NCBI GenBank assembly: GCA_030295235.1
Contig: AP026172.1
Span: 868,001-932,000 of the forward strand
Direction of reading: 5' to 3'
Length of the DNA stretch: 64,000 nt
Source of the DNA: Fistulifera solaris
Taxonomy: Eukaryota
The notes beneath the pieces were generated by a model. It was not told the origin of the DNA. It saw only the letters and a program-made list of their open reading frames with translations, and did not search any database. Shown here piece after piece: positions 1-64,000 of this stretch; positions within the stretch are counted from its first letter, which is position 1, and every line of letters starts with the position of its first letter. The translations under genes were made by a program, and so were the position numbers.

Positions 1-30
1 CGATTCAAAGTACTATTATCGTTCGACAGC

Positions 31-1251
31 ATGGCAAACGAGCTTATCAACAGCCCTCATTATGACGATTATGATGTTGACGACGACAATGCATCGATCG
101 AAACGGATACGAATATCAGTGCCGTCATGTGGACGGATCCTTTGTTACCTGCTCGACAATCGACACGTCAAAGAAGAAGACAACGACGACGTTTGTTGGA
201 TCGTCACGCGATTCGTCATGTCGAACGAGAACAGGCACGATCGACGACGGCTACAACAACGACTTCCTTTCGTCACATGCAGCAAACCGTTCATTGGTGG
301 TGGAATGATTGGTTTCATACCTTGGCTTATCAAAGGACCACCACACTGATTACGTATCTGTTCGTTACTTACGTGACTCTCGTATTGACGTTCGCGGGTC
401 TCTATTATACACTATCACGAACCATTGGTTGTGAAATGGATTTACACGTTCTCATGGAAGCCCTGTATTTCTCGTTAAGTACACAAGCCACCATTGGATA
501 CGGAGTTTCCGATTATTATTTTGGAGGATGTTGGACGCCCTTTGGGTTGGTCTTGGTGCAAGTTTGGACTGCGTTGTTGTTCGATGCCATCGCGATTGGT
601 TTGATTTTTCAACGATTGTCACGCGGACACAAGCGGGGCAAAACGGTATGGTTTTCGCGCGTTGCTTGTATTCGACGTGTCACGACTCAAGGCCATTCCC
701 AATGGTATTTGTACATTCGATTGGGGGAAGGACGACGGCATCCTTTGATCCAAACCCAAGTCCGAGGATATTGTGTGCGACATGAACGTTACCGAGAAAC
801 AGGGAATCATCATAACAGCGACAACACGCTGCAAACAACTCATTTTGTAACACGCCCACTTCGATGGTTAGAATCACACGTATGGATGCGTTTACCGCAA
901 GTGCTCGTGCATGCTTTGGATGAGACATCACCGTTGGTGCCACCGAAGGACGGATGGTACGATGCTCAGGGTCATTGGCGCTCCATCAACGATTCTTCGA
1001 CATTTCCCCAATCCCTCCAAGAGTATTGGCAAGATCGACAATCGGAATTGATTGTTTTGTTGGAAGGCATTGATGCTTTGACAGGTTCGATGAGTCAGAC
1101 ACAACATTCGTACACAATGGAAAATATTGTCTGGGACGCACAGTTTGTGCCGTGTGTACGACCCGACACGAATGGTGGTTGTGTGGTGGATTTTGCGCAA
1201 TTTCATGAAACCCGGCCCGTGAATGAAGATACACCCTGTCCGTATCTATGA
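31..1251 (+). CDS. Inward-rectifier potassium channel (Kir family)
   Basis: Intact 406-aa ORF with two TM helices flanking the pore signature STQATIGYG; Kir cytoplasmic motifs 'FSRVACI', 'VLVHALDETSPL', 'ELIVLLEGID...TQHSY...IVWDAQF', 'VVDFAQFHET'. Confidence 0.9.
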   Translation: MANELINSPHYDDYDVDDDNASIETDTNISAVMWTDPLLPARQSTRQRRRQRRRLLDRHAIRHVEREQARSTTATTTTSFRHMQQTVHWWWNDWFHTLAYQRTTTLITYLFVTYVTLVLTFAGLYYTLSRTIGCEMDLHVLMEALYFSLSTQATIGYGVSDYYFGGCWTPFGLVLVQVWTALLFDAIAIGLIFQRLSRGHKRGKTVWFSRVACIRRVTTQGHSQWYLYIRLGEGRRHPLIQTQVRGYCVRHERYRETGNHHNSDNTLQTTHFVTRPLRWLESHVWMRLPQVLVHALDETSPLVPPKDGWYDAQGHWRSINDSSTFPQSLQEYWQDRQSELIVLLEGIDALTGSMSQTQHSYTMENIVWDAQFVPCVRPDTNGGCVVDFAQFHETRPVNEDTPCPYL

Positions 1252-1356
1252 AATAGATGAATAAATAGTGATGCAGAAATGGGTCTTTTGAATAGTCAAA
1301 GTAAAATTACTTTTTTTTAATAAAGAGCTTATATTCACTGCTTGCTTGAGCCTCAC

Positions 1357-1849
1357 CTACAAGGTTTGGATGGTAGCTTTACTCGCCGGCAAGGGTGTTT
1401 GGCAAGCTTTGACTTTGCGGCCATTGAGAAGCACCATGCTGTGGTGAGAGAGAGAGAGAGAGAACGAGAAAGTGAGCATTCGGATGACACCTTTCTTGGA
1501 GCGACACAACTCAACAACACATACCAAGTACCACAATCCCCTTTCTGACAATTGACTGGAATACGAACCCGCACTTTGTTGGCGACGACCGTCAGTTTTT
1601 GCCCCGCCACGGCTCCAGGTACGGCTTTGCCATTGACGGTGACTTGTTCATTGTATTGCGGTCCACCGGACAGCCCGGGATCTTTGGCTTTGCCCAAAGA
1701 CTCATCATTTTGAAGGCATCTTTTAAACCACCGAAAAAGTACAAAGCGGTGGTTGTTTTCGTGGTTGTGGGCACTAGGAAGGCTCCTGTCGGAGGAACGA
1801 CAACTAGAAGAAGTATGAGAAAAAGTGGCGCTAAATGTAAGCGGGTCAT
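1357..1849 (-). CDS. Plastid-targeted 2Fe-2S ferredoxin-like protein (intron 1439-1524; 1-bp homopolymer frameshift near 1710)
   Basis: Signal peptide then 'TGA-FLVP' (ASAFAP-like). Restoring one A in TTCAAAATGATGAG gives DAFKNDESLGKAK. Splicing GTATGT..CACAG gives CQKGDCGTC-MVLLNGRKVKAC, i.e. CxxGxCGxC...C. Confidence 0.8.
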
Positions 1850-2422
1850 CTTGTGTTGAAATCTGATAATTGTGGGATAATAGAGGAGAGTAAGGAGAAG
1901 GGATGTGTTACTTCGTCAAGACGGGAGATTCAAAGGAAGAATAAGGGTTGACAAGAAAGGTATGAAGGCAGATGATGATGTAACAGCGCATTCGAGAAAA
2001 AAGTGTCACCTCTCTCTTTTGCGACGATCGAGAACAAACACGCATTTCGTTCGGCCAATCACGTCATAGTTCTATTGCATGGTAGTATGAAACCATCTTT
2101 CAGCACGTACCGGCTCTGAATTCGTTTTTTGCATAGCAGCAAGGTCACGCTCCTTTCTATGTGGATGATGATGAATGAGCCAAGTGTATAAAGTCCGTCC
2201 GTACATCAGTTACTACGTACGAATGTACAGTGAAAGATGGAACGAACGTTGAACTCTCGATCGCTCGGTTGAAGACCGTTCACCATGATGATAATGATGT
2301 TGATCTGCGATTATACTTCGTTGTGTCAACTGTATTTCTTGTAATTAGTTCTTTCTTCTTTTCTTCGACGAACACATTAATCTATCTGTGCCTTCCTTAT
2401 CGAATTAAATAATACACAAGAA

Positions 2423-3526
2423 ATGGAATTGAAACGAAGATCACAACCATCACAACCATCATCATCATCGATACAGCCTATTCGATCGAATAGCTTTCCC
2501 GAAAATGGTAGTCCTCCGAAATCGACAACGACAACGACAAAAGAAGGAGGCGCTACAACATCCACTTGGGTTTACATATTGTTACTTGTCATTGCTGTCA
2601 TTACAGTGGTAACGATTCCTCATCCCTTTCATCCGACACATCATGAACCGCCGAGTTATCAACACGTCTTTTATTACGGTTGGTTGACCGCTTTGAGTAC
2701 AGGAATGGGCGTATTGCCGTTTTTGTTTCTACCGCAAGTTCCTTCGTTCTGGATTGGTGTATCCAATGGTACGTTCATGATGTTTGTAGAATGACGAAGA
2801 ATCGTCGTTTGCGCTTCCTCATTGGACTATCATTCACTTGTCTTCATCCTTCTCCACACAGCCGTCGCTGCGGGTATGATGTTAGCGGCCAGTTATTCAC
2901 TCTTCCTCGAAGGTTACAGTCATGACGATCCCCACGATACATCCACTTGGTCCGGTCTCGTGCGAACCATCCTCGGTGCCGCACTCGGTTTACTGTTCAT
3001 TCTCTTGACCAAAAATATACTCGACCAATACGAAGATGTCAAAGTGGGTGTCTTGGGTGGAACCGATGCTCGGAAAGCCCTGTTAATCTTCTTTGTCATG
3101 ACACTCCACTCCTTCTCGGAAGGTGTCGGAATTGGTGTCAGTTTCGGCGGAACTCACGGTAGTGAATTGGGTATGTTCATTTCCGCCAGTTTGGCGGCCC
3201 ACAATGTTCCCGAAGGTTTAGCGATTGCCGTTATCTTATTGCCCCGGGGTGTTTCGACGGCAACAGCTTTGTTGTGGACGATTTCGACGAGTTTGCCGCA
3301 ACCTATCATGGCCGTTCCGGCGTACATGTTTGTGCACGAATTTGTGCCCGTCTTGCCGATTGGTTTGGGTTTTGCGGCGGGTGCCATGGTGTGGGTGGCC
3401 GTGGCGGAATTGTTGATGGAAGCGATACAAGATACGAATGTTTGGACGACAGTCATGGTCGCTATACCGTCGTGTATGGGCATGTTGTGGTTACAAGCCG
3501 CCTTGGATTATGAAACGCGATCTTAA
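2423..3526 (+). CDS. ZIP-family (ZupT/ZIP11-like) divalent metal transporter, intron 2769-2861
   Basis: Motifs 'MTLHSFSEGVGIGVSF', 'AAHNVPEGLAIA', 'GLGFAAGAMVWV...ELL'; a GTACGT..CACAG intron joins the two ORFs in frame. Confidence 0.9.
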
Positions 3527-3730
3527 TACTGCGATGTGATACGACACGAATCAACAAATTCCGACTGCACCAACGATAGTATGAGTTATACTCAGTATTC
3601 TATAAAGAAACGAGATAAGAACAAGTGTTGCATTTGCTAAAACAGAATTCATTGTAGAGTCGCCAAGTAGGGCATTCGTTCCGTTCCCTTCAGTGAATGT
3701 ATGTATGATTCAGTCTCTCTCTCTTATCGC

Positions 3731-4234
3731 TCATCGCTTCTTTCCTCCACTACTCAACAACAATCCCGCGACACCCGCCAAGATCCCGACGGCTGCCGCC
3801 GCCGCAACACTCTTGACGGCCGCATTCTGAAATTGCTGTTGCTGATACTGTTCTGCAGCTTCCATGGACGCCAAATGCAATTCTTTCGCTACGCGGGAAT
3901 GCGGTTGTGCTCGCAGTATGGCTTCACAACGCGCCCTTGCTTCTTCATAATCGCCCAACAAATACAAAGCTGTCGCGGCGCCGTACATGCAATCAATCTG
4001 ATGTTCAAAGCCGGAAGACACCAAACCATCCAATAAACTGACGGCGTATCGCAATTCGGAAGTTTCTCGTGATTTGCTTAAAGCAAACGCGTATTGAAAG
4101 GTATTGGCGGGCGACGAGTCTTGCGCACAAGCGACGGCGAGTTCTTCGAGCAAGGCACGATCGGGATGCGACGCGGCGAGTTTGTGATCTAGTTCGTCTT
4201 TGGCTTGTTTTTGACGATTAGCAGTTGTGACCAT
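3731..4234 (-). CDS. FIS1: Mitochondrial fission protein Fis1
   Basis: 'FQYAFALSKS...AVSLL', 'DCMYGAATALYLLGDYEEAR...ILRAQP' TPR-like fold; C-terminal TM anchor followed by KKR. Confidence 0.88.
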   Translation of the reverse strand: MVTTANRQKQAKDELDHKLAASHPDRALLEELAVACAQDSSPANTFQYAFALSKSRETSELRYAVSLLDGLVSSGFEHQIDCMYGAATALYLLGDYEEARARCEAILRAQPHSRVAKELHLASMEAAEQYQQQQFQNAAVKSVAAAAAVGILAGVAGLLLSSGGKKR

Positions 4235-5029
4235 TTTTGCGTTACAAAACGAAGAATAAAAAAAGACGGAAAGATTGCTTCGAGTGATATTCTACGTTTC
4301 AAATTGATGTTCGAACGATGATTGTTTTTCCAAGCGTTATGCTTTGTTTTGATGCAGCGAATAAGAATGCAATCGTGTCGTGTGTGTCGCGCTTCGAGAT
4401 TCCCTTTTCTTTTAAGTGCGGTAAGGTTACGGGTACTTGTAACTGCCCTCATCCTAATGGTCTCCTCCTAGCTAGGACCAAGACTTTGGGTCCATACAAA
4501 GTAAGGAGTAGTAGTAGCAAAGACGGCAGACAACCTTTCGCAAAATTCTTCGACGTAAAATATCATGACGTGTAATGCAAACGACGAATGGGGCTCAAGT
4601 AGTTGATAAAATTTATTCATGACTAAATTACAGTCGTGGAAAATAGAAGATACACTTACACACTGTTGTCTGTATTTCCGAGTCGGACGGAAATTCTGAA
4701 TGACTGTTCATTCTCCATAGAAGACGCTCTTGTTTACAACACTGGAACGGTACGGTACCGGTACTGGTAGCTGGTAGCCGCCTTCGGCATCTAATTGTAG
4801 CTCTTGCGCGAGACTCGTTTCGTTCTCGACCTTCCCGCACACGGAGGAGTCGTCGTGCGCTATTGTTTTCTGTCAACTTTCAGCAGAATTTCCGTCTGAA
4901 TCAAAATGCTTATACATATTCTCTGTAAACACGTACACACATCACACAGAATTTCCGTTTGATTTAAATCGAAATCGCCTACACCGACATGTCGTTAATG
5001 ACGAATTGGTGAATGGGCAAAGACCACAA

Positions 5030-5990
5030 CGAGAACGAAAAAAAGATATAGCGAATACTGTTGTCTGTTACCTACCTCGATAAAATTCCTACGAGGTCTA
5101 CATGGAAAACACGTAGACTTTCAATGTCTTGCATCTTTCCTCGTTTCTTCGCTTTGAGTCAAGTTGGTGTCGAATATTTTTTAGAAAAAAGATAGATACG
5201 TTGGTGATAAAGGTGAAGGTCATTTTTGTGGCAAAGAGACTCGAGAAGTTTTTATAAAATTCTTGTGCTAAAGAAATTCAACCACAATCAGTTATGTTCC
5301 ACTAACTTGTATTAGGGATCCGGTTTTCTTGTAGGGGTAGGACGTCAGCATAGTAAATTCTAAGAGCTACGTTGCATCATTCGTTCCATCGACGTTTCGT
5401 TTCCAAATCGAAGGCGTTCATTGCGTTTGCAATTACGGTGTACAAGGAAACGTTGACAGCTGTGCTCCAAATGCAACAACGGGATGATGACGAAAAACAT
5501 AATATCCGGGTCCTCCTACATCGACAAATTTCCTACTACGTACAAACATTATGCATAGACAGTGGAAGCGTTGTATCTTTCCACTGTTTCATGTTTCATT
5601 GTCAAATCAGACTGCTTCCTGGCTTGAATAAGTGATGTTGGGCAGCGTAATGTTGACATTGGTGTCCAAAAGACGCGAAAAAAGGTAGATCGAAATTCTA
5701 CAATATCCGGGTATCCCCTCTGTCGATAAATTTCCCTACAAGGCCTACGTGTAACACACGTAGACTTTCGATGCCATGATCTTTCCTCATTTCTTAGCTT
5801 TGAGTCAAGTTGATGTGAGTTATTGTTTACTGGTATAAAGTAAGTCTATTGATAAAAGTGACGATTGCTTTTCTTCAAAGAGATGACTCAGCAGTACATG
5901 AATAAGTATTCTCCAATTTTTCACGACGGCTACGCCCATTTCTTGTAGACTTCCAAAGCGTTGAATTTTTCATGATTGGTTTAAAGTCGA
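5030..5990. repeat. Degenerate tandem array of ~200-220 bp units (same family as 32780-33450, inverted)
   Basis: Recurring blocks TCGAyAAAwTTCC(C)TAC at 5077, 5521 and 5723; 'CACGTAGACTTTC...ATCTTTCCTC.TTTCTT.GCTTTGAGTCAAGTTG' at ~5110 and ~5757; 'AATATCCGGGT' at 5501 and 5702. Confidence 0.7.
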
Positions 5991-6709
5991 AGTTTCAATT
6001 TCCCTTCAGCTAGCAGTAACGACAATGATGAAAGTAATAGTGAATTTGGTGCAAAGCAGGCTTGATATTGGATTTGATAGTGAAGCGCCATCTTGACTGT
6101 TGATCAGAGTGTAGACGACCTTTTGTCACGACTGCAATTCTGTCATGAATCAAAACGTCCGACGAGGAGCTAACACAAACAACACGCTGCAGGATCATTA
6201 TTTTCTCGTTTCCCCGTTACTGGTAGTAATCTATTTATGAGAGAGCTTCACTTATCTCTCTTGCTAAAGGAAAGATATAAGGAAAGAACTCGCGGAAAAT
6301 GAGCGACTTTGAAGCACAAACTGCAAGTTATGAGAGCTTTCAGTTCTCTCGAAACGACAGATGATATCGATTCTCATCCCCAAACTCCTCATTCGTACGT
6401 TGCGGACGAAAGTGAAGATCGATTGTATCATGTTGCTTCCTTATGGGGTCTAGCGGAACCGCGATTGTGTCTAAAACCCGTACGCAACTAGTTTGCAGAT
6501 AGTGTAACGATGCACATGCACAGTGTCGGTGGTTGATAGCGTCACTAAAGCTTGGATGCACGGGAACTTTGCATTAATCGACCGTTCGGAGGCGGCGAAG
6601 ACGACCCACAGCAAGTGATTTACCCACATCGCGATAAGAAACCCTCACGGATCTCTTTCAGCCACGACCGGCAGTCGTCTCGCCCGTCGAAGTCTCGGAA
6701 GAAGAGGAA

Positions 6710-7958
6710 ATGATAGGGGAAGAAGAAGATGTGATTGTCAAAGGATCGTTAGCCGCCTCCATGTTTGGGATTATTAAGGGCACCGTCGGTCCCACTAGTT
6801 TGTATTTACCCCACGGGTTCGTACAATCGGGATACGCGGTCGTCATTCCCTCGATTGTACCGGCGACTATCTTGTATTTGTATTTCGCCAATACCTGTTT
6901 GTAAGAATGCTAGAACATCGAATCACGCAAACAAGACAAAATAGCCACGGCCGTGGAAGAATTGCTTGATCTCGTGGCCGAGGACCGACCGGTAGCACCA
7001 CCGAAACCGACATTATTGACGTATCCGGAATTGGCCGTCAGGGGCACTGCGTTCTTTCAACTGGGTGTCTGTTTGACATTTTTGGTCTTTGTTCCACACA
7101 ATCTAATGCAATTGACACACAATAGTTCCTCGGGAAGTTTGATTATGGACCATGGTGTTGGCGGAAATTTCCTTGGGTTGGTTGTCGGATATTCGGAGTT
7201 TGACGTGTACCAATATTTTGGCCACAATCTTGATTGCGTACGGACTAGTGGCCGTCTTATCCTTGGCGATCCATCAAGGGTGGGAGCAGGATCCTGACGC
7301 GGAAGAACGGCAATTTGTTTGTCATTGGAAACGACTTCCACCGGTCACTGACGCCTGGTTCTTGTTTGTGGGGACTTCCTTTTCATAATGGAAGGAGGCA
7401 TTACAGTGGTGGTGCCTTTACAGGAAGCTGTCGGCAGATTGGAAACGGTTTCCTGCCGTCAATGCGCACACGACATGGGGCATTATGGTCTTTCATATCT
7501 TCTTTGCGTGTATCTGTGCCGCTGCTTTGGGCGGCGAAAGTTTAAGAACCGCACTGACGGTGAGTTTACACGGCCGTGTCGCCAGCATTAAGCAATTTAC
7601 GCATTTTGTGGCGGTCTTTTTCTCGTTTCCGTTGCAAGCCTTTCCATCCTTACAAGTGATCTGTCGGGCTCTGTTGGGGGAGCAAACTTCTTGGTGGTGG
7701 CGCGGTGTGTTGACGACCGTCATTACTTTTATTTTGGATGTCATTGCTACGCTGGCGATTGATTATTTGGGTAACGTCGTGAGTCTATTGGGAAGTATGT
7801 TTGGAATACCCTTGGCGTTGGTCTTTCCTCCTTTGATGCACAATCGTTTGGTCGGTGACCGTGTCCAGATGAACTATGTGGTGGTGTGTTTCGGTCTGCT
7901 TGCCAAGGGGGCAGCATCGTATGCTACGGTAGCTTCATGGAATCAAGAAGGCGGTTAA
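6710..7958 (+). pseudogene. Degenerate AAAP/SLC36-like amino-acid transporter
   Basis: Homology fragments 'IIKGTVGPTSLYLPHGF', 'TYPELA', 'QLGVCLTFLVFVPHNL', 'MEGGITVVVPLQ', 'FSFPLQAFP', 'VSLLGSMFGIPLALVFPPLMH'. In-frame TAA (6902-6904) and TAG (6911-6913) plus several frameshifts. Confidence 0.7.
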
Positions 7959-8672
7959 TGCATGTGGAATGCGTCATGTAGATGACTGAGTTTGTGGTTA
8001 GTTCGGATTTTTCTAGCTCAGCCGCGCCCAAGTAACGCAAAGTGTTCATTAAAACCAATGTCTTTATTCGCGCCCTGTTCAACGGGATCTCAGTATACTC
8101 ACGACTCGCGGCCGTCTTCACTCTTCACACACCGCAATATTTTAGCTTAAAACTAAAGACCCAGAACTACGATGCAACATGACGCCAAGACCAAGAAGCC
8201 ACGACTTCTTTAGCTTTCTCTAGAAACTAAAGAACAAAAATTATCGCCCGTGGCTCGTATGCGCATCGCTCATTGTCTCATCTATCACCTATCACTCTCT
8301 CGTCAGACTTCTCAGCTTTCTGCTTGCAGATAATCATAGATCACGATTCACGATTCACGATATTAAGAAGCACTATTCCTTGACTAGAACGGTTTGTTCT
8401 TGTTTCTTATTCTTCGTTTCCCAATTACTGCTTCCGAATGCCAGAAAGAGTTTTTCTTATAAGTGAACGAATTTACTGAGTGCAGTACTCTCCAACTTCC
8501 GAATTCAAGTAAACGGGTGACGGCCGTAGTAAGTTTACGTAAATCTGCATTCGGTTCGACCCACAAGGACCTGTTTCACTGCTCTCACTTTTTCAAATTT
8601 CGTGAAAGCGATATCCCTCGTTCGCTGAAACTAAAATCACCTCGGAAAATTTCTCTTCTTGCCATCAGTCAT

Positions 8673-9172
8673 CATGTTCCGCCACATTGTCTCACTTTTT
8701 CTTCCTCTGTTTTCTCATGACCGTCTTCTCGACTACGGCGTACGAGTATGATGATTATGATGATTACGGGTACGGTGACCTGGTCTGTTTCGACTGGAAA
8801 TTGAACGCCAAGAAATTCAAAAAGGCTTTCGCCAAGTGGAAAGCCCCTCCGTGCTACAGTTTCACCTTCTATGACGGAGCATCCGATTCCGATGAAAAGA
8901 TCAAGCGAGCTATCAAAAACGGCAAGGCTTTGAACAAGAAGCCGTACCGTGCCTTACAGACCATCGACGACTTTTACAAGTTGATCAAAACGAAGTGCAT
9001 TCAAGACTGCCCCGACCATGGGGCATATCACTGTTACATTGAGTATGCGAAAGATCCAAAGAGTGGTTTGGTGTATCCTTCGTATGTGCAAATCCAGGAA
9101 GATCCTTACGACTTTGTTAATTATGTCAGCTATCACATTGAGGATCTGTGCGTCAAGAAGTGTGTCAAATGA
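8673..9172 (+). CDS. Small secreted Cys-containing protein, DUF6174-like domain
   Basis: Hydrophobic N-terminus (ATG at ~8673 needs a 1-bp fix in a T-run). The pattern 'AFAKW...YSFTF...IKNGK...TIDDFYKLI...IEY..DPKSGLVYPSYVQI...SYHIEDL' resembles DUF6174 proteins as I recall them. Confidence 0.55.
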
Positions 9173-9511
9173 AACCAGAATCATGTTTGAATACACCGTA
9201 GAAATAGGGTAAATACATCTAATGCATGTTAATGAAAAGTGCGATGTTTGCGGATGTGGTTATCCGTGTAGTTGCTTTTCCTTTTTTTTAAAAAAAAAAG
9301 GTCCCGAAACCGGTATAGGCCGCCGACAGCCGATAGTGTTTTCGTCGTTTGCTCTCCGTTCGGTATTGGTAATTGGTACCGGTACACAGTAGTTTCATTC
9401 TTGAAACGTGTTACCGCGACGTCTTGATCCAGTAACCTTACCGTTTTGGCTGACAGACGACAGCGATAAAAAACGAACATGATGGAGCAACTTATATCGG
9501 TAACGGCAATC

Positions 9512-11982
9512 ATGAATCAAGATGACGACTTGAGACATAGACCAAGCGATAAGGAAAAGGCATCCTTTTTTCGTCGCGTCGTCGCTTCCCTCCTCGCATC
9601 ATTTATTCGAGGATCTCATTCCTTCCGCAAAATCCTCTCTGATCGATGTCACGCATTTCTTTCAACAATGTGCGCAACAATTGACTCCCGAACATGCTTT
9701 TTTTGTGTCACGAGGAAATTCATTTCAACTTGTATGACGCCATGGCGGCCAGTCAATTGGGACACGAAAAAATGGATTGTTGTCAAGTTCCTCCGTATCG
9801 TGTGACTACTACAGAAGAACCTTACGTGTTTCCGAGACCACCACCGACGGGATTGTCGAGTGCCTTTACTACCTTATTGTGGGACGAATGGACGGAAACA
9901 CAAGTCTTGGGATTTGCCGTTCAAATATTGGTGCGCTTGCAAGCGTTGTGTACCGGGGCGTCGGTCGGAGAAAGTACCTTTACGTGTTTGTATGCGCATG
10001 CACCCGTATTACAAGAGATGGAAGAACGTTTGTTTCCTTTGGAGCTGTCCTTGTCGGAGCAGTGGAATGTGACGAACGATGCTTCACAGGTTGACACCGA
10101 CGATAAAACACTGTCATACCACGGAACACCGGAACAATTCATGATATACGCATTATCGTTATCCTTGTCAGAAATCACCAAAGTATTTCGATCGATTGTT
10201 CACAATGCCGATATTTATGAAGAAGAAGATTATGTTGCCCAAACCTATCAAATTCCTCTTTACACGTCTCGACACCAAGATTTTGTGACGGTCTTCCGAA
10301 CGGCCATGAACGTGTTTCATGAATTGTCTGAAGTTCAAGCAGCTTTGGGTTTAATTTTGTCCTTTTTGATGGGGTTCTATTCTTCCATGGCGCAGTTGGT
10401 AGGTTCATGCGTGTGCTATATCGAGAAATGCACCTCATGCATAAACAATTCTCACGTTCTTTCGGTGCTACATCAGGCCAAGTTGTCGACCAATGGAATA
10501 CTAGACCAAGTGCAGGGTATACAGACAATTGTGGTGAAAGCCGTTGATGCATTGGATTTGTTGTTGGAACAACCATCGTTGGTTTCGGTTTCGGCTCCGT
10601 CCACGGCTTTTGATCCGTACGTCTATCGACCTCGCGTCGGGAATACTCCGGTCCGACAAGTTCGGACCGTGGAGCCACGGCAAGCGATTGAAGTGTTACG
10701 AGAAATTACTCACGAGATGGATTGGAGTGTTTGTCAGCTGTTACTAAAAGCAAATTCGTTGGGACGACTGCGACGCATGCTTCAACATGTTAGTCGGAAG
10801 GATGTGAATATATTGAGTCGCTCTTTGATTGTTTTGAACTTGTACTTTGACGATCTGATTTTGGGACAATTTTCCATGGCGCAATGGATATGGGAGGATT
10901 TACTCGAATGGACAACGGTATTGGAGGATTCCAATCTGCACTTTTACAGACAGAACATTGTCATAGCTTTTTTGCAGCGATTGGCAAAGCCGATATATGA
11001 CACGTTAAAGTTACAGACATTGAATCGTAATCGGCATCGGGCTTTTATGGATGTGATTATGTTTCCCGAATGGGTTTCGTTACAGATGGAGGCCCAAGCA
11101 TTGGATGGATATCTTTGTTCGGAAGGCCATTTACAGTCGTCAACTCCCATCTTCACCCAGTATACGTTGGTCGCGACGCTTCGGCTGATGGTTCAGTACA
11201 TCACTGTCGGTTTTGAACTGGATCTATATTGCAGTCACGATGATATTGGTTTCGCTTATTGGTATCTGGACTTTCTCTTGTCTGGACTGTTGACCCATTT
11301 GAGTGCCATGAAGCAAAACAAAGACATGGCGAATATGGAGCAACGAGTGAAGGAGAGCAAAACATTGACTCTCAATGGTAGTAATAAAGGAAATCAGCGC
11401 AACAAGAAAAAGAATCAACGCCAGAAAAACAATGCACCCGAAGTAGCACCTTCTTATCGACCCACACCTCAGGACCTAGAAACAGATTTCGAATTGTCAG
11501 TGCTTGCTTTGAAGCGAAATTTGTGCCGGGGATCGTTGCGTTTTCTGGCTGCTCTTCAACAAGCAGGAATACTGAAGGAGAGGAAACACATTTTTACTTC
11601 GAAAGAACGAGTTTTTCAGGAGCGCTTCCGTGCTTTTGCGGGCATTCGACAACCGCCTCCCTTGGTGTATAAGCAGTACGCGCAAGGCTCTGATTTTTCG
11701 ACCGTGACAACGGAAGAATTGCAGCAGTCGACATCTGAATGGTTCCTATCTTGCAGACGAGCTGTTGAACACCTTCAGTCTACAGCATTGCCTTCTGTGG
11801 ACGTCGATTATGCTCCTATCCGCGAAACTGAGTTGAATTCATTGTTGAAAGTCTGCATTGGGAACAACGTATATTTGATGAAGCTTCGCCAGGCCATTCA
11901 AGATCCAAAGTGGGTGTCTTCGGTTCGAGTCGAGTTTGAAACCAAGACGCATGATCAGTTCTGTACCATTAAATTGTCTTAA
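9512..11982 (+). CDS. NAA35: N-alpha-acetyltransferase 35 / Mak10, NatC auxiliary subunit (5' end frameshifted; probable in-frame intron 10399-10476)
   Basis: 'FNLYDAMAASQLGHEKMDC', 'TFTCLY', 'IYEEEDY', 'GFELDLY...YWYLDFL'. The upstream frame encodes 'IDVTHFFQQCAQQL', matching the Mak10 N-terminus. Start codon uncertain. Confidence 0.85.
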
Positions 11983-12432
11983 AACGAAACAGAACCCATT
12001 TATCATTTAGGATTATTGAGCTAGGAGCGAGGTTTGAAAATAAAAGGTGAGAACTGATAATGATTACTATTGATAAAGTCCCATCGATTCTCCTAACTTG
12101 GCAAGACCTATTTTGTCGATTTTTTGATGCAATTACCATCAGCAGCATTTTGATGGCATGCGTCGATTCTTTAGTTTGAAAATTATTGTTGATTCGTTGA
12201 ATTCCTCAAAGATTACGGCGTATTTTTATTACTATAGACTAAAGTGTAGTCTGTTTTTGACCACGACTGCATCTTGGTCACGACCTTTGTGAGACGTATA
12301 CAAGTACAGACGATTAACCTCGAGAGCCATTCGAGTTTTTTCTCCTCCCTCCGCTATGTTTTTTCTTTTTCGTTTTGTTGACAAACCCGACAGACTCTTC
12401 TTTTTTTTTTAACGTTAGCAACTGGAAAAGAA

Positions 12433-14007
12433 ATGAAGAAACCAGACTCATCAGTAGCAGCAGAAGGACGCGTCGACCGCGCCTTAATCGAAAAAAGCCG
12501 TCGACGCCTTGTTAAAACATCATGCACAGCAGGCGGCGGAAAAGAACAAATCATCTCTGTTGGGAACGGATTTGTCGGTACAGCTGCAATTCGGTTTAGA
12601 AGTGCCTCCAGCACAAGTGAATCACAAGCCTATCAAATTGAATATCCCTCATGCTTTGTGGAATCATCAACAAACCGACGAGAAAGAAATCGATGTGTTG
12701 GAAGAACCCGAAGTGTGTTTGATTGTCAAGGAAGACGCCAAACCTCAAATCAAAGAACTCATCGCACAGTTCCCGAAAGAATTATGTTTTGTGAAAAAGG
12801 TACTTGGATTGGAATCGCTACGAAAGAAACACGCCACTTATGCGCAACGCCGTGAACTCTTACACAAGTACAATGTCTTCATGGCCGACGATCGCATCTT
12901 GCCCATGTTGACTACTGCCCTAGGAAGAGACTTTCTCAAAGCCAAACAGCAACCTGTCCCAGTCAAAATTAACGCTCTCAATAACTTGCCCCTGCGATTG
13001 CTCACAGCGCTGCGTTCGACTTATCTCATATTGGCCAAGGGAACGTGTGTCACGGTCAAAGCGGGTACGACGGCCATGTCTCGTGATGCCTTGATCGACA
13101 ATCTCGTCGCACTTGCCGCCAGTACACCCGAAAAGTTACCCCGTCAATGGGCGAATGTTCGTAGTATGGCCATCAAGACGTCGAAATCGACGGCTCTGCC
13201 CATTTACAATCGAACGCCGGAACAGTTGATGGAAATTGCCAAACTGGCCCACTTGGAGCCCTTCTTCGGGGAATCGAAGAAACGGACCAAGACGGAAGAT
13301 ACCAAGAGTCAAGAAGTGGATAGCGAAAAAGCGAAGCGCCGCAAAATTATCAAGGAAAAGTCGCCTTTGGTAAGGGCGTTACAGAAACAAAAGGAAAAGG
13401 CACCACTGACGAGCAAGGAGGCCAACAAGACGGAATTGCCCAAACAGAAGAAACGAGAAATGGAAACAAAAGACAAAACGGAGTCTTCTGCGAAAAGAAG
13501 AAAGTGACTAAAGAGGACAAGGCAAGTGAACCATTAAAGCGAAGGGAAGAAACACCGAAAACGACGAAAGAAGATGCAAAGAAGCTCAAACAAGGGAAGC
13601 AGTCGAAGTCACCCAAAGACGACGTGGAGAAGAAAGAAAAGAAAGAGTCGAAGTCAGACTTGGACCACACGAAGAAATCGCTTCAAGAAAAAAAAGAATC
13701 CAAAGATTCTTCAAATCGGGCGATGGGAGTCAAAGAGATGAAGAAAAAGGTGAAAGAGACACCCGAAGATACGTCATTCCTTCCATTCAATAAGTTTCAG
13801 GGTTCTAAGAAAGGCTACGCTTTTCAAAAAGGTCCAAAAGGTGTTGGATACTACAAAGACGTTCCTCCTAAAGTTGATCCTTTGGCATTAGAGGCGATCC
13901 GACGAATGGGAAATCAAAAGAGTAATAAATCTGGGAAATCTGGGGGAAGAAGTGGCGGCAGAGGCAATGGACGCGGCGGCGGTCGAGGAGGTGGACGAAG
14001 ACGCTAA
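12433..14007 (+). CDS. RSL1D1: Ribosomal L1 domain-containing nucleolar protein (RSL1D1/Utp30/Cic1); two homopolymer frameshifts (~12495, ~13495)
   Basis: 'EVCLIVK', 'KKVLGLESLRKKH', 'FMADDRILPML...LGRDF', 'WANVRSMAIKTSKSTALPIY'; Lys/Glu-rich tail and terminal RGG box. Confidence 0.85.
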
Positions 14008-14185
14008 ACAACAAAATATGTTGCAAAGGTAATAGCTTTTGCTAGAGACATTTTAAACAAGATAGATCTGCTCATTTCCCGCTGTATAATTCGCTTGAAC
14101 TATAAGGAGCGATAATTTCGATTCGATGTACACGCGAAATACTGAATTAATCTTAATTTGATTAGTTAGCAATGTATGTTCAGTT

Positions 14186-15225
14186 TTATTTCCAGCCTTT
14201 GAGCATGGTTTCTTCCAAATGAAGAGAAGAGTTGCTCCGATTCAGACCTCGTTCTTTGGGAGCGCGAAGGCTGCTCATTGAATTGTGGGTCCTAAAGCTA
14301 CCAAGCGAACTTTTCGAGTTATGAAGTTCTTCGGATGATCCATCTAAAAAGAACTCCATGGATGATGAAATAGATTCATGCATACGAACGGAGGTCATGG
14401 ACGACAAAGAAGTCCAACGACTATGCAGGAACTCAGAGTCCGATCTTTCGCTGGCGCCCAATCGAGCCGCATCCGTAAGGTTGGCCGGTGATCTGTGCAA
14501 TTTTAGGAAAGCAGTTGGCGAAGTTATTGAGTTTTCATCGCTGCTTGGTTTTGCCTGCCTTGGTTTTGAGACGGATATGCCCTTGAAAAACATGTTGGAC
14601 TTGACTTCGGGCTGGAGAATGACAGGAGATTCTGAGTCACTTCCGGATTCTTCTTCCCTGATTAGCATTTGGGCATAATGGTTTCGAGTTTTCCATTGGT
14701 TTCCCTGGGCATTGTTCTTGTTTCTAAGGTGTTTCTTTTCTTTGATTGGACTCACAAGTCGCACGGGTAAAGACGGCACGACGTCGGAACTCATGGCACG
14801 TTTCATGGCAATTGATTTAGCTGCCGTTTGGCATTTTCGAGAGCAGGCCTCGCGCATCATGGAAGATGAGGAACGCAAGGTACATGGCCGAGTCACCTTC
14901 TCGACTTTATTTTGACTTGCTCTGTCGTTGACAAAAAGGATGCATTCCGAGTCAAGCTATTGGCGGTTTTAGACCCCTTGATAGATAATTGAGCTGGCAG
15001 TGACGAAATGCGAACCATGTCATTGCTGCGCTTTCTTGTGGGCGGCGTAGGAGCCAAGCAAGAGGTTGATTTTGAGTTGATGCGTAGTTGTGCTGGCATC
15101 GACGAAACGCGCACCATTTCATTGCTACGTTTTCTCGTTGGTGGCATAGGGGCCGAGCAACACACTCTTTTGGAATGGGTTGGGGTGAAAGTCGAATTCA
15201 TGTTTTCTTGTAAGAGATGTCTCAT
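14186..15225 (-). CDS. Hypothetical Ser-rich protein with internal 33-aa duplication (frameshift near 14905)
   Basis: Two abutting ORFs with continuous Ser-rich composition; duplicated motif AP(M/T)PPTRKRSN(E/D)MVR(V/I)SS(M/L)PAQL. Start uncertain (15225 or 15327). Confidence 0.55.
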
Positions 15226-15933
15226 TACTTGGCGCGGAAGACAGAAAGTGTGCCTGAATTTTTTTGTGGTTTTGCTACCTGTACCTGGTAGTCGTCTTCT
15301 TGTTATTTCTTGTTTCTCCCCCATCATCCATCATTTTCGGCGCATGAATTCCGATGCCGCAAGTCAATCGCCATTCGCTTTATGACCGAGGCGGGGGTTT
15401 ATTATTTTTCCGAAAAGATTTCCCACAGTGTGGCAATCTCGGTGTACAGGCAAGTCGATGCAGCTACTAAGCTACCGGTACTTCGTACTTCGAACCCGTT
15501 AAGTCATTCAAACTGAATAATAGAACACAGAAACACAGAACGAATACGAGATACGAGATACGAGCACCCGAGTAACAAGTAACAATTGCCGTTGAGCGGA
15601 AGAGATTTCTGTATGAACAAATCCTTTACAAAGTACATCACTGACACTGACACCGTACATCGTTAGTCGTTAGCAGGATCGACAAAGGCTTAATACTCCG
15701 TAGTAGGTCATTCGGACTTATTTGTTGTGAAGAATTTTCGTTAACAGAATAGCCTACTTTTGAGTCTTTAACTTCATGTCCAATGGATACCGGTGTGTCA
15801 CCTTCGCGTCATGCGGCATGTCTTCTCGCATCCCTTATTGCGTTACGTCGTTTATCATTTCACGCGAGACCAAGTTAGTTCGAGGCCCTTTGCTATCCAT
15901 TTCCTTTGCTGACGGATCTATAGAACAAGAAAA

Positions 15934-16972
15934 ATGGAAATTAAGGCAGAAAGTAGACATCCGAATGTAACGGAAACATCATCGGTCGACGATTTGTTGC
16001 GCGAGCTGGAAAAGATTCAGAGACGCCGCCGACAAGTCAGAGAATTGCGTTTACAACTAAACAGCGAGAAAAAAGCAAGCTCTACAAGAGCAATTGAATC
16101 ATGCTACTTGGATACAAGAGCAGGCGTTGCTCGACTATCGATCTGCTTTGTATCTCAATCAGAAAAATAGAAATTTGTGGCTACTAGCGGGGCAGTGGAG
16201 TAGCTGGACGGATTGCTTCCAAATTAGTCACCGCGGAGCGTTCGGTACGATCAATGGGTTGCGTCTAGGTGCCGAAGCTTTAGCATTACAAAATCCTTCG
16301 GCTGAAGAAATGGAAGTCTTGGAAGATACTACAACAAATGCACCAAACACCAGCAAAACGCCGGCACCGCGATTGCCCTTTTTCTTTTTGTTGCCAGACA
16401 CAAACAACAATAACACCACCAACAACGTCGCAACCAACGCGTCTTCTACAGCCCGACCTACCATCAAAGTCCCGTGGGTAGAAATTAATGCGGCATTGGG
16501 GCATGTAGCCTTGTTACTGGTCACAATGCAAGAACGAATGCAAGGCATCGACGCCGATTTCGTGTTCCGACATGTCATCAAACCGCAAGGGAGTACCAGT
16601 CAAATCGGAATACGACGCAATCCCAATCAAGTTTCTTCTTGGTATCCCTTGTATTCGGATGACAACAGTTTTCCATTTGTGATTATGGGAAAACGCAATT
16701 TTCAGCTGGCTTTGCAGTATTTAGTGGAATGTGTGGTAGATGCGGCCAACGCTGTTGAGAAGTACGATCCAACGATTGTATTGCCGTTCCCGATGGAACA
16801 ACAGCAGTATCAGTGGACAGTGGGAGGTAGTTCGGTGCAATACAACTTCAATAGTGGTGAACAGCATCATCGCAATGACGCCATGGAATGGACTCGTACA
16901 ATGAAATATTTATTGACCAATTTGAAGCAGTTGATGACATTTCGAGCTTTTCATTTGTACGGCGATTCTTAA
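15934..16972 (+). CDS. ATG6: Beclin-1/Atg6-like protein (short coiled coil + BARA domain; frameshift near 16070)
   Basis: 'DCFQISHRGAFGTINGLRLG', 'VPWVEINAALGHVALLL', 'EWTRTMKYLLTNLK' are Atg6/Beclin signatures. Confidence 0.85.
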
Positions 16973-16997
16973 AGCAGTGATATACAAAATGAACTGT

Positions 16998-19183
16998 TTA
17001 TGAAAGAGGACGGTCGCGTAAAGGGACGGAACGACTCCACGATGCAGGGATAGCTGATGGAAGAGAAACATTCGACGACTGGAGAAGATCGCGAATCCCA
17101 ATGGACACGTGGCCTCCGTCAGCACATTCGACTAACGTTTGATTGAGTAATTGCCGACATTCTTGCTCTTGTTCCTTGCTGTGGGTATATAATATCACGC
17201 GGAACAGGTTTGTGTAAGTGACATAGTTCGGTTTGCAATACTGTCCCGACTTTACAATTTCCATGGCACGAAACGCGCTGATTCGGCTGGCGTCGTCGTT
17301 TTGGTGCCTATTGCGCTTGCAAGGAATGCAAGCCTTGATCCAATTGGAGAAAATGAAATTGTCAGGTTTTATTTGAGATTCCCCGGATACGTATCGGTCC
17401 ATCATGACTTGTACTAAAGCTTCAGCGCGTCTGGCTTTGTCAGTTGTGTCCTCGGAACGCGACCACGCATCCAAGACAGTAGCATACGAGAACTGATCCG
17501 CGCCGACACTCGAGAACTCCATTCTGCGAAGGATGACCTCCGCCTGTTCTTGTGCATTGGGCAGCGTGCGATCTTTTGCCAAGGCAGCCAGCACCGAGTT
17601 GAACGAGAAACGATCAGGTCGCAATTCCGGCCGTTGTTGCTCCATCCACTCGATTAGTTTCAATGATTCTCCTCCCATTCCTCTCCAATTCATGCCATTT
17701 AGTAGTATGTTATACGAACGTAAATCTGGTTTGGCATACTGTCGCATTCGTACTAAAACGTCGTTTCCTCGGTCCATTGCCTCCGCAACATGAGTAGCGC
17801 GCATCCACGCCATAAGCACAGCATTTCCCGCTTCTACCGATGGCCGAAAAGCAGGATCAGATGATTCTAAGTAAAGCTGAAGAAGTTCATCCCAGAGACC
17901 CTCTGCGATTTCCTGCGGCTTCAATTCAGTATCATCGTCATTTTGACAGCGCGCCCATGCTGCAATACATGTGGTAAAGCAGTAGACATTGGGTTTGACA
18001 TCTGCTGCACCTTCGCGATACTTTTGTATCATTTGTTGAAGAATAGCAGTGGCACGCTCTGCTGCATGTGTTTTCGAGATGAGCAATTGATTTGATTCAG
18101 CTGTAGTCATGTACGCATGCAGTACCGCAGCATACGTCCGTGTGTTGGGTTGTACATGCGATTGTTGCATGAGTCGTAAAATTTCTTCCGCCTTTTCCGC
18201 ACCAAGAGGATGTTTTCGACGTGTCACAGCCCGGATTGCATTGGTAAAGACGATAGCATTGACGAGTTGTGTTTGAAATTTCTGCTGATCTATTGCTTGT
18301 TGTAAAAGGAGTAGTACTCGCTGCGGTGTGTCTTCATGCCCACTATTCCCCCACGCCTCCACCAGTGCAGCCATAGTCCGTTCATTGGGAGCGCATTCCA
18401 CGGGGCGTTTTCCGTTCGTTTCGTGTTTGCAATTATGATGCCAATCGTTCATTACTTGCCATAACTCCTCCGCGCGTAACCCAGCATCGTATTCGTTGCT
18501 TTTGGCCCAACAATTCAATGCAATATTGAATGTTTTGGTAGTTGGTTGCGGATAGTACCGTCGCGACTTTTTCGCTCGGTTCAGCATTCGTTGCAACACC
18601 GACTGCACAGTTTCCGCAGCCTCCCTTCTCCCTTGACATGAAGCAAAGGCGTGAAAGACGATATCATAAAAAGATGTCGACGGGGTATAGAAGGAAGATG
18701 TTTTTGGTCAAAATTCGCCTCCATGGTTTGTAAAACATATAATGCCTGTTGCGCCGCATAAATACCGTGTCCTTCGAGACACGCTTCCATCCAAGCTTCC
18801 AAAACCTTATACAATTGATCCATCGAGAGAAAGCCATGATTATAGTTTTTCTTTCTTGCATTCGAAAGTCGTTTGTTACTCGCAATAGAAGACGTAGGGG
18901 GAGGCTGCTGTATCAAGGAAATTAAACGTTTTGTTTCTATTTCCAACTCTTGTATTGAGGAATATTTTGTGAATTGTTTACGAGAGCGCCGTCGATCTTT
19001 CTCATCTTCGCGAAATCGATCCACTGCCGTTGTTGTGGTTGCCACATATCTTCGCGAAATAGCAACAGCATTGTTGTTTGGAGAGCTGAATGAATGTATG
19101 GGGTGAAGGCCTCGTATCACGCGTGTCTTGACGAATGTCGACACGAAACTGCCCAGCGAATGCGTGAGTAGCATACCAAGCAA
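16998..19183 (-). CDS. Pentatricopeptide-repeat (PPR) protein, probably organellar; frameshift near 18700
   Basis: Repeated 'PxxxTFNxxLxxWAKS...AEE' motifs (PTTKTFN, PNTRTYAA, PNVYCFTT, PDLRSYN, PDRFSFN); Arg/Ser-rich N-terminus. Confidence 0.88.
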
Positions 19184-20104
19184 TCCTTCATGAATGAATG
19201 GTGATCCGGATGACGCGCTAAAGTCGAATATGACAACATCAGCCTACCGACGATGATGTGATGCTCAATTATGCTAGAAAATGGAGGCGACAAGATTATT
19301 TTTTGCTCGCCGTTGCAAGTTGCAAGAGACATTTTAATCTCAGGGATGGGGTTACTCGGGCACACGTTGAACTCTGTGTTGGATGAAGACGACATGCGTG
19401 GATGGATGCAACAAGGACGATAGTCTGTGTTCCCTAGCCACAACAAATCTATGAAAAAGTTGTTCTCACCAAGTACACTGTGTAATGTGATACTCGATCG
19501 TTACATCGTAAATCTGCCCCTAACTTATACGTAGTAATTCATTTTTCGACGTTGACTGTGATGTCAAAATGTATGCGCGACGTCGCCACGACTGATTTTC
19601 AGTCATGAATATTTATGTCGAACTATAATCGGATACTCCGCCCCGCAGGTTGCCAAAGAATCCCGAATAATCCCGACTGATGCGAGACACGAGTACTGAG
19701 TGCGTACGTACGTATGTCAGTCGTTCGTTGTTCGTTTTTCCTTTATCCTTTCGTCAGTAAGTCATCCGCCTTCCGCTGGTCTGCCGTCAGAAATGTCTCT
19801 TGCCCATCTCGCGTTTCTCCACCGCGAAGATTCCCTCATCGACTCGACCGACCATCGCGTTCGTTCTCTCGGAAGTGCTCAAGCCTTTTTCGGCTGCGAT
19901 GTTCCGAGAACACAGACATCGAATCCTTTGTTTCTTCATTGCTGTGATTGAGAAGAATAAAGGAAGGGGATGATGAACATTGCACAAGGAGCAACTCATC
20001 CTGCTTTACTTTCTTCTATCTCATTTTCTCTTCGACGATATACTTTCGTTCTTTTTCTTCTCTTGACATTCCGATTGATTCCATCGGATTCCTTGACGTT
20101 GTAC

Positions 20105-23100
20105 ATGGGTTCGTACTACTCTAGCTGTGATTGCGACTTTCTGATTTATCTGTAGGTTGAACTTAAACTATCTCTCTGTTAGGTCTCTTGAAAGTCGGCG
20201 TCCCGAAAACATGGGAAGAATCGAAAAAGATTTAAAATACATTCGAGAGGCGGGCATGCGACAATTCCTTTCGACATTTCGCCGCGTTAAAGATTTGAAA
20301 GGAGATGAATTGTTATGGGGCGATGAAATTGAATACGGAATATTTTACTTAGATCCAGAAACGAAAAAAGTTCGATTGAGTTTGCGAGCGAAACAAGTAA
20401 GTATTGCTCTGTAATCATTGAAACTCATTCGTTTGAGTTTGATGCCTCATCTTTTTTCTTCTTCTTACACCGTCTCTTCTGCACAGATTATGGACGAACT
20501 GAACAAAAAGAATCATTGCATTCTCAAGTTGTCGAAGGATGCAATTGGGTTCCTGAGTATGGAGCTTGGATGGTCGAAGCGACTCCAGATCGACCGTACA
20601 CCGGTTATACTACCGATCTACTCCGTGTCGAACGGAACATGCGTTTGCGTAGGAAGCGACTGTTAACCGTCTTGCAAGAAAATGAGGTTGCACCTACCAT
20701 TACGGCGTATTTTATGTTGGGGGCACAAGGAGAAGATGGAACGGTGCCGCCCACACCCGTCGGGGGGCCCATCACGCAAAGTGAATACATCGGAGATGCC
20801 ATCATTAATCCGCATCCTCGATTCGGAACATTGACGGCAAATATTCGTCAACGACGCGGCGAGAAAGTCAGTATTCAAGTGCCGCTGTTTCGGGATTTGC
20901 ATACACCGGAGTATCAAAATTTTCAGGATCCGTTGATGCACGGTGACACGGACGGATGTTGTGGCAGTGATTCGTTGCAAGTATGGCGATATGGAAGGAA
21001 TTGTCGCGCAAGAGAGCAGTATGGAAAAGACTTTGTGCTGACGGGCTGTTCAGATCAAGAAGAACTGTTCTGGAAAAAGGAAGAAGAAGGATACCTCTTA
21101 CAAAAATGGCTGGTCGATGTGCAATGCGTCGGTTGCAAGGGACTCTTCTATCGTCGAGCACCGGGGAAATTGTGGCGGATGCCGACTGGCCTCGCAATGG
21201 AGAAGTTGTGTTGGGTTATGAATTGCATGATCCGCCCAATTGGATTCGATTGCAAAATGGTTACTACTTGCCGTTGAAAAGTGACGACGGTAAAATTCAA
21301 TTTCTACACAAAATTACAGCACGGACGGTGTCGGCTATGGAGAACAATGGCATCAAAAGTAGTGTCGGCAGCAAAACTCCATTGTTTCGGAATGCACCCA
21401 ACGTTGCTGCCGCATCTCTTATGGAAGGTAAAGTAACGTTGGGCACAGCAGTTTTCCAAACGACTCGTGAAGCCGTTGACGGTGGGGCATCCGCCACAGC
21501 AACTGGGGTCCCAACTACGCTCACTGCCATTCCATTGGTACCTACCACATCGGAGACAAAATCACCCTCTCCGACGGAAGCTCTCCGCGCGGCCATTCAC
21601 ATGGACGCCATGGCGTTCGGAATGGGGAATTGCTGTTTGCAAATTACATTTCAAGCACAGGATATTGACGAAAGTCGTTACATTTACGATCAATTGGCTG
21701 TCTTGACTCCGATATTGATGGCACTGACAGCGGCTACACCTATTTTGCGGGGACGGCTCGCCGATACGGACGCTCGTTGGGGAGTCATTAGTGAGAGCGT
21801 GGACGATCGGACACCTGCCGAGCGCGGCCGGCCGGATCCTAATGCCCCGTACGAAGCATTGAATGCCAATGGCCAACGCCGTATTTATAAGAGTCGATAC
21901 GATTCAATCAGCACGTATATTTACCAGGGAGGTCCTTGTAAAGACGATCGACGGGTGCGTAACAGTTACAATGATATTCCGGTCCCAGTGGATGGAGATT
22001 GCTACCAATTGCTGCTGGAAAATGGAGTTGATGCGGCTTTAGCGCAACATGTTAGTCATCTGTTCATTCGCGATCCTTTGGTTGTGTTCGATGGAGCAGT
22101 GACGGAAGTGGATGACGAAACACAGACAGAACATTGGGAAAGCATTCAAAGTACCAACTGGTAAGCAATTTAAGGGATCTGTTCATCATCGTTGTTTGAT
22201 TAGATGCTTCTCACCACTCCGATTTGATTTGTTTGCAGGCAAACAGTTCGCTGGAAGCCTCCTCCGCCTCGTAACAGCCCAAATGATCCGCACATTGGTT
22301 GGCGTACGGAGTTCCGTAGTATGGAATTGCAGCTTACTGACTTCGAAAATGCTGCATTCACAGCGTTTATTGTGTTGTTAACGCGTGTGATCTTGACCTT
22401 TGATCTAAACTTATACATTCCATTGAGTCGCGTGGATGCCAACATGCAACGCGCACACAGCCGTAATGCGTCCGCCAAGGGCAAATTTTTTTTCCGACGA
22501 CATTTGGCCCCTTTGGAAGAAGGAGACGATGGATACGGTGTAAAGTATGTGAGCATGTTTTCTAGTGCTTTGAATGGAAGTGCCGTGGCTTTGGACGATG
22601 AAAGTGATAACGTGGATGGGATTGTAACCTCCGGAACAAGTACACCGATGACAACGTTGGTGGGTAAGGAAGTGTCGCAACGCGAAGCAGCACCGTGTGC
22701 GCTTGGGTCATCTGAAGAACATTCTTACGAAGAAATGAGTATGGCGGAAATCATGTGTGGAAAAGGGGATTACTTTCCGGGATTGATACCTCTCGTGCAT
22801 GCATATTTGGATCACATCAGTTGCGACAAGGTAACACGTGAACGACTGGACAAGTACCTTGACTTCCTTGAGCGTCGTGCGAAGGGAGAACTCGTGACAC
22901 CTGCAACCTGGATGAGGACGTTTGTACGGAACCATCCCAAATACAAACGCGATTCGATTGTCACGGACGAGATTGCATTTGATTTGATGGTGGCGTGCCG
23001 TGACATTGGCTTGGGAAAACTACATGTACCTGAGTTGTTAGGACCATATGCGATTGAACCCATAACCACGGAAGGAGCCTACGATGTCCCATTGCAAACG

Positions 23101-23214
23101 ACACGTGTTCGTAATCGACAACTGCTGGGTCTACTCCGAAGATATACGAGCCGTCAATCTTTCGCGCGTTCGAAAGGAGATAGTGCTTCAAGCGATGAAA
23201 GGCTAAACGAATGA
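20105..23214 (+). CDS. GCLC: Glutamate-cysteine ligase catalytic subunit (eukaryotic GCLC type); introns 20109-20182, 20397-20486, 22161-22238; homopolymer frameshifts near 20225, 20508, 21165
   Basis: Spliced start MGLLKVGVPKTWEES; motifs 'LLWGDEIEY', 'WVPEYGAWMVEATP', 'HPRFGTLTANIRQRRG', 'IHMDAMAFGMGNCCLQITFQ', 'KSRYDS', 'HWESIQSTNWQTVRWKPPP', 'GWRTEFRSMELQLTDFENAA'. Confidence 0.95.
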
Positions 23215-23807
23215 ACGAAAAAAGTGAAGTCGGAACCTGATACGTTGTAAGCTTACTGGAATAGCAAACGGTTAGCCGGTTGTGGACTAGGCACTAGGAT
23301 GCTGAAGGGCTATTCTATGTACCATAAAACCCAAATGGAGTAAACGGAATAGTGGCTTGCGTGTCTAAAAATGAGCGTTACTTTAATTCAATTCAGTACG
23401 AGTGGTTTAGTTTGTTTTATGGTTGAAGTCAGAGGCATATGTTGACAACTAACCAACATCATCTGCTTCATCATTGTGGTCACCGCCGCCCACTTCCTCG
23501 ATTTCTCCGTTGCTTAGTAACGAGCAAGGATGAATCATTATTATTTCTAGTTGCTCGTGATTGAAATGCATTCGTGGTCATGTCAACTCCTACATTTCTA
23601 TCATACTATTCGTAGTCCTGTCACTCCAACATTTCCCTCACACTAGTAGAGAGAGTAGTCCTGCCAATCGAAAGTAGCACACTTCAATCAATAGAAGTCC
23701 GTTCAACGGCTTCCCTCGGACACCATAATTATTAATGGATGATTCGTCCTTCCATCTCTTGCTCGTCCTTTCGTTCATAAAAATTTAATTAATTTTGTAT
23801 TTTTCAT

Positions 23808-25022
23808 ATGATGGAAACCTCGGATCACACGGCAACTTCGGAAGATCCGTTTCTTGCGCGGAAACGCATTTCCGGAACGACGACGAAACGAAGTACGGCC
23901 GGTCATCTCCGCCTCGACGATGAAAGCGGAAGTCAATCGAATGCTTCATTGCGCACGAAGCGAAAACGCAAAGCAGCGGCTTCGGCTACCACTAATTGTA
24001 TCAAATATGGGGCTCTATTCCTACTGGTGGGGCAAATGGTGGGCTTGGTGTTACTGATGCGATACACTCGAACGCAACAAGGTCAAATGTATCTCGCATC
24101 AACAGCGGTTTTCTTTATGGAATTGCTTAAATTAGTAATCTGCGTGATCATCGCGGTCTATCAAATTGGATGGAAGGAATCGTGGCGGCAAAGCTTGGTT
24201 CCGGTGGAGTTATTAAAGCTCTGTGTTCCGTCTTTTCTGTACACGATTCAGAACAATCTGCTCTATCTGGCATTAAGCCACTTGGATGCTGCGACCTATC
24301 AAGTGTGTTATCAGCTCAAAATATTAACGACGGCCATCTTTAGTGTTGTCTTACTGCAACGACGATTCTCGGCGCAGAAGTGGCTCTCCCTGGTGTTGCT
24401 AATGGTGGGAGTCATTGTCGTCCAGTTTCAATCCTCCAGCGACACTGATAGTGATCATCACCACCCCGAAGATGCCTTGCCGCAACATAAGAATGGGCTT
24501 GATGCAGCAGATACAACAACACACACATCGGAACGGTTCATTGGATTTGTAGCCGTCTTGTGCGCAGCTTGTACGTCTGGTTTCTCGGGTGTCTATTTCG
24601 AAAAAATATTAAAAGGAAGTACAACAAGTTTATGGATTCGCAATGTGCAAATGGGATTGCCTTCGGTGCTGGTCGCTTTTGCGACCGTCTTGCTCAAAGA
24701 TGGAGCTTCCGTGCGCACACAAGGATTGTTGCAAGGATACAATGGAACCGTGTGGACCGTGATTTGGGTCCAGGCACTGGGTGGACTCATTGTAGCTACT
24801 GTCGTCAAGTACGCCGACAATGTTTTGAAGGTATTTGCTGCCAGTTTCAGCATTGTCTTATCGTCGGTCATCTCGGCGATTCTGTTTGATTTCCACCCGA
24901 CATCGTCGTTCGTCATGGGAGCTTCGTTAGTGATTCTGGCAACCATCTTGTATGCGGCACCTGAAAAGAAGAGAAGAAAGAAGACTATACTTCCACTCAC
25001 ATCTGCGAGTCGCAAGCGGTAG
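23808..25022 (+). CDS. Nucleotide-sugar transporter, SLC35A (UDP-Gal/CMP-sialic acid/UDP-GlcNAc type)
   Basis: 'STAVFFMELLKL', 'VPSFLYTIQNNLLY', 'YQLKILTTAIFS', 'SGFSGVYFEKILK', 'WIRNVQM', 'VVKYADNVLK'. Confidence 0.93.
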   Translation: MMETSDHTATSEDPFLARKRISGTTTKRSTAGHLRLDDESGSQSNASLRTKRKRKAAASATTNCIKYGALFLLVGQMVGLVLLMRYTRTQQGQMYLASTAVFFMELLKLVICVIIAVYQIGWKESWRQSLVPVELLKLCVPSFLYTIQNNLLYLALSHLDAATYQVCYQLKILTTAIFSVVLLQRRFSAQKWLSLVLLMVGVIVVQFQSSSDTDSDHHHPEDALPQHKNGLDAADTTTHTSERFIGFVAVLCAACTSGFSGVYFEKILKGSTTSLWIRNVQMGLPSVLVAFATVLLKDGASVRTQGLLQGYNGTVWTVIWVQALGGLIVATVVKYADNVLKVFAASFSIVLSSVISAILFDFHPTSSFVMGASLVILATILYAAPEKKRRKKTILPLTSASRKR

Positions 25023-25088
25023 TTATACGAGGTTAATAGCTAACGCATCATCGTTAAGAAAGCGAGCCAACAGGAAATTTTTTGTTTT

Positions 25089-26745
25089 TTAGTTACAAGG
25101 GGCAATTTTCTGCACATTTCCTTCTACAGAGCCGAACCGCCACGTTGTGTCATATCGGCATAAAACTGTGCATCTTCTTGCTTGGATTTTTCTTTTTTGT
25201 ACGACTTTGGTCTCGTAACGTTGTCGTTTACGGTCAGAAGCTTGCAAGGCTTGTAATTTCTCTTCATACGTGGTTCCCATAGAACGGTCGGCCATGGGAA
25301 TGTGAGTCTCACTATTATTCATGGCTTGTCCATTTTGCTGCAGCCATTCCATGGCCTGTTTCCACGAAACCAACGTTTCGGATGGCAAAGCTGCAAATTC
25401 ATTCGTTAAATTAACCAAAAAGCGCTTATTGTTTTTTTTCGATTGCACACGCGTCTTTTCCAAATAGAATGCTTGCAGGTCATCAGTACGCACTGTCAAG
25501 GACTCGAGTGTTTCCAACAGATTCTGGATTCGTGCTGCCGTTAAAATGAGATCCTTCCACTCCTCTTTTGTGTTTCATAGACAGACCATATATTTGCCAC
25601 TGTATAACCAAATTGCAAATGGCCGAAGCCGCAGTTGTGCAATACCAACGGTCGTTCAGGAGCCAGGGGATAAGCTGGTTTCCTGGGTACTTGTTAATAT
25701 CCAACAACTCAGTAATGAGAGATGGTGATTCGTATCCTCGACCGATACTAAACAAAATGGAAGCAATGCAGCGGATTTGATGCCACAGAAAGGCTTGCCC
25801 TTGAATTTGAAAGTAGCAGACCCCAGACGATCGCGGCTCTTTTTCCACAATAATAGCCTGATGAATCACTCGTTTGAAATTGTACACTTTTTCCACATCC
25901 ATTTTACAAAAGTTCCGAAAATCATGTTCCCCCAGCAACAGGGTCATGGCCTCACGCATGCGCTCCAGATCCAACGATTCGGAATGAAAGAAGTAGCGAT
26001 ACGTCCGGTCGCGACACGAGAACCGCGCCGAGAAGGCATCGTCCACAGGTACCCAGCCTAACACTTGTATGTCAGATGGCAATAGATTGTTGAGAACTCG
26101 ATCGTAGGAGTATTCTCGAACGGTTCGCAATTGTTTCGGGGCACTTGGTTTGCGGGGAGGTACCCAAAGTTGTAGTGCATCTACTGCATTTTTCGGCAAT
26201 TCATCGGTATTCAGTAGCCGTTGACCAGCTTCATCCCAGGATGCTTGTAAGGAAATGGCACTTTTCAATTCCAACGCCACAACTTGGCCCGCCGCACTGA
26301 CACCTTTATCAGTCCGACCACAACGTGAATATTGACAACTTGATCGATCTTCTATCAAATGCGCTTGACGCAACGCACGAAACAATGCCTTTTCGACTGA
26401 CTGATCGTGTTCGACACCGACATTTTCGGCCAAACCAGTGTACTTGGCGCCGTCGTAATAGATTTGCAACGCAATGTGTCGTTTTCGAACCGTCGGCGGT
26501 CCTTGTCGCGCTGCAAGAGCCGTAGCTGGAGCTGCAATAACAGCACTGGTAGCTCTATTAGCTGACTGGGAAGATTGAGAATCTGGATAAAGTGTATCAA
26601 GAGCTGTTCGAAGTATTTCTTCGTTCACCTGATTCGTCTCAAGCATATGAGATAGGATTTCCAAAGCTTGCTCGCCATGTATTTCGAAAGGCTTTCCTTC
26701 CTCTCCTTTGAGAGACTTTAAAATGATAGGTTTCTTCTTTGTCAT
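25089..26745 (-). CDS. PUS3: tRNA pseudouridine(38/39) synthase, TruA family (Pus3/Deg1); frameshifts near 25680 and 25565
   Basis: 'RHIALQIYYDG', 'YSRCGRTDKGVSAAGQV', 'FSARFSC..RTYRYFF', 'GEHDFRNFCKMD', 'GQAFLWHQIRC'. Confidence 0.92.
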
Positions 26746-27515
26746 TTGCTTACTTTAATGAATGAATGGGATAATTGGCAGGAGGTTGGTTACTTGGTAA
26801 GATATTTGTGAAATCATCGAAAATCCTGCGCTTGAAAATTTGTGGCAGGCGCCGGCTGTGCAAGTGAGACAAAAGTGAGATTAGGCGGAAAAGCACCGAC
26901 GTTTACACTTTTACTTTAGTGTAAAGTGTTGTCTTGACAAGACTGATCCAACTTCTTGTCCCGAAACGGTTCGACAGCATCGTAGATTCGTTTTCGTTTA
27001 TTGCCCGAGGGCCTGTACAGCCTCTTTAAGATAATGAGGATAAATATTGTGAAACTCATTGAACAAAACAAAATGATTCATAGACATTCATTCGTCAATG
27101 TGAACGGAAACCGGTAATTGCAAACTCCATCCTCCCTGCCGACTCATGACTGAATCGCAGTCACGAGAAAAGAGCCTCTACACACTTTACAACTGAGGCT
27201 ACACCTTAGACTATAGTCGGATTGTTTTTCCATCGTTCGTTGTTGCGTTCGGAAAGTGTTCTTCTGTTTTGGGGATTTGGGGAACATCTGCTCGTCGGTG
27301 GGAAAGATCGACGATTTTGTTGTTGAGAAGAAGATACGTCAGTCGCAGTTGGTTGTTGGCGCGCGTAAACGAAAAAAAAGACACTTTCTTTCACGAAGAC
27401 GCACAAAATAAGAAAAAGAAGATTCTTGTGCAACTACCAGTTGCCGAGAGCAATTAGTTGTCCTTGAAATAAACGTCGTTGAATCACCTTTCGCTCTCTT
27501 CAATATATATTCAGA

Positions 27516-28659
27516 ATGTCCAGCAAATTCGATTCGGTGAGTTTTGTTCGTTGACTTGTGTGCTTTTTCGCCATTAGAATGCCTTTGTTCCCCCGTTTTT
27601 CCTTAGAAGGTATCTTACGCATGCATTTTATCTTAATCATTCGACTTTCTTCAGAACGCCGCGACTTTGAGTCGCTTTGTCATGTCACAGACGAACGATC
27701 ACGATCTTGTTATCTTGTTAAATGCTCTCGCTATTTCTTGCAAACTCATTACTTCGGCCGTACAAAGAGCCGGCGTTGCGAAATTGTACGGGCTCGCCGG
27801 AGAAGTCAACAGTACAGGAGATGATCAGAAGAAACTCGATGTTCTATCAAATGATATGATGATTAATGCGCTCATTCATTCCGGTGTCTGCAGTATCCTC
27901 GTTTCGGAAGAGAATGAAGAACCCATTGTTGTGCCGCCCGCTTATTCTGGCAAATTCTGTGTCGCCTTTGATCCTCTAGACGGATCCAGCAACATTGATT
28001 GCAACGTCAGTGTCGGTACTATTTTTAGCGTTTACGAACGCAAACCCGGTAGTCACGGATCGGTCGATGATTTGCTCCGCTCCGGGGCGCACTGCATTTG
28101 CGCTGGATACGTCGTCTACAGTTCTGCCGTCGAACTCGTTTTCACGTTTCGGGGAGGCGATGTGCACGGCTTTTGTCTTGACAGTACCATTGGTGAATTC
28201 GTACACACGCGCGAAAAAATGATGTTCCCTGCGGATGGTGGAAAACGCATCTATTCTTGCAATGAAGGCAACGCCGTGCACTGGGATGCCCCCATTCAAG
28301 AAGCGGTCGAATACTTCAAGACGGCAGAACAGCCGTACACGGCGCGCTACGTCGGATCCATGGTAGCCGATATTCATCGCACCATCTTGTATGGTGGAAT
28401 TTATCTCTATCCGGCCGATGCCAAGGCGAAAAAGGGAAAATTGCGATTGCTCTATGAAGGTATTCCCATGGCCATGATCATCGAACAGGCGGGTGGTATC
28501 GCGTCGACGGGAATGTTTGAAGGAAAGATTCAACGAGTCTTGGATTTGACGCCGAATGAAATTCATGCGAAATGCCCTATTATCATGGGGGGAAAGCGGG
28601 ATGTTCAAGTGGTGTACGATCAGTACGCTAAACACGGAGTCAACGTACCGTCGCTCTAG
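27516..28659 (+). CDS. FBP: Cytosolic fructose-1,6-bisphosphatase class I; intron 27537-27654
   Basis: 'GDDQKKLDV', 'VSEENE', 'FDPLDGSSNID', 'RYVGSMVADIHRT', 'GKLRLLYE'. Exon 1 ATGTCCAGC..TCG|GTGAGT is spliced in frame; no targeting peptide. Confidence 0.96.
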
Positions 28660-28820
28660 TCAAGCATAGGCTATGAATGAAGCGAAAGCGAGTGTGTGTT
28701 TCACAAACTCTTGCTAAACGAATGATAAAAGCCAATCTTTAGAAAGATCGAAGTGCAACATTCTAAGTCTTAATCGTAAGCGAAACCCTCTATAGCTGTA
28801 GTCCAAAGCAGAAAAACGTG

Positions 28821-31800
28821 TCATTTGGCAATTGTAGCGCTACCGGTCGAAAGAGTCTGCCATATGGATGCTGTGGGGGAGTCATGCAATGTATTATCCA
28901 CAATACTACCAGACGCATTAATCTCCTTCATGCCCATACGAGCGTGATGAATCTTCATCAATGAAACGGATAATTCGCTACTTTCAGAAGCGTGAGCAGC
29001 GCGCTGCAGCAGAGTTCGCAAAATAGGCTGCACATTGCCAACCCCGCCGAGCTCGAGGCGACCAAGCGCTGTGAGGACATCCTGTGGACCCGCTTCCAGG
29101 GACAAAAAGTCAAAAGGTCAAAATCATCCGAGGTAACTTCTCGTCCACCACATTTTGTCTGAATAAGATGAACGAATTCATCCGCAGGCCGAAGATTTGC
29201 ACGGATTACTTTTGATGGGCTTCGAGGGGCCATGCTTAGCAGCTTAAAAATTCGTCGCAGGAAACGCGCCGATGACTTGCTGTTACCGACATCCAGTGAC
29301 TTAGCTTCAATATAATGCATGTGCGCTCGTACCTTATTCACCGTTTGTGGGTTATTACTAAATTCTGGATGTGCCATAATCTCGTCAACTATCGCGTTGG
29401 GCATCAATGCTCGTGTCAGAAATAATTTGTGGACGATAGAACAACGATTATTGTTTCACACGTACCCAAGTCCAACGCAAGGTCTGTTTCGTTAATTTCC
29501 ATGGCGAAGTCCAGCAGAACTATCAAATCACGTTTGTACATGACGTGTGTGCTGGAAGTTCGCGAAGCAACTGCCATGAAATGCATTTTGTACTCCTTGG
29601 CTTCGTTCGTTTCATCGTCCATCTCTTGCAGGAACTGAATTGATAACTGGCACCACTCCTGCCAATTGATGGAATCTTTGAGTGAGGCGTTCTAAAGCGA
29701 AGAGGAAAGACTAGGCGATTTACTTACATTGACAAGATAATTGTCTCTTTTGCCGCATCCTGACCATCGATTGGGTGCAGCAGATCAGTCAGGTACGTAT
29801 AGAAGAGATCTAAAAGCGGTCTTTGGAACTTGGATCCATCAGCAACTATACATTGTTTCTTAACCTGCCACGGTTGCAAGTCAGGATACGCCGAAGCACA
29901 CAAGTCAACTATTTTCCGACTTGATCCGTCCAGCTTTTCGCCTTGTATGGTATGAAGGCGTTCCACAAACGCAGAGAGCATTGACTGCAAAAGCATATCA
30001 GATTTAAAGATTCTTGTAGCGTCCAACGCCATCGAAAGACTCACCTCTTCGTACAAAATCAGAGATCCCATTCGGGCAATATGCTTCGAAACATCTTTGT
30101 GCCTAGGGTCATGCTGTGCTAATTCGAGAAGGACTTTAATCACATTTTCTGCCCTGCGAGAGTTAGCGGCAACAAGACAGGCGTGCAGCTTAAGGTAGGC
30201 ACCAAAGCGATGCACAAATGTTGTGGCCTTTTCGTGGACCTCACTCTCCTCAGAATTTTTCTCCACCTGGGCAAGGATAACTGTGATGAAGTAATAGGTC
30301 AAAAGATAGCACCTGCGGACAACCTAATGGATTAGAAACAAATAAAAAATTTCGAAACAAATGGAATGAGCGAGTCGGAGAGCTACAAGAACACTTACGT
30401 TTCTTCCCTAGTTTCAACATCGAGAACTTGCTCTTCGACTTGTTCACGTAAATTCTTAATTGCGCGTGGTTTGGAAGAAACCGAAGCCAGATTATTCGTT
30501 CCCATTGATTCCACTGTCAAATCATCCGATATCGTGCTCGATGCAGCAGTCGAGCCACTGTAATTTTGTCGATAGCCCGGCCACAAGATTCGACGCTGAT
30601 CCCATGGCAAGGGGCGAAACGTCTCGCACCAGGCAGGGAGAGCTTCTTCCAGTAAAAATTGCGTAGCCGACACGACTTTTCCATCGAGAGAGCTGGCTTG
30701 TCCATGTGGAAACTTACTCGTTGAGATGCTGGCAGAAGGTGAGCCAGCGTGAATGACTGTCGGGACGGCTTCTGCTGCATGTGAAGACGTATTGAGCTTC
30801 GTCGCTAAGTCAAACAAAACTGCCGTGACATCACCGGGAGGTAAAGCGCGACTCTTTTGCGTTTATGAATAATTTTGGATATCTTCTCACCAAAAAGGAA
30901 ATTGCTAAATACGTGCGACTCAAACGGATCTTCCGACGTAGCACTGTCGTCACCATCTTCAGACTCCGATTCCATAGCCAAATTGGAAGAAGCATTTTGG
31001 AGAAATTCAATGACCTGCTTGCGCCAAATTTCATCGTTCGCCGCTAGTCGTAGCAACAATTCATCACCGTCAATCTCTTCTTCGCCTTCATCCGAATTCT
31101 TCGATGTCACGGTGATTATATCATTGCGATTTTCTTCAGCCTTCTGGCTCGTATTATTATCGTGTGAATGATAGCGATCCTGGTTTACACTCAAACACAG
31201 AGAGAACGTGTCAAGCGCACGATTACGACGGGAACTTGCATTGCTTCGAAGACTCAATGTCGTCTTCCACGACTTAAAGGACCGAATATCTTTTCCACTA
31301 TCGATTCGTTCTAGGTAATTCGTCAGAGCCGTAGCACCCAAAATCGCTCTCCGACCCCGTTCCAGGTATTGCTCTTTCGTCAGACTACTCGCATCCGACA
31401 TGATGGATGTTACTATTTCCCTCGTTGTGGATAAAAGGCCATCCCCTCGCAAAATTTTTCCGTACTTGTCGTCCCAAGCAAAGAATTCACTGACCGCGTG
31501 CTCGCGCTCGGCTTGTCTCCGTTCCGCAAGAGCTCTTGATATCCGTTCATTCGTGGATAACACTGACGATGGCGGTTCATTCTCTACATCTCTTTCCGTC
31601 CGCAATGGTAGCTGTGTCGCTGGAGCGGTGGTTGTGATTGATTCATTCTGATTGGCACTCGCCTCTTGCAAAACAAGGGGCGGTGGTGAATCCAACGGCA
31701 TGCCACTAAGCTGATCGACTACCAATGGAAAGAGTGCCATTACATCGTTCGCTACTGCCTTGTCTCTTTGTTGCCGTTCGCTTTGTAATAATAAATCCAC

Positions 31801-32574
31801 TCCTCCTACAGAATCAAAGCGCAGTTGCAGTGTCCGCGGATAAAGACCGGTAGTTGCATCGGGTGTACTGAGCGGTGCTAAGGCTTTCATCAGTTGATCA
31901 ATCGGTAAGTGAATCAGGCTGATACCATTTACCGCCAAGAGTACATCGCCTCTTCGAATAAGTCCAGCCAGCTGCGCCGGGGACGCTCTGCCGTCATTCA
32001 GTGCATTGAGACTTTGTACGATGACTTTTCCGGCAATGACACTCAGTTTCATCCCCAATGACACATCGCCAAATTCCTCTTCATTCTCGCCTTTTGTTGT
32101 GTCGACGATTCCTACTGATTTGTTCTCGGCTTCAGGTTTGGATTCTCGTTTTCTTACAGCACGCCTTTTTAACGAAACTTGATATTGGGAAGGCGGCATC
32201 GACAATCCCAATACTTGAGTAGATTGTTCCTCAATTTCTACCAAACGTGCCGCAATGCGCCCATTTTTTCGTTTTCGTTTCCGAATCGTCCTTGGTGTTT
32301 GAGGAGAAAGCGTGTCGAGATTATTACTTGGAGGTGTTATTCCGTTTGAGCCACTGCTGATATTTTGTTTGGGAGGAGTTGCCGCCTCTCCCAATTCGTC
32401 GTCATGGACCGTGACGGCAAAATCAACCGCGAGAGGTTTTCGTATTGACGTATCTTGTAAATTATCGATTTGCTGATGAGCGAGCAATATCGAAGAATTA
32501 TTTGGCTCATCATTGTCTTTTTCATCTTGTTGAGCATCTGCATCATTCAATCTCGCGTCCTGTTTGTCACCCAT
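28821..32574 (-). CDS. Large PDZ-domain protein (multi-exon, several frameshifts)
   Basis: PDZ motif 'SLGMKLSVIAGKVIVQSL...SPAQLAGLIRRGDVLLAVNG'; a chain of same-strand ORFs with GT-AG introns near 30313-30398, 29692-29727 and 29410-29465. Exon structure tentative. Confidence 0.6.
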
Positions 32575-32779
32575 TCTGTAAGAATGTTGCTTCTACTTTA
32601 CAATCGCGCAATCAGTCGTTCTCGAACACTCGTCCCCTTTTAGTGCAGTGAAAAGGCATGAACAACCGAGCAGAGCAGTTGCATTGCAATAGCTTTCATT
32701 ATTTCATTGTCATGTCGAAGAAGAATCGAAATCGGGCTCGAAAAGAGGCCATCCTTATCTCGCGGCGTCATCCATGTAC

Positions 32780-33450
32780 TTTATCAGCTACTTTATCAGC
32801 TACAATAATATTGTCCAACAGACCCGGATATAGCACATTTCTACAAGACCCGTTTTTGCAAGTCTGGAAACCGATTCGTCTTTCCTTTGAGACCCCATCT
32901 AAGCGAGCATTGCTCCAACAATTTAAACTATGTACATAGACCGCAAAAATGAAGAAAGATTCAGCGATTCCAAAAGGCTGCCTGCATTTCACGTAGGCCC
33001 CATAAGCGAATGATTTATCGACAGAGGGAGCACCCGGATATTGCCTACGTTTTCATCATCCATCCTTCGTGTCTGTTTGACTGCAATGCCATAAAACCAT
33101 GGACCAAAATTCATCATTTGCACTATTATATAATGGTTACAACCAAGTCGAAATCAAAACGTAGAAAAGAACGAAGATTCAACGCTTCGACTTTCCACGT
33201 GAAATGCACGTTGGCCCCGTAGGAATTTTATCAATGCCGGTAACTTACGGAACGCATCGAACTCGAAATCATCAATTTTCGGGTCCGACAACGACGAACT
33301 TTATCGAACCATATCGCAACATGCCTTAATAGAGGCCATAACGTAAGAATCGACATTTTAATTGAAACACTAGACATGGAAAAGACAACAGACGTACCGT
33401 TGTGATAGTCTACGTGCATTTCACGTTGGCCCGTATAGGGACGGACATTC
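32780..33450. repeat. Degenerate ~212-217 bp tandem repeat, about 3 units (inverted relative of 5030-5990)
   Basis: CACGT(A/T)GGCCC at ~32990, 33207 and 33422; CCCGGATAT at ~32823 and 33033; AAGATTCA 33 bp upstream of the CACGT block in two units. Confidence 0.65.
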
Positions 33451-33564
33451 ATTTTACAGTACGACACTGTAAGCAGATAAAACAGCAACAATAACAAAAG
33501 CAGACGCGTTTCATTTTTCAAGGAAAATACAAAGATTCAAAAGCAATTTGATTGATCACCTTCA

Positions 33565-34846
33565 TGACTGTGGCTCCTCGTGGTAGTACAAACGCCATTT
33601 ATTCTCTTCTTTATTGCTGGGGAATGCTAATTTGCTCCGCCAACGTCAGTGGATTTAGTATTGTTTCAAGTCATCTCTCTGTCACGAAGTGTCGTTCGTC
33701 TCTTTCACCTTTCTTCTTGACGAAAGCAAAACGCCGTGCCTGCATGACAACTCAATCTTCTACATTCAGTGACCTTGATTCTTTCTTTTCTTCTCTACGC
33801 GAAGACGAGAATGATTTTCAAGTTTCAGTAGACGCAGCATTAAAGATACACGCACAATGTTCTCCGGAACAAGTCCGATTTGTCGATGGTACTTGGACGT
33901 TACCGACTCCTTCATCGTCCACATTGAAACCACGACAACTTTTCGAACAAGGACCGCGTATCCCAAATGCCATTTTTCTCGACATTGATGATTTGGCCGA
34001 CACAACGACGAATTTACCGCACATGATGCCATCACCTACACTCTGGAATGCATACATGAATGCGTATCAGATTACCAACAATCATCACTTGATCGTTTAC
34101 GGGCAGACGACCAATTGTATGTATATTCATCGAGCATTTGTGCAGTTGTTGTCTATGGGGCACGATCCTTCGAAATTACATCTCTGTACCGCGTCGTTTG
34201 AAGAATGGCAGGCGGCTGGTGGACCCGTCGAGACGTCTGTAAAGTCGGTATTAACAGCAAAAGAAGTCCTGGATAGGGACTCTACCGGAACATACCAAGC
34301 CACGGAACCTCAAGCTGTTATAGATAAGGATGCGCTTCTTTCGATTGTGAACACACAAAGCAAAAGCCTAGTTGACAACAACAAGTACCGCATCATTGAT
34401 GTCCGCTCGCCTGACCGGTTCTATGCGCGCGTAGACGAGCCTCGACTTGGACTGCGCAAAGGCCATATACCCGGAGCAAGGAATGTCTTTTTCGCTTCCC
34501 TTTTGCAGGACAAGGCACCGATTCGATTGAAACCCAAAGCGGACCTGGAGCCAATTTTGGCCGATTATCTGAAATCACCTCAAGGGGAACAAGAAGAAAC
34601 TACTATTATATCATTGTGTGGAAGTGGTGCTACGGCTTGCACGCTTAAAGCAGCTCTGATGGTTTGCGGAAGAGATCCCAAATCAATATTACTGTACGAT
34701 GGAAGTTGGTACGTTGTGAAGGACTGCATGTTGTTCCTCGCTGTTCTTTTCTATTTCAATCTCTCACGTCCTGGTTGCTCGTCCTTATTTTGAACAGGTG
34801 TGAATGGGGTGCTGATCCAGAGACTCCCATCGTTGTTGGCGACTAA
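33565..34846 (+). CDS. MPST: 3-mercaptopyruvate/thiosulfate sulfurtransferase (tandem rhodanese), probably organelle-targeted; intron 34709-34797
   Basis: 'RIPNAIFLDID', 'LPHMMPS', 'IDVRSPDRF...EPRLGLRKGHIPGA', active site CGSGATAC, spliced 'LYDGSWCEWG'. Confidence 0.92.
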
Positions 34847-35060
34847 TAGCGTGAATATGATGGTCTATATTTTGGAACCGTAATATTCTGTCGTGGATTT
34901 TGGATCACGAAACGATATCACTATGATTATTTCCTCATGTTCGCTTCGTAGCACCGGGTACCAGGTATCCCTAATGTCTAATGTTCATGTAACTCTTAAC
35001 TCTTGATTGATTCTTGATTTGTTCCCAATACGTACCAGGTAGTGACACTCGGACGTAACA

Positions 35061-35316
35061 ACGTCATCCCAACCACGGTACGTCATTTTCATTGTTTTTA
35101 CGACCTGCTCGGAAGGGAGAGAAAGGCTTCTGAAACATGCCGTAGTTGAAAGTAGAAAAGATAGTGACTTGCTTCAATATCGAAGTCCGAAAGGCCCAGT
35201 TGTCTTTAAATATTCTGACATGACGTCAGAAATGCTCGGGGGTGACGTGAGAAGCCATGACTGTAGCTTTGCTTGTCCAAAGTTCAAATAATCTTGACAC
35301 CTTCGTTCACACGTCA
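35061..35316. promoter_or_regulatory. Cluster of five TGACGT/ACGTCA (CRE-like, bZIP/aureochrome-type) sites upstream of the HSF gene
   Basis: Sites at 35061, 35080, 35221 (full TGACGTCA palindrome), 35243 and 35311. Confidence 0.5.
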
Positions 35317-35835
35317 CTCCCTCTGCCAGGGTTCGAAATCGGCTTGCAGCGAATGCTCGAACTGTTCTTACTTAATTACCACTTTCGGCAGTCATTGACT
35401 ACGTAGATTCCTTACGAAGCTGTCTTCGTAGCTAATCTAGTTGGTTTTTGCAAGTACGCATGTGGTGAAACGTACGATCGCTGAACTCCTTCCATCCCAC
35501 ATTTCAAAAACTTTGTGGTGGTTTCTCCACCGCTCGGTCTGACATCCAACCGATTTGTTGACGCCAAAGTGTCAGCCAGCCTACGTTGCACTACTCTTTT
35601 GGTATGGTGAACATTTCCTACGGCACTCATTAGAATCCTTTTCCTTTCTCGATTCTCGATAAAAAAAACCAATAGGAAGAAATTATTCTAACCATCGGGT
35701 TGATGGCATTATTTTCCTCGTTGCTAAAGTCTTCCGATTCATCAATTACAAATTATTTTGGTTTATCATTCTTTCCTCGGTGAAAGACGCAAAGTATTCA
35801 AGAACTACCAGACGCACAAAAACAAGACTGATATT

Positions 35836-36644
35836 ATGGCTGCCCTGATACATCACGACATAATGATCCCTCAAAGTATTACATCAAGTAACAGCCCAGC
35901 AAGTGCCATGGCGTATTTCCCTTTCCCGCGAACAGGAAAGCGTGGAGTTCCTCAGCAGTTTCCGCGACGTCTCTTTGAGATGCTGGAAGGAGAAACAAAA
36001 CTTATGGAACTCGATCCTGTCAACCATCATCAGATTATTTCGTGGTCCGATTCGGGTAAAGCCTTCAAAATCCACAACATCACCGCCTTTGCGGAAACTA
36101 TTCTTCCCAAGTACTTTCGCACAACGAAACACAGTTCGTTTCAGCGCAATCTGAACTTGGTATGTGGACTTTCTTGCTGATTCTTATTGCCATCTCTCTG
36201 AATTCCTTTTGACTTATATAATCACGTTATCTTCCACAGTACGGCTTCACGAAGGTACGCCGAGGCCCGGAAACCGACATGTACGCGCATCCTTCCTTCT
36301 TGCGTTACGAGCCAGAATCCTTGGTGCATCTGCGAAAGGTAACCACCACTGATCGGAAACGATGGGAGAGTGCTACCGTATTGACACCGGACATGCGCTC
36401 CGTGTCGCCGACACATTCCTCTTCATCTGCCGCATCAACCGTAAAGCACACCGCTCCATTGCCGCCCATGATGCCCCAATGGACATTACATCATAACAAT
36501 CGAGTCCCAGATACGCTCACTTTTACCATTTCGCCACCTAATAAGTCCTGTGATCGTGGTAAACTCGATCTATTGGCTTTAGCGATGGAACAAGAGTTTG
36601 CGGCAGCTACTACCGCTGGAGTTCTACCCATGCTACATACCTAA
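35836..36644 (+). CDS. Heat-shock transcription factor (HSF DNA-binding domain); intron 36160-36239
   Basis: 'FPRRLFEML', 'IISWSDSGKAFKI', 'ILPKYFRTTKHSSFQRNLNL|YGFTKV...YAHPSF'; C-terminal 'LDLLALA' repression-like motif. Confidence 0.92.
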
Positions 36645-36805
36645 AGCCTACAAACCTGGGGAACGCCGAAGATCCCCTCCGCCGCCTGTATATTCTTCTA
36701 CATATTTATCGTCACCTATCTTTGCTACGCCGCTAAATTATGACACTGACACAAAATTCACCGCTAATGCTCCTATATCTAAAATTTTCAAGTTCTAAAG
36801 AACGA

Positions 36806-39800
36806 CTAATCTATCTCTAGTTCTTCGTCTGGCTCATTTCGAGCACACAGCTGCGATAACGACGGAATGCCTTGACCGGGAACTTTTTCAAACACGGCTT
36901 GCGATAGAGATTGCTTGGTTACGCTGGGGACTCGACAAGTAGGACAACTGGACGAGCGTTGTAGCCATTCCAGCCAACAAGACAAGCATGCCATGTGGCC
37001 GCATTCCGATACAAAGGGTTGCGCACACGAATCGCTGCAGATGGGGCAGGTCAAATCTTTCGGGGCGTTGGAGCGTATCGAACGTCGAATGTCGGAAACT
37101 TTCCTTTGCACGTACACTTCCGATCCAACTTGTTGCAAACATGCTTGCACAGGATCCGTTTTCTTCATGGACGCTACCTGTGAAAGTACTCTATTGGGCT
37201 TGGTGGTAGATGAGACGGGAGCATTTTGCTTTGACATCACCACTGGCTTAGACGGGGGCTTACTTTTGGTCGCGTAAGGATTGATGGTAGTTTTGTTTGA
37301 TGGTGGCTTTGCTGGGAGCGAAATCTCCACTTCGGCAGGTCGCTTGCGAGTGCTGTTCAACGTAACGGCGGCAGGTTTGATGGACTCTGCCGGCTTTGTT
37401 GGGACTAGATTTTCGGGTTCAGCGGGACAGTTACGAGTAATGTACGAACTGATGGTGGGTTTTGCTTTCAATGGCTCACCAACTGATGTTAAAGGTACGA
37501 TAGGAGACCCAGTAGCGGGTTGCATTGTACTGGTAGCCTCGGTCGTAGATTTCACCATGTCCGATGATCCGGCAACTACTATCTCTGGTTTTGACAACGA
37601 CGAGAATCTCGCAAGCGATGATCGCTGAAAAGCTGCACCATCAACAGCTGCTTCTCCACGATTTGCTTTATCCGTCTCGCGAAGTTTTTGGATGTTCCTT
37701 GAAGCAAGAATATCATCAGCGATTGCGCCGGTACACGAATGATATGCTTCTGGAATGATTTTGAGTAGAGCACTAATCATAGACGAAGCCTTCCCTTCAG
37801 CTTTCAGTACGATTTTCAAATTAAATTGAATTTCCCTGAGATATTCTTTTGAAGGCGTCGTTGCAACAGGACTGTCGCACCATAGTGATACGAGCAACGT
37901 ACTGATCCCAGTTTGTATACGTCCGGAATCAAGGTCCGATAGGGCATCTCTGCAGAGTTTCCCAAGGGAGGAGTGTTCATAGACACAATTCATCGCGATA
38001 GATTGAATGTTTGTTCGATGTTGAGATGGCTGTAGCTCGCAAAATAGAAAAATCATCGGTTTCTCCTTTGCCTGGATGGCTTTGTCGAACGCCTCAACTT
38101 GACAGATAATGGAAATAACCGAGCGCACATGGATCATGTAGCCTTTTTCATCTTTGTTCTCACCGCACTGTTTCATCGCCTTTATTAACTTCTTTATTTT
38201 CGATTGTTCTGCGGGCGGAAATTGGTTGGTGAGCTTGTGCATGAAAGATGCAGCAATTGATTTTGACTCAGAAGTACCACGAGTCGGCTTGAGTCGTTTC
38301 GTAGATTCGAACACGCTATCAATAAAAGAACCTCTTTCAAGAGAAATAGACAATGTATTTCCTTTCGCATGACTGTTACCACGCTCTTTCGGTTTATCAA
38401 TATCCTTCATATCAATGCGTGCAATGACTCTCTCTGGCGGAACATAAGAAGAGCCGCCCCTTGCTGATCCAGAGGCCGCAGTACTTTTTGGCACTTCGAT
38501 GTCATTCTTTATGAAAGCAACTTTCGTAATTTCATCCTCCTCTCTTTTGGCTATAGGAGGTAGCGGCTTCTCGTCCTCGTAAGCAAGAGAAACACGAGCC
38601 GTGGATTTTGCTTCCTCCTCTGCGCGCTCTTTGGCTCTTGCTTCAGCGGTCTTAAAAAATTGAATGAGACCTTTATTCGCGACACCGTATCCTTCATCCG
38701 GCTGAACATGAGCGCGCAACCACTTGCTGAGGCCTATCTGGTTTCTCTTGTCTCCAAATCGAGAATCTAGTAGAAGAACAGCGCCATAATCGTTACGGTT
38801 TCGAATAACCCGGCCTATGGCCTGATTGACGGCTCGGTGGGCTTGCTGTGTGTACCAGTCATTTCCGGAAAGTGTGAGAGATGCATCACGTACTGTATTA
38901 CTTCCTGGGTGACCGAAACCACTATCGGTCCTGGGTTTTACGCTTTTGTTTGCGCGGGCCAAATCTATGAACTCCCTTTTCAACTGCACTTTTGCATCGT
39001 GGGATGGAGCGAAAGGAATACCAGTGATGACAACAGCTCGACTCATTTCATTAGCAAAATCAATTCCTTCACTGATCTTTCCACGACATACTCCCATAAG
39101 TATGCACCCTTTCGACTGAGGGAGATCCAGTAAGCGTTTGAATTCTGCCATGGCATCAGAGAGATCGGCTGATGAACGCGGTTCCAGAACAACCGACTTG
39201 CACGATAGCATCCTTTTCCAAGGTGTGTTAGACGGTGCACTACTTGAGAAAGCTGCTGGGATCATTGGGAATGAGTATTGACTTGCCGCCGACTGTTTCT
39301 TTCTAATTCCAAAAAAGTTTTTTCTTCTTGTCTTGATCCGAATAGGACCGCGAAGACGATGGGCCACCCCAGCGTTCAAGACACGTTTCCATGACGCCGT
39401 AAGATGGAAAAAACACTAGCATTCCATCAGGCGTCACTCTCGCGATGTTGACTAGAGTGTTGCCGAGCTCGCTGTAATATTCCCCATCTTGGCGCCGCTG
39501 GTAAGAACTATTAAGGATCTTCCCTGTCACGCCTGTACCGATCACACGAACATGAATTTGATCGTCACCGATGATATGGGGATTTTCAAGAACATTCGGA
39601 AACGGCAACCCTAGCTCCATCGCGTAACTCGGAAGCGGAGACAATGTACCAGATGTGACCAAGATGGACCGCACCTTGAGACCAGCGAGTTCTTCCATTG
39701 CCATTGCCGGCGCAAAGCACCAATAGGAAATCGTTCTACCCGCGTTAGGGTCGGTAGTTTTCGGCGAGACGTGAACTCTATAACAAGCAGCCTTGGCAAC

Positions 39801-41080
39801 ACACCTGGACTCCAGCGGGTGCCCGTAAACGCGTTTCAGGCATTGAATGAAATGCTCCAGCTTAGGCGATCCTCGTGTTGCGCCTGTTCCTCGCATGTCC
39901 ATAATAGCATCATTGATTTTCTTTATTTCCTGGATGAAAAGATCATGGTTGGCATGCGTTATTTTAGCCCCTTGTTGAAAGAAATGCATCATAAATTCAC
40001 CCGAGTAGGCTGTTTGCGGCCCTAAATTCAACAGGTACTCTTCCAAACTAAGAAACAAGGCTTTCAATCGAATAATATTATCCACCTTTAATTGCAGGTC
40101 AGGCAAGGCTTGTACATAATTCAATGCCTTTGTCAGTTCTGCAATGCAGCCGGCGATATCGCCATTCGAGAGGTCAAATGAAGCACTGTCGCTCGCAAAC
40201 GATTCAAGATTGTGGGCTTCATCAAATATTACAACAGCATTCTCCCACGCTAATTCCGCCAGAGTCGTCGTCCGCGAATCTTTGTCGAAAAGATAATTGT
40301 AGGGCATCAAAATGAGTTCGGCGCCTTCGACGAGCGATCGAGTGTAGTAAAACGGGCACACGTTATGATTCTTGCCGACTTCCAGTAATTCTTCAATATC
40401 CATGATCGGTTGTGTACCGCCTCCGCTAGCGGAATCATCCACTGGTAGAGAGAATCGCTCGAGATTGTTTTTGAATCGACATTTCCGATCCTTTCCTAGC
40501 TTATTGCAATCGTGATTGATATCAAAAGACGATGCATGTTGTGTTTTTACCTTTGGATTAACACACATTTGTTCACGTGATCCTAGTTGAACAAAAGATG
40601 AGAAACAGAGTGGCCTTGAAAGTAAGAAAATATCTCGTATACGCACCTAAAATCGCATGTTGTGGCCGGTATCGTGTTGTCCTGAGTTCACGCAACACTT
40701 GCGTCAGCTGAGAATGCGTTCTCGACGCATAAATCACTGTGGGTACGCGTATTTGACGCTGTTTTTGTTGTTGACTTATTTGTGGCTGCTGTTGCATATC
40801 TTCTCGAGGTACATCTTGTGCGGCCAAGTGCACCAAGCGAGCCTGCTCGCGTTGCCAAATAAAGTCGCACAAAGCAAACAGAGTGTTTTCCCAGTTCCAG
40901 TAGGGGACTCGAGCAGTGCATTTTCGGCCCGAAATAATGATTCCATTACCTTCCGCATGTAAGCCTCTTGACATGGGTAAGGTTGAAACGGAAAATGAAC
41001 ATTCACACCGTTAAGTTGAAGAGTTGTTGGTGCGGACGAAGCTCGCCGCCGACGTGTCCCGACGACGACTCGACTTTCCA
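36806..41080 (-). CDS. RTEL1: RTEL1-like Fe-S DEAH helicase (XPD family) with C-terminal RING; intron 40583-40646; frameshifts near 40860 and 39320
   Basis: 'FPFQPYPCQ', '[16 protein letters not shown]', '[11 protein letters not shown]', 'SREQMC', 'CPFY', 'IFDEAHN', 'TSGTLSP', '[11 protein letters not shown]', '[12 protein letters not shown]'; terminal C3HC4 RING. Confidence 0.9.
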
Positions 41081-41267
41081 TTTCTTGTGCTTTTGGCTGA
41101 AAGGATCTCATTTCTTGCGTCTTATTAAAGTTAACGACCTCTCATGCACACGTAATCATGAAAGAGAACAAGAGAAGAAAAGAAATAATGAGGCTGTCAT
41201 TTGCTGCGCGCAATAAAAATGATGGCGAGGCCAAATAAAACCGGACTACCAGAGAACACCACAACAT

Positions 41268-41454
41268 CCAGATTTTCTGGGTACTTGAAAACCAAACAAC
41301 CAGATTTTCTGTGTACAGTACTTGAAAACACCACATGCGACCTTTTGGGCACGCTGAGACAACACATGCCCAGATTATCTGTGGTAATGAAAACCCCAAC
41401 AAACCAGATTTTCTGGGGAAGGAAAAACACCGCAGACTCAGATTTTCTGGGTAC
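41268..41454. repeat. Degenerate ~34-bp tandem array with palindromic core CCAGA-TTT-TCTGG
   Basis: Core copies at 41268, 41300, 41370, 41404 and 41438 (spacings 32, 70, 34, 34), most followed by a GAAAA(A)C.C-like stretch. Confidence 0.65.
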
Positions 41455-42205
41455 GGGAATTTACCATGTTTTCTCAAAGATCCTCATTTTCATTCGCTGA
41501 TCTCCTTTCCAATATTTTTTTTTCTAAAAATCGACACATGATTGCCCGAACTCATTAAGTATTGCATTGCACGTAAGGGTTAGGGTCGTTAGACTATACC
41601 ATACTCAATAATTATTCATTCTGTCATTATGATCCCATCATTCAAAGCAATTATTTTTTCGTTCCTTAATTATTGAGACAAGATGCTTCAAGTCATAGTA
41701 GTAGGAGTATACTCCCTTGTGTCTGTGCAAGATGCGAAAGGCCCTACAAAGTAGAGAGAGGAATCAGGAATCTCGCACGAAACGGAAAATTTTAATGAAT
41801 TTTTAATCGTGGGAGGGCTGCTTCTCGACTCCGTCCAGTGGTGAAGTGACGGTGGGACTAATCTTTCTACTTGCATTTTTATAGTCAAATGTGCATGAGC
41901 GATTACTGTGAAAATTTAAACGCAGAACAAGTTTCCTTCTTGCACGTCCAGCACGCAGGAAGTCCTTGTCGCGCATGCCCACTTCGCGCGGCGACTTTTA
42001 GATGCGCAAGAGTACTATAAAATAAAATAATAATAATAGGTTGACATCCCTTTCTTCTTCGATGGACTACGAGCACGAAAGCAAGACGCGATCTGCTCTA
42101 TGAATACTTTGTATCGTATCGAAATAAGCAAACAAACATTGCTTGCTATCAATTCCATACGTCTTTCGTCCCATCCGCTTCGAATTATATACGAATCTTT
42201 TTAGA

Positions 42206-44232
42206 ATGCGACGACGCTGCGCCTCAGAGTCGTGCTCGTCCACTTGGAGAGCCGAACAAGAAGAATACTTGCGAGAACTTTCGGCACAGCGAGGAGGTGT
42301 CGGCTCAAGATTCTCAAAGCTTGTGAAAGGCCGACTGACGAAAAACAATAACGGTAGCAATTCTACTGATCAGGGCACTACCAGTCGTGACGCTATCAGT
42401 TCTCGTCCTCGAGGGAGTGCTCCTAGCTCGGCATTACGAAGAGATGCTGCGTCGGTGGCATCTCAAAGTCTCGAAGGTATACAATCGCACACATCTAGCT
42501 TAGATACGGTCAAAGCTTCCAACACGAAGGAAGATGAAACAGACGACTCTTCGAAAAAGAAGGGGAAATGGAGTAAATTGAAGCGAATTATGGGAGTAAA
42601 ACCGCCTTCTGAGGGTTTTAATTCTTCAACGCAGACAATTAAACCAGGTTCAAACGGCTTATCGAAGAGCACAAAAAATCCTCTTGCTGCCAAGCGATCT
42701 CGCTCCGTTTCGGCATCCTCAAACCAAGATTTGGAAGATGACGCGATTCGGGGCAAATACGATGGAATTGCTGTCATCGGAATGGGAGGGGCACAGAACG
42801 TATCTTCTGTGTTGTATCCGTTCTATCCGGATGCAATACAGTTTCCAGAGGAGTTTCAAGACTGGCCTCGCCATTCGTTTATAGGAGAGTCTCTTCTTTT
42901 AGCACCAGCAGAGTTAATAGCAAAAACCTTGCAGTCGGAAGTCATGCTCGATGGCTTCACTCCGGGCACAGATGATCGATGGTGCATTCGATTAGAGCAA
43001 CAGCATTTGGCTGTATCACCCAGCAAAACTGCCGATAGTGCCGCTACAAATACCACTTTAACTACCGCAGACAGTTCAGAAGAAGACGGCAGTGCGAAAG
43101 GTACTAGTCAACAGTTATGGAATATGCTATGGGGGCCCGATCCAATCCCCACGACGATGCGAGACTCGCTACGCCGCGGGAATGCAAGTGAGGATCCGAT
43201 TGTTGCGTTAGCAGCCGAATGTGCGGTCCCTATTGATGTGGACGAAGATACATTCATGATTAGTACACGTGAACATTACAATGCTATACTTGAAATTGTT
43301 TCAATACAACTTGCCGAACAAGGAAATCTCGACTTAGCTTTGGGAGTCTTCGACAAAGTTGTCAGAGGATTGGATACGTCCACAGATTACGCATTTCTCA
43401 GAGGGACGACACTGCATAATATAGGGATGGTACATCTTTGTAAAGGAGATTTCTTAAAAGCATTGGAATGTTTTGATCGAGCCGTGGAAGAGCGCACATC
43501 CAATCTTCCTAAAGGCCACCCGGACACTGTGGTGTCAATGGTTTGGAAAGGATCAGTCCACTTTGCACTGAAACAATTCGAGGAAGCTATAACCACGTTG
43601 GAAGATGCACTACCATTGATTCCCAAAGACCATATTGTGGCAGGAAAAGTGAGGAACAATTTGGGCGTGATTTATTACCATTTGAATGACTTTAATCTGG
43701 CCATGAAAGAATTCACGGCCTCTCTGGAAATACAACGAACTTGGTTAGACACAGCCGCAAGAAGGGAACCGTTTGTGCACGGAGCTGCTTCTACTCTTTC
43801 TAACATGGGACGCATCTATCTAGAGCAAGGTAGTCCAGACTTGGCGTGCGAAGTTTACGAAGAAGCTTTACTTTTGCAAAGCACTATCTTTCGGAAGGAT
43901 AACGAAGACGTCATGCAAAGTCTTATGAATCTGTCGATCTCCCATGCACGAGCGGGAAATTCTAAGAAGGCTCTCCAAATTCTTCACGGATGCGTTCGAT
44001 CCACAAATCAACGATACGGGCCGATGAGCGCTCCATCGATGGAGACCATTGGTTTCATGGGTTATATCTACATGAAGCGGAAAGAATTTACCGACAGTAG
44101 CAAATGTCTCACTAGCGTGAAAATATGGCAAAGGATCATTTGGTGGAAAATCACCCCGCCATCGAGCAAACCAGGGACATGCTTGCTGCACTGGGTGATG
44201 TTATTAGCAAAGGCGACAAACTTTGGGTATAA
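42206..44232 (+). CDS. TPR-repeat protein (kinesin-light-chain/nephrocystin-3-like TPR array); frameshift near 44130
   Basis: TPRs 'TLHNIGMVH...ALECFDRA', 'VRNNLGVIY...SLEI', 'TLSNMGRIY...YEEAL'. Adding one A at CAAAGG gives a C-terminus 'KDHLVENHPAIEQTRDML...KLWV*' and removes the overlap with the next gene. Confidence 0.8.
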
Positions 44233-44281
44233 GTCCATCGAGATGTACAATGCATGTAAAAATACATTACAATACATCGTG

Positions 44282-46023
44282 TTAAATTATGTGTTCGTTC
44301 GGAATCTTGGGTTGTTTTGATCCACCAGATGCTCCCATAGTTGCTTTTCTCCTTGAACCAAACCGTTTCTTGTCGGATACATGTGATATCCGGCTACCGA
44401 ACTGAATCGCTCGTTTTACCATCGAGCTAGCTGTCCGGACCCCTAAAAATTCCGCCACGTTTCGTAAGATGCGCTTATCACCGTGCCCAGGTGGAAGGTT
44501 AAAATCACAAACCAAATTCAACGGTAACGCAGCAATGTAAGACATGACATTTGTATCGAGAAAAGGGTATCTCGCCTCAGTTCCATGATCCGATAATACG
44601 CGATCATCACGTCCCAAGTTACGTTCCCACAGTCGCTGCAAATCCAAATCCAGTTCTTTTCGAAGAGCTTTTTCTCCATTCTGGCTCCAAGCTTTCCTGT
44701 GTCTCCCGTAGCCTCCCATTTGTTCATCTGCTCCCAACCCACTCAAAAGCACTCTCGCAGGAGTCGCTGCCTGTGCAGCAAACCACAATGCTGTAGCAAT
44801 ATTGAGATCCATAGTACCGTCTTTTGGATGAATCAAAGCTCGAACATGCGTTTCAATGTTTTGAATTTCATTCCAATCCACTTGATGCGGAATAAATCGT
44901 AAATTGGAATGCTCCGGATACAATTGTCGGAGTTCTTGGTAGGAGAGTAGCGCAGCTTGCGTATCAGCAGCATCGGAAGAAAGATTTGCGGTACCATTGG
45001 ATACCGACGAATGCATCTCGACAAATGATACGTTCACAAGTAAAACAGAGAATGTCGGCGGAACTATTTTTAATGCCAATGCTGCCAACACAACGGAATC
45101 TAATCCACCCGAAAATAAAATGGCTACCGACTTTGTGTGCAACGGTATTCGCCTTCGAACAGCCATTTCTAAGAATTCCATCAATTGCCAAGCAGCTACT
45201 TCAAATGAATTGGGAAGAGTTGAAACGGCGAATGGCAGTACGGCAAATGGTTGAGGTGCCCAAAAGCGATTCTCTCGCCATGCATAGCCATGCACCATAC
45301 CCGGTGATACTTCTTTCCAGAGGCGCACCGTGTCTGTAGCCACGGAACTTAATTCAAAAGCCATATAGGCAGATTCAATATTTTCATTGCCGTCAAATAC
45401 GTCTTGTTGTGATCTGTTGATTGTTGAAACAGGATGATGACATGCGAGGAGTGATCGCCGACCCAGAGGATCTCTTCCGTAATAAACCGCAGTTGGCGTT
45501 ACTACGCAAAACGCGTATTCAGCATTGATCAATGTCGAGCAGTAGTACGCTATTCGTTTCATGATTCGTATGGGATCGTCGTTGTCGTCGTCGTCGTCGT
45601 CGTTGAATTCTAGCACTATCGAGCGAATGGCATCCGCAATAAGAGATGTATCACTCACATCGTCATGCCACACCTCGCTCACTGTATCGTCAAGCTCAGC
45701 ATTACTTGATAAGCTCTGCTGCTGATAAAGTTCTCCATTCCAAGAGACAAACGGCGGGGTTTCAAAAACAGGCTGAGCTACAAATGCACCGCGCAACTGT
45801 AGAACCGAAGCTTGTAAAACGACGCGGCAGTCGTCATGTCCCAAAATTGCTCTCCACAACCATCCGGTCCTCTACGTCGTAATGATTGTGGAAAAGAATC
45901 ACTTGTGGTGCAATCGATGTTGTCTATTTCTGGCGCGTTTTTCTCATGGCTATCCTGTTGTTTCCTCAACGAAGCTGCAAATAAAGCCTGCTGTTTGAGT
46001 ACAAACAACCGAATGCCACACAT
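44282..46023 (-). CDS. ASNSD1: Asparagine synthetase domain-containing protein 1; frameshift near 45845
   Basis: N-terminal MCGI, 'LRRRGPD', 'SVLQLRG', 'WNGE', 'GRDPLGRRSLL', 'ILFSGGLDS', 'LSGLGADEQMGGY', 'RNLGRDDR', 'KRAIQFGSR'. Confidence 0.92.
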
Positions 46024-46352
46024 TCTACTGAGCTTTCCTTAACAATTACGTGAAGGAAACACAAGGGAGGGTGTGACAACTTTATTTCATGGATAATAGG
46101 TCGATTGGAAAAACAACAACGAATTCATTCAGTTTTTGTCATTATTATTTTTGCGTCTCGATATAATACGGTATAGCCATAATTCTGTTCGTGAATGAGA
46201 GAACGAAGCGCGATTGCAAAAATATACTATACTTTGTATAATGCGACCCCATTCGCATTCGCGAGGCCGTAAAAGGTGAAGTAGTGACCATTAAAATGTT
46301 TTAACATCACTATTCCGTCTTTAATTGAAGATCAGCATACCAACAAGCCAAA

Positions 46353-47342
46353 ATGATCTTAATACAAAGAGCTTGCGTCAAGCATCGACCTACTGCTTTG
46401 CTGCGTGTGAAGATAGGAAATGCTATCAGTCAACATCAACATCTGAGGTCGCTTTCTCAAATGCCCGTTTCTACTGTTTTCAATCATTCATTTCAGCCTA
46501 CCCGGTCCTTTTTCTTTCTCTTCTATCTTTGATACGAAATACAACAATAACGATCATCGTCATGAAGGAATCGAAATGCATCCGCAATCGATCAGTAATC
46601 AAATTCAACCGGGTAATTTCATCATTCGTCCGGGGCCGACGCAAAAGAAGCGATACACCGAATTTGTTTATGGATATTTCTGGATGCTCAAAGACTTGTC
46701 GAAATCAAATGAGAAGCCTATATTATCGAATATTGAACTAATACCTGAAACAAAAGCCAAAACCTTTCCCCGACTAACGCAAATCACATCCTTGACCGGA
46801 CAGGTGGTAAACCTACCCGAGTACCTTTGGCGGAAGAACCGGACAATGGATGCCCACGCACAGTGCACGGTTGTGGCAGTGAGCTTTCGGGACTTTGGCT
46901 ATCAGTTGTTATCGAGTTGGTTGAATCCTTTCCGAGAAGCCTTTGCCGAAAGCAACAAAAGGATCGTGTCGAAGTTATTCGATTGAATATTTCGGAAGGA
47001 TGGTTTCATAAGTACATTCTGAAAGGATTCATTCTAGGTCTCACAAAAAATAATACTCCAGCACAAGAGCACGATCATACCTTTGTCTATTTCGGTAGCA
47101 GTCAGCAGTTGGAGATTTTTCGAGATTCCTTGCGCATGCACAATGCGATGACGGGTTACGTCTTTCTTTTGGATGGATTGGGACGGGTCCGCTTTGCGGG
47201 ATGTGGTCCAGCCAATGATGAAGAAGTCGAGCGGCTGGTAGGAATGGCGAACGAGTTGATGTCGCCTGCCAAATTCGATTGGAGTGCGGCGCGGTTCTCT
47301 CCGGGGCGAAGTATCACCAACAAACGACCGAAACGTAGATAA
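46353..47342 (+). CDS. ATP10: Mitochondrial ATPase assembly factor Atp10; frameshifts near 46510 and 46960
   Basis: Arg-rich presequence from ATG 46353; 'AKTFP', 'SW..PF', 'RDSLRMHNAMTGYVFLLDGLGRVRFAGCGPA..EE' matches the Atp10 C-terminus. Confidence 0.82.
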
Positions 47343-47379
47343 ATCGAACACGCATAAAAAGTGACTTCAACTAGCAAAT

Positions 47380-48093
47380 TTATTTCAATGTTGCTCCGTC
47401 GTAGTTGCAACCTTCATGAACCACATCTTTCATATTCGCGGTACAGATACCCAGCTCAAGTGCCTTGGCCTCCATGGCATCGATGGTGGAGGGGTCGGGA
47501 CTTTGTGCTCGCGTGAAGAACCACAAACCTTGTCCATTTCCAACACAGGGTAAAAATCCGATTTTGCAATCTTCTCGCAACGTACACAGGGACGAATCTT
47601 CCGAGCAAGCTCCTTCCTGATCGGGTTGTCCGGCCGTGACGATGGCCCATTCGTAATCCGGATCAAAAGCCACCACCCAGTAGTCACCTCCCAAGGACGC
47701 TGGTACGTAACATGGTGCGACGCGAAGTTCTGCTGGTTTGCGGAATCGAAATCGCGGTGTCGCGCATAGCTTGAAGTCTCCATTCGGACTTGGTCCGTTA
47801 ACAGCGCCACTGTTGGCATAATTGCGGACTGTGATGGCTCGTCGACCCCATTGACGATCGCCTTCTTTGCTGTAGGTGGCAACGATGCAATACAAATCAT
47901 CTTCGGGTTGATACGTATTGGTTTGCTGGCGTTGTATGTACCAACTTTTCTCAATGTATTTGTCAACATCAAAGTCATCCGGTGTCTCGATCTTCGTGCA
48001 GCTATTCCCAAACAAGCGGGCGTTTGCCGGTGCACAGCAAAGAGCAGCGGAAAAGAGGAGAAAGTATGGTCTCATAAGGCCATTCATCATCAT
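47380..48093 (-). CDS. Secreted lipocalin-family protein
   Basis: Signal peptide; 'FDVDKY...WY' (SCR1), 'CIVATYS', 'GDYWVVAFDPDYEWAIV' (SCR2), 'GLWFFTR' (SCR3). Confidence 0.8.
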   Translation of the reverse strand: MMMNGLMRPYFLLFSAALCCAPANARLFGNSCTKIETPDDFDVDKYIEKSWYIQRQQTNTYQPEDDLYCIVATYSKEGDRQWGRRAITVRNYANSGAVNGPSPNGDFKLCATPRFRFRKPAELRVAPCYVPASLGGDYWVVAFDPDYEWAIVTAGQPDQEGACSEDSSLCTLREDCKIGFLPCVGNGQGLWFFTRAQSPDPSTIDAMEAKALELGICTANMKDVVHEGCNYDGATLK

Positions 48094-49155
48094 GTTGCTG
48101 TAAAGTGAAGAGGAAAAGGTTCACACGAAATTATGAGTCGGCAGTTCAAGAAACTGCAATGGGCGATGGGAAGAGATTACTCCGTAGAAACGATTGGAAT
48201 GTTCGAGCGAAGCCCTCGTCAGCTCCTTTTTCTGACGTGTATTTGCAACCAATCGCACATTCAAATACGAACCACGACTATTGCATAGTACGGAGTAAAG
48301 AACACGTTTTGCTTACTCTCCGATTAGTAGAAATTTAGTCCCAGAAAAACGTCAATCCGAAACTCCTTCTTACAAAGTACATACTTTGTTGTGGTAAGGT
48401 TAAGGCTCATCACTGACACTGACCCTGCCATCAACCATCAAACAAACGATCTCGAACTTGACGACCGGTACCGATACCGGTACGGTACCAGTAAGCTATG
48501 AGACTTTGGATGTTCAGCTACGATATGAAAAAAGCAGCTGGGAGCAAAGAATTTTTCTAATAACGGCCTAAATTCGTCAATTGCAAGACCTGATTCATGA
48601 CTGACGTCCATTCACGGTAAAGTTGAGACTAAATTATGGGAGTGCAGTTGTATTCGGACGAGCACAATCCGCACCGTATCTCGCCTTAAAAAGGTGAGGC
48701 GTGAGAAGATAATGAAGCGCATCTCTCATTGGGCTATCTTTTTCTTTACATGTAGAACCGGTGAAAGGTCTTGAAACTTAAGTGTGGAGTGAAAATCATC
48801 ATATTATACAACTGTGATCCATGACTGAAAAACAGTCGTGATTTCATTCCGTAAACACCGAAGGTTTCGTGATTTCGTTCACAGTAAACACCGACGATGA
48901 AAATGCTCTTAATGATAAACCCATCTTTAAACAAAGCTATTCAAGCTTCTATAGATTACAGAACGGATTGGTACTCCGGTAGAATTTGCAGTCGCTTCGG
49001 ACCCTTCCAATTTTCATTCGATATTTGATGTGCAGTCGGAAATAGGTTTCCGTCATCAATCCCGTTTCCAACCAAGCACACGGAATAGCTTGTTTTTTAA
49101 ATTAAGCAATTCATTCTATCTTAGGCGTGAAAAACAAACTATGCTTCTTAGTTTC

Positions 49156-52144
49156 TCATTCAAATCCAGTGAAAACAGCATTGTCCTTCGCAGAGGGTGG
49201 TGAATAGTTATTGGCCTTGGTAATCTTCAATCGTTCGTTCTCCACGCCGACCGAAATAGTGTCGCCGTCGTAGTACTCGCCTGCCAAGATTCCGCGAGCA
49301 ATTACCGTTTCCAGTTCACGCTGAATAGTTCGCTTGAGAGGACGGGCACCGTAAACTGGATCAAAGCCAACATCTGCCAAAAGTCAATAGCCGCTTCGCT
49401 GACATGAATCTCGATTTGACGCTCCGCGAGGCGCTTCTCCACCCGTCTAACTTCCAACTTAACAATATTGCGAAGACTGCTCTTACCCAAGCTATTGAAA
49501 ATAATGTATTCGTCAATGCGATTCAAGAATTCAGGACGGAAATTTTCTTTCATCGCTTGCGTTACTCGTTCTTTCATTATAACTTGTGCGTCTGGCTCAT
49601 TGGATCCATTCAGATCAAGAATATCTTGACTTCCAATGTTACTTGTGAAAATGCAGATGGTGTTTCGAAAGTTCACCACGTTGCCTTTGGAATCAGTCAA
49701 GCGACCATCGTCCAGCATTTGTAGCATGACATTGTACACATCAGGGTGTGCCTTTTCCATTTCGTCAAACAGGATCACGGAATATGGTTTACGGCGAACG
49801 GCATCGGTTAACTGACCGCCCTCATCGTAACCTACGTATCCAGGTGGGGCACCAAGAAGGCGAGAAACTGTATGCTTTTCCATGTATTCCGACATGTCGA
49901 TGCGAATCAAAGCATCTTCACTGTCAAACATGAATTCAGCCAAGGCTTTGCAAAGCAGAGTCTTACCAACACCCGTCGGACCCAAAAAGATAAAAGACGC
50001 GATTGGCTTGTCGGGGTCATTGAGACCAGCTCGGGATCGTTGCACGGCCTCTGTTACGGCCTCGACGGCTTCTTCTTGGCCGACGACACGATTCTTTAGC
50101 TTTTCGCCCATGGTCAAAATACGATCTTTCTCGGTTTCTAACAATTTACCGGGAGGGATTCCGGTCCAAACAGCCACGACCGCCGCAATATCGTCGGCAA
50201 CGACTTCGTCGCGAAGCATCTTTTCGCGGTTGTTCATGTCAGATTCCGTTTCCATGGCATCCAATTGCGCCAGTTCCTCCTCTAAAGGCGGAAGGGCCGA
50301 GAACTTCAATTCAGCCGCCTTGTTCAAATCATACTCGCGTTCCGCTTTTTCGATCTCAAACTTTATACCTTGAATCTTTTCTTTCAACTCGTTAAGGCGA
50401 TTTACACCACCTTTCTCAGCCATCCAACGAGCGGTCAAGTCCTGCTGTTCCTTTTGAAGCTGAAGAAGCTCCTCATCCAACTTGGCCAGACGGTACGACT
50501 CTTCTGGCGTCGAAGATCCATCTTTTTCAAAATCGGAGCGCAACGATAGCCGTTCCATTTCCAATTGAATAATGCGGCGATCAATTTCATCCAAGATCAC
50601 GGGCTTGCTGGTGATTTCATTTTTGAGTTTTGCACAGGCTTCGTCGACAAGATCAATAGCCTTGTCGGGCAGAAAACGGTCCGGGATGTACCGATGACTA
50701 AGTTTGGCCGCCGCAAGTAAGGCTTCATCACGGATGCGAATACCGTGGTGCAATTCGTAACGTGGTTTAAGACCACGTAAAATACTGACAGTGTCTTCAG
50801 GGGTTGGCTGATCAATCATAACTTGTTGAAACCGACGTTCCAAAGCCTTATCCTTCTCAATGTATTTTCGATACTCGTTCACTGTAGTCGCACCGATGCA
50901 ACGCAATTGTCCTCGAGCCAAGGCTGGCTTCAAGAGATTACTGGCATCCATGGATCCCTGTGCGGACCCAGCGCCGACAACAGTATGCATTTCGTCAATA
51001 AACAGAATAATCTCTCCATCACTCTTCATGACTTCCTCGAGAACGGCTTTGAGTCGCTCCTCAAATTCACCACGCATCGTGGCACCAGCTACCAATGCTC
51101 CGAGGTCGAGACCAATTAGACGACTGCCTTTCAAACTCTCCGGAACGTCTCCGTCGACGATACGCTGGGCAATACCCTCCGCAACAGCCGTCTTTCCAAC
51201 TCCAGGGTCTCCAATCAGCACAGGATTGTTCTTGGTTCGTCGCGATAGTATTTGAATAGCACGTCGGATTTCGTCATCACGACCGATCACTGGGTCTAGT
51301 TTGCCTTCACGTGCTCGTTCGGTGAAATCAATGCCATATTTGTTTAGTGCATCGTACATATTCTCTGCACTTCGCGAGATGACGGGCCCCGACTTTTCAC
51401 GCATGCCTTTGACAATAGTAAGCAAGTCCTGGTATTTAACATTTTGCTTGAATAGAGCATCGCGGGTAAAGAGGGAATCTTCCTTGGCGAGCGCCAGCAA
51501 GAGTCCTTCCGACGACACGAATGAATCCTGTGAAACATAAAAGCAATGGGAATGAGTCAAGGAGTAGATACGACTACCATAGCATCTCCTGAATCATCAC
51601 TTACACCTAGTACACTCTTTACTTGCGTCGCACCGTCCAACACGGCTTGCAACGATCGTCCCATGGTCTTTTGTGCACCGGAATCCGCACTGACCTTGGC
51701 CTGTCTCGCCAAAAAGTCGTCAAGTTCTCGACGCAAGTCGCTCACGTTACATTGAGCTTGCGTCAGAATGCGTTCCACAACCTTGCGCGCCGCTTCCGCG
51801 TCGTCACCGGCGTTGTGTTTTTTGGGATTGAGCAGTAAATCCAGCATCAAAGGTGCTTCAACATTCGTCGATTGATGAAATTCGGCGGCTTTAGTCAAAC
51901 TCGCGATCGCACTCCAGGCCGCGTCAGTGTATTTGGCTTGATTAAAGTCATCAGCAGCCATCTGGAGTCTAGTAGAGAGACGATAGGGTTTGCTTGTCAA
52001 GAACAAAGAGGGAGACAAAGTGTTTGGCGATCGAGAAATAGTCGACGAAGGCACGAGTGCGGCAGGACAAAAGGCATTCGTATGTTGCCATGATGTCGAC
52101 GCAATACTTAAAAGAATAACAACTGCGCTATTTCCAATCTTCAT
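49156..52144 (-). CDS. clpB: Plastid-targeted ClpB/Hsp100 disaggregase; intron 51528-51604; frameshift near 49380
   Basis: Bipartite presequence 'TNA-FCP'; '[15 protein letters not shown]', two Walker A motifs ([16 protein letters not shown]), coiled-coil M domain, 'GAPPGYVGY', 'YGARPLKR'. Confidence 0.96.
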
Positions 52145-52974
52145 GCTTGTCTGTTTGAGCGCAGCAACAGAAGAATGAAAGGAATACGATTGATAATTAC
52201 CACTTGTCGTTCAAAAAGACGCAAAGGGAAAAATAATGAGCTATTTCGTTGCTTTCGTGTTTCGGGTTCGCTTGACATCGCTTCGTTTCGCCATCGAACG
52301 CAGTGCGCGCGTTCAACAAAACAAGGTATAGTACCTTTGAAACTTGATAACGGTCATAATTTTGCTTTGTAATTTGTACTGAAATAAATCCAATATATGA
52401 CAAAATGAAACAAAAATGGAAATTTCAGTCGAATGTCAAAATTACATTCTGACTTTAAGAAACGTAGGAATAAATATTAGGATTATCTTCAGCAAAACTC
52501 TTGACACCTGACACGTGGAACGTTTTCCGATGATTGCGCGACGTAATTCCGACAATGGCGCCTTCCTTCATTGCGTGAAACTTGGCCTTCAATTTAAAAC
52601 TGCCTTGTCATCCTGTATCAAAGAATGATATTTGCTCAGAACGATTCACAATTAGTGAGCTCGCGATGTTCAAAGGAAGGTCACACCGCTTAATAGCGAC
52701 GTTACATCGTCAAGGAGAACGTCGATGGTCGATGTGTCGAAAATATACAACAATTTGCAGCTGCAAAAAAAAGTGATTATCCAATTGCGATTGCGCATCA
52801 CTACGTTGAACGAAATATTTCGAGGAAGTGATGATGGTGCAAACATTGCGTGGAACTGATCTGATCGGACGAAACTAAAAGGAAGGATTTGGCTTGCAGT
52901 TCACGAAAGGTGCAGCGCCTACTTTTGCCTAAAGATTATTATCGCCTAAAATGCTGCTTGAACCCTAAGATGGC

Positions 52975-54903
52975 CTACATGCGACGGCTTCCCGAATCGG
53001 CCGAGTCCTTGCTGGCACTGTCGAGATGACGGCGACTTCCCGAATCTGCCGAGTGCTTGCTGGCACTGTCGAGGTGACGGCGACTTCCCGAATCTGCCGA
53101 GTCGTTGCTGGCACTGTCGAGGTGACGGCGACTTCCCGAATCGGCCGAGTCCTTGCTGGCACTGTCGAGGTGACGGCGACTTCCCGAATCGGCCGAGTCG
53201 TTGCTGGCACTGTCGAGATGACGGCGACTTCCCGAATCGGCCGAGTCCTTGCTGGCACTGTCGAGGTGACGGCGACTTCCCGAATCGGCCGAGTCGTTGC
53301 TGGCACTGTCGAGATGACGGCGGCTTCCCGAATCGGCCGAGTCCTTGCTGGCACTGTCGAGATGACGGCGACTTCCCGAATCGGCCGAGTCGTTGCTGGC
53401 ACTGTCGAGGTGACGGCGACTTCCCGAATCTGCCGAGTCCTTGCTGGCACTGTCGAGGTGACGGCGACTTCCCGAATCGGCCGAGTCCTTGCTGGCACTG
53501 TCGAGGTGACGGCGGCTTCCCGAATCGGCCGAGTCGTTGCTGGCACTGTCGAGGTGACGGCGACTTCCCGAATCTGCCGAGTCGTTGCTGGCACTGTCGA
53601 GGTGACGGCGACTCCCCGAATCGGCCGAGTCGTTGCTGGCACTGTCAAGGTGACGGCGACTTCCCGAATCGGCCGAGTCGTTGCTGGCACTGTCGAGGTG
53701 ACGGCGACTTCCCGAATCTGCCGAGTCGTTGCTGGCACTGTCGAGGTGACGGCGACTTCCCGAATCGGCCGAGTCCTTGCTGGCACTGTCGAGATGACGG
53801 CGACTTCCCGAATCGGCCGAGTCGTTGCTGGCACTGTCGAGGTGACGGCGACTTCCCGAATCTGCCGAGTCCTTGCTGGCACTGTCGAGGTGACGGCGAC
53901 TTCCCGAATCGGCCGAGTCGTTGCTGGCACTGTCGAGGTGACGGCGACTTCCCGAATCGGCCGAGTCGTTGCTGGCACTGTCGAGGTGACGGCGACTTCC
54001 CGAATCTGCCGAGTGCTTGCTGGCACTGTCGAGGTGACGGCGGCTTCCCGAATCGGCCGAGTCGTTGCTGGCACTGTCGAGGTGACGGCGACTTCCCGAA
54101 TCGGCCGAGTCGTTGCTGGCACTGTCGAGGTGACGGCGACTTCCCGAATCTGCCGAGTGCTTGCTGGCACTGTCGAGGTGACGGCGGCTTCCCGAATCGG
54201 CCGAGTCGTTGCTGGCACTGTCGAGGTGACGGCGACTTCCCGAATCGGCCGAGTCGTTGCTGGCACTGTCGAGGTGACGGCGACTTCCCGAATCGGCCGA
54301 GTCGTTGCTGGCACTGTCGAGGTGACGGCGGCTTCCCGAATCGGCCGAGTCCTTGCTGGCACTGTCGAGGTGACGGCGACTTCCCGAATCGGCCGAGTCG
54401 TTGCTGGCACTGTCGAGGTGACGGCGACTTCCCGAATCTGCCGAGTCCTTGCTGGCACTGTCGAGGTGACGGCGACTTCCCGAATCTGCCGAGTCGTTGC
54501 TGGCACTGTCGAGGTGACGGCGACTTCCCGAATCGGCCGAGTCGTTGCTGGCACTGTCGAGGTGACGGCGACTTCCCGAATCTGCCGAGTCCTTGCTGGC
54601 ACTGTCGAGGTGACGGCGACTTCCCGAATCGGCCGAGTCGTTGCTGGCACTGTTGAGGTGACGGCGACTTCCCGAATCTGCCGAGTCGTTGCTGGCACTG
54701 TCGAGGTGACGGCGACTTCCCGAATCGGCCGTGTCGTTGCTGGCACTGTCGAGATGACGGCGGCTTCCCGAATCGGCCGATTTCTTAGAGTCGTTGCTTG
54801 CCAAGAAACGCTTTCGCAACATCTGGTTGCCGCTTGGAATCTCACTTGAGCTTCCGCACGTCAAAGAGACGAGGAAGAAGAGGGTTGCAGTTGGGAACTT
54901 CAT
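52975..54903 (-). CDS. Secreted tandem-repeat polyprotein: signal peptide + propeptide (..LRKRFL) + 38 x 16-aa units DSAS(N/K)(D/H)SADSGSRRHL; silacidin-like architecture
   Basis: 642-aa ORF with ATG and hydrophobic signal peptide MKFPTATLFFLVSLTCG; most nucleotide variants among repeats are synonymous in this frame. Confidence 0.8.
   Translation of the reverse strand: MKFPTATLFFLVSLTCGSSSEIPSGNQMLRKRFLASNDSKKSADSGSRRHLDSASNDTADSGSRRHLDSASNDSADSGSRRHLNSASNDSADSGSRRHLDSASKDSADSGSRRHLDSASNDSADSGSRRHLDSASNDSADSGSRRHLDSASKDSADSGSRRHLDSASNDSADSGSRRHLDSASKDSADSGSRRHLDSASNDSADSGSRRHLDSASNDSADSGSRRHLDSASNDSADSGSRRHLDSASKHSADSGSRRHLDSASNDSADSGSRRHLDSASNDSADSGSRRHLDSASKHSADSGSRRHLDSASNDSADSGSRRHLDSASNDSADSGSRRHLDSASKDSADSGSRRHLDSASNDSADSGSRRHLDSASKDSADSGSRRHLDSASNDSADSGSRRHLDSASNDSADSGSRRHLDSASNDSADSGSRRHLDSASNDSADSGSRRHLDSASNDSADSGSRRHLDSASKDSADSGSRRHLDSASKDSADSGSRRHLDSASNDSADSGSRRHLDSASKDSADSGSRRHLDSASNDSADSGSRRHLDSASKDSADSGSRRHLDSASNDSADSGSRRHLDSASKDSADSGSRRHLDSASNDSADSGSRRHLDSASKHSADSGSRRHLDSASKDSADSGSRRM
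52983..54790. repeat. 48-bp coding tandem repeat, ~38 copies
   Basis: Unit GCTGGCACTGTCGAGGTGACGGCGACTTCCCGAATCGGCCGAGTCGTT repeated head-to-tail with few substitutions. Confidence 0.97.
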
Positions 54904-56435
54904 GTTCGATGAACTTTTGCTGTTTTTCCTTCGGATGTTTTGATTAATGAGCTTGAAAGAGACAAACTAGGAAGATACAGAATTTTGTGATCTACCTGTT
55001 GACGTCAGTATATCTTCCACGTTTCTCACTTCTCGCTCACCTTCGCACGAATCGCCAATCCCACATCTGTCCAAGTATGGAACACGGAGTAAATAATTGC
55101 GACCAGATTATTTATGAATCATGAATGGCGTAAATATATATATTGACAATTCTGTATACATTTTTCAAGCATGACTCATTGCGAGTTGCGAGCCGAGACC
55201 AAAAATCTAATTCAATTTTGAAAAGGTTACAGATTTCTATGAAATCTTCTTAGATGGAGTAGACTAGGATGTTGTATGATACTTGGCTGTGATTGACAAA
55301 GCATACTTCTTAAAGAAAAGAGTCAAGAGACTGGTCTAGGGTCTAGGTGATAACATTAAGTATCGCGTCAGGTATAGTGGCAGTCGCTCAAATTGACTTT
55401 TAATTTTTAATAGTGGGAATTGGATATACGATATTGTTTGTTACTCCGTAGCTTTTAAACGGTTTTTGGTTTCAGCTTCTTAAGAAAATTCAATCCCCCC
55501 CCCTCGTTGCTCGTTAGTCGTTAGTCATATTTATTACCTGGTACTTAGATGTTAGAAAAAGTGAGTTGTGACTGCAAACAAAATTTGGTTTCCCATTTTC
55601 CATTTCCAACGGTTGCTTTGGATTTTATGTGTTCGAGTGAAATGTGAAATGTGAAACGTCGTAGGTGGTAGTTGTAGGTGGTGTGAAAACGTGCTTCGTG
55701 CGGAGTCTCAGTAAATTTGGCCTATAATACAGCCTAAGGCTTAAGTGGTACACACTTGGTGTACTCGACGCTTGAAACTTGAAACTTGGTTCCTGACTCC
55801 TGACTCCTGACGCGTTGAGATCCGAAACCGAAACTGGTATCAGAAATCTTAAATCAAGAGGGCCTTTTAGGACCATCGAAACCGCTTACCGCTGTTTTTA
55901 AAATTTTGAAATTATTGGTCCGAGTGTCGGGTTTCGGGTCTGCCGCTTGCCGCTATGGCTACTACGTAGTACAGTACCTGGTACTTGCTAATTTGTGGTC
56001 CGTTCGTTTTGCTACAGGGTAAGCCGTAGTTTCAGTGACATTTTTATGTAGGCATCGATTGTTTACGTCGTAAATGCTTCGAAAATAGTAACTTCCTATG
56101 ATTATAAACCCAGGAACTATGAATGTGTTGACGTGTTGACCACTTACTTCCACGACTGCAAATTTGTCGTGAGTTGTTAGTCACAACCACTCTAGTTCCG
56201 GCGGAAAATTTTTCGTGCTCCCAGCGGGACGTCATACCCGGGACCCAGTTACCCCGGGACCATCGTTACGTTGCACGTTGCACCACACGGACACCCGTTT
56301 TCACACGTATAGCTAGCGCGCAATTATAAACACACCCGTTTTCACGGAGTACTGAGTAGGAACATAATAAATTGGCAGTTCATTGTTTATGATGAAGGGC
56401 TCAAACATTGCAGACGACTCCGGCAAGCTGCAATC

Positions 56436-57035
56436 TTAGTTCTGATCATCGGTGCTGTCATGTGCAATATCATCTGCGCTATCGGTGTCGTTATTATGCG
56501 TTTCAATCATCGCGTATCCACTTTCGCAACCCGTGGCGTTCAACACAATTTTCAAAAACGCCCTTTCACAGCCACTGAAATTTATGTTGTTGCCCACGCC
56601 CGTGATTTCGCAACCACTCCTATCCGTTTCGATTACCATTGATCCATGGTTGCAGTTACTGATGTTCATTTCGATTTCGAGAACTACGTCGGTGTGGTTA
56701 ATCACAATTGTCTCGTCATCAGCACTATCGGAATCGCGGTACAGGACGTTGTTCGAATCGCTGTCGTCGCTCTTATCGTCGGAGGAATTTGCGTTATGTT
56801 GAAGGCGACGACCAAAAGAGTGTACAATTGTCGACAAGCGGTCAAACGGGGCGATGCCCACGCTTTCTAGCTCGAACCGGTGCTTTCTTAAAAGCGAACT
56901 CGAATGAGGGCTCAGGTTTGCATGCGTCGGTTCATCTAGATCGCTTTTGACCTCGTGGTTGGGCAATGAAGCGAGGACCAAGAACGATTCTTTCAGAAAC
57001 GCAGACACGAAAAGACAAAGTAAACGGCAATTCAT
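56436..57035 (-). CDS. Secreted acidic protein with RRL processing motif and Cys-containing internal repeats
   Basis: Signal-like N-terminus; 'FGRRL' followed by Asp/Ser-rich SSDDKSDDSDS and DSDSADD; repeats NISNCNHGSMVIET / NATGCESGYAMIET. Confidence 0.65.
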   Translation of the reverse strand: MNCRLLCLFVSAFLKESFLVLASLPNHEVKSDLDEPTHANLSPHSSSLLRKHRFELESVGIAPFDRLSTIVHSFGRRLQHNANSSDDKSDDSDSNNVLYRDSDSADDETIVINHTDVVLEIEMNISNCNHGSMVIETDRSGCEITGVGNNINFSGCERAFLKIVLNATGCESGYAMIETHNNDTDSADDIAHDSTDDQN

Positions 57036-58838
57036 CCTTTCAAGATTTGATGATCAACATTGGCGAGAAAGAAAATATAGGGAACCTTTTATGAAAAGAA
57101 TGAGTGGGTGCAAAAAAGTTAAAAAATGAGAATCTTTCCGTTTTACGTTTGCGGGGTAACATCATCGGAACTCTATCGGGTTCTTTGAGAACCACGAAAG
57201 TACTTGCAGGCGATTCTCTTTCCCTGGACGAGGCGACATACGGCTAAACTGCGTCGTCTCAAGATAAAGTATTTCATTTATTTGTCGTTAACTGCTGCGC
57301 TGTAATGATGTTATGGTTGTCACCTTTCATGGAATTTAATGTAAACTAATTCGTTAGTCTTTGGCGAAATAGAAACAGTATGAACAACAAGCCGACAATT
57401 CCCTATCACGATGATTTCTCCGATTGTTGGCAGAGAACCGTGTAGCTTTAGCCAAAAGAATGGTGTGTTCACTACAATCCAGTTGAGCCTATTGTGGCCG
57501 ACGCTTGTCATCCGAGATGGAAAGAGCAATCAGAAGTGTTGGTGTTTGCAACTCTGAAAGCGAGGCTAAAGAAAGTCTGCATCAATACGGAATAGATTTT
57601 ATGATGATGGTGCTTTCTCACTCGAAAAGAGTTTTTATGAAAAAAGCCCGCCGACTAGATAGCTGTATAAACCTAACTCATTAGCTGATACCCATCTCTG
57701 ATCTGCTTGGTTGAGCAGCTAAACCAACGTGAAAACCAAATATTAAAGAAACAAATTGGATAGATCATTATTTGTAAATGCGACTACCGTTAGCGACGAT
57801 GGTTCTTTCCCGTGACATATTAAAGCGACCGGCCTCATTGACAAGAATGCAAAAGAAGACATGAAAATAGTCTCTGTAGTCACTAATTTACAGCGTGATT
57901 AGTTCATCGAGCGGCGACCCCGCTCATGGGACAAAAAAGAAGAAAAGATTTGAAAAGCACCAACAACGAGATGACGCATTCCATTTCGTCGCCGAACTAA
58001 CACTCCCTGATGCGCTTCCACTGTTTTCGTCTCATTTAGACAATTGTTTCAGCAATGACGCTCGCTATCGAGTTGATCCGCTTTTCTTAAAGATTCTTTC
58101 ACTTCTCCGCTCTTCAAAGACGAAGGCTTCGGTTCGATCATGACGAGGTGGATCTTGTTGTTCGTGGAGAGGAGGCTCGAATTTATTCCCGGCGAAGCTA
58201 CCAAAATGAACAAAGGTAGAAAAGAGAGTTTCATGTTTGAATGAGTAAAGTTGATTGCTTCTTCGATGCAATGAAGATGAACGAAGAATGACAACAGCGC
58301 TAAAGAAAACGTTAGTGTCGTCGGCGTATGTATTGGCGTCTCTAAAAATGGTTGTGTGGACTGTCGATTATAGAGTATGCGCAATCCTGCGCAATGAATC
58401 GTGCGAAAAAGGAAAATTCCTATGTACCTGGTAGCAAGTCAGAAAGCGAAAAGCAGACGTCATTACACGTCAGGTGCTTTGGGTGTCGCTCGTAGTTTAC
58501 AGTTTAAGGAGCTAGGGGTAACCGATTTACCCCGCATATTACCAGTGTTTCTTCGTTTCATTGGCAACGCAACAACTTCCGCACGCGAGAATAATTTCGG
58601 GACGGATCTTTCAATCGACTTTTTGTCGGATAGGCTTCAACACAAGGATAATAAATGTGGGGTCTCAGCTCGACTAAGATGCCAACGTCATGCGACATTA
58701 TACTACATAGTAATCATGAAATTTGACATTTAGTAAGAGATATACTGAGCATAGTTGTCACCAATTCATGTTCGAATTCAAAAATATGAATGACTAAAAC
58801 GGAGCACAACGGACTAAGGATCGCTTCTGGTATTCCCC

Positions 58839-59977
58839 TCAAGACGAACCTAAGTTGTGAAACAGAGTTTCACTCCGCGGTATAGCAATCGCCTCCGCTT
58901 CTCCTCCGACTCCAATCGCAACAGCTGCTTGCCGATCGGGACAATCCATAATTTGGGTCGGTGCAAGTTGCACCAACTGCGACCACGCCCCGGGTGCATG
59001 CGCCAAGCGGAACTGAAACGCGTGCCCTACAAAGGTTCCTTCAAACTTTGTAGCACTTGCCCAGTCCCACATAAAATCGGGTAAGTTCGTGGTCTCACGG
59101 CCCAAGTGAAACTTGAAGGTTTCTTGACAGTCTTCGGCTGCCGGTGCCACATAGTAGCCATGCAGAGGACATCCCGCCACATTGCGAAATGCCACATCGA
59201 GTGTATGACACGGCCGACCCTCGGCGGGTGGTGTTCGAGCGTACATCGGATCGAAAGTCGCATCCTCACGTATGGGCTCCAAGTCTTCCAATGGACAATT
59301 GACAAGCAGTTCGGGGGGAATGTTGCTGCCAATCGGAATGAGGCCAACTCGATGCTGCATCAGAATAGGTCCTGCGGAACCATCTGGAAGGATTTCCCGT
59401 GCTTGAAACGAATGACCTTGATAAGTATGCAAGGCCATCCACTGTCCAGGCTGCAACTGCGTCGTTTCATCCTGCATCGGCACCAGCTGCGGATTGCGAG
59501 CTGATTTTTCATTCCCTTCGGCATCTAAGTAAGAAATAACTACTGCATGGCTTGATTTATTTTCGACAATCCACATAGTATCAAGCCCCGTTTGAATGTT
59601 CTGTTGTGCGTGTTGTTGTGTGAACGCTCCCGGATCTATCGGACAGTAAAAGGTCTTTTCGTTCGGCACATTCATGATAGTTCCTTGTGCTTTTAATGCT
59701 TGATAACGTGCCGCTCGACCCAATGTATCTTTGAAGGCATTGAATTGCTGGCGATCACAAACAACATCCGAATGGAAGCGCGCACCTTCTTGAATCGCAT
59801 TCGGATCAGGACATTTGCTTCCGCTGTTACTTGTGGCAGCTGCAGCTAAAGCAGCAGCGGCAGTCAGTGGGTTTGGCATGGTTGGGAAGCAACATGTATG
59901 TCAGCAAATGAATGTACCACAAAAGAATAGGGAAGATGAATAATAATCAATGCAAGCAAATAATACGAAAGCATCAT
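58839..59977 (-). CDS. Putative secreted protein with two pVHL-beta-like domains (signal peptide joined by a 1-bp fix near 59885)
   Basis: 'IVENKSSHAVVISYLDAEGNE...LQPGQWMALHTYQGHSF' and 'FRNVAGCPLHGYYV...TFVGHAFQFR' resemble the VHL beta fold; upstream MMLSYYLLALIII signal peptide. Confidence 0.6.
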
Positions 59978-60271
59978 GGTGTCTGTTTTTCTCCGGTCTG
60001 CATCTAAGGCAGCGCGGACTTTCCTACTACATGCGAATAGTAGATTAATCAGAGTTCTTTATGTCTTTGAGGGGTCATAAAGTCATTAAGTCGGAATGGA
60101 ACAAGCAAGCAAGGCAAGCAGCAAGCCGCGTCGTCTTGCCATCAACCAGACCTGCGACACAGGCGTCGACAACCATCAAGCGTTTTTATCGTCTTCCTCT
60201 CATTTCTTTTACCAGGTGATATCCATGTGCGATCGGCAATCATAAAGTATCATTTTTTACCTGAGATAACC

Positions 60272-61615
60272 ATGACAGAAGTGAGAGACACGAAAGATTC
60301 TGGAAAGGCGTTATTTGCGACACGCGAATATGCAATCGGTGATATCATCTTGCAAGAAGACAAGCCGTTGGCTATCTTGTCGCACACTACTTCTTATAGC
60401 GCTAAAAATGATTCTCCGTTCATTGCTATTGCGCAGGCTTATCAACAGAGCAACACCCAGTTAGATATTGAGGCGAAATTGTTATCGCTTTATCACCCAC
60501 AGGCTGACACGGCAAATCCTGCGGAACAGGAACTCTGGAAAAATAGCCAATCCGCCGCGGAAAACGACGATCGTCTTCACAAAATCATTATGATTGCATG
60601 CTGTAACTCTTTTCAAGGAGGATATGTGTACGAACATGCCAGTCGAATCAATCATTCCTGTCAGCCGAATGCAATTGTGAATATACAAGAGGACACTGGT
60701 GCATTGCTCTTACGAGCATTGACGCCGATTGTTGTCGGCGAAGAAATTGGCATTTCCTACGCCGGCTTGTATCTGTATACCGATACCAGGGCACGCCAGC
60801 ATGTATTGCGCCGTGATAAATTCTTTGATTGTGCCTGTGTACGGTGTCAAGAGGCTGTCGACCCGGCGAATATGATCCCTTGTACTAAATGTCATCCTCG
60901 GCACCAATCTCATTTGGATGAAGCGACCCAATACGATGACGACGACGAGCACCCCGTGAAATACATGATGTGGAAGAGTGATCAATTCGTTTGTGAGTCA
61001 TGCGATTATGTAGAAACGTTAAAATCATCTGTCGCTACCGTGGTACATTCTATCTCGGATAAAGTTTTGCAATTTCTTGAACAATACAAGGAACAAGACA
61101 ACAGCTCGAAGGCGTCCTCTGAACAGAAAGACAATGCGCCCCAGGACGAACAGGACGAAGAATTGGAATCGCTATTGCAGGAGCACTTATCGCTAGCGAG
61201 CAGTGTGTTGGGCGCTCGTCACTGGACGACAAATTTGTTGCTTCTACTGTATCTCGATCGGGGATTGAAGCAATACCACAAAAAGCTTATTTTTCAACAA
61301 GCGGCTGACGATGACATGCAGCTGGACTTGGCAGAACACATCGATCATTTACAACGTATCACGCAGTTTGTGAAAAGGCTAAAACTTCACTTGCACCCGG
61401 GCCATTTGCTTTCCGACGTGATTGTCGGGATAGCGCGTGCATTAGTAAGCTTGAGCGATGTCAAATCCGCTCAGTATGCTACCAGATGGTTGGATCATTT
61501 GATTGGATACGAGCCTTTCTTGTCTGAGGCGCTTGTCAAAGTGGTTGACTCGCTCAAAAGTGCATGGACACGTATGGAAGCCGACGAACCGGCACATAAA
61601 AAACTAAAGGGATAA
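60272..61615 (+). CDS. SET-domain (SMYD-like) lysine methyltransferase
   Basis: 'GKALFATREY..GD.IL', 'RINHSCQPN', 'GEEIGISY', post-SET 'FDCACVRC'. Confidence 0.88.
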   Translation: MTEVRDTKDSGKALFATREYAIGDIILQEDKPLAILSHTTSYSAKNDSPFIAIAQAYQQSNTQLDIEAKLLSLYHPQADTANPAEQELWKNSQSAAENDDRLHKIIMIACCNSFQGGYVYEHASRINHSCQPNAIVNIQEDTGALLLRALTPIVVGEEIGISYAGLYLYTDTRARQHVLRRDKFFDCACVRCQEAVDPANMIPCTKCHPRHQSHLDEATQYDDDDEHPVKYMMWKSDQFVCESCDYVETLKSSVATVVHSISDKVLQFLEQYKEQDNSSKASSEQKDNAPQDEQDEELESLLQEHLSLASSVLGARHWTTNLLLLLYLDRGLKQYHKKLIFQQAADDDMQLDLAEHIDHLQRITQFVKRLKLHLHPGHLLSDVIVGIARALVSLSDVKSAQYATRWLDHLIGYEPFLSEALVKVVDSLKSAWTRMEADEPAHKKLKG

Positions 61616-62094
61616 CGAGCTATCGAGCTTACAACAATGCAGTTATTTCTGACTCAGATACAGCCGTTCGCCGATTGCAGCCAATCCAAATATTTTTGTC
61701 GGGCAACAAGCTGTTAAGGAAGATCGATTGCTTCGTTAAAGTCTTGTGCAACGTTGCGTCAGAGAAGGCCGTTCGCAGAAAAGTGACCCTATTTGGGACT
61801 AAAGATAAATTTAGCGACCACCGGTCCTAAAAAGGGACCAAATAAGGTGGCATTTCAGGCACCGTTGGCTCCATCAGCTCTCGCATTAACAACAAATTTG
61901 GAATTGAGAATTTTGGAATAGTCTCGAATTACAGAAGACATTTTCGAAGCGCAGAGATTCCAAATTTCACCCATCCTTGGCTACATGGATGAGAACGAAG
62001 CACGTCTCAATTTTCGAGAGGCAACTCATCGTTCATTTTCTTACAAATTGCTTCTTTGATTTTCCCTTTTCATCTCTCGTAGCAATCTATACCA

Positions 62095-62517
62095 ATGGAC
62101 TACTCATCACCACAACTTAGTCAGCCGACTGCAATGTCGGACTCTCCAGAAATTGAGACGTTTGGCTGGAGCGATTTCCCTCTGCTTATGCTAAGTTCGC
62201 AGCACCACGAGACGAATTTCCGCGAAAACAGCACGTGGGGCTACTTTTGCGATACAACTTCTGCCTGTACCAACAAGATTGATCAGGGCTCTCTAGAATA
62301 TCATGTTATCTCGCTTTCCAACGGCGTTTTGTCAACCATTCCCGAAGAAGTTGAAGAAAAACTTGTTGCGACAAATTGTTGGTTGTCGACTGGCAATAAA
62401 GCTGTCAAGAACTTCATAAGCCGGGCAACACCAACAAGCGAAAAGACTCAGCAGTTGCTCTTTCTAATTGAGCCATATCGAAAGGAACAAAGAATGCGCT
62501 TCAGAGAGCATCACTAA
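62095..62517 (+). CDS. Hypothetical protein
   Basis: 140-aa ATG-initiated ORF in an otherwise empty interval; no recognisable domain. Confidence 0.35.
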   Translation: MDYSSPQLSQPTAMSDSPEIETFGWSDFPLLMLSSQHHETNFRENSTWGYFCDTTSACTNKIDQGSLEYHVISLSNGVLSTIPEEVEEKLVATNCWLSTGNKAVKNFISRATPTSEKTQQLLFLIEPYRKEQRMRFREHH

Positions 62518-62848
62518 GCAAGGTCGTCAAACAAGCTAACTTTGAATGCAGCAACATCGCCTTCTTCTAATGACTCGCGACGCTTAACGAGACACAGAAA
62601 GCTAAACTTCATTCACTTCTATCAAAACGTAAGCTTATTTAAATTTGGTCCAACAGTATGTACAATTTGAAGTCAAACTTAGGCGATGAGGTTGCTTGTT
62701 GGCCTTGGGAAGCGGATGCTCTCTTTACAATTGGTGAGCAACCACATCTTTGTTTGTGCATTGTGTTGATATTATCAACGAAGGTCTTAGCTATTGAATA
62801 TAACATAGGCATTTTGATACATGCATGCAGAATATGTGCAGAATCTTA

Positions 62849-64000
62849 TCAGTTCTCGTGAAGTCGCGAGAAGACGAAGACAGTTCCTCGATGACCACGA
62901 ACAATGCGTAGACTCTCGTCAACGAATAAAGTGTCGACGTACGCCATTCCGTGTCCACCTAAAGGGCGCGTGAAAGTATAACACATAGAGCTATCGTCAT
63001 TCATGTCCTTGGGAAGCTCAGCTCCCATTAGAATCTTGACAGCCAAAAGTTTGGCTTTTTCGGCAAAGCCGTGGGTTGGAGGATGCAGCGCAAAGAGACG
63101 GAGCCACTCACTCTGATCGACGGGATCGTCGTTGGGTTCAATTCTACCTCCTGTGATCCAAACCGACTGCCGGTTTGGCGTGTTTGGATCCTTCACGGTG
63201 TATCCAGTTGTTGTCATGATACCACGAATGGGGCGTCGGACATCCTTGTTTGGGGCGTTGGGATATGCTGCTTGCGGCGACTCGATAGTGAAAGCGGACA
63301 TGATACTGCGAGGTAAGAGAATTTGAGTTTAAAATCGCTCGGCTAATTGTCCTTCACTCGCAAATAACACTTACTCATAGGTGTGCAAATCAGCCCCATT
63401 CGCAACTTCCTCTTGCAATGCCTTTGGAACAGGAGTGCTCTCATGAATGCCGGCTCGTTCAACCGAGTTGAAATTACCCTGTAAGCTGCAAACAATCTGG
63501 GTTGGTGCGAACATGTCGAATGACAAACGGCCAAGTGTGTACATTGGATCACCGGCATCATTATCCCCAAGGTTGCCAAAGAAACTAGGCTTTGTCAGCG
63601 TCAGCCATTTTCCTTGACTCAACTCACCGTCGCCGTCGCAGATATTCAAGTTGAACGAGCTCTCCAAGAACTGAAGACACTCCTTAAAGCGGTCGCTGTT
63701 AGTTTCTCCACCCGAGATAGCTAACTCGTGTAAGATCCCATCACGAGCCTTTGTTATAGCCGATACTCTTACACTGGGTGGGATGTAGGCCACGACATCG
63801 TCGTTGTCGGGAACTGTGATAAAGGTAGGAGCGGCATCTTGAATATCGGTAGACTCGGACCCGCTATTTCCAAAGAAAGAGCTTCCTAAGGATGGAATAG
63901 TAAGCGGACTGATGCTACGGCCGAGCAAATAGCAGCTCATCATGAGACTTGATGGTAGCTTTTCATCATGTTGAGGTACTGTCGGGTGATGAACACGAAG
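62849..64000 (-). CDS. PAP/fibrillin-like (lipocalin-fold) domain protein, 5' end probably beyond the window; intron 63306-63374
   Basis: 'GKWLTL' and C-terminal 'YVDTLFVDESLRIVRGHRGTVFVFSR'; a GTAAGT..CGCAG intron joins the ORFs in frame; the frame is open to the window edge. Confidence 0.7.

What the first reader, a model, noticed from the sequence alone, without database searches (positions are those of the whole stretch)
52975..54903. Silacidin-like polyprotein: 38 RRHL-delimited Ser/Asp peptides behind a signal peptide
Seen: signal peptide, a short propeptide ending LRKRFL, one variant unit, 36 full 16-aa units DSAS(N/K)(D/H)SADSGSRRHL and a final unit ending RRM. Each core (DSASNDSADSGS) has 5 Ser and 3 Asp, and the ND variant carries an N-x-S sequon. 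Known: diatom biosilica proteins are processed at RxL motifs, and Thalassiosira pseudonana silacidins are Ser/Asp/Glu-rich phosphopeptides released from a repetitive precursor at RRL spacers. Inference: this gene yields ~38 copies of a short, probably phosphorylated polyanionic peptide for silica deposition or extracellular matrix. I do not recognise the sequence as a described silacidin, so it may be an independent family. An alternative is a Kex2-type (RR) repeat-peptide precursor for signalling or adhesion.
Basis: partly seen in the sequence, partly recalled or inferred. Interest (0 to 1): 0.9.

Follow-up and report, generated by a model that had tools for sequence, protein, structure and literature searches.

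The report
Unannotated diatom acidic-peptide polyprotein gene
A transcribed gene missing from the public protein set of a pennate diatom encodes a secreted precursor of about 38 near-identical Ser/Asp-rich peptides, each ending in the cleavage-type spacer RRHL, built like known silica-forming peptide precursors but unrelated to them in sequence and untested in function.

Summary
Window 52975-54903 (minus strand) is one intronless 642-aa ORF. It has a signal-peptide-like N-terminus and a short propeptide ending RFL. Then come one variant unit, 36 sixteen-residue units that all end RRHL, and a last unit ending RRM.

The frame is the coding one. It alone has gene-like codon usage. 5 of 9 variable repeat sites are synonymous in it.

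It is transcribed from the minus strand. An RNA-run contig carries a non-templated poly(A) tail 64 nt after the stop.

The protein is absent from a 15-billion-protein collection that holds four of its neighbours. phmmer over 1.84 billion representatives found only unrelated tandem-repeat proteins. Cluster mates of the neighbours are named Fistulifera solaris, a raphid pennate diatom.

The architecture is that of the Cylindrotheca silaffin precursor Sil1p (signal peptide, RXL, units ending RRIL/RRNL). The cores, however, are acidic like silacidins.

The best reading is a secretory polyprotein cut at RRHL into about 38 acidic, probably phosphorylated 12-mers, most likely for silica formation. 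Processing, phosphorylation and the link to silica are all inferred. It is an orphan analogue, not a member of the silacidin family.

The parts
52975..54903 (-). Complete intronless coding sequence, 642 codons plus stop (stop codon at 52977-52975)
   Evidence: ORF list. It is the only frame with gene-like codon usage: 0.161 log2 odds per codon against -0.329 to 0.016 for the other five frames, with 7 reference genes at 0.09-0.22. 5 of 9 variable repeat sites are synonymous in this frame. The first in-frame stop upstream is at codon -22, with no in-frame ATG between.
54844..54903 (-). Signal-peptide-like N-terminus (about aa 1-20: MK, hydrophobic FPTATLFFLVSLT, small-residue CGSSS). The cleavage site is approximate.
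   Evidence: Read from the translation. The best 10-aa Kyte-Doolittle window scores about 2.15 by hand, just under the 2.2 cut-off of my own scan. SignalP was not available. No aromatic residue follows the likely cleavage site, so a plastid presequence is unlikely (inference from the diatom ASAFAP rule, recalled).
54802..54843 (-). Short propeptide (about aa 21-34, EIPSGNQMLRKRFL) ending in the RXL tripeptide RFL
   Evidence: Translation. A stretch after the signal peptide that ends in RXL is called the 'RXL domain' and is typical of diatom biosilica proteins (PMC5525289 passages).
54751..54801 (-). Variant first unit ASNDSKKSADSGS + RRHL (aa 35-51), the only unit with a Lys-Lys pair
53023..54750 (-). 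36 tandem 48-bp / 16-aa units, each an acidic core (12 aa) plus an RRHL spacer
   Evidence: 9 of 48 columns vary. There are no non-synonymous changes in the RRHL codons.
52978..53022 (-). Last unit DSASKDSADSGS + RRM (aa 628-642)
52911..52974 (-). 3' untranslated region, 64 nt, with a poly(A) addition site at 52911
   Evidence: table 7. In run X3 a contig carries 24 non-templated T before 52911 on the + strand. The genome there is not T-rich. The same contig (depth 32) covers 52922. X2 and X3 are shown to be RNA by the spliced 77-nt ClpB intron and by no cover of 52264-52807.

Best explanation
This is a real, expressed, intronless gene of a raphid pennate diatom. Its neighbours' closest named relatives are Fistulifera solaris proteins. 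The gene is missing from the public protein set.

It encodes a secretory polyprotein. The likely route is as follows. A signal peptide takes it into the ER. The serines of the cores are phosphorylated in the ER/Golgi; there are two S-x-D and two S-x-S sites per unit. The diatom RXL-type endoprotease then cuts after each Leu of RFL/RRHL, and the basic RRHL tails are trimmed off, as happens to the RRIL/RRNL tails of Sil1p. The result would be about 38 copies of a 12-13-residue polyanion, mostly DSASNDSADSGS and DSASKDSADSGS.

In the precursor the two Arg and the His of each spacer nearly cancel the three Asp of each core. The calculated pI of the whole protein is 6.3, against 4.05 for a core. 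The peptides therefore become strongly anionic only after cleavage.

The most likely use is as the polyanionic partner of long-chain polyamines in silica deposition, which is the role shown for Thalassiosira silacidins.

Shown here: the ORF, the repeat anatomy, the coding frame, the minus-strand polyadenylated transcript, and the absence of relatives. Inferred: secretion, cleavage, phosphorylation and the silica role.

My odds: real expressed coding gene 0.9; secreted and cut into peptides about 0.55; silica-related as well about 0.35-0.45.
For: Anatomy.

Coding frame: codon log-odds is 0.161 per codon in this frame, against 0.016 or less in the other five frames. 7 reference genes of the window score 0.09-0.22 in frame.

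Selection: 5 of 9 variable sites in the repeat are synonymous, where 32 of 144 possible changes would be. The binomial probability is about 0.03, computed by hand. The two other long open frames have 3 of 9. The 4 non-synonymous sites all lie in the core and none in RRHL.

Transcription: X2 and X3 splice the ClpB intron 51527-51603 (GT..AG on the minus strand) and leave the intergenic 52264-52807 uncovered. Both cover 52944-53060. X3 shows a 24-nt non-templated tail at 52911, which fixes the strand as minus.

Known biology, from passages read: Sil1p has a signal peptide, an RXL after it, and units R1-R7 ending RRIL/RRNL that are absent from the mature silaffins; RXL is taken as a general endopeptidase motif; the silacidin precursor is highly repetitive and releases acidic peptides rich in Asp and Glu whose many serines are phosphorylated, which precipitate silica with polyamines (PMC4557024). 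An 'RXL domain' after the signal peptide is typical of biosilica proteins (PMC5525289).

Charge cancelling.

Context: the adjacent gene on the same strand (56436-57035) also encodes signal peptide - RRL - acidic Ser/Asp stretch.
Against: There is no direct evidence for secretion, cleavage, phosphorylation or silica association.

No relative was found anywhere. Conservation therefore cannot support function, and the array is young (95% DNA identity), so the perfect RRHL could simply reflect recent expansion.

The synonymous excess rests on 9 sites.

The cores have Asp but no Glu, whereas the review describes silacidin peptides as rich in both. The cores also lack the KxxK lysine clusters that the review ties to silaffins and cingulins.

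The other neighbouring genes are ordinary: ClpB, lipocalin, Asn-synthase-like, TPR, SET.

The tpSTK1 kinase does not phosphorylate silacidins, so the kinase for such substrates is unknown.

The signal peptide was judged by eye and by hydropathy, not with SignalP.
Confidence: 0.45

Rival explanations
1. The protein is secreted but stays whole. It would be a 65-kDa, near-neutral, disordered, heavily O-phosphorylated or glycosylated repeat protein of the cell coat, mucilage or adhesive trail of a raphid diatom. On this reading the RRHL sites are not cleaved.
For: The N-terminus is signal-peptide-like. The protein is 30% Ser (194 of 642 residues) and has 24 N-x-S/T sequons. Raphid pennates secrete abundant repetitive matrix proteins (recalled). 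Nothing here shows cleavage.
Against: 37 of 37 spacers keep the exact R-R-x-L form that is removed from Sil1p. All 4 non-synonymous changes fall in the cores and none in the spacers. Charge cancelling unit by unit is what precursors of highly charged peptides show (established pattern, inference). The protein has no Pro/Thr-rich or Cys-rich adhesive-type domains.
Confidence: 0.2
2. The protein is a Kex2/furin-type precursor, cut after the Arg-Arg pair. It would release about 38 copies of HLDSAS..SGS as a diffusible signal (pheromone, allelochemical or metal- or calcium-binding peptide) with no role in silica.
For: Dibasic RR occurs at a strict 16-residue spacing behind a signal peptide. This is the build of fungal and animal repeat-peptide precursors (recalled). 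An unrelated hit, P0126, shows that build with KR spacers.
Against: In diatoms the documented processing motif for repetitive secretory precursors is RXL, and Sil1p uses the same R-R-x-L tetrapeptide. A very acidic, Ser-rich, low-information 12-mer is an unlikely specific ligand (inference). The N/K/H variants among copies argue against one defined signal.
Confidence: 0.12
3. The array is an expanded minisatellite that happens to be open and transcribed. Any product is not made, or has no function.
For: Three other frames are also open across the array. The units are 95% identical at the DNA level. There are no relatives. No protein model of it exists in public sets.
Against: Codon usage is gene-like only in the frame that also carries the ATG, the signal peptide and the RXL propeptide. 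There is a synonymous excess in that frame. The mRNA is polyadenylated with a short 3' UTR right after the stop. Absence from annotation could be explained by repeat masking before gene prediction; this was described for another diatom genome project (PMC11151724 passage), but I did not check how this genome was annotated.
Confidence: 0.1

Closest known systems
Silaffin precursor Sil1p of Cylindrotheca fusiformis (raphid pennate diatom)
   Same: Both have a signal peptide, an RXL motif shortly behind it, and then short tandem units each closed by an R-R-x-L tetrapeptide. In Sil1p these are RRIL/RRNL and are absent from the mature peptides (PMC4557024 passages); here the spacer is RRHL. Both cores are Ser-rich. 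The first unit here has a Lys-Lys pair.
   Different: Sil1p has 7 units and its cores are strongly basic, with lysine clusters that carry polyamines. It also has an 88-residue acidic N-terminal domain. The protein here has 38 units. Its cores are acidic (3 Asp, 0-1 Lys) and its propeptide is only about 14 residues. No sequence relationship was detected, but Sil1p itself was not compared directly, because I held no tool-given copy of its sequence.
Silacidin precursor of Thalassiosira pseudonana (centric diatom)
   Same: Both are highly repetitive secretory precursors. Proteolysis of the silacidin precursor releases short, very acidic, Ser-rich peptides. These are serine-phosphorylated and act with long-chain polyamines in silica precipitation. 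Both have RXL motifs at the ends of the repeats.
   Different: Silacidin peptides are described as rich in Asp and Glu, with an SEDS..SE-like motif quoted in PMC12533330. The cores here have no Glu. Silacidin homologues were reported only from centric diatoms, and none from the Phaeodactylum or Fragilariopsis genomes (PMC5649158 passages). 0 of the 150 listed phmmer hits was an acidic RRL/RRxL repeat protein. The resemblance is functional and architectural, not homology.
Kex2-processed repeat-peptide precursors (fungal alpha-factor type)
   Same: Both have a signal peptide followed by many copies of a short peptide separated by dibasic sites (recalled, not tested here).
   Different: These occur in a different lineage and use a different protease system. 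Their spacers are usually KR. Their cores are specific ligands rather than low-complexity polyanions.
Acidic Ser/Asp phosphoproteins of animal biominerals (dentin phosphophoryn type)
   Same: Both show Asp/Ser-dominated low complexity with dense serine phosphorylation sites next to acidic residues (recalled).
   Different: Those proteins act whole, not cut into peptides. They serve calcium phosphate mineral. They are unrelated in lineage.

Membership tests
Silacidins (T. pseudonana type) | Sequence homology to the T. pseudonana silacidin precursor | tested here: inconclusive
   phmmer over 1.84 billion representatives gave 290 hits at E<=1e-3. 0 of the 150 listed has S+D+E above 0.40 together with 4 or more RRL/RRxL. 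I could not confirm that the silacidin precursor is in that library, and I did not compare it directly. Published searches found none in two pennate genomes.
Silacidins (T. pseudonana type) | Repetitive precursor with signal peptide; acidic Ser-rich peptides bounded by RXL motifs | tested here: met
   There are 38 cores with pI 4.05 and 37 RRHL spacers plus RFL. The signal peptide was judged by eye and hydropathy only.
Silacidins (T. pseudonana type) | Serine phosphorylation, presence in ammonium-fluoride extracts of biosilica, and silica precipitation with long-chain polyamines | not testable with these tools
   Needs biochemistry. Sequence shows only 73 S-x-D/E and 76 S-x-S sites.
Silaffin Sil1p-type precursors | Signal peptide, RXL after it, and tandem units ending in an R-R-x-L tetrapeptide | tested here: met
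   compared with passages of PMC4557024.
Silaffin Sil1p-type precursors | Basic cores with lysine clusters (KxxK) that carry polyamine and methyl modifications | tested here: not met
   There are 18 Lys in 642 residues. 23 of 36 full units have no Lys, the other 13 full units and the last unit have one each, and only the first unit has KK. The cores carry a net charge of -2 to -3.
Diatom RXL-domain secretory proteins (general class) | Signal peptide followed within about 15-30 residues by RXL | tested here: met
   RFL is at aa 32-34. The class is described in PMC5525289 and PMC5501833.
Diatom RXL-domain secretory proteins (general class) | Actual proteolytic removal at RXL | not testable with these tools
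   The protease is still unidentified according to the passages read.
Any Pfam family | Match to a curated profile | tested here: not met
   0 families at E<=0.01.

The most novel reading that the evidence does not exclude
A lineage-specific, recently expanded 38-copy gene may supply a pennate diatom with its silica-forming polyanion. It would have arisen independently of the centric silacidins while reusing the R-R-x-L release system of pennate silaffins. Because its array is probably masked before gene prediction, it is invisible in proteomes and proteomics databases. If so, tandem-repeat peptide precursors may be a systematically missed class of diatom biomineralisation genes.
Probability: 0.3. 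Interest if true: 0.7.

Novelty: new variant of a known kind. Interest (0 to 1): 0.55.

Why it matters
Silacidins are the only known natural polyanionic partners of long-chain polyamines in diatom silica formation. They have been reported only from centric diatoms. What plays that role in pennates is open.

This gene is a concrete, testable candidate. It sits in a genome whose neighbouring proteins are named Fistulifera solaris, a species that recurs in a review of diatom genetic engineering (search listing only). Its product is a simple 12-mer that can be synthesised and assayed.

The gene also illustrates a blind spot. It is expressed, yet it is in no protein collection searched here. Database-dependent frustule proteomics could therefore not have found it.

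If the silica role fails, it is still an unusually high-copy secreted peptide precursor in an alga.

Tried and rejected
1. Own-genome search was not possible: no genome is held.

2. Word-indexed protein search at near and shorter lengths found no hit.

3. phmmer over all representatives gave 290 hits at E<=1e-3. I inspected 16 of the 150 listed by eye and screened all 150 by motif and composition. They are unrelated proteins with 8-16-residue tandem repeats, matched through periodicity, so I reject them as relatives. The other 140 hits were not listed and I did not see them.

4. The ESM Atlas gave no usable hit for the target or for the neighbour.

5. Metagenome contigs: the protein-pattern scan matched 143 stretches, and none was confirmed by tblastn. 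tblastn's low-complexity filter may hide true matches. A degenerate 33-nt pattern of the unit junction gave 0 matches.

6. Prokaryote genome contigs gave nothing with the neighbour alignment (227 pattern matches, none confirmed) or with the DNA pattern (0 matches), as expected for a eukaryotic gene.

7. Earlier findings of this scan held nothing.

8. Paralogy of the target with the adjacent acidic RRL protein is rejected. BLASTP gave no alignment. Smith-Waterman scored 37, reached by 60 of 1000 shuffles. blastn of the 5' regions gave only 8-13-nt chance matches.

9. Alternative frames: the 607-aa plus-strand ORF and the 626-aa minus-strand ORF are not in the protein collection either (0 of 2). 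Both have poor codon scores.

10. A literature search for the unit's peptide string found 0 papers.

12. Run X6, a metatranscriptome, gave only one 78-nt contig on the last unit, 50 letters aligned with 1 mismatch. That is too short to count as evidence.

13. Parts without cover in X2 and X3 were used only to tell RNA from DNA, together with the intron joint.

14. I could not fetch the homeologous contig or the 58.8-kb, 41.3-kb and 14.9-kb contigs that carry relatives of the neighbours.
Full report
**1. What is there**

One search lists an ATG-started open reading frame of 642 codons at 52975-54903 on the minus strand. One search dissected its product into five parts.
- An N-terminus that looks like a signal peptide: Met-Lys, a 13-residue hydrophobic stretch, then Cys-Gly-Ser-Ser-Ser.
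- A propeptide of about 14 residues that ends Leu-Arg-Lys-Arg-Phe-Leu.
- One variant unit, ASNDSKKSADSGS-RRHL.
- 36 units of exactly 16 residues.
- A last unit, DSASKDSADSGS-RRM, followed by the stop.

All 36 of 36 full units end in RRHL. The cores are DSASNDSADSGS (21), DSASKDSADSGS (10, plus the last unit), DSASKHSADSGS (3), DSASNDTADSGS (1) and NSASNDSADSGS (1).

Tandem Repeats Finder reports a 48-bp period, 37.4 copies and 95% matches. The unit occurs nowhere else in the window: 35 matches at up to 3 mismatches, all in the array, with 0 expected. There are 37 RRHL plus one RRM, and 2 of 36 units deviate from the stated pattern.

**2. Is this frame the gene?**

Because the unit has no stop codons in four frames, three other long ORFs overlap the array. 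Three lines of evidence single out the reported frame.
- It is the one with an ATG, a signal-peptide-like start and no in-frame ATG further upstream. The first upstream stop is at codon -22.
- Its codon usage, scored against seven other genes of the window, is 0.161 log2 odds per codon. That is inside the range of those genes (0.09-0.22). The other five frames score -0.329 to 0.016.
- Of the 9 variable columns among the 36 units, 5 are synonymous in this frame, although only 32 of 144 possible single changes would be. The other two long open frames have 3 of 9. By hand this is a binomial probability of about 0.03. It is modest, because there are only nine sites.

The four amino-acid-changing sites all lie in the core, at positions 1, 5, 6 and 7. 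None lies in RRHL.

**3. Is it expressed, and from which strand?**

I laid the contigs of four runs on 49000-53060. That stretch holds the neighbouring ClpB gene, the intergenic region and the 3' end of the target. I left the array out because the tool turns away long repeats.
- Runs X2 and X3 join 51526 to 51604, skipping 77 nt with GT..AG on the minus strand. This is the ClpB intron.
- X2 and X3 have no cover over 52264-52807, so they are RNA.
- X1 covers both the intron and the intergenic region, so it behaves as DNA.
- X2 and X3 both cover 52944-53060.
- In X3 a contig of depth 32 starts at 52911 and is preceded by 24 T that are not in the genome. On the minus strand that is a poly(A) tail 64 nt after the stop codon.
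- The same kind of tail marks the end of ClpB at 49093.

So a polyadenylated minus-strand transcript ends just behind this ORF. Not shown: the 5' end, and one molecule spanning the whole ORF.

**4. Whose gene, and is it annotated?**

An exact look-up in a collection of about 15 billion proteins found 4 of 6 window ORFs: the 199-aa neighbour, a 346-aa protein, a SET-domain protein and a lipocalin. All four sit on a 134,552-bp contig from NCBI/UniRef/EukProt. Their cluster mates at 90% identity or more are named Fistulifera solaris: FisN_6Hh005, FisN_6Hh006 and a lipocalin, on a 265,118-bp contig.

ClpB contigs in X1-X3 come in two versions that differ at 35 of 439 letters. That fits two diverged subgenomes. 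That this species is an allodiploid is recalled, not tested.

The window is therefore from this raphid pennate diatom or a very close relative.

The target's sequence is not in the collection, and neither are the two alternative-frame ORFs. phmmer against 1.84 billion cluster representatives returned nothing resembling it, and a near-identical model would have scored enormously. On the homeologous contig the accession numbers of the lipocalin, the 200-aa protein and the 346-aa protein (GAX25952, 25954, 25955) leave room for only one gene between lipocalin and the 200-aa protein. By synteny that gene would be ClpB (inference).

The gene thus appears to be unannotated in both subgenomes. A likely reason is repeat masking before gene prediction. 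This was described for another diatom genome project in a passage of PMC11151724. I did not check how this genome was annotated.

**5. Relatives**

None were found.
- The word-indexed search (near and shorter lengths) gave none.
- Pfam gave none.
- The ESM Atlas gave none.
- The metagenome contig scans, by protein pattern and by a degenerate DNA pattern, gave none.
- The prokaryote genome contig scan gave none.

The 290 phmmer hits at E<=1e-3 are an artefact of periodicity. All 150 listed were screened, and 0 combines acidic composition with RRL/RRxL spacing. The 16 that I read are unrelated repeat proteins.

The tblastn confirmation may be blind to low-complexity matches, so that one negative is weak.

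**6. How it most likely works**

The literature passages I read give the template. The review PMC4557024 says the following.
- The Cylindrotheca silaffin precursor Sil1p has a signal peptide, an RXL motif behind it, and repeat units R1-R7 that end in RRIL or RRNL. These tetrapeptides are absent from the mature silaffins.
- RXL motifs also close the repeats of silacidins, cingulins and frustulins. RXL is taken to be the recognition motif of a still unknown endopeptidase.
- The T. pseudonana silacidin precursor is highly repetitive. It releases peptides rich in Asp and Glu whose many serines are phosphorylated. These peptides precipitate silica together with long-chain polyamines. Phosphorylation is essential for this.

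PMC5525289 calls the short stretch between the signal peptide and the RXL the 'RXL domain' and describes it as typical of biosilica proteins.

The present protein has every one of these architectural elements, and its spacer is of the Sil1p R-R-x-L form. I therefore infer ER import, serine phosphorylation, cleavage after the Leu of RFL and of each RRHL, and trimming of the basic tails. There are 73 S-x-D/E and 76 S-x-S sites. That acid-directed secretory kinases prefer such sites is recalled. The result would be about 38 peptides of 12-13 residues.

One feature supports processing. Each 16-residue unit is nearly neutral, with 3 Asp against 2 Arg and a His. The whole protein has pI 6.3, while a bare core has pI 4.05 and a charge of -2 to -3 before any phosphate. 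The polyanion exists only after the spacers are removed.

The most likely use is the silacidin-like one. That step is inference from analogy and from the organism being a diatom. I give the whole chain about 0.35-0.45.

**7. Rivals**

- An uncleaved secreted matrix or mucilage protein (0.2).
- A dibasic-cleaved diffusible peptide with a non-silica role (0.12).
- A transcribed but functionless minisatellite ORF (0.1).

The evidence for and against each is given in the Rival explanations section. The decisive discriminator is mass spectrometry with this ORF in the database.

**8. Comparison and membership**

It works like a hybrid: the Sil1p release architecture with silacidin-like acidic cargo.
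- It is not a Sil1p-type silaffin in the defining chemical sense, because the lysine clusters are absent (tested, not met).
- Membership in the silacidin family by homology is not supported. No such hit was found, the cores have no Glu, and published searches found silacidin homologues only in centric diatoms (PMC5649158 passages).
- I could not compare it directly with the silacidin sequence, so that row is inconclusive rather than failed.
- Passages in PMC12533330 note that silaffins and silacidins are not conserved even within a genus. They also note that compositional look-alikes without sequence similarity have been proposed in another pennate. An unrelated analogue is therefore what the field would expect.

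**9. Novelty and score**

I found no paper containing the unit's peptide string. The 7 papers that mention both Fistulifera and silacidin I saw only as a search listing. For two of them, PMC12533330 and PMC11151724, I also read passages around the search terms, and those passages describe no such gene. These searches cover only the held open-access library. Subscription papers on Fistulifera frustule proteins were not searchable.

I rate it a new variant of a known kind. It is a known type of precursor with a new combination of features: acidic cores, R-R-x-L spacers, 38 copies and a pennate host. It is an orphan and is missing from annotation.

Interest is 0.55. It is a good, directly testable candidate for the unknown pennate counterpart of silacidins, but its function is entirely inferred.

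Noticed in passing
window 56436-57035 (-): The adjacent gene on the same strand encodes a 199-aa protein. It has a signal peptide, a conserved LRKH(R/P)F motif, an RRL (RHL in the homeologue) at residues 76-79, an acidic Ser/Asp stretch with invariant DSDSAD, a four-Cys domain and a C-terminal NDTDSADD. Only 5 relatives were found, one named Fistulifera solaris FisN_6Hh006 (77% identity). Pfam gave no match. It is not significantly similar to the target. It looks like another RXL-domain secretory protein of unknown role.
   Followed up: partly
window 49302-52144 (-): This is a ClpB-type chaperone gene. Its N-terminus looks like a diatom plastid presequence: a signal peptide followed by Asn-Ala-Phe-Cys-Pro. 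A 77-nt intron (51527-51603) is spliced in RNA runs X2 and X3, and a poly(A) site lies at 49093. Two versions differing at 35 of 439 letters occur in X1-X3, as expected for two subgenomes.
   Followed up: partly
window 52400-52535: An A-rich intergenic element reaches summed depth 1136 from 25 contigs in the DNA-like run X1, against 8-34 around it. Many loose ends surround it. It is probably a dispersed repeat.
   Followed up: no
window 60272-61615 (+): A SET-domain protein of 447 aa (Pfam SET, E 1.7e-10) lies here, with a Cys-rich stretch after the domain. A reference title seen links diatom-specific SET-domain methyltransferases to silica cell-wall formation. I did not check whether this one belongs to that group.
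   Followed up: no
window 53023-54750 (-): The order of unit variants shows local higher-order blocks: ND-ND-KH occurs twice in a row, and ND and KD alternate over a run of nine units towards the 3' end. This suggests growth by duplication of two- and three-unit blocks.
   Followed up: no
window 52922: Both X1 and X3 contigs carry one extra T behind 52922 in the 3' UTR, relative to the window. This is a strain difference or an assembly error in a short run.
   Followed up: no
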